Source: Hormiphora californensis (lineage: Eukaryota; Animalia; Ctenophora). Taken from it: DNA of 64,000 bases. The notes beneath the pieces were generated by a model that worked only from the letters and a program-made list of their open reading frames with translations, ran no database searches and had not been told where the DNA came from. Of the stretch, positions 1 to 64,000 are shown piece after piece. A program made the position numbers and the translations under genes. The stretch is taken from contig CM035358.1 in NCBI GenBank assembly GCA_020137815.1, forward strand, positions 3,906,001 through 3,970,000. The letters run 5' to 3'. Each line of letters opens with the position of its first letter. Position 1 is the stretch's first letter.

Positions 1-3000
1 CGTGTCTGCGGCGTGATAGCTCACTCAAATCATTCTGTACAGAGTCAGTGGAGTGTTGCCGTGGTCCCTGTCTTCTGAGCAGGTAAGAAAATATACAAGA
101 TGGTGTCAAAATATATCTGCTTGATAATTCTAGTTTGGGTCACATCATAATTCCACTCCAGGTGCAATACAGTTCAGATAACTAGTCCGTACAAATACAG
201 TTGCCCAGCCGGGACTGTTATCAACTCTGTCGGAAAAGCGCCAAATTCAGGTATTACAGCTGACGAGATCAAGTTATTTTGGAAAACAAAATTAAACTGA
301 ATTGTACTCGAATTTACCCGCTATATTAATTTTAAACTTTTTTGCTGCCTTTCAGTTTAGTGGCGCCGTCTTACAACGAGTTGTTTTATCGTGCTTCGCG
401 TGCGAGTTGTAAGGGTGACTGTGTCACTAACTTTTCAGTTACACTTTATTTTAACGGTGGTCCCTTTCAGAAAAAGTGGTGTCCCTCAGCTGCTGTGAGA
501 CGGATTGTAGGTTGGGTGACTGTGTAGAACGAGAGGGATCGTGTAATTCTGGGGAGGTTATGAGGAGCATCCAGAAGAACCTTGATTGTATTACTCAGCC
601 CTGTAAATTCAAGTAAGTTTTATAGACCCCCATCCCTACTAACTGTTTCAATTTGTTGTCTCACAAATTAATGGCCTCTCTGAACTCGAGCTGGGTGCCC
701 GACGTTTCAGTTGAATGTAGTATGACAAGAATTTTGTGGTATCAGCTATATCCTATCTAAAAGTATTTATCAAGAACCGACCGAATTAGGAAATACTGGT
801 CCATGATTGGCTGATAACCAGTCACGTGACATAAATAACGAGTTCTGATTGGTTGTTTACTTGTGTCGGTCGGTTCCTGGTATTTATCCTATCTCTCCTC
901 AGAGTGACATGTTGTGAAGCAAGTGATATACATGACCCCCATGTTATAAAAGATACCGTATACCCCCCACTAAAGAAACCCATCCAGGCGAATCATAACG
1001 TTGATGAAATCCACAAAGGTAAGTTGAGTCACCTGACACTGTGTCAAAAGGTAACGCTGTTCCTGTCTAGCGGCGCTAGCCCGACCTAAACGGGACCTGG
1101 CGGCGCCAGACAGAGCGGCTCAGAACTTCTCCAATGCTCCAAAACAACAGGGCATTAGGGTCACTATCAATATTCTGAATTAGAAAGACTTATTATTATG
1201 GAACCATATCTTTGTTACATCGTGCTTCTGGACATAACATTTTTTCTCCCTCGCTAACATGATTCCCTTCAGATTCTACTGCTTATAAGAAGTTCCTGGT
1301 ACCCAACAAAGAGTGTCCCTATATTGTAAGGGGTAGGGGTGTCACATGCCCTTTGTAAGTCATTTGTCAACTACCATTTCATTCCCCAAATAACCTAAAT
1401 ACTGGATACTGTACTGACTCTAGACCATTTGAATTCCTCTCAAACAGTTTACAGAGTTTGAGTTCCCCCCTCCAGGAAGTATGAGATGCGGGTGGTGCAC
1501 GCAGTAGACGACACTCTCCTAGAGGGGCAGTGCTGTACAACTGATCATGATAAGAAGTGTAACCCCCAACTAAATGGATCTTGCTCTGGTGCTATATGTA
1601 GCGCTGGTTTGGCGGGCACGGGCCTCTTCAAACTGGGATGTTTGGAGGCGGACGGTGCCCATCGGGTTAGTGTAAATAATTAGTAATCGAGTTAATTAAG
1701 AGGGTTGTTTGGGGGTGTTTTCAAATTTATTGGGTGCATGTTCTAGAGATATTCTAAATTCTCCCTAATCCCACTAGAAGGAAGAACGGTTCTGTGATGT
1801 GAGAGAGATCAGGGGAGCTGATGTCGTTTCCTGTCCCGCAGATCACACCATGACTAATATTGAGTCTAGGTAAACATCTTGCTATTCCGAATAATGAATC
1901 TTATCAATAGTATCTTCATCCAATACATTGCATTTTTGGTACTTTCTGTCATTATTTGCTGGAGATCCAACTATGCTCTTCTCGTGTAGATGTCCTGAAG
2001 GCGTCCACGAGGATTGTGTGATAGAGGTGGAGTGTTGCACGGCCAAGAAACCTGCCTTGTTCAAGATCAAACGGCATGTCTCTGCAATGGTCCACCCAGT
2101 GGCCCTCTTTGACTCTGTTCGGATCGACTGCGCTATGTAAGTGTATTCCCGTCACGCGCGCACAATATTCGATAGATGAAACCATCCCATTTCAGCAGTT
2201 ACCTGAACAGAAACGTAAACCGATTTCCCACGGTTTTGCTAAGCGCTGACAAGCGCTATTTTGCCCGACATACTATTCTGAACAAAATTCAAATTTTCCA
2301 GGTTTTCCAAAGGTATCCTCTCCTCAATTTCCCTCGGCCGCATACCAGAAGGAGTTTGTGGCCCTGCTCGATCTGGTCACTGCTACCTACACCACTCCTT
2401 CGACCTATCCACTTCCGTTTCATGTTCCCCTGGTTTTGCCTTCCAGAGTTTGAGCTTCACAGCGGACGGGCAGATAGCTAGTCCATGGGAATGTTGCGCT
2501 GTTGGAGGTGAGAAAACTCAGTTTATAACTAGTCGCATTTGATTTCTCGAAGACATGTTTACCATAAACACGGTGTTCATTTTGGATCTTTACAAGCTTT
2601 GGGCTTCACCCAGAAAAAATTTGACAAAATAAGCTTACGAAACTTCAAACTTCATACTTGGACTATTATACCGTGTTTTTCGGTCTCAAAATTTTGAAAA
2701 AGTTGCTAAAAAGACTCAAAAATGTCAATTTTTGCCGTTTTTGAGCCTTTCCAGGCAGTTTATTTGGAGTTTTGAGACCGAAAAACACATCCAATTACCA
2801 CGAAACTTTGGATTAGATGCCAAAAACACGCTTTCAGTGGTATTAGAGCTCCGGAAACACCAGCAACCTTGAATGAGGGTATATAATAATCCAAGTATGA
2901 AGTTTCGTAAGCTTATCTTGTCATTTTTTTCTGGTTGAAGCCCAACGCTTATAAAGATCCAAAATGAACATCCTGTATAAAGTCCAATTTTTTATTTAAG

Positions 3001-6000
3001 CGACAGGCCGCCGTGCATCAAAATGCAGCACTTGAAATCTATTTCCAGTTCCTGATAAGATAGAGACATGTCATTGGTCGAATTGAAAAGATAAAATTTT
3101 TCTCTTTCCAACGCAACCAGGATCATGTCTTTAATTTATCTTATCAGGAACCGGAGATTGAATGTGCGGCGGCATGTCTCTTAAATAAAAAATTCGACTA
3201 TAATTAATTGCCTGTCTGACGGCACCGATCCGATCAGGGCTTACTGTTTGAGAATAAAAAAAAAGACAAAAAAAATTAGGTCGGACCCCCCCCCCCCCGT
3301 CTGGTTCCGCCACACAGTGTTTACATTTGCCCATCCCACTTTAACCCCTATTCTCCTTCTACAGGTCACGAGCTGATAGAATCGACCACAGTCGACGGGA
3401 TGAACACAGCTGACTGCGTGGCAGGGTACATGAGTGCACTGAGGGTCGACACTTCACAGTCGGATGTCAAAATGGAGGCCACATGTGTCCACCCCAAGGA
3501 AAGTATACCCTCCGAGGAAGATGGAGATTGGGAAGATGAAGGGGATGGGGAGGAGAAGAAAGACGAAAAGAAGGACAAGAAAAAAGACAAGAAGAAGAAC
3601 AAAAAGAAAAACAAGAAAGACAAGAAGAAGGACAAAAAGAAGAAGAAGAAAGACAAGAAGAATGAGGACAATGAGAAGGTTGAACCTAAGGGATGTTTCT
3701 TAAAGGGGATAGCACTTGTTGGGGGAGATATTGGCCAGGTCCGATCTGTCCTTTCTCTTGATTCCTGTTCCAAGGCTTGTTGTAAACATCACGAGTGTAC
3801 TGCCTTTACCTACGTCAAATCAGAAACGCAGTGCCTGTTGAAGAACGAAAAGGCTATTATTGGTCGAAAACCTGCCCCAGACTGCTATACATCATGGCTC
3901 AAGAGTTGTGGGAAATATGATAGAGAGAACAGGGGCTTTCCCTGGGCTAGTAAAAAGAAGAAATCATCCAAAAAGAGTGATAAGAAAAGACCCAAGTCTT
4001 CGAAGAAGAAAGATAAGAAGCAGGTTAAATCTTCTGATAAGGCTGAGAAAAAAGGAAAAAAGAAGCCCAAATCTTCGAAGAAGAAAGAGAAGAAGCAGGT
4101 TAAATCTTCCGAAAAATCGGAATGTTCGAAGAAGAAGTGCGAGAAAGCTGTGAAGTCTTCTGATAAGGCTGAGAAAAAAGGAAAAAAGAAGCCCAAATCT
4201 TCAAAGAAGAAAGAGAAAAAACAGGTTAAATCTTCCGAAAAATCGGAATGTTCGAAGAAGAAGTGCGAGAAAGCTGTGAAATCTTCTGATAAGACTGAGA
4301 AAAAAGGAAAAAAGAAGCCCAAATCTTCAAAGAAGAACGAGAAGAAACAGGTTAAATCTTCCGAAAAATCGGAATGTTCGAAAAAGAAGGGCAAGAAAAC
4401 TGTGAAATCTTCCGAAAAGGCTGAGAAAAAAGGAAAAAAGAAGCCTAAATCTTCGAAGAAGAAAGAGAAGAAGCAGGTTAAATCTTCCGAAAAGGCTGGC
4501 AAAAAAGGAAAAAAGAAGTCCAAATCTTCAAAGAAGAAAGAGAAGAAACAGTTGAAATCTTCCAAAAAGGGTGGCAAAAAAGGAAAAAAGAGGTCCAAAG
4601 TTTTGCAGATGGGTGGCCCATCCCATCACATAAAGAAGACATGCGTATATTTCGGTGGAGTATTTCCGGATGGAACCCTTGCCCGATTCTCTACGGATAA
4701 CGCCATGGCATGCACTGAAATCTGTCATCAGACCAAAGGATGTGTTACAAGTTCATTTGTATCTTCAGAAAGAGATTGTTTCCTCAAGGGACCCTCCCAC
4801 GGTTCATTTGTCAAGACCTCCTGGGCTGTAGATAACAGAGTTATTTCGTACAGTGTTAAGGACGGATGTGTTGGTGATTCTAACGGATTCCGGCAACGTA
4901 AAGAGGGGCCAGACGGAAAGCTAGTTGAACCGTGTTTCTACAAAGGGTCTGTGTTTGAGGGTACTGAGGTGGCTGAACCCACCAATACTAGCCTGGCAGC
5001 GTGTTTGGAAATGTGTAGACAGCACGAGAAGTGTAGTGTTGGCAACTTTGTCAGCGGAACCTGTACCCTGTTTGACAATGCTCATAAGCCTCTGAAGGAC
5101 GGAAATAATGAGAGTGACGCCTCCTTCGATCTTATTGGACCATGCTTTGACAGCCTAGTAGTTGATATATCTTCCTTGCAGAAAAGGGTCAAGAAAAGAA
5201 GTAAACGGATGAAGCCAATGAAACCATGTGTACACAAGGGAGCCTTGATACCAGGAGGAGATAGCAAGTTTGTGGAGACTCCCGACGCCACCACTTGTAA
5301 GGAAGTTTGTCTGGAAAACTCAGGTTGTTTTGCAGCAACCTTTATGGCAAAAACGAAGGCATGCTACATGAAACAGGCAGGTCACCGATCAGTCTCAAAA
5401 ACTGAATGGGCGATCAAGAATGAGGTAACTTCATTTGAGTTCTCTGGAGATTGTTCTGATCCGAAACTTGAAGTGTCAATCAAGAAGCCTCCTAAAAAGA
5501 CACCGAAAAAGAAGGCTGTGAAGAAGACGTCCCCGAAGAATCCTAACAAGATAGCAGCAGATTTTAAGCAGAAGAGTCCTTGTTTTTACAAAGGTGCGTT
5601 GATACCGGGCGGTCATCTAGAGGAGGTAAAAACTAAGGATCTAGATCTTTGTGTAGAGATTTGCAAAGATACCCCGGCTTGTTTTGCTGCCACTCTCAAC
5701 GGAGAATCGGAGACCTGCTACTTGAAGGGCAAAAACGTGGAACCCCTTACATTTGCGCCTTGGGGAGAAAGAAACAAAGTCACGTCAATTTCCTGGCTTG
5801 AAAAGTGTGGAAAAGTACGAAATGAACGAATCCGAAGAAGGGTGAAAGGAAAGAAACGGAAGAAATCTCGTAAGAAGAAACCTGTGCAACGTCCGAAGAA
5901 GGTGGAGAAAAAACCTGTGCAACGTCCGAAGAAGGTGGAGAAAAAACCTGTGCAACGTCCGAAAAAGGTGGAGAAAAAACCTCTGCAACGTCCGAAGAAG

Positions 6001-9000
6001 GTAGAGAAAAAACCTGTGCAACGTCCGAAGAAGGTGGAGAAAAAACCTGTGCAACGTCGGAAGAAGGTGGAGAAAAAACCTGTGCAACGTCGGAAGAAGG
6101 TGAACAAAAAACCTGTGAAAATTTCGAAGAAAGGAGGAAAAAAGAAGCTGAAATCTTCGAAGAAGGGCAAGAAAAACGCTGATAAGAAAGGAAAAAAGAA
6201 GCAGCTCAAATCATCTAAAAAGGGAGGAAAAAAGAAGCTGAAATCCTCCAAGAAGAAGGGAAAGAAAAAGGCTGGCAAGAAAGGAAAAGAGAAGAAGCTC
6301 AAATCGTCCAAGAAGGGAGGAAAAAAGAAGCTGAAATCCTCCAAGAAGAAGGGGAAGAAACAAGGCTCCCTCGCCGTGTCATCCTCCAATGAAGGAGGAG
6401 ATAATTGGAAATCTAAAATAGTGGTATCAATGATAAAAGAGTGTCGATACGAGAATACTGTCTTCAAGGGTACCCCGTTCAAGGAAGAAACTACTGCATC
6501 TGTTTCTGAGTGCCAGGGCAAGTGTATCAACACCCGGATCTGTAACTCGCTTACATTTATACTGGATAGTAAGAAGTGCCAGATGTTCAGCGTAGAGAAC
6601 GCCCAACCAATATCAACGGATATTAAGGGTACACCTCGGCAAAATTTTTGTCGAGTGCCCGCTTAGCTCTTCATATGGGGTTGTAGGGCATGCAAAGCCG
6701 ACCTCAAATATGCAATTTTAGCCCTTAACTCGAATTCATATTTTTGCTACAGCCCCTCAAAGTTGGACCCTAAATACCGGTTTTTAAGGTCCCTAAATTT
6801 TATTCTTAGGGCTAGAAAGCTGAAAATTTGGGGATTTATAGAGGATACCAAGGTGTATCAGCTCAAACAGAAATTTTTGAAATGGAGCTTAATTTTTTGT
6901 CTGAGACTATTTTACTTTTTTTGACTTTGAGGCCATATTTGGACATGTTCCTATGGACCGTTAAGGCTTAAAATCGGATATTTGGTGCTCCTAACAATTG
7001 TCAAAGTAGCCACAAATTTTCAGGAGGTCCGAATTTGAAATGTGGCCTACAGGTTTCTTTTTGTAAAGCACATATTTTAGGAAAACTTAAAATGGCTATA
7101 TCTCAAAAACGGTAGGTCCTAGCGATATAATTTCGTGCTAAATCGATTCAGCGGGTCCGATTTTGGGGGGGTCGTCTATTAGACATTTTGCTCTAAGTCT
7201 AACCGTTTTTTCAGAAATCGTATTTTAAGATTTGTACATGTTTAGCAGAAATGCTTCTAGCTAGAGCTAATCTTACCTATTTCTGCTAAACATGTACAAA
7301 TCTTAAAATACGATTTCTGAAAAAACGGTTAGACTTAGAGCAAAATGTCTAATAGACGACCCCCCCAAAATCGGACCCGCTGAATCGATTTAGCACGAAA
7401 TTATATCGCTAGGACCTACCGTTTTTGAGATATAGCCATTTTAAGTTTTCCTAAAATATGTGCTTTACAAAAAGAAACCTGTAGGCCACATTTCAAATTC
7501 GGACCTCCTGAAAATTTGTGGCTACTTTGACAATTGTTAGGAGCACCAAATATCCGATTTTAAGCCTTAACGGTCCATAGGAACATGTCCAAATATGGCC
7601 TCAAAGTCAAAAAAAGTAAAATAGTCTCAGACAAAAAATTGAGCTCCATTTCAAAAATTTCTGTTTGAGCTGATGCACCTTGGTATCCTCTATAAATCCC
7701 CAAATTTTCAGCTTTCTAGCCCTAAGAATAAAATTTAGGGACCTAAAAAACCGGTTTTTAGGGTCCAACTTTGAGGGGCTGTAGCAAAAATATGAATTCG
7801 AGATAAGGGCTAAAATTGCATATTTGAGGTCGGCTTTGCATGCCCAACAACCCCATATGAAGAGCTAAGCGGGCACTCGACAAAAATTTCGCCGAGGTGT
7901 ACCCTTAAGACTATTTCAGTGGATCTGAATTGCGATCCAAATGTCCACAAGACCTTCTTGGAGCAATCTTCTAAAGAGGTTGAAAGAAAGATGCAACTCA
8001 AATCGTCCAAGAAGGGAGGAAAAAAGAAGCCGAAATCCTCGAAAAAAGGGAAGAAAAAGGCTGGCAAGAAAGGAAAAAAGAACAAGCTCAAATCGTCGAA
8101 GAAGGGAGGAAAAAAGAAGCCGAAATCCTCGAAGAAGGGGAAGAAAAAGGCTGGCAAGAAAGGAAAAAAGAACAAGCTCAAATCGTCCAAGAAGGGAGGA
8201 AAAAAGAAGCCGAAATCCTCGAAAAAGGGGAAGAAAAAGGCTGGCAAAAAAGTAAAAAAGAACGAGCTCAAGTCGTCCAAGAAGGGAGGAAAAAAGAAGG
8301 TGAAATCTTCGAAAAAGAAAGGCAAGAAAAAGGCTGGCAAGAAAGGAAAAAAGAAGAAGCTCAAATCGTCCAAGAAGGGAGGGAAAAAGAAGCTGAAATC
8401 CTCCAAGAAGAAGGGGAAGAAACAAGGCTCCCTCGCCGTGTCATCTTCTAAGGAAGGAGAAGATAATTGGAAATCTAAAATAGTGGTGTCAATGATAAAA
8501 GAGTGTCGATACGAGAATACTGTCTTCAAGGGTACTCCGTTCAAGGAAGAAACTACTGCATCTGTTTCTGAATGCCAGGGCAAGTGTATCAACACCCGGA
8601 TTTGTAACTCGCTTACATTTGTACTGGATAGTAAGAAGTGCCAGATGTTCAGTGTAGAGAACGCCCAACCAATATCAACGGATATTAAGACTATTTCAGT
8701 GGATCTGAATTGCGATCCAAATGTCCACAAGACCTTCGTGGAGCAATCTTCTAAAGAGGTTGAAAGAAAGATGCAACTCAAATCGTCGAAGAAGGGAGGA
8801 AAAAAGAAGCCGAAATCCTCGAAGAAGGGGAAGAAAAAGGCTGGCAAGAAAGGAAAAAAGAACAAGCTCAAATCGTCCAAGAAGGGAGGAAAAAAGAAGC
8901 CGAAATCTTCGAAGAAGGGGAAGAAAAAGGCTGGCAAGAAAGGAAAAAAGAACAAGCTCAAATCGTCCAAGAAGGGAGGAAAAAAGAAGCCGAAATCCTC

Positions 9001-12000
9001 GAAGAAGGGGAAGAAAAAGGCTGGCAAGAAAGGAAAAAAGAACAAGCTCAAATCGTCCAAGAAGGGAGGAAAAAAGAAGCCGAAATCCTCGAAGAAGGGG
9101 AAGAAAAAGGCTGACAAGAAAGTAAAAAAGAACAAGCTCAAATCATCCAAGAAGGGTGAAAAAAAGAAGCCGAAATCCTCAAAGAAGGGGAAGAACAAGG
9201 CTGGCACGAAAGGAAAAAAGAACAAGCTCAAATCGTCCAAGAAGGGTGAAAAAAAGAAGCCGAAATCCTCGAAGAAGGGGAAGAAAAAGGCCGGCAACAA
9301 AGGAAAAAAGAACAAGCTCAAATCGTCCAAGAAGGGAGGAAAAAAGAAGCCGAAATCCTCGAAGAAGGGGAAGAAAAAGGCTGGCAAGAAAGGAAAAAAG
9401 AACAAGCTCAAATCATCCAAGAAGGGAGGAAAAATGAAGGTGAAATCCTCTAAGAAGAAAGGCAAGAAAAAGGCTGGCAAGAAAGGAAAAAAGAAGAAGC
9501 TCAAATCGTCCAAGAACGGAGGAAAAAAGAAGGTGAAATCTTCGAAAAAGAAAGGCAAGAAAAAGGCTGGCAAGAAAGGAAAAAAGAAGAAGCTCAAATC
9601 GTCCAAGAAGGGAGGAAAAAAGAAGGTGAAATCCTCTAAGAAGAAAGGCAAGAAAAAGGCTGGCAAGAAAGGAAAAAAGAAGAAGCTCAAATCGTCCAAG
9701 AAGGGAGGAACAAAGAAGCTGAAATCCTCTAAGAAGAAGGGGAAGAAAAAGGCCGGCAACAAAGGAAAAAATAACAAGCTCAAATCATCCAAGAAGGGAG
9801 GAAAAAAGAAGGTGAAATCCTCTAAGAAGAAAGGCAAGAAAAAGGCTGGCAAGAAAGGAAAAAAGAAGAAGCTCAAATCGTCCAAGAAGGGAGGAAAAAA
9901 GAAGCTGAAATCCTCCAAGAAGAAGGGGAAGAAACAAGGCTCCCTCGCCGTGTCATCCTCCAATGAAGGAGGAGATAATTGGAAATCTAAAATAGTGGTA
10001 TCAATGATAAAAGAGTGTCGATACGAGAATACTGTCTTCAAGGGTACCCCGTTCAAGGAAGAAACTACTGCATCTGTTTCTGAGTGCCAGGGCAAGTGTA
10101 TCAACACCCGGATCTGTAACTCGCTTACATTTATACTGGATAGTAAGAAGTGCCAGATGTTCAGCGTAGAGAACGCCCAACCAATATCAACGGATATTAA
10201 GACTATTTCAGTGGATCTGAATTGCGATCCAAATGTCCACAAGACCTTCTTGGAGCAATCTTCTAAAGAGGTTGAAAGAAAGATGCAACTCAAATCGTCC
10301 AAGAAGGGAGGAAAAAAGAAGCCGAAATCCTCGAAAAAAGGGAAGAAAAAGGCTGGCAAGAAAGGAAAAAAGAACAAGCTCAAATCGTCGAAGAAGGGAG
10401 GAAAAAAGAAGCCGAAATCCTCGAAGAAGGGGAAGAAAAAGGCTGGCAAGAAAGGAAAAAAGAACAAGCTCAAATCGTCCAAGAAGGGAGGAAAAAAGAA
10501 GCCGAAATCCTCGAAAAAGGGGAAGAAAAAGGCTGGCAAAAAAGTAAAAAAGAACGAGCTCAAGTCGTCCAAGAAGGGAGGAAAAAAGAAGGTGAAATCT
10601 TCGAAAAAGAAAGGCAAGAAAAAGGCTGGCAAGAAAGGAAAAAAGAAGAAGCTCAAATCGTCCAAGAAGGGAGGGAAAAAGAAGCTGAAATCCTCCAAGA
10701 AGAAGGGGAAGAAACAAGGCTCCCTCGCCGTGTCATCTTCTAAGGAAGGAGAAGATAATTGGAAATCTAAAATAGTGGTGTCAATGATAAAAGAGTGTCG
10801 ATACGAGAATACTGTCTTCAAGGGTACTCCGTTCAAGGAAGAAACTACTGCATCTGTTTCTGAATGCCAGGGCAAGTGTATCAACACCCGGATTTGTAAC
10901 TCGCTTACATTTGTACTGGATAGTAAGAAGTGCCAGATGTTCAGTGTAGAGAACGCCCAACCAATATCAACGGATATTAAGACTATTTCAGTGGATCTGA
11001 ATTGCGATCCAAATGTCCACAAGACCTTCGTGGAGCAATCTTCTAAAGAGGTTGAAAGAAAGATGCAACTCAAATCGTCGAAGAAGGGAGGAAAAAAGAA
11101 GCCGAAATCCTCGAAGAAGGGGAAGAAAAAGGCTGGCAAGAAAGGAAAAAAGAACAAGCTCAAATCGTCCAAGAAGGGAGGAAAAAAGAAGCCGAAATCT
11201 TCGAAGAAGGGGAAGAAAAAGGCTGGCAAGAAAGGAAAAAAGAACAAGCTCAAATCGTCCAAGAAGGGAGGAAAAAAGAAGCCGAAATCCTCGAAGAAGG
11301 GGAAGAAAAAGGCTGGCAAGAAAGGAAAAAAGAACAAGCTCAAATCGTCCAAGAAGGGAGGAAAAAAGAAGCCGAAATCCTCGAAGAAGGGGAAGAAAAA
11401 GGCTGACAAGAAAGTAAAAAAGAACAAGCTCAAATCATCCAAGAAGGGTGAAAAAAAGAAGCCGAAATCCTCAAAGAAGGGGAAGAACAAGGCTGGCACG
11501 AAAGGAAAAAAGAACAAGCTCAAATCGTCCAAGAAGGGTGAAAAAAAGAAGCCGAAATCCTCGAAGAAGGGGAAGAAAAAGGCCGGCAACAAAGGAAAAA
11601 AGAACAAGCTCAAATCGTCCAAGAAGGGAGGAAAAAAGAAGCCGAAATCCTCGAAGAAGGGGAAGAAAAAGGCTGGCAAGAAAGGAAAAAAGAACAAGCT
11701 CAAATCATCCAAGAAGGGAGGAAAAATGAAGGTGAAATCCTCTAAGAAGAAAGGCAAGAAAAAGGCTGGCAAGAAAGGAAAAAAGAAGAAGCTCAAATCG
11801 TCCAAGAACGGAGGAAAAAAGAAGGTGAAATCTTCGAAAAAGAAAGGCAAGAAAAAGGCTGGCAAGAAAGGAAAAAAGAAGAAGCTCAAATCGTCCAAGA
11901 AGGGAGGAAAAAAGAAGGTGAAATCCTCTAAGAAGAAAGGCAAGAAAAAGGCTGGCAAGAAAGGAAAAAAGAAGAAGCTCAAATCGTCCAAGAAGGGAGG

Positions 12001-15000
12001 AACAAAGAAGCTGAAATCCTCTAAGAAGAAGGGGAAGAAAAAGGCCGGCAACAAAGGAAAAAATAACAAGCTCAAATCATCCAAGAAGGGAGGAAAAAAG
12101 AAGGTGAAATCCTCTAAGAAGAAAGGCAAGAAAAAGGCTGGCAAGAAAGGAAAAAAGAAGAAGCTCAAATCGTCCAAGAAGGGAGGAAAAAAGAAGGTGA
12201 AATCTTCGAAAAAGAAAGGCAAGAAAAAGGCTGGCAAGAAAGGAAAAAAGAAGAAGCTCAAATCGTCCAAGAAGGGAGGAAAAAAGAAGCTCAAATCCTC
12301 CAAGAAGAAGGGGAAGAAAAAGGCGTCCCTCGCTATTTCATCTTCTAAGGAAGAAGAAGATAACTGGAAATCTAAAACAATGTTATCAATGACAAAGGAG
12401 TGTCGATACGAGAATACTGTCTTCAAGGGTACCCCATTCAAGGAACTGACTACTGCATCTGCTATTGAGTGTGAGGATGAGTGTATCAATACCCGGATTT
12501 GTAACTCGCTTACATTTGTACGGGATGATATGAATTGCAGGATGTTCAGTTTACAGACTGCTAAACCCATCTCAACGGATATCGAAACGGTTTCAGTGGA
12601 TCTGAATTGCGATCCCAATGTCCGCAGGACCTTCTTGGAGAGACTCTCGCAACAGAAAAACAAACGGACAACTGGGGAAGCGTGTAGGATGGATGGAAAA
12701 AGGCTGGAGGGAGGAACGATTGCTGTGTTAAAGAAGTCGACTGCAGCAAGTTGTATAGAATCATGTAAGTTCAGGCGTGAGTGTACCGCCGTTACGTTTG
12801 AGGATGTTTCCCGGACTTGTTTCCTAAAATCCTCAAAACACCTGGGACCTTATGAATGACGATACTGGACTTGGGGTCATCTCTATCGATCTTGCACACG
12901 ACTGTTCAGTAACTAGAAAGGTGCACACCCGGGCTGTTGGAGCCAACTGTGATTACCCGGGGATGACATTCCCATCCTGGAAGGATTCTCCGAATTACAG
13001 TCGCTGCAGATGCAGCTGAATGTGGAGAGTTTTGTGCCCAGACGGAAGAGTGTAAAGCAGTGACGTTCCTGTCGGTGTACGGAAAGTGTCTGCTCAGGGA
13101 TGGGAATCACTGGTGATCCAATTGTTGACAAACACGGAACAAACCTGGGCGTCAGGTCCATCGAACTAAACTGCCGGCCAAAATCAAACAAGGAAACAGC
13201 AAAAGAGCTTACTCTAACCCTTGATAAGGTGGACCTATCAGTCCATACTGCAACTGAGATATCTGACAATGACCCTTGCCTCCATCCCGGAACATCGTTC
13301 TCGGGTGGTGTTTTAGAGACCCTCGTTGGGATCACAACTCGTAGCGAGTGTGTGTCACACTGTATAGCTAACCATCAATGTGTTGCGGTGACCCTCTCTC
13401 CCGGGATTCAGCGGTGTTTCCTACATAACTCAGCCAGCACTGGACCAATCGCATCCGACTACGCCAAGGAGAAGGAAATCCAATCGTACGATCTGAGATG
13501 CAGTAAGCCTGAAGTTTCCTTGGAGCCATGTACCTATGATAGACAGGTTTTTGAAGGAGGGCTACTGGAGACTGTAACTGATATTTACTCCGCAAGACTT
13601 TGTTTAGAAGAGTGTTACCATGATACAACTTGTGTCTATGCTACATATGAACCATTCACCCTAAACTGCCTTCTGAGGTCCGGTGATGCTACTGGTCCGG
13701 TATATTCTGGGACCACGGACAGGGTCACCTCCTTCAAGCTCCACTGTGAGCAGATCCAGGGTAAGAAACCAGAGGAGGGATGTGTAAAGGTGGGAATGAA
13801 GGCCCAGGATGGTATCTTGGCTGAACAGAAGGGGGTTGAGAGTGAGGATTTGTGCTTTGAGGAGTGCTTCCAGAGTGAGAAGTGTGTGGTTGCTACCTAT
13901 AATGGGGATAACAAGACTTGTACCCTCGGTGATTCATCTCACAAACTCGTACCAGCTGAATTCCAGAACACCCTCTCATTTGATTTCACATGTTCCAAAG
14001 GTGGGAAAGAGAGTCAGGAAGAAGCTGTAACAACAACAACCACACCAGATTCTCTAGAGACCAAACCTCGTTGTGATGTTGCAGGTAGTGCATTTAAGGG
14101 CGGTTTAGTCAAGACGCACCCTGACACAGACTCTATTTCTGCATGTGCAGTTCTATGTGACAAAGAACCATGGTGTGTGGCGGCCAACTTCAACAAGAAC
14201 AAACGGACATGTTCCCTCCGAAATAACAAGGCTATGGGACCCATACAAACACCATGGACATTGTTTAGTGAAATGGTTGCAGTGAATTACCGGTGTGAGG
14301 GTAGCAGGATTTGGAAACAAAACACACCTTGTGAACTCAAGGGATCTACTTATACTGGAGGTCTTATCGAGGCTAGAGATGGTATCTACAGCGGTAAACA
14401 GTGCTCTGATGCCTGCCTGATGTCTGATTTGTGTGTAGCTGCTACATTCTCACCCGCCCTACAAAGATGTTCCCTAAGGAATGGGTATAAGCACCAACCA
14501 AAACACTCCCAGAGGAGGGGGTAGTCTCATACGATTTCCTCTGCTCCAAACCCAAGCCAACAAAAGTGATCCATCATTCAGCCTGTAAACTGGAGAACCA
14601 TCTTCTAACTGGTCCCTACATGACATCTCTAGGAGGGGTAACTTCTGACATTGCGTGTGGTAAAGCGTGCTCTGATACAGCAGACTGTATTGCAGCTTCC
14701 TACATTGCCGGCACACAAAAGTGCTTCCTGAGGAACGAAATTGGAAAGGGTGTGAGGAATGAGTGGACCGCGGAACACAAATCTGTAACTATTGATCTAA
14801 CCTGCAAGATAAAAGCACCTAAACCAGCACCAGCTCACACAGTCAAGGTGAAGGGAGGGAAATGCAGAGAGGACTATGCCTTTTTCCCAAAGGGCACTCT
14901 GAAAACGCTGGAAAATGTGAAATCAATAACTGAATGTGTAAGCTACTGCCACGCTGAGGAAGCCTGTAAGGCTGTTACATTTGTGGTGGTAGAGGGATCT

Positions 15001-16046
15001 TGTTTGTTAAAGACTGCTGAACACTTGTCAGCTGTATCAACTCCTTGGACACGACATGCTGGTGTATTCTCCTTTGAGCTGGATTCATGCTCAGAGGGAG
15101 AAATAGTTATCCCACCAAATGCACCCAGTAAGTTTCAATCGGTATCTTTCATTGTTTGTTTGTTTGTTTGTTTGTTTGTTTGTTTGTTTGTTTGTTTGTT
15201 TGTTTGTTTGTTTGTATCTCACCATGCTTTTGGGCACGTTGTCCCCCACTGTGATCGTGTGCTCTCATCCATGACTTCTCATTCATTGATTCACTAATTT
15301 CCTACCCCATCTTGTCAGAGAGAGAACACAAAAGAAAAAGATCGCCTCCGGTAGAACAAGGGGGATGCTACGGGAAAACCATTGACATAGCAACAAACAA
15401 AACACATCGTATTGACTGTGGCGGCAGGTAATTTTCAAATCTCTCATCTTTTTGGGGAGAAAATTTTAACATTTTATGGATTTTTGACATGTTCCTAACA
15501 CTCCATTTCAGCGAGATGGTGATGAAATCGGTACAGCTGGTTGGTGATGAGATCAAGTTGGAATGTTGTGCAACTAAACCAGGCAATGTCACTACCTCAA
15601 CATCCTGTCCAGAGGGAACACTCCTTCTCCGTCAACTTAATGTACACCCCAGTGGAAGGTACGAGACCTCTTAGTTTCCTTCCTTAGTTTCTCTGACACC
15701 CTGTTTCTCTAATCGTGCTTATAATTTAGGCTATAGCTGACATAGACTGCTATATTTGCTACTTATTATAATTATACTGAGACACAGACTAATCCCAAAA
15801 CTAACGATCTACTATTTCAGACACGAGACACAGACTAATCCCAAAACTAACGATCTACTGCCCTACTTCAGATCACTAACAAGATGTTTGGACCCTGCTA
15901 GGAGGATATTCCAACTTCCCGCGCTGTGCTGGGTGGAGCCATTTGTAGTGGGATACGCAGATTGTGGAAGCACGGGGGCATTCAATGAGATACCTGCAGT
16001 AGGGGAGAAAGAGTGGAGATATGGAATATGTTCCTTCCTTGTGTAG
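1..16046 (+). CDS. Giant multi-exon gene (5' end outside window): Cys-rich dermatopontin-like repeats, ~19 PAN/apple domains and Lys-rich KSSK repeat linkers; probably extracellular
   Basis: GT-AG exons at about <1-82, 162-250, 471-612, 904-1018, 1274-1331, 1476-1666, 1778-1869, 1991-2136 and 2302-2507, a giant coding block 3365-15127 (ORFs 3400-6666, 7919-12859, 13100-14524, 14566-15297), then about 15319-15427, 15512-15658 and 15872-16046 (stop). Recurrent PAN pattern C-x(15-25)-C-x3-C-x5-C-x-A-x-T-F-x(4-6)-C-x-L-K. Apparent 1-2 bp frameshifts near 12855, 12970, 13110 and 14520. Confidence 0.85.
771..879. mobile_element. 109-bp hAT-type MITE (copy 1)
   Basis: TIRs CA(A/G)GAACCGAC...GTCGGTTCCTG; 8-bp TSD GTATTTAT on both sides. 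Confidence 0.9.
2569..2975. mobile_element. Diverged Tc1/mariner-type MITE with ~100-bp TIRs
   Basis: Left end CACGGTGTTCATTTTGGATCTT... matches the reverse complement of right end ...AAGATCCAAAATGAACATCCTG|TA; nested internal inverted repeat. Confidence 0.65.
3000..3180. mobile_element. TTAA-flanked hairpin MITE (Kolobok-like)
   Basis: TTAA|GCGACAGGCCGCCG...CGGCGGCATGTCTC|TTAA with internal inverted arms (GTTCCTGATAAGATA / TATCTTATCAGGAAC). Confidence 0.6.
5881..6110 (+). repeat. Coding 33-bp tandem repeat (PVQRPKKVEKK, ~7 copies)
   Basis: Repeated cctgtgcaacgtccgaagaaggtggagaaaaaa. Confidence 0.95.
6627..7904. mobile_element. 1278-bp palindromic non-autonomous DNA transposon (Kolobok-type, GG..CC ends, TTAA TSD) inside a coding exon
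   Basis: TTAA at 6623-6626 and 7905-7908; near-perfect arms 6627-7252 and 7279-7904 with a 26-bp spacer; the empty site GATATTAAGACTATTTCAG occurs in paralogous repeats at ~8681, ~10193 and ~10973. Confidence 0.92.
7909..12320 (+). repeat. Hierarchical coding tandem repeat: 90/93-bp KSSKKGGKKK units nested in a 2292-bp duplication
   Basis: Identical ORF pairs offset by 2292 bp (7941/10233, 8721/11013, 9156/11448); 90-bp period (aacaagctca at 8081 and 8171). Confidence 0.95.
15153..15213. repeat. (GTTT)n microsatellite, intronic
   Basis: Direct reading. Confidence 0.95.
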
Positions 16047-16545
16047 AATGAACACTAGGGGTTGCTAAGTTCAATGAACACTGTGACAGCTTATGTGAGC
16101 GGTTTTTTACTTTAAATAATTATTTGTAGGGCTATTATTACCAGTTTTTGAGGTTGTTTAGAGAGGTTTGGTTTGTAACTTTGCTATTACTAATCTCTTT
16201 ATATACCTCTATATATATATATATATATATCTCTTGTTTATACAAAATCCAAGAACCGCCTTTACAAATCGCTTAATGGATATAATGGCGGTAAAAGAAT
16301 AACACAGCTAACTCTCGACGGTAATTTTTTTCTAAATGCCAACTGATTTACTGGGCATCTCATAGTCATTAGAAGCCTATAATCGAGAGTTGGCTGTAGC
16401 TAGGTACTCTAAACAAGGGGTGTCATTGTGGGCAAAACAGTAACCTCATTAGACCTGTCATCCTATTCAGTCATTCATTCATTTTATCCATGGCGTTCAT
16501 TCATTGCGTTCAATTTCTTCCAATGTGATGGAGTTTTGATTCGGC

Positions 16546-19435
16546 TCAACCATGTGCCTTCGATATATTCTCCACTAATATACCACAGTCTGCATCAACT
16601 TGAGTAACCATGGTTATCTCGTGCTCCTTCATAAAAACACCCAATGGATCAGTATCCTCCTTTATCAAACCACAAGGTGTAGTTATGTGTGACGTCACTT
16701 GTTGACGTGGTACACACGGGTTGACAATAACATGCGGTGTGGTCGGGATGCTGCAGGAGGAAAGTTCCCCAGCACGATCTCTGTTGTTTCTCCGTTGATC
16801 TGCCTTGCTGGCCTGCCTCTGGACGGGATTATCGAAGGAGGGAGATATACTTGCATCCCATCTTGTGTTGGGTTTACACGTCAGGGTTGCCAGTACTCGC
16901 TGTCTGATAAATCTGTTGAACCTCCTGAGGGATGGGATGGAGAGATCTCAGGGAGGGAGAGATAGGGAGTAAGAAGAAGGGGAGACTGAGAGAAAAGGAG
17001 GGAGAACGAGAGAAAGGGGAGACTGGGAGAGAAGGAGGGAGAAAGAGAGAAAGAGAGGGGGAGGGAGAGAGAGACATGGAGGAAGACTGGCATTGATAGA
17101 AACGAACCAGATTGTGAAATAACAGCTGTGTACCAGGAATTAGTAGGTACCGACTAAATCCTGACAAACACAGCTGCTATCGGTCCAGTTACAAAGTTTG
17201 AAACTGATATCAGTTTCAAAAACCTGATGTAAGTTTCAATTTAGCAACTGGCTAAACTAAATTGAAACTGATATCAGTATCTGAAACTGATATCAGTTTC
17301 AAACTTTGTAACTGGTCCCTATACCACCATCTATAGGTGACAGTAGTTTAGTTAAAACACTATCTCTCTCCCATCAATCTCATCACTAATCCCCTAAACT
17401 GTAACTTGTAATATTCGAACTCCATCTGTTTACAGAAGTATCTCCTCACTCTCTACATTTCAACTGTCTCATTCATTCTAATATCGACAGTAGAACTACT
17501 ACTTCCCAATAAACTACAAGCGAAAGTTAATCAACATCACTGATCATACCTATTAGTCAGAGTATAGAGGAAGGGGTTAGCGACTGTGTTGATAAAGATG
17601 AAGTTGTAGGAAAACATCTCCAAGACCACACCAGGTTGTCGACCAGTTGTATACTTGATCAGGTAGTAAACAAGAAAGGGTCCCCATGATATCATGTAGG
17701 TTCCTGGGATAAAGTTGGTCATACTTGGGGCATTTTGCGAAATATTTCGGCCTTCGGGGGAAGTTCATCCTCCCGGCAAATCGGGGTTACGGTAAATCGG
17801 GGTCCGGCTATTTTCATTTACGTACCTCCTACCAGAATGACCATGAGGGCAGGTTTAAAGGAGTACCGGCTCCCTGATCCTTTCTTCTGTAGGGTAGTGC
17901 TCTTTTGGGCAACCATGCACATCCAAACATTGGAGACAAACATGAGGACAACAGGCAGAGTAACAAACCCAATCAGAACTAGGTAGCATGTGCCCTTGGC
18001 AGAAGGGAGCAGGAATATCTTGGACATACATCGACCTAAACGGGAAACTTGATGTTATCAGGTCTCACAAATTGTAATTGTAAAGTGCCATTCTCAACAA
18101 ATGTACCATGCTCTTTGAATGGGTTTTCATTTCCCTCATTCAAGGGTGTGTTCTTACCTCTGTATGGGTCAAAGTATGCCATGGTGAAGGATCCGGAGTG
18201 GATAACATGAGATACCACGATAACCAGCATGGCAACAATCCAACACCCGGTAATGACCCATCGGGCCCTCTTTAGCGAGGCACATCTCATGTTGAAGGGG
18301 CGTAAAATCTGTTAGGGGGATGGGTAAAATGGAATGGAGAGTTTGAGTTTGGGGTAGGGAAGACGCATCTTTTAGCATTCCTGTTCTAGTTCTGTGGAGG
18401 AAGGGGGGGAGAAGGTTTCTATGGAATGGGGAGCAGGTGTGGCGGTAGATCAGTGATGGCCTATTTTACGTCACTTGGCGTGCTAAACAGCTATAAACTG
18501 TCACATGGGAGGGGGAGGAGGGGGACAAGGGCCCTTTCTCGGGGCAGGTGTGGTCTGTCTAACAACCCATTACACGATCAAAGAGGAATAGCTGACACTA
18601 TGGAATTGGAAGGAAGGGTCACATCTAGCTGGCATTGCACCAACCGTGATGAGACGAAAGGCGGTCATGTTGACAATAAGAAGGGAGTTAACGATGGCTG
18701 GAACCATGCCAAATATCCCCTCTATGTAACATATCTCGTATCCCAAGAACCAACCTCCTGTTATTGCTGTCAGTGCCTGCATAATTGAGGGTGGGTCAAA
18801 ACTCAAAAATGTCTGACAGGGTAAACAGTTTTTAAATAGTTTTTTGTCATTGATAATTAGTTACCTGCAATAAGAATTAGTTACCTGCGGTAAAATGACA
18901 ATTAAAGAGTAGATCGTGTCCGCTACAGCCAGATTTCTCACGAATGCCACACAGATCTTATCTAAGTGTAGGGCATTGTAGAGTATGGAAGAAACAAGAA
19001 CCAGAATATTTCCTGAAGGAATAGCGGGGTTGGGTTTGAGATTTGTCGAATACTAACGTTCAACTATTTGTCCTGGGGAGGGGGTCCCACTATACATTTA
19101 TTGTATTCTGGGGGAAATGTACAATGTATTTCTGCGCGCGGTGGCGGAAAGAGTGCTTGTCAATGTACTTTAATCATATGACAAGTTGCGCGCTCTACTG
19201 ATTAAATATTCGTGTAATTGGAATTATTGGGACAGCTGCAGCAAAATAAGGGATGAGAAAGCTAGAAATCACTCAAGGTGAAGAATTCAGAATTGTCAAT
19301 TGTACCTGACAGACCAAGGGTAGCCATGAAAACACTGTAAATGGAAATAATAACCCTCCAACTTTCATCTATTTTGAAAGCTGTATTATTGCTGAATGTA
19401 TCGTTCAAATAGGTAGAACCCGGGGCAGGGGACAT
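16546..19435 (-). CDS. Rhodopsin-like (class A) GPCR, 7 exons
   Basis: Exons 19435-19306, 19012-18885, 18776-18645, 18308-18158, 18035-17826, 17703-17550 and 16924-16546 join in phase. TM1 GN, TM2 NLAVAD, ECL1 W..G..C, TM3 end AFRL (DRY position), TM6 SWGP, TM7 NPFLY, helix 8 NRRFNRFI. Confidence 0.9.
17182..17319. mobile_element. ~135-bp hairpin MITE in GPCR intron
   Basis: Inverted ends CCAGTTACAAAGTTTGAAACTGATATCAGTTTCA / TGAAACTGATATCAGTTTCAAACTTTGTAACTGG. Confidence 0.7.
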
Positions 19436-19502
19436 GATTCTGAAAATCGGGATTTAGTTTGATTTTAATAAAAGGACAGTTATTAACAAAACAGAGGTAT
19501 TA

Positions 19503-20705
19503 CAGGGTGTCCCACTGTCTTTGCGTGACCTGCGATTACTGGTTATGACCGGGTTCCGTCAAATTAATCAAAACTCATCGAAAAATTGGTCAAAATGGTT
19601 CTAACAAAAACCAGTGTTCTAGAGAATTGTCTGGCGAACATTTTGGTTGCAAGATTGACATTCCAAGTCATACCAATCGTCAGATACATCGTCGTAAAGT
19701 CAAAATTACGTGTTCAAGAAATCCGACCGGGGTTCACGTTTTGAAAAATTCACAAATGCAAAGTTGCTCGGATCACATTGCATCCCTCATAAGAGTTGTG
19801 CGAAATTGTCTGGCGGTCATTTTGGTGCCCGGGTTTTTGTCCTAGCTCAATGTTTAGAGTGTCTTATGACTGTCTAAAGACGAAATTCAACCAGCATTTT
19901 TGAGGGGATCACGTGTCATCAACAAATGGGTGAAATGATTTGAAATTTACAAGAGCTTCATTGGAATCGTCTAAGGTTCATTTTGATACCATGGTTTTTT
20001 CCGTAGCTCTACGTTTAAGTTGCGTTATGACTGAAGGAACATGAAGATTTTTCTATGCTGAGTCTTAGTTGGTATCGGCTCACAACCCCTAATTAGGTGG
20101 CTCGGTGTCGTGTGTAATCCCATGATAATCAGCACATATCGTCTCAATTTCATCTAGACACTTGACAGGGTTGTTATGACGATTTGGCAAGGCCCCTGTT
20201 AATGTGTAGGATACGGAAGTTGTCTATCTCAACCCTACCATGCACTAAGATGCTATTCAAGCAGCTATGAGCTTCATAACAGGGCAAAATGCAATGCGAT
20301 ACCTGAGACCACTTTTGGGAAAATTCCAGTTCTGACAGTCATAAGACACTCTAAACATTGAGCTAGGATAAAAACCCGGGTACCAAAATGACCGCCAGAC
20401 AATTTCCTACAACTCTTATGAGGAATGCAATGTGATCCGAGCAACTTTGCATTTGTGAATTTTTCAAAACGTGAACCCCGGTCGGATTTCATGAACACGT
20501 AATTTTGACTTTACGACGATATATCTGACGATTGGTAAGACTTGGAAAGTCAATCTTGCAACCAAAATGTTCGCCAGACAATTTTCTAGAACACTGGTTT
20601 TTGTTATAACCATTTTGACCAATTTTTCGATGAGTTTTGGTTAGTTTAATGGAGCCCGGTCATAACCCAAAATCGCAGGTCACGCAAAGACAGTGGGACA
20701 CCCTG
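19503..20705. mobile_element. 1203-bp non-autonomous Tc1/mariner-type element with ~370-bp TIRs
   Basis: TA|CAGGGTGTCCCACTGTCTTTGCGTGACC...GGTCACGCAAAGACAGTGGGACACCCTG|TA; arms about 19503-19875 and 20333-20705. Confidence 0.9.
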
Positions 20706-21039
20706 TACTACACACAATAGCATATTGGGGGGCATATTGTTTACAAAAGCTCACAAGGAACAATCATCTGCTGCCACGAAATAAAACTTGAGAATAATAG
20801 CCAGAAATGATACGACAGCACTAAGATTTAACAAAGAAAGAGGGTGATAACGTAGACCAGCAATATGACAGCTGTGCCAGGCGTCAGAGAAGGGTTGCTA
20901 TGGGAACAAAGTAGCGTTAACCAGGCTACCAATTGGCCAATTTGAGAGTAAACCACCTGGTAGGTAGTACTTTCGTCATTCTTACTTTCTCTCTCTCTCA
21001 GCTGCTCTCGCGAGCAGCTCATCTATAGAAGATAAAGCT

Positions 21040-21068
21040 AACTCTCTCCTCTCACTCTCTCTCTCTTA

Positions 21069-21121
<53 letters not shown>

Positions 21122-21144
21122 ACTCTCTCTCTCCTCTCTCTATC

Positions 21145-21185
<41 letters not shown>

Positions 21186-21419
21186 TCCTCTCTCTTCTCA
21201 TCTTCTTCACCTGACTATCTGAGTCTATCTCACTACCTCTCTCGCTCTCTCACTATCTATCACTCCCTATCTCTCTCCCTCTCACAACTCTCTGTATTTC
21301 AATACATATTATTATTATCTCCCCCTCCAGGCTCCTTCGGCAATCTCACTTCCATTCGCTTCTCCTTGCCATATTCTACACCTTCTGGTTCAGAAAAGGG
21401 CCGTACACACTATCTCTCT

Positions 21420-21495
<76 letters not shown>

Positions 21496-21581
21496 CTTTT
21501 GGGCCATAGCGCCCTAGGTGTATCGTATACGGGGAAGAAATGGTACAATGCGGCCAGCTGGACAGAGCGAGAGAGAGAGAA

Positions 21582-21624
<43 letters not shown>

Positions 21625-21665
21625 GAGAGAATGAGAGAGAGAGAGAGAGACGAGAGAGAGGAGAT
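21040..21665. repeat. (CT)n/(GA)n microsatellite cluster
   Basis: Direct reading. Confidence 0.9.
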
Positions 21666-22704
21666 TGAGATCGAGGAGTAGGAGAGGAGCAAGCGCTATT
21701 AGTAGGAGAGCGACTAGATAAAGAGCAAGTTATAATAAAATGCATTTGATATCAGACCCGCTACCATTTCCACCACAACATAATACCGGATTTTCTTACT
21801 CAACAAGGATTTTCGCTGACTTCAGAGCTCAGATTGGGGAAATGCCAAATGGGGAGAGCTAAACTCTAGTCAGTTGCCGGGCTTGGTAGAAATTTCGTGT
21901 CATAATATCTGTAAAATATCTGTCAGTTCAAGCGATGGGGAGTAAACTGTCAAGACTATCTTCATTCTTCCCATGGACCTAGGAGTACTAACGGCAACAC
22001 TAAACAGCTCAGTGACTGAGAAACTAGGATGAAGGATGCAAGAACCGGAGATGTTAGAATACAATTACTAATTCATGGTTATACTGTGTGCAGGAATGAA
22101 AATAGTGACTACTTATACTACTAGAACATCTGTCACCACCACCCCCCTCGTACCACAGTAATTATAATTTCTAGAATCCTAATGGTATACCCATGGTGCT
22201 TGATCCACAGAGCCTAATGACGCACTCTCCCTCTCTCCACTTAATGGCAGCTGCATGTGTCCACATGGCCCCCATTAATTTTATCTCCAACCAGATTTCT
22301 AGATAACATTGTTAGGGGTGGGGCAACTGTAAATGGCAGTGGTAATTTGCCTACTTTTGAAAGTACTGTAGACAAAAGTAGACAAAAGAAGATAAAAAAA
22401 AGTGCTGAATGTGATCAGATTGAAATCAGATAACGAAATGTTCAGCTTTTTTGTAAAGTACTTCGCTTCAGCCTAGGTTGGTACTTATTAAAAAAGAAGT
22501 TGGTAGGATGTGGCGTTCAATACCAATCTTGTTACCAATCTTGTTACTCAATCAAACCTAGTCATCAAATCAAACAGCTTTGTTGATCTCTTCATTCCGT
22601 CCTTTTTTTATTCATCTCAGTAGATTCTTTCTGTCAGCCTCTATATTAGACTGTCTCTCTCTATATTTCTCTGTCTCTCTATACATCTCTGTTTCTCTAT
22701 ATAT

Positions 22705-22882
22705 CTCTGTCTCTGTCTCTGTCTCTGTCTCTGTCTCTGTCTCTGTCTCTGTCTCTGTCTCTGTCTCTGTCTCTGTCTCTGTCTCTGTCTCTGTCTCTGT
22801 CTCTGTCTCTGTCTGTCTCTGTCTCTGTCTCTCTCTCGACTCTGTATCTCTCTCTCTGTATCTCTCTCTCTCTCTCTCTCTC
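22705..22882. repeat. (GTCTCT)n followed by (CT)n microsatellite
   Basis: Direct reading. Confidence 0.95.
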
Positions 22883-22973
22883 TGCTTTTTTTTTCTTGCT
22901 TGTTCTTATCGCTTGTGCATTGAAAATCGTCCGTCTCTTATCTTTATAGTTGTAACGGTCACTTTTCACCGTT

Positions 22974-23933
22974 ATGAGTGTGAGTCCTAGAGTCTTGGTT
23001 AGTGGCAACAAGTCAATTAGTGACTCAGAGCTGGAAAATGTACATGTAGAAACTGTGGAGATGATAGAGGAACTATTTGCGATGACTGGAGCACGTCCCA
23101 CTACGGGCGTGTTTAGTGCAGAGTATAATGGTGCAGAGGAGAGTCTATGGGACACTTTATCTGCCCCCTCTAAGTACAAATTAGATAAGGTGGATAAAAA
23201 TGATTTAGTTGCGTGGGTGGAGATGACTGGCAAGTTGTTGGTTGAGAGGTTGTTCCCTGTAATGAGGAGCCAGTTTAATGAAGCTAGGAAGTGCAGTGAG
23301 ATAGAGAAGAAGCTCATAGAGCGTCAGGAGGATCTTATCTCCGCCCAGAAGGCACTAGTTGGTGCCCAGGAGCAGTTACTTAAACTGCAGGAGCAGCTCT
23401 TGGAGAAGAGAGAGGAAGTGATTACAGAGGTACAGATTATTGCGAAAGAGGAGATTCATAGCTTCTCATCTGCTTTAAAGAGGGAATGCGAGACAGCCTT
23501 GGCTCCTAGTAGGATCCAGAAGGCTGTTGCTGCAGCAAGCGAGGATAGGTCGTGTAATATTGTCATCCACGGGCTGACTGACAGTCCTGGAGACAGCGAG
23601 GAACTGTTACCGGAGCTGTGGACAACACTCGCGGAGAAACCTCTTGTGAAACGTGCTCAGCGGTTGGGGAGATTTTCAGCAGGTCAGACTAGACCCCTGA
23701 AGTTAACCCTGACAAGTAAGGAGATGCAGTCGTGTATTCTTGGTAAGAAGACACGACTTAGAGAGAGTGAAGTGTTTTCCCGAGTTTATATCTCTCCCGA
23801 CCTTACTTCTGAGGAGAGAGCGGCTCGGGCGGTCCTAGTGAAAAAGTTGAAAGAGGAGAAGGAGCGGAGCCCTAGGAAGTCGTTTAGGATCAAAAAGGGC
23901 GAGGTGGTGGAGGTCTCCTCGGGGACACAGTAG
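22974..23933 (+). mobile_element. Intact LINE ORF1-like protein (coiled coil + RRM-like) in an ORF1-only element of about 22885-24120
   Basis: Intronless 319-aa ORF; coiled coil followed by NIVIHGL...RLG...RPLKLTL...VYISPDLT.EER motifs typical of CR1/L2/Jockey-group ORF1; no ORF2 downstream. Confidence 0.75.
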
Positions 23934-24116
23934 TACTTACTGAGAGTGCTATTCATTTAAGTTTCTTCTTTTCATTTATTTCATTAAATTGCCTTCTTTG
24001 TTTGCTATAGTGTTCCTGTTGTTATCTATTAGACCAGCAGGAACATTCCAACGGGTCCATTACTAAAGTGGATTCCAAGCTACTTCAGCTAAACCTTGTC
24101 AAAGGTAATCAAAGGT

Positions 24117-24119
<3 letters not shown>

Positions 24120-24210
<91 letters not shown>

Positions 24211-24218
24211 TCTCTTTC
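24120..24218. repeat. (CT)n microsatellite at the 3' end of the ORF1-only element
   Basis: Preceded by CAAAGGTAAT CAAAGGTAAA. Confidence 0.9.
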
Positions 24219-24951
24219 TCCGTAACAAACAAAGCAAGCTATACAATTATATGCTACCCACGACATAGAAGGGACAAAGGAGACAGGAGCTACAGCTGCT
24301 CTATAGTCCCACGTGTCCAAATATTGGTGTTGCTTTTAGTGGGTTTGTAGTTCTGTACTTAGCCTTTAGTAGTCGTCACGAATTGAAGGATCTACTGGCG
24401 TACATTAAATACCAGACGTGTACAGTAGAAATGGTGTTGCTTACATTCTCGGTTCAATATATTCCCTAATTGTATAATGTACTCTGGCCCCAACTCACGG
24501 CTATAGTCTAGCGAGTTGGATGGTGTAACAAACGGTAACACCTTGTGTAACACCGTTATGTTATTAGTCAGTGTGGTGATACCCAATGAAGGAGTACTGT
24601 AACATCTCGATATATGTACAAGGGTGTATCTATTATAAGTCTCTAGTGAAACTCACACTACAGAAACATACATGTTGTGACTTGTGCCTCCCCCTCTCTT
24701 TGGAATTGGGTGTATGTACAAGTAGATGTAGCCTTGCCTGATCAGTCCCCTTTTATTTAAAGTAGAAAGGATTTATTATTGTCATTAATTCAGGTCAGGT
24801 GGGAGATTTATCGCACCTCATCTCCCATTGGACTCCAGTTTCTTGACATTGCCATGCCTTACTCAATGTAATGACACATGACCCACCCCGCGCCTGAAGG
24901 AAGTTTAACCTCCGACGAAAACATATTACTTATATGAGCAAACCACGAATT

Positions 24952-25056
24952 ATTTTTTCCCGCACTGTAGCACCACTCTGTAGACCCTCAGCTACCATGT
25001 ACAAGTGGTGGTTTCCCGTAGCATGCTAGGTCATGATGAAGTTTCACCAGGCACGC
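24952..25056. mobile_element. Solo terminal fragment of the Chapaev-like element at 59397-60737
   Basis: TTTTTCCCGCAC.GTAGC.CCA.TCTGTAGACCCTCAGCTACCA.GTACAAGTGGTGGTTTCCCGT.GCATGCTAGGTC...TTTCACCAGGCACGC matches 60631-60733. Confidence 0.85.
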
Positions 25057-25616
25057 AAACTTCACCAGGTCTTGAGATCGACTGTGTTCAGTGTTGGTAA
25101 TGAAATTACCCCTCATCGCGAGCTCCTGTTATAATAGGGGTGACTTCGTAACTGCAATGTCCAGTGTTGGATTGATTAATTGTCTTGTCTACTTCAACTG
25201 CTATTTAGTGATCACTTGTGACTTGTCGCTTGACATCACAACTATAAAACTACACTGAATCCCCTCATTTGGTATTTTGACTCTTCTAACGTTGTGATTT
25301 CTTGTCTACTATACGATACTTCAATGTCATACTTGCTTGCCTTCTTCTGTTTCCCAGCGCAAAACAAAAACTGGCTAATCTTTCGAGGTCGAAGGTTTCC
25401 CTTCTCAATGTATTTTAGTTAACTTGCCCCTCCCTCTGTTATAATACAATGAACAATTCATTTATACCCAGTTTACTAGATGGAGTTGTTGGAGTTGAGT
25501 GTGGGGTATTGTGCTGCCTTTGATTGGTCACTATCTGGTACCAACCTGTACTATAACAACAATGCAACTAATTACAATACCATGAGATCACGTGGTCAAC
25601 CCCCTGCCCAGGAACA

Positions 25617-25791
25617 CAAACCATCATGGTCAGTATAATTGTAATGTTAGGGGTGGGTGGTTCAAACCATCCTGGTCAGTATAATTGTAATGTTAGGGCC
25701 CTAAGGGTGGGTGGTTCAAACCATCCTGGTCAGTATAATTGTAATGTTAGGGCCCTAAGGGGTGGGTGGTTCAAACCATCCTGGTCAGTAT
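25617..25791. repeat. ~50-bp tandem repeat, ~3.5 copies
   Basis: aaaccatcctggtcagtataattgtaatgttagg...gggtggttc repeated. Confidence 0.9.
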
Positions 25792-25977
25792 ACCCTCAGT
25801 ATTCTGTAACATGTAGCAAACAATTGTTAGTGGTGATTCCTGGTCAGCATGCTATTGTTACTAACAATGTTAGGGGTGGATATAGTTAGCACCAAATTCA
25901 ATTTATTCAATTTTCTCAGAAATGAGTGGAGAGTCAGGTGCAATTCGCCAATTCCGGGAAATTAATTCACATTGCAG

Positions 25978-26335
25978 GTTGGAGAGGCTGTGCAGTAAGA
26001 AAAAGAAAAAAGCAAAACAAGTGACACTGTCAAAATTGTTGGAGCGAAAACACCCCCAAACAAGTTGTTCCATATGTTTGGAGGCCTTCCAGGATGACTC
26101 AGAACACCTGCTACGGTATATAAACATGTTAACTTTGTAAAAGTTATATTTTTCTTCGCGGTGTCCCTCATAGAAACAGCAAAACTTGTCTACTCCAAAT
26201 ACCTGTGTCCTAGCTAGGATTCAGTTTTATTTATCCCTCAGGATGCTACCATGTAAACACGTGTTCCACTTGAGTTGCATTGGTCAGTGGCTGAGAGAGC
26301 GGGATATCTGTGCGCTGTGCAGGAAACCTGTCTGA
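25978..26335 (+). CDS. Last two exons of a RING-H2 finger protein (probable E3 ligase)
   Basis: Exons ~25978-26114 and 26242-26335 splice to [47 protein letters not shown]; upstream exons unresolved. Confidence 0.85.
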
Positions 26336-26884
26336 AACAAGAGGAAATCATGATAAAAGTAAAGCATTATTTGACTGATAACGTTCAGGGACCAGTTCAG
26401 GTGTGTGATGGTGAAATATTGAAATTGGTCGGGATGTGTCTGGTTAAAACTGAAAACGATTTATTTTCATTTGTGCAAAAGTGTCACAAAATGTAATTTT
26501 TATCCATTTACAAACTTGGATTGCATTTCAACATTGGAAAAACTAATTTTGAATTTACAAGTGTTTTAATGGAGTGTGATATAAATTCACGTCCCATTAG
26601 TCTGTACAGTGTACATGGTCGCTTGTTTCTAAAACCTTGGTACCAGTGTATTAACAGATAATAACATGGCTAAAACCTTTTCTAACACTGATTTATCATT
26701 GTGACACGTGTCCAACAAATTATCTTTTACAAATCCTATCATTTTGACAACAAAATCTAACATTGTTGCAAAAAAACCTAAATGACAAACTGAAAATACA
26801 TAAATATGACTGTTACGTACTCTGACACAAACACACAAAATCCACTCACGGAGCTCTCTCAATATAAACACGTGTAAACAATTC

Positions 26885-27120
26885 AAATTTGCACGTGCAA
26901 GCTCCAAAAGGCAAAACCCACGACAAAAGTTGCACGTGCAAGGTCCAAACCCACGGCAACAAATTTGCACGTGCAAGCTCCAAAAGGCAAAACCCACGTC
27001 CAAAGGTGCACGTGCGAGCTCTAAAAGGCAAAACCCACGTCCAAAGTTGCACGTGCAAGTTCTAAAAGGCAAAACCCGCGTCCACAGTTGCACGTGCAAT
27101 GTCCAAACACAACGTGCAAT
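26885..27120. repeat. ~40-bp minisatellite carrying the TTGCACGTGCAA palindrome
   Basis: About six units tgcacgtgcaagctccaaaaggcaaaacccacgtccaaa. Confidence 0.9.
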
Positions 27121-27139
27121 GTCCATTATACATCCCAGA

Positions 27140-29765
<2,626 letters not shown>

Positions 29766-30021
29766 AGAGGTGGGGACAAGGGTAGTAAAAGGTCTATTAG
29801 ACTGAGAAATAAGATTACTAAAATTAGGGAAGTAGGGAGACCGGGTAAAACCCTTTCCCTTGAGCACCCGGTAAATCGGGGTCCGACTGTATCATGTAGT
29901 ATTAACCGGACCTCGATTAACCGGAAAAAACAATCAGCAGTTATATTTACCGGTGTGTTTAGGTAATTCAACAGTATGTGTCCTAATCTCTCCACTCTGT
30001 ATCACGTTACCCATGCCATTA

Positions 30022-30195
30022 CAGTTAGTACCTGTGTGTTAACTGTGTGTTAACTGTGTGTTAACTGTGTGTTAACAGTGATAGTTAGTACCTGTGTGTT
30101 AACTGTGTGTTAACTGTGATAGTTAGTACCTGTGTGTTAACTGTGTGTTAACAGTGTGTTAACTGCGTGTTAAATATGTGTTAACTGTGATAGTT
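30022..30195. repeat. 10-bp (GTTAACTGTG)-type tandem repeat
   Basis: gttaactgtgt repeated with tagttagtacct spacers. Confidence 0.9.
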
Positions 30196-30336
30196 GTCTA
30201 GATGTTGACTAGCACATTAGAGCTATGAGCTCATGTTGATAGCTGATCAAGTTAAAGACAACAATTAAAGCTGGGGAAACAAAACTGTACAAATCTGGAA
30301 GTTGACAACTACATAGATACATTGGCATGAACCAAG

Positions 30337-30445
30337 CAGGAATCGACCGAAACAAGTAAACAACCAATCAGAACTCGTTATTTAGGTCACGTGACTGGTT
30401 ATCAGCCAATCAGGGACCAGTATTTCCTGATTCGGTCGGTTCCTG
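30337..30445. mobile_element. 109-bp hAT-type MITE (copy 3)
   Basis: 8-bp TSD GAACCAAG. Confidence 0.92.
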
Positions 30446-30700
30446 GAACCAAGCCTACGAGATCACTTTGAAGCATCAAACATACTGTATCTTATAGAAT
30501 ATAGAGGATCAAAGGGAAAGCAAAATGATATCATAGAATAGGAAACAGCTGTTATCCTGTAGTGGGTGACTAACGATTAGCGAGACTCACTAGATAGATA
30601 GGAATGGGGTACATAAACAATTGAATTTGGATTTGGGATCACAACAACTGGCAAGCACAGTGCTGTAGTGCAGAGACAGTCAGGGAGAGAGTGAGTGAGT

Positions 30701-30778
<78 letters not shown>

Positions 30779-31723
30779 CAGTGAGGGAGAGAGGGAGAGA
30801 GAGGGGGTGAGTCAGAAAAGAAAGACCGCGGAGAGCAATAAGCACACACAGCTTTTACCATTCACACACATTACACGAACATACACACATTTCTAACTAA
30901 CATACTACATTGTGAGAAAAAGATAGAGAAAAAGATAGTGATTTAAGCATGATTGGTTTTCTTAAAAAACAACTCAACGTTTGCGTACCTAAAAGATGTT
31001 TCTTCCCGGTCAATTAAAATCCAAGGACACAAAGCTACACATCAGGCAACACTAGGATTCCGGACTATTAGGGCGAATTCCTGACAACTTTTAGCTCAAA
31101 CCCTTAGAGATAGAGCGAAGGAGAGATAGAGCTAGAGAGAGGGAGATAGAGAGAAGGAGATAGAAGAGAGAAAAAGAGAGAGAGGGAGAGAGAGAGAGAT
31201 AAGTGAAGAGTAATCTCAGTGAGGTCAGCTCCACTAGGGAGCTGATGTTTGGAACAATGTTACAGGGCGTATATTAATTGTATTTTTAGGGTGAATCTAA
31301 TGTGCACAAATTCAATCTTTTAGTATACACTGAAACACGAGTTACTTCCAAGAAGAAGGAAGATCTTTAGTCTGAACAACAGGTGGTGGAGCTGTATCTT
31401 CTTAACAACGATTGTACCAGCTCCTCGCTACACTGATTCCAAAAGTGGGGGTTTCTCTCTCAGTTTCTCTCTCTCCGTTTCTCCCCCCTCCCTCTCTGTC
31501 TGGCGGCGCCGACCCAATCTGAGTGGCGCTCAGTGAGTGCACTGGGAATCAAAACGTGGTCTGGCCAGACAATCTCTCCCTCTCAACAACACTTAACTAT
31601 CAGTTAGTAGTATAGTCCAAGAGAACTTCTCGAGAAAAATAACTTTTTATACATGGCCGGATGTAATCTGAGTACGTGCGTTGTCCAAGAGGACTTCATT
31701 CCCGAGAAAATAGATGAGAGAGC

Positions 31724-31754
<31 letters not shown>

Positions 31755-31765
31755 AGAGAAGAGAG

Positions 31766-31804
<39 letters not shown>

Positions 31805-31830
31805 AAGAGAGAGAGAGAGAGAGAAGAGAG

Positions 31831-31900
<70 letters not shown>

Positions 31901-32218
31901 TAGTTTTTAGTAATCTTCATACATAGTAGCAGCAGGCATATATACAACGTTTATTTAACACACTCAACTAGTTAATTGCTAGGGGGTTACCATTAAGTAT
32001 TGAAAATTGCCCTTTCTCCAATTTACCAGTCATTTTTTTCAAACTGAATGAATTCATATATTAAGTATAACTATATGCACATTTTCTTAATTGAATCCCT
32101 CGATTCTACGCTCAACTGAAAGGTGTCAATAGAATTCTGCTCTTTCTCTTCAGCTGCCAGATGGTTAACCCCATCAGCTCCCAGCTTTTTAAGTCTCTTG
32201 TTTTAGATCAATTCTAAA

Positions 32219-35213
32219 ATGATTTCTTTTGTTTTAGCACTGCTCCTCGGACCAGTGGTCCATGGAAGGGTCTCCCTTAGTGGGGTCAATGTGGATTCTC
32301 CAAGGGATGTGGCTCAACTTTACAGGGCCTACACTGCACAGTACAGGGCTGACCATCGTTTAATGGGATCTGCTGAACAGAGGACGAGATTTAATATGTT
32401 CAGGTAAACACATCTTAAGATGTGAATTCTAACTTAAATAAAGTTGTATCAGATACAAACAATTATATCTTTTCAAACAGTTGATAATTATTCAATGGAG
32501 GTCAAACTATTAATTTAGGTTCTGATATAATCCACTCCCAGGCAGTCTCTCAAGTTTGTGGAGAGTCAAAACCAGGCTGGTCTCACCTGGAGGAGCGGAC
32601 TCAACAGGTAAGACAAGGGACTTGAACGGGATTACAAAATGTTACAAAGATCAAGCTTGTGTTGTTCATTTAATATCTTGTATCAGCAAACATTGCTGAC
32701 AATTGACATATTATTGTGTTCTAAGGTTCAGTGATATGTCTGAGGAGGAAACGAGGTCATTCGAGGGTGTCAACATGACCCAAGTACCCCTTGAGAGTAG
32801 TGTTGTGGACAGTGGACTGAAGGGATCTTATCAGTAAGTGCAGGCCATACCACCCCTTTGTACGAGGTCTCCTATCACCTCCTCGTTAAACATTTTCCCT
32901 ATCATGGTCCATTGTTACGGTAACAAATAACGCCGAAATGTAGCGAATTTTCGACCGCACACGCCTTATTCACAGCACTTGAAAACATATCGGCTCCGGG
33001 TTGTTACGTTGCCTTCTTTATTCTTAACTTTCCTAACCCCGTTGCTCCAGGTACCCTGATTCTAAAATGTGGCTTGACAGTGTCTTCGACCCAATGGACC
33101 AAGGGAACTGCGGGTCTTGCTGGATTTTCGGATCTCTCACCGCCATTGAGGGACGGTAAGTGGTCTGCTGTTTCGCAGTACTTTTACTACTGAGGGTCCC
33201 CTACTGATTCCCCTTCTTGGTTGCAGGTATCACCAGTTGACGGGAAAGCTAAAGAGATTCTCACAGCAACAGATGCTGGACTGTGTATTCGCGTGGAGAG
33301 ATGACAAGGGTTGTGGGGGTAAGTAGATTGTGGTAACCCGCCCGCCATTAGCAGGGACCCTGCGTTAAGTTGTACAAATAAGTTGTTATGTCTGAATAAA
33401 CATGATTTACTAAAACCAACCTAGGTGGAGCAAACTACTGTACATACAACTACATAGCCAAGGGTAACCCCCTGATAACGACATCTAAATACCCCAAGTA
33501 TGTGGCCAAGGAAGGGGCCTGTAAACAGGACAGGTATCCAGATGGACTTCAGGCTGCGAAAATTACAGGTAAGTTTGTTTTTAGGTCAAGGTCCAGTTTA
33601 CTAATTGAGAAATGAGACAGGGTTAGGTATGATAGCCATTATCCTGTAGCCATGCGTCCAAAAAGTACATTCTGGGTCCCATTTCACGTTTTCTACTATT
33701 GTATCTGACCTTACCTCTGCTTAATTTCTCTCTTTATCAAGTTCCGCCTCTTGCATGATCACAGCTCTCTCTCTCCTTCCATAGTACGGATTGTTTGCTT
33801 GTTAGGAAGCTAGCGTACAGTGCAGCAGCAGCACAAAGATCACTTCTGTGTGACGTAACACGCATATAGAGTGACGTCATAGTTAAAACATTGTGACGTC
33901 ATACGGTATTGTCATGAATGAGTTCTAATTAGGATTAGATATAATTGGTATTGGATGAAAATATCACCATGACTTAATGAGACTTCACGGGTACATGAAA
34001 GGATTCCCTCTTCTTCTCCAGGTTACGTTAACACCCACCCCTCTTCTTGCCCAGGTTACGTTAACACCCACCCCTCTTCTTCCCCAGGTTACGTTAACAC
34101 CCACCCCTCTTCTTCCCCAGGTTACGTTAACACCCACCCCTCTTCTTCCCCAGGTTACGTTAACACCCACTCCTCTTCTTCCCCAGGTTACGTTAACACC
34201 CACCCCTCTTCTTCCCCAGGTTACGTTAACACCCATCCCTCTTCTTCTCTAGATTACGTTAACACCCATCCCTCTTCTTCCCTAGGTTACGTTAACACCC
34301 ATCCCTCTTCGTCCCCAGGTTACGTTAACACCCATCCCTCTGAGGAGGGTCTACTGGTGGCACTATCCCAAGGAGTTACCGCTGTCAGTTTCCAGACTAC
34401 CCCTGCTTTCAGAGCCTACGAGAGCGGGGTTATCAGGTATAAACACTAACCGCGATAGATTAATGCATCAATCTATCTCTGTCTAGTGTGCGCCAGACCC
34501 GTTCTACCGTACCATCTTTTAACACGTGCACACGATAGAAAGAGAGGACAATGTCCTCAACGTGGGGTCCAAGAAACACACACGCCAGATCACCGCTCCC
34601 AACCAGCTCGATCGGCTCTCACACTCGATCTCTATCTCTCTCCTCCTCTCCTCTCTCTATCGCTCTCCTCTCCTCTCTCTCCTCTCTCTCTCTATCTCTC
34701 TCTCCCTCTCTCTCTTCTCTCTCTCTCTCTCTCTCCCTCACTCTCTCCCTCTCTCTCTCACCCTCTCTCTCTCTCTCCCACCAGGGATGAGACGTGTTCA
34801 CTGACGGCAACAACCCACGCTGTGGCAGCTGTCGGATACTCCCCCGCCTACATCCTTGTCAAGAATTCCTGGGGTCAGGATTGGGGGGAGAACGGGTTTG
34901 TGAAGTTTAGCAGGAAACACCATGGCTGCCTTCTCCACTCTAAACCCATATACCCAGTTATGAAGAAGACAGGAGCAAGGGATAGTGATGCCAGTGAGAG
35001 AGCTACCTCGTATAAGCCGAGTGATGAAAGGGATGCTGTGGAAACACCATGTAAGATAAGCACCCCAGTTGGTTTTGTAACAGAGGCACGTGCGGTACCT
35101 GGAAGAATGCTGTGAATTGTGCCAAGACGTGTGGGAGGTGTAGCCAGGATTCTGGATCTTGCCCCACTGGGGAGGTGATGTGTGCCAGTGCCACTTGCAA
35201 GAAATCCTGCTAA
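32219..35213 (+). CDS. Papain-family (C1A) cathepsin-like cysteine protease with signal peptide, I29 prodomain and C-terminal ShKT domain
   Basis: Exons about 32219-32403, 32542-32607, 32726-32833, 33051-33155, 33227-33318, 33425-33568, 34319-34436 and 34785-35213; ERFNIN-like E...RFNMF and GLNRFSDM; QGNCGSCW, catalytic H (THAVAAVGY) and N (KNSWG); the ShKT part needs one extra base at ~35055. Confidence 0.92.
34006..34340 (+). repeat. 33-bp tandem repeat (x10) spanning an intron/exon boundary
   Basis: Unit ccctcttcttccccAG|gttacgttaacaccca; AG ends at 34021+33n up to 34318. Confidence 0.95.
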
Positions 35214-35673
35214 CTTTACTTGAGCGTATTTGAACGAAATGGTGCAAAACTATGTAATTTGTTGCTATACTAAACACTCAAATACATAAAACGATAGCCA
35301 CGTTTGCACTTGTCAGCGCAGTGACAGAATGATATAACTAAAAAGAAATGTACTCTTAGAAGATGGATGACAAAGAAAATGTAACTACTATAACTATATG
35401 GCACAGGTAGCACACACAATACACAAGTCACAATATATGAGTTGTACTAGTAATGGTTGTGGATAATATTTGGTAAAGAGCTTATGATCCGATTATATCC
35501 AGTGGGTAGATCAGAGCTGTGTGGGTTTGAATCATGTGTGGGCAATGACATATGAAACATGATCGTATATGTTGGATGTTGGACATAAGTAACTTTTTAG
35601 TTAGAGCAATGAAAGCGCAAATTAGGTATCATTTAATTGATTAATGAAGGAAATTAGCTACGAAGTATAGTAA

Positions 35674-36683
35674 GGGGATTTTAGTAAAAAAAGGGCCAAG
35701 TTTTCAGCAAAATTTTTAACAAGCTAATTTCTTCACCAATAGGTCCGGATAGGTGTCTAGTATCACCAAAAAAAAGTACACGATAATCGGAAGTGCGCAC
35801 ACGCGCTGAGCGCGCAAGAAGTAAACACATGTAAATACATGTATTTCTAGCCTGGCACGAAAACCCAAAAACCATCTTAGGAGACGAGTAGAGAACAAAT
35901 CAAGGGCACTAGATTGTGTAGCGTCCTCGCATTAGTGGGGGTAGGTGCTGGAATTAAGTCTCTATCTCATCTGGTTAATTAGATAATTGGATAATTAGAT
36001 ATGCGCATAACCGTATTTTGGCTATATGGCTATAGCCACTTAGGAATGGTTTAGAGACTTTTCATTGGTGCCATTTTGTTCAGAAAAAAATTTCAATTTA
36101 AGAGTTGTGGAAAAATTTAGAGCCTATCTCCTACCGTTTTGGCGTTATTTGCGGTCAAAGTATGCCAAATCAGCCGAAAATGCCAAAAAATTAGTTAATT
36201 GGCCTTCTTTGACTGCAAATTACGCCAAAACGGTAAGAGATAGGCTCTAAATTTTTCCACAACTCTTAGATTGAAATTTTTTTCTGAACAAAATGGCACC
36301 AATGAAAAGTCTCTAAACCATTCCTAAGTGGCTATAGCCATATAGCCAAAATACGGTTATGCGCATATCTAATTATCCAATTATCTAATTAACCAGATGA
36401 GATAGAGACTTAATTCCAGCACCTACCCCCACTAATGCGAGGACGCTACACAATCTAGTGCCCTTGATTTTTTCTCTACTCGTCTCCTAAGATGGTTTTT
36501 GGGTTTTCGTGCCAGGCTAGAAATACATGTATTTACATGTGTTTACTTCTTGCGCGTTCAGCGCGTGTGCGCACTTCCGATTATCGTGTACTTTTTTTTG
36601 GTGATACTAGACACCTATCCGGACCTATTGGTGAAGAAATTAGCTTGTTAAAAATTTTGCTGAAAAAATATACTAAAATTCCC
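35674..36683. mobile_element. ~1010-bp foldback element, PIF/Harbinger-type (GGG ends, TAA TSD)
   Basis: TAA|GGGGATTTTAGTA...TACTAAAATTCCC|TAA; near-identical arms about 35700-36160 and 36207-36666; mirror ORFs 35681-35875 and 36492-36686. Confidence 0.85.
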
Positions 36684-37355
36684 TAACTAGTAGGTAGGAA
36701 TAATTCCGGGAATTGGATCAAAGTTCTGTAATTTACCCCGAGACAAGTTGTTGAGTAGCAAGACGATACAAGTAGGGATCAGGAGTATCTCTGTCAGTTA
36801 TGTTCCCTATTTCTTCATATCATACATATCCATATCTCTCTCAATCTCTCTCACTCCCTATCTCTCTCTCTCTCTTTCTCTCTCTCTCCCTCTCTATCAG
36901 ATCATTGCCCTACATATCCGTACTAATCAGATAATATAATATATATGCACCCATGACCCATCATATCCTATCCCGTAACATTTGTAACATAGCTATGTAA
37001 CGACCTTGTAACAAGTGAGCAACACTATAGATAGCAGATAGAGTTATACCCTGTTGCACTGTTGCACGATAATAGTAAGAGACAAGAGTGCCCGAATCTC
37101 AATAGTTTCTATTTCAGGCATTTCCAAGGATCCCATAGAACATACTGCAAGTAAAGGTTGACAAGAGTTATCAGTATTTTGACAAAAGATTCTCAAGTTA
37201 AGCCAAGGATACAAATTGTCCCCCTAGTAGAATTATTGAGCGTGTCTCAGATTGAGTTAACACAATATATAGCATGACAAACCGATACTGAATTTTAACG
37301 CACACTCAAGCAGTGTTCCTCCTGCTCTATAAAACGCTTAGCTCGTCGAGAGAGT

Positions 37356-37417
<62 letters not shown>

Positions 37418-37428
37418 GATAGAGAGAG

Positions 37429-37495
<67 letters not shown>

Positions 37496-38592
37496 TTTTC
37501 AGATCTACAATAGTCACGTGATACGATGGAAAATACTTACAGCACTTTCTCTCGTTCTCCTACAATCATTGTCTCCCCTATATTTTTCAGTTCTCTCTCC
37601 TTCAACCCCTTCTTTTTCCATTTCTCTCCCTCCCGATCTCTATCTTTGTGCTTTTTGACACGTGACACCCCAGTTCTCAAGCAGGACGCTTGTTTTCGCA
37701 ATCTGGGATAGTCATGTGACTCGGACACGAGCTTTTTTATATCACTATCTCTCTCTCTCTCTTTCTCCCTCTCTCTCTTTCTCCCTCTCTCTCTCTCCCT
37801 TTCTCTCTCACTCTCCCTCTCCCTCTCGCTCTCTCCATCTCTCTACATGTTATCGCACTGAGAAGAGAGATAGAGAGAGAAAGATAAAGAGAGATAGAGA
37901 GTGTAAAACCAATCATTTACATATTATTGGTCTAAGGTGCGTTCAAGTACAATCAGTAGTAAACACGTCAATGCCATATTATGTCACCTATCTAACAAAG
38001 CACTTTAAGATGACATCCCTGATTCCTTGGGACCTAGATTGTTTCTAGATGAAAAACACGATATATCCTCGTTTTTCTTTGGTAGAAGACAAACTCTGTT
38101 CAGAAGTCGATAAGGGACGAACAAAAGGCGAGGAGTGCAGCACAAAGTGCATCAAATGTTAATGGTCGGATATTACACACTTCACACTCTCCTCTCCCCA
38201 GTGCATGGTACATTAGTATGATGCTAATGCAGCCATTGCAGCAGGTACCTTGTTGAGTAAGGGGGGGGGGGGGGATAGGGTCGACCATTAAATTTAGGAT
38301 GACTTTCGATTTCACCTTCCCCGAGCCTGTTCAACTCCGTCCTCCCCTATGTGGAGATAATACGCTCAGATCGGGGTTGCCAGTGTAAGGACTTAGGAAG
38401 CAAAAAACACGTTATTTCTGAAATAGTTTTAACTGAAATGAAGAGCAGCAAATTACACTAAAAAAGTTTTTTATACACAAAACAACTATCTACATTTGGA
38501 ATAACGTGCATATATCTACACCTCACTGACAAACACCCAAATAACTAACAACTACTGTAAAGTCTTATATAATCAGACATTTTCAATAATTA

Positions 38593-38704
38593 CAGTCGGA
38601 CCCCGATTTACCGGATGCTCGAGGGATATGGTTTTGCCCGGTCATTCTGGATCAAATACTGTTAATTTCTTATATCGGGCTCCGGGTAAATCGGGGTCCA
38701 ACTG
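38593..38704. mobile_element. TA-flanked MITE (Tc1/pogo-type)
   Basis: TA|CAGTCGGACCCCGATTTACC...GGTAAATCGGGGTCCAACTG|TA; partial copies at about 29840-29889 and 17745-17808. Confidence 0.85.
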
Positions 38705-39483
38705 TATATTTCTTTACAAAAAGTCACGTAAAGTCTCTTACAATCACACACATCATCATACACACTTTCACACATACTACATATAATATCACGATGGATT
38801 AGTTTGCACCTGACCCTTTTTCGCTTTAACTCTGAGAAAACTGAAAAAGTGCCAGGTATAAACAAGAAGAGACTACGGGATACCGTATGCGTGCAGAAGC
38901 CGGAACCTAAGTTCATAGTTCAGACTCGAGATCAAGATTATTCAATTTTCATTTAATCCCTCATTGATCTTCTAGTTGAATTGTTCATACTAGTACCACG
39001 GGTACAAGCGACTCAACTAACTAAATTATAGGTAAAGAGTTTACCTTTAAGTTTAACACACAATATAAATTCTTTTCCCGATATCTAAATCCATCCATTT
39101 TGGATATTTCGGGAAAAGAATTCAGGATCGTTGTGAAATAATATGAGAACTCTGGAAAACCCGGTGCGGTATACATACACCCTCGTCTACCAAAGGGATT
39201 AATTGTGAATGAACAAAGTGAAATACTATAATAATTCGTGAACCGGCACTGATATGCACCCGAACCTTCTTCGCTTACTGAAACATTGAAGAAGGGTCGT
39301 GTACCACCTAGTCAATTATTACACTACAATCGAGTCTTTAGGATGGATTCCAAATCGCTCAAACTTCTAAGAAACGCTACAATAGCAACTGTCTTGTAAC
39401 CATGGTATTAACTATACCAGTCGACAACAATTCTCTCTCCACATTATATTTTATATCTAGATGGGCCTAGGAACCAAAACCCC

Positions 39484-57723
<18,240 letters not shown>

Positions 57724-58666
57724 ATCCCGTGCCGGAGAGAGGTAGAGAAGGTGATCCGGAGCAGGGTGAGCTAGTACAGATTAGTGGGGATTAGTTGAGA
57801 AGGGTGCTTTCAATCAGAAACGCTTGTAGTGATATCATCACTGCGTTGACAAGTACAAAGATGAACCCCACCCACAAAACACCCAGAAACGCCTCTATAT
57901 TGCATGTGGTTGTTTAGCCGAAAAATAAGAGTTCTGAGGTCTACTATATTTAAAATTCAATCTTCACGGGATACGGATGGTGTTGATAACTACATCGACC
58001 AGCCGATGAATAACTTTATACACTATTTAGATAATATAAAGAGGCCTATACACAAGCAGTACAGTAATTGAAAAGTGAGAATAACAAGTGCAAGGTGTAG
58101 CATTAGTCCAGGGAGGCAAGCGATCTCAAGTGTTGAGGTATCATCAATCTTCAACTGGCAGTGGTAGTTTAGTGGAAACAGCATGTCTTGTTACACCACG
58201 TGGAAGTGTCACGCATATATACATATTATATATGCCTTGCATGTGTAAGGTTGGATTTTAAAAGCATGATAAACATGTCCTGGTTTCACTTGTAACAGGG
58301 CTGATCAAAGGCTGCGTGAGTCCTTGAAATTTTCTTCTTAGCGGCCTAAGAATGTTCGGAAACGTTCTTAGCGAAACCTTCTTATAAAGAAGAAAGTTCA
58401 GAAAAGAGCCCCAGAGGAGCAGATACGCTCATATCGATCTTGTCGACAAAATCTCGACTTTAAGGGAATAGCAAGTTCGATAAAGTGTAGGTAAGACATT
58501 GCAGGAAAGAAATGAGATCGAAACAACTTCTTTACGATTGGAGGACATAAATTGCAAACTTGAAACTTGAAACTTGAAAAATAATTGAGGCTATCAAACA
58601 AATGACCGCCTTTCAACTCAACTGTCCTTTCCTCGCTTATCACTTCTAAACTCAACAAATTTAAAT

Positions 58667-59396
58667 TCAATTATCAGTGGTCCCTGGCGCTTCCACCACC
58701 TCCTTCCCACGAATGAAGTTATGTTTTCCAGGAGACCTGTGCACCATTTTCTTCAGTCGATCAAAAAGCTGTCTTCTCTCATTTCGTTCCTCCAAAGTCC
58801 TGTCAGGCGAAATGTAGACTTTATCGAACTTGCCGGTCCTTTTTAGTCGGGATTTTTTCGACAGGATCGACATCTGAGCGTCTCTGCTCTTCAGTACGAC
58901 TTTCACTGGTCTGACAGTTAAAGACTGCCTTCCCAAGCGCTTCACTGATTTCACGTTCTGAGTCTCTTCTAGCTCAACAAGAAGAGACTCAACTTGAGTT
59001 TCAAGCTCAACGCTACTATTTATTGACTCTTCCAGGCCATGGATGATGGTGTTACACCCACGGTCTTCAGAGCTCCTTTTCGCACTCTCTCACCATCATA
59101 CTTTTAGAATCCTTGTCACACAACTAGACTTTTGAATTAGTGGAAATGTCTGTTCAAGCTAAATACCACACGCCCTCTTAGTAAGATCTAAAAGCCTTTT
59201 CTTCGACAGCGTAGACGGAACCTCCAAATCATCCCAGGTAGACCTTGGTGGAGGATCAGTTCCATATCTTACTGCCTCTGGGTTACTGTATCCAAACCCT
59301 AAACACTCCGAGAACAAGTCTTTTACCCAATATACTGTATCACTTTGGCAGCAGTTGACATTCCTCCTATCAATATCAGTAGCTGGAATCGCAGGA
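58667..59396 (-). pseudogene. Degenerate LINE ORF1, homologous to 22974-23933
   Basis: CNTIIHGL...KRLG...RPVKVVL...VYISPDRTLEER; the upstream part (STWDDLEVPS) is separated by a stop/deletion and interrupted by the Chapaev-like element. Confidence 0.75.
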
Positions 59397-60737
59397 CACG
59401 GCGTGCCTGGTGAAATTTTAACACGACCTAGCATGCAACGGGAAACCACCACTTGTACGTGGTAGCTGAGGGTCTACAGAATGGCGCTACGGTGCGGGAA
59501 AAAACATTCCATTCCCTAAAATCTTTTTTTTTACTTTTATTTGATTTGGGTCAAAATTGGCTATATTAAACGTGGTCCCGAAAAATCCATAATGACTTAG
59601 CACACGAAATATGTCACCCCCACCTATTTGTGCACGTAGAATCGATTGCCGTTGAAGTCGAATCTCTAAAATGACTGTAAAATGGTCAAAAATTGATTTT
59701 TTACCATTTTTTGGAGGTTTTTGGCCCCTAAACCATTAAAAACGTTGAGATAGGAATTTGAAACTAGTGCCAATCGTTAAAATGGTCATTTTTCTACCAA
59801 GAACCAAGTTTTCGTGTATATCCGATTTATGGTTAAATTTGGGCAAATTGTTGAAATCTGCCAACTAGGAGAACCGTAACTTGATTTTCTTGTTTTTTGG
59901 ATTTTGGCATTTTCGACAAACTTCTGATTGAAATGGTCAATCGGGACCATGCTTAAGTTGTTTATGGGACAATTTTCGACTAAAATCCAAGATTTCATAC
60001 CAATCCAATAACAGATCGTTGGTTTATAGAAAATTTAAGTAGGCAAAACGGTCAAAATGACAACTTTTCTTGCTTATTTTCACCGTTTTGCCTACTTAAA
60101 TTTTCTATAAACCAACGATCTGTTATTGGATTGGTATGAAATCTTGGATTTTAGTCGAAAATTGTCCCATAAACAACTTAAGCATGGTCCCGATTGACCA
60201 TTTCAATCAGAAGTTTGTCGAAAATGCCAAAATCCAAAAAACAAGAAAATCAAGTTACGGTTCTCCTAGTTGGCAGATTTCAACAATTTGCCCAAATTTA
60301 ACCATAAATCGGATATACACGAAAACTTGGTTCTTGGTAGAAAAATGACCATTTTAACGATTGGCACTAGTTTCAAATTCCTATCTCAACGTTTTCAATG
60401 GTTTAGGGGCCAAAAACCTCCAAAAAATGGTAAAAAATCAATTTTTGACCATTTTACAGTCATTTTAGAGATTCGACTTCAACGGCAATCGATTCTACGT
60501 GCACAAATAGGTGGGGGTGACATATTTCGTGTGCTAAGTCATTATGGATTTTTCGGGACCACGTTTAATATAGCCAATTTTGACCCAAATCAAATAAAAG
60601 TAAAAAAAAAGATTTTAGGGAATGGAATGTTTTTTCCCGCACCGTAGCGCCATTCTGTAGACCCTCAGCTACCACGTACAAGTGGTGGTTTCCCGTTGCA
60701 TGCTAGGTCGTGTTAAAATTTCACCAGGCACGCCGTG
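59397..60737. mobile_element. 1341-bp foldback element, Chapaev-type (CACGG..CCGTG ends, 4-bp TSD)
   Basis: AGGA|CACGGCGTGCC...GGCACGCCGTG|AGGA; near-identical arms about 59397-60052 and 60082-60737 (identical mirror ORFs). Confidence 0.88.
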
Positions 60738-61639
60738 AGGATTAGCTGTGAGCTGTCCGTTAAATCTGAGGAGTTGCTTCTTCTTCATTATCCGTATTTA
60801 CCATTTTCTTTCTGCCCCTCGTGGGCTGTTACATCAACTTTATCCTCAAATTAATTTGTTTAAAGTAGTGTTGAAAAGTTTGGAAACTGGAAAGCCAAGA
60901 TCAAGATGTTGTCTAAGCACCGAGGGACAACTGACAAGGGGCAACAATTGTTAGGTTTAGAAGTGATGAGCAAGGAAAGGACAACCGAGTTGATAGACCT
61001 GGTAATTTCTTTCATAGCCTCAATTATATTTCAAGTTTGGACAGACAATCCGCTGCGAACGAAACGAGGCACTGTCAGATTTAAATGTCAAAGCAAACGT
61101 AAACTGACGGATTGTGAAATGTGCAAGCTCGTAGTTGTGTGTGTTTGTAGAAGTGTGTTTGTACGTATACAGAGAGAGTGAGAGAGAGAGAGTGAGAGGA
61201 AGAGAGTGAGAGAGAGAGAGAGTGAGAGAGTGAGAGAGGGTGAGAGAGAGTGAGAGAGAGTGAGAGAGGGTGAGAGAGAGAGTGAGAGAGAGGGAGAGTG
61301 AGGGAGGGAGAGAGAGTGAGAGAAAGAGAGAGTGAGTGAGACATAGAGAAGTGAGGCAAAATGACATCTTGCTCACATCCCGGTATGTGAAGTTCAATCA
61401 AACAGGTAGAGGGAGTGTCTCCCTGCAGTATAAGTATAACAGGAACAATGGGTGTGTCTCATCGGTGACGGTCAAAAAACGGGTGCCGGTACGATCTGGG
61501 TGTTTACAGGCCTACTTACAGCTCGGGAGCACGTTGCCAAAAAGCACCCGGGTATAACCAGCACTAAAATGACTTTAATAACAATAACAATAACATTATA
61601 TATATATTTAAATTGCTTTCGAGCTGTCAGAGCAGGAAA

Positions 61640-63000
61640 ACGTTAAAATCTGGGTGCCTTTCATTGCTAACAATTCGTAGTTTTAGCGTGCGCAACGGGT
61701 TAGGGCTATCCGTTAGGGTCTGGTTAGGGTTTGGTTTGGGGTTATCGGTTAGGGCTATCGATTCTCTATCAGTTACCGTTTAGTTTACTCAAATTGGCCA
61801 TGTGGTTGCGTGGCTATAGCCGTTTGAAAAAAGTCGGTCTAAGTGTACTCTATTGGTAGCACACACCTGTAAACACGCTGCAAGGCACCCAGATTATAAT
61901 TGCGCCCGGCAGAGCATTGGCCTGACCATATTCTCATTTCTCTCAAATAAGGAGCGCGTGAGAACTGTGGCCTGACAGCTTTTGAGCTCTATTTTTAAGG
62001 CCGGCGTTAAAATCTGGGTGTTTCGTGAGTGCTGACTGTTTTTTAGGATTAGGGCTAAAGTAGGGTTAGGGTTAGGGTTGGGGTTTGGGTGGGGGTTAGG
62101 CCTTGACATTTCCTACCAGATAAATTTTGAATTAGCCAAAACGGTTGAGTGGTTCGGCGGTTATAGCCGTTTTAGCGAATCAACTTTTTTGGCAGCACGC
62201 ACCTGTAAAGAGGCCACCAAACACCCAGATCGTAACGGCGCTCTATTTTTAACCACCAAACCACTCAACCGTTTTGGCTATTTCAAATCTCAAGCCCTGG
62301 CCCCAACCCAAACGGACCTCAGCCCTAACCCTTCTTAATTAGTCCAACAGCTCCAAACCCTAAACAACCGTGAGTACTGAGTCAGCACTGCTAACACTCT
62401 TGGCAAACGCCGCGGGATAAGGCAGCACTTTTCAACTGACACTCAAAACACCCAGATTTTAACGGACGGCGTTAAAATCTGGGTGTTTTGGGAGTGCTGA
62501 CAAACGGTTTTTTAGGGTTAGGGCTTAAGTAGGGTTAGGGTTAGGGTTGGGGTTTGGGTTGGGGTTAGGCCTTGACATTCCCTACCAGATAAACTTTGAA
62601 TCAGCCAAAATGGTTGAGTGGTTTGGCGGTTAGAGCCATTTTAGTGAATCAACTTTTTTGGCAGCGCACACCTGTAAACAGGCCTCCAAACACCCAGATC
62701 GTAACGGCGCCCGATTTTAACGTTTTCCCTGTTGGCCATGTGGTTGCGTGGCTATAGCCGTTTGAAAAAAGTCGGTCTAAGTGTACTCTATTGGTAGCAC
62801 ACACCTGTAAACACGCTGCAAGGCACCCATATTATAATAGCGCCCGGCAGAGCATTGGCCTGACCCTATTTTCATTTCTCTCAAATAAGGAGCGTGTGAG
62901 AACTGTGGCCTGACAGCTTTTGAGCTCTATTTTTGAGGCCGGCGTTAAAATCTGGGTGTTTCGTGAGTGCTGACAAACTGTTTTTTAGGATTAGGGTTAA
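61640..63000. repeat. Composite repeat array with TTAGGG-like subrepeats and CGTTAAAATCTGGGTG/CACCCAGAT modules
   Basis: 61795-62060 duplicated at ~62733-63000; 62003-62240 duplicated at ~62468-62710; inverted module at ~62250-62465. Confidence 0.75.
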
Positions 63001-64000
63001 GTTCAAGTTCAAGTTCAATTATATTTTTACACAATACATAAAACGTGATGAAATTCCCATCGCGTGGGTCCTCCTTGTCAAATTGTTTATTTACAGTCCC
63101 TTACTTAACATAAAAACATAAACAGCATGAGCAGCAAAACAACATTTACAGCCTCACACAACGTTCTTTCTTCCTGCCTCTCTGAAATCATTTGGGACCG
63201 TCGTGTAGCCACGCACCGGTGGTCTGTCATGGAATTGCTTCATGAATGCACCCAATTTAGCCTTTAACCCAGGAAGTGTGCCTGAAAGAGTAACCTCTCG
63301 AGGGAGTCTGTTCCATAGTTGAGGTGCCCTGAAGCTGAACGAGTTGTACAACTGACCTGCCCATTTGGAATCTGCCCAGTAAGGGTATTTCTGTGTCTTT
63401 GCCTGGACTCCTAACCGGCCAATCTGGAACTCCATTTGCACACAGTTGGGTACTAGCCCGTGATAGATTTTCCAAACGTGTATCATCTCATATCGTTGAC
63501 GTCTTCTCTGGAGGGACATGAGATCCAGCGCCTCTAGACGCTGCCAATAGTCCAGCTCCTTCATCCCTTGGATCTTCCGGGTAAATGCCCGTTGAACGTT
63601 CTCTACTGCCTGGATGTCAGCGATTCTCGTTGGACACCACACCAAACAGCAGTATTCCAAAATGGGTCGAACCAACGCCTTATATAGGGTTAGTAGTACC
63701 TCACGGGATCTACTCCTGAATGCACAGAATATCCATCCTGCCATCATGTTAGCTCTCCTCACAATATCACCAATGTGATGAGTCCACGTACCATCCGCCG
63801 ATAGCCAAACGCCCAAATCTTTTACATGCTGCTCTGGCTCCACCACAGTTCCTCCCGAAGTAACATAGGATAAGGTTTCTGCAGCGAAAGGCAGCTCTCT
63901 CAGGAGTTTAGATCTGCCTAGCGAGTAGTTTACCAGTTGAAATTTTTCCTCGTGAAGTCTCATATTATTAGTCAGAGACCACTGACTCACATTTCCCAAG
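63001..64000 (-). mobile_element. 3' end of a CR1/L2-group LINE (RT C-terminus), continuing beyond the window
   Basis: ORF 63154-63999 with KDLGV, LYKALVRPILEYC..VW.P, SLQRRR; (TTGAAC)3 tail at 63001-63018. Confidence 0.9.

What the first reader, a model, noticed from the sequence alone, without database searches (positions are those of the whole stretch)
6623..7919. Palindromic TTAA transposon in a coding exon that may be spliced out in frame (introner-like new intron)
Seen: the element splits a PAN domain at ...GAT ATT AAG|ACT ATT TCA GTG, while sister repeats keep the empty site. Its left TIR supplies a GT at 6629 (AAGG|GTACAC). The first downstream AG (7908-7909, a weaker AAG) would frameshift. 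The exonic CTATTTCAG ending at 7919 instead gives a 1291-nt intron that restores the frame (STDIK-VDLNC, losing only TIS). The 626-bp arms would fold into a hairpin that juxtaposes the two splice sites. Established: DNA transposons can create introns (introners); TTAA TSD with purine termini fits Kolobok. Inference: this is intron gain in progress that rescues a gene otherwise truncated at 6666.
Basis: partly seen in the sequence, partly recalled or inferred. Interest (0 to 1): 0.85.

Follow-up and report, generated by a model that had tools for sequence, protein, structure and literature searches.

The report
Young hairpin transposon interrupting an exon
A 1.3-kb palindromic jumping element sits inside a protein-coding exon; it likely just damages this gene copy, and its proposed clean removal as a new intron is untested and predicted to be inefficient.

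Summary
The sequence observation holds. A 1278-bp foldback element (6627-7904) with 626-bp arms, a TTAA duplication and GG...CC ends splits a PAN domain. Three sister repeats keep the empty site, and a 6629-7919 splice would be in frame. The family is very abundant in public contigs of the same species label and fits a non-autonomous Kolobok-like element. The host gene looks alive: four downstream frameshifts are absent from the public contigs that cover them, and a relative's poly-A contig is spliced.

The intron reading is unshown, and the sequence leans against it. The donor matches 4 of 9 U1 positions against 6-9 in 14 of 14 host donors. There is no branch-like motif, while 13 of 13 host acceptors have one. 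The hairpin is predicted to bury both donor and branch zone. In its favour, the TTTCAG acceptor is good, exposed and in frame (chance 3-8%). No RNA of the insertion allele was available.

Most likely this is a very recent damaging insertion. If the element is removed from RNA, imprecise hairpin-triggered SOS-type excision fits better than a GT-AG intron.

The parts
6623..6626 (+). left TTAA target-site duplication
   Evidence: empty sister sites carry one TTAA
6627..7252 (+). left arm (626 bp) of the foldback element, 5' end GG
7253..7278 (.). 26-nt spacer (predicted hairpin loop)
7279..7904 (+). right arm (626 bp), 7 mismatches to the left arm, 3' end CC
7905..7908 (+). right TTAA target-site duplication
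6629..6630 (+). proposed donor GT (AGG|GTACAC), weak, predicted paired in the stem
6664..6666 (+). premature TAG reached if the element is retained
7908..7909 (+). proximal AAG acceptor candidate, out of frame (net +1)
   Evidence: the host uses an AAG acceptor at 32725
7918..7919 (+). exonic TTTCAG acceptor candidate, in frame (net -9), predicted exposed
6569..6570 (+). alternative exonic donor ATA|GTAAGA outside the stem; in frame with 7919 (net -69, removes 23 residues including a PAN cysteine)
3365..15127 (+). long host exon: multi-PAN-domain, lysine-rich repeat protein
   Evidence: 3' border shown by RNA contig X20 record 8; 5' border chosen by eye
9864..12196 (+). tandem duplicate identical to 6290-6626 plus 7909-9904 but lacking the element (empty site at 10197)
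   Evidence: 333 nt identical to the left, 2000 nt to the right
12855..14509 (+). four 1-nt frameshifts (12855/57, 12976/78, 13110, 14507/09), most likely assembly consensus errors

Best explanation
A non-coding foldback DNA element with Kolobok-like ends sits at a duplicated TTAA inside a coding exon; it likely arrived very recently and likely acts as a damaging insertion rather than a new intron. Shown: the insertion anatomy, the abundance of the family, the empty sister sites, and an otherwise open, spliced host gene in other samples. Inferred: a transposase encoded elsewhere moved it. Transcripts of this allele are predicted to fold a 626-bp duplex that hides the weak donor and the branch zone, so most would keep the element, stop at 6666 and be lost to nonsense-mediated decay or dsRNA surveillance. 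The in-frame GT-AG pair is likely a coincidence of the family's fixed terminus with an exonic TTTCAG that predates the insertion.
For: Donor AGG|GTACAC matches 4 of 9 U1 positions. The 14 of 14 valid host donors score 6-9: 7 from a cathepsin model that aligns to homologues across all junctions, 1 RNA-supported, 6 chosen by eye; 2 mis-indexed rows were dropped. 84 of 169 GTs in the same exon score 4 or more. A YTNAY at -45..-12 is present in 13 of 13 host acceptors (P = 0.012 against shuffles) and absent for both 7909 and 7919; the nearest is at 7673. Mean unpaired probability is 0.00 for the donor and 0.04 for -40..-15; burying a branch point inhibits splicing (PMC2275289, abstract). The TTTCAG lies in the empty sister repeats too, and a relative's poly-A contig reads through an empty site that has no AG there (X20 record 9). 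Recency: the flanks equal the empty duplicate over 333 + 2000 nt. Family abundance: 5754 contigs laid in X1, 809 in X5. At 1291 nt it is about twice the longest median introner family length, 654 nt (PMC9860276).
Against: No RNA of the insertion allele was examined, so retention or decay is not shown either. The acceptor is host-like, 75% unpaired and in frame; chance for an in-frame YAG this close is 8.4%, and 2.8% with a short pyrimidine run. 57% of all YAGs in the window also lack YTNAY (739 of 1722 have it), so that absence is modest evidence. The nascent 5' end alone leaves part of the donor open in one of two short folds, so U1 could bind before the right arm is made. Exonic DNA transposons are removed from 90-100% of mRNAs in C. 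elegans (PMC12779559), so 'null allele' may overstate the damage. The host sample is small and partly chosen by eye.
Confidence: 0.55

Rival explanations
1. Hairpin-triggered, spliceosome-independent excision (SOS-splicing-like). The paired arms would be cut out of the mRNA at several sites near their ends and the fragments ligated, giving a mix of in-frame and out-of-frame products and partial rescue.
For: SOS splicing is triggered by pairing of inverted repeats regardless of their sequence, acts on exonic elements including non-autonomous ones, and rarely uses GU-AG (PMC12779559). This element is an exonic, near-perfect 626-bp duplex.
Against: [quoted passage not shown] There is no RNA of the allele. 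Behaviour on arms this long was not seen in the sections read.
Confidence: 0.27
2. One reading: the spliceosome removes 6629-7919 as a new 1291-nt intron, restoring the frame with loss of three residues.
For: The frame is restored. The acceptor is good and exposed. Introners that carry a donor, take an acceptor from exon sequence and change codon number are described (PMC9860276). The host gene is live, so rescue would matter.
Against: The donor is weak and buried, there is no branch motif, and a competing proximal AAG is of a type the host uses at 32725. 73 in-frame GT-AG pairs exist around the element, so an in-frame pair alone says little.
Confidence: 0.1
3. The spliceosome uses the upstream exonic donor at 6569, outside the stem, with 7919. 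This removes the element plus 23 residues and keeps the frame at the cost of one PAN domain out of many.
For: GTAAGA matches the host intron-side consensus, scores 5 of 9, is in frame and is partly unpaired, 0.27.
Against: It has the same branch-point problem. The same pair exists 69 nt apart in the empty copies, and the relative's RNA contig crosses it unspliced (that relative lacks the AG).
Confidence: 0.04
4. Assembly effect: the element belongs to one haplotype, and the identical empty duplicate at 10197 is the other haplotype laid in tandem, or the junction is misassembled.
For: The window looks like a collapsed consensus of two haplotypes. PAN depth in X5 is only about 1.5-2 times single-copy depth, though the tool warns that depth is no copy number.
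Against: An exact TTAA duplication at a site that is single in the sisters is hard to get by misassembly. Haplotypes differ by several percent in unique coding DNA (8 of 124 nt in X3), whereas the duplicate is identical over 2333 nt. A false duplication would leave the insertion real and heterozygous.
Confidence: 0.04

Closest known systems
Non-autonomous Kolobok elements (such as Xenopus T2-MITE)
   Same: TTAA duplication, 5'-RR...YY-3' termini, terminal inverted repeats, no transposase (PMC9587614; PMC6004289).
   Different: Arms make up 98% of the element. No autonomous partner was found or testable, so the assignment rests on ends alone.
SOS splicing substrates (exonic Tc1, Tc3, Tc4, Tc5A-derived repeats)
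   Same: An exonic DNA transposon whose inverted repeats are predicted to pair in the mRNA.
   Different: No excision shown here; other lineage and superfamily; the factors were not checked.
Introners (MITE-derived introns; donor-carrying and codon-changing families)
   Same: TIR and TSD element in an exon, donor from the element, acceptor from host exon, codon change possible (PMC9860276).
   Different: One exonic copy known, no splicing evidence, weak buried signals, 1291 nt against family medians of 30-654 nt.
piggyBac non-autonomous elements
   Same: TTAA duplication.
   Different: Termini here are GG...CC, the Kolobok pattern that PMC9587614 sets against piggyBac.

Membership tests
Kolobok superfamily | TTAA 4-bp target-site duplication | tested here: met
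   other insertion flanks also begin at 6623 in X1, X5 and X20 loose ends
Kolobok superfamily | 5'-RR ... YY-3' termini with terminal inverted repeats | tested here: met
   GG...CC, 626-bp arms; criterion from PMC9587614
Kolobok superfamily | DDE transposase in the element or an autonomous partner with the same ends | not testable with these tools
   longest stop-free frame in the element is 85 aa; no genome held; collection scans gave 2 chance 18-mer hits and 0
MITE / non-autonomous DNA transposon | multi-copy, non-coding, TIR and TSD | tested here: met
   5754 contigs laid in X1, 809 in X5, 81 in X4; 1 copy in the window
piggyBac | termini other than RR...YY (CC...GG, recalled) | tested here: not met
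   ends are GG...CC
Introner | removed from mRNA by the spliceosome | not testable with these tools
   no RNA run of the insertion allele; the one RNA run laid (X20) is a diverged relative
Introner | host-like donor, branch point and acceptor | tested here: not met
   acceptor met; donor 4 of 9 against 6-9 in 14 of 14 host donors; no YTNAY against 13 of 13; small host set
Introner | several family copies forming introns in unrelated genes | not testable with these tools
   no genome or annotation
SOS splicing substrate | exonic inverted repeats able to pair | tested here: met
   predicted fold
SOS splicing substrate | imprecise non-GU-AG excision depending on AKAP17A, CAAP1 and RTCB | not testable with these tools
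   no carrier RNA, no genome

The most novel reading that the evidence does not exclude
Transcripts of this allele are repaired in frame, by the spliceosome at 6629-7919 or by SOS-type excision of a 626-bp perfect hairpin. A Kolobok-like foldback family with many copies would then be tolerated in exons of a marine invertebrate and caught in the act of seeding an intron.
Probability: 0.2. Interest if true: 0.72.

Novelty: new member of a known kind. Interest (0 to 1): 0.3.

Why it matters
As it most likely stands, it is an ordinary young transposon insertion. It is still a clean natural test case: the same gene carries filled and empty copies of the same site, so one RT-PCR from a carrier separates retention, a precise GT-AG intron and imprecise SOS-type excision. 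A positive result would extend RNA-level transposon removal, or intron gain, to a lineage and a superfamily where the papers read here do not report it. Kolobok and TTAA do not occur in the main text of PMC12130899, nor TTAA in PMC9860276; their supplements were not seen.

Tried and rejected
Pseudogene reading: four downstream frameshifts suggested a dead gene. The public contigs covering them show the compensating 1-nt change: 12855/57 in X3, X4, X5; 12976/78 in X3, X5, X20; 13110 in X5 only; 14507/09 in X3, X4, X5 (X20's contig ends at 14509). At two sites the runs drop alternative neighbouring letters, as if both alleles of a SNP had been written side by side. Rejected.

Junction search in contigs: in X1, X4 and X5 the depth of bin 6580-6609 is fully explained without an extra contig starting near 6598, so no insertion-junction or spliced-junction contig was kept. 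Contigs drop such branches and empty-site contigs can come from sister copies, so this shows neither absence nor polymorphism.

X4 as carrier RNA: it crosses the 15128 donor unspliced, so it was treated as DNA.

Runs: 5 of 22 listed runs were laid (X1, X3, X4, X5, X20). X18 (RNA) and X22 (RNA by guess, 0.00 share) were not. Only the left half of the element was laid, so the tool's joint table could not report 6628-7920.

Other searches: metagenome and viral scans for the terminus gave 2 hits with no similarity beyond 18 nt, and 0. Homologue searches gave unnamed proteins only, so the taxon is not established; my guess of a comb jelly comes from no call, and the two paper searches built on it gave nothing on this element. 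Three look-ups in earlier findings were empty. The translations were in the wrong frame and were redone.

Full report
Observation. The element spans 6627-7904 (1278 bp) between TTAA at 6623-6626 and 7905-7908. Its arms are 626 bp with 7 mismatches around a 26-nt spacer. The terminal 18-mer occurs twice in the window against 0.03 expected. It interrupts a PAN_1 domain of a long exon encoding many PAN domains and lysine-rich repeats. Empty versions of the site lie at 8685, 10197 and 10977. Retention stops at TAG 6664-6666, a 6629-7909 splice is net +1, and a 6629-7919 splice is net -9 with an open frame.

What the element is. The longest stop-free frame is 85 aa. TTAA duplication with RR...YY ends is the Kolobok signature, set against piggyBac in PMC9587614 (passages) and used for T2-MITEs in PMC6004289 (passages). 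No autonomous partner could be sought, as no genome is held. Laying the left half on public contigs gave 5754 records in X1, 809 in X5 and 81 in X4, with other flanks beginning at 6623. It is therefore an abundant family, though the tool's depths are no copy number. At 10 sites more than 85% of X1 depth carries another letter than the window, and at 9 of them both arms of this copy agree. This points to a minor subfamily or to arm homogenisation (inference). Long foldbacks are common here: three more, unrelated in sequence, lie at 19497-20711, 35701-36666 and 59397-60737.

Age and host gene. The flanks are identical to an empty tandem duplicate over 333 nt to the left and 2000 nt to the right, while two haplotypes in X3 differ at 8 of 124 coding positions. 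The insertion is therefore likely very young, unless the duplicate is an assembly effect. Four downstream frameshifts are corrected in the contigs that cover them; 13110 is covered by X5 only. At two of them different runs drop alternative neighbouring letters, the mark of a collapsed heterozygous consensus (inference). A poly-A contig of a diverged relative (X20) joins 15127 to the exon after 15318, so the gene is expressed and spliced there. These runs may include the window's own source and are not counted as independent individuals.

Is it an intron? No RNA of the insertion allele was available: 2 of 22 listed runs are on record as RNA, each holding 0.06 of the words, and one was laid. X20 record 9 reads through an empty site, differs at 14 of 255 letters and lacks the AG at the proposed acceptor. 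No junction contig of either kind can be inferred in X1, X4 or X5, which proves nothing because contigs drop branches.

I therefore compared signals with host introns: 7 from a cathepsin model that aligns to P0007 over aa 1-351 across all junctions, 1 RNA-supported, and the rest chosen by eye. The donor AGG|GTACAC matches 4 of 9 positions of the recalled U1 consensus; 14 of 14 host donors match 6-9, with two mis-indexed rows dropped. Of 169 exonic GTs in the same exon, 84 score 4 or more. A YTNAY at -45..-12 is found in 13 of 13 host acceptors (shuffled mean 9.5, P = 0.012) but for neither candidate acceptor. Since 739 of 1722 YAGs in the window have one, this is modest evidence. In the folded transcript the donor is 0.00 and the -40..-15 zone 0.04 unpaired, while the TTTCAG stretch is 0.75 unpaired. 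The hairpin thus hides rather than presents two of three signals, and burying a branch point inhibits splicing (PMC2275289, abstract).

The acceptor is a somewhat lucky one. But 73 in-frame GT-AG pairs surround the element, the host does use an AAG acceptor (32725), and the donor at 6569 is at least as good as that at 6629.

Mechanism. Most likely (0.55) the allele's transcripts keep the element, meet the stop at 6666 upstream of later introns and are degraded or held as long dsRNA; these steps are inferred from general knowledge. The main rival (0.27) is SOS splicing: pairing of inverted repeats triggers efficient but imprecise, mostly non-GU-AG excision of exonic DNA transposons in C. elegans and human cells (PMC12779559: abstract, passages, Main parts 2 and 3 of 4, Discussion). 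That paper also notes that recent exonic insertions are rare and probably purged despite such repair. The precise spliceosomal intron gets 0.10, the 6569 donor 0.04 and an assembly effect 0.04.

Comparison and novelty. Introners that carry a donor, borrow an exonic acceptor and alter codon number are known, with family median lengths of 30-654 nt (PMC9860276, passages; PMC11282704, passages; PMC12130899, passages). Even if spliced, this would be a new case of a known kind; membership fails on signals and is untested on RNA and multiplicity. Paper searches were made; none of the listings describes this family, and supplements were not seen. The host is a marine eukaryote, probably an invertebrate animal (inference; no call names it).

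Verdict: a real, very young Kolobok-like foldback insertion in a live gene; intron gain unshown and unlikely; a good natural test for RNA-level transposon excision. Interest 0.3.

Noticed in passing
window 12855-14509: Four 1-nt frameshifts look like consensus errors, two of them at heterozygous SNPs with both alleles written side by side; other frameshifts in this assembly should be distrusted.
   Followed up: yes
window 6290-12196: A 2292-nt coding unit is duplicated in tandem with no difference over 2333 nt; a very young duplication or a haplotype artefact.
   Followed up: partly
window 59397-60737, 35701-36666, 19497-20711, about 39947-41345, 2565-3202: Further long inverted-repeat elements of unrelated sequence; the first has 662-bp arms at 100% complementarity; the last lies in the intron before the long exon.
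   Followed up: partly
X20 record 12 (laid on window 6623-6655): An RNA contig appears to hold a mini copy of about 37 bp with the same termini and TTAA on both sides, in a diverged relative; single contig of depth 2.
   Followed up: no
window 32219-35118: Papain-family cathepsin gene with 7 introns; the intron from 33569 holds a tandem array of about 33-nt copies of the acceptor plus exon start (about 34010-34320), offering many alternative acceptors; one intron ends in AAG.
   Followed up: partly
window 47383-56352: Two reverse-transcriptase ORFs (913 and 1233 aa, the second with an endonuclease domain) and a 681-aa ORF with a weak GDSL-like match below the Pfam cut-off: LINE-like elements in tandem.
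   Followed up: no
window 6569-6626 with 7909-7919, and sister copies: The empty PAN repeats hold a 69-nt, stop-free GTAAGA...TTTCAG stretch, a multiple of three and close to the shortest host intron seen (71 nt): a possible cryptic exonic intron.
   Followed up: partly
window 3365-15127: Very long exon encoding a protein of PAN domains alternating with lysine/serine/glycine repeats; only one distant full-length relative was found, unnamed (P0001).
   Followed up: partly
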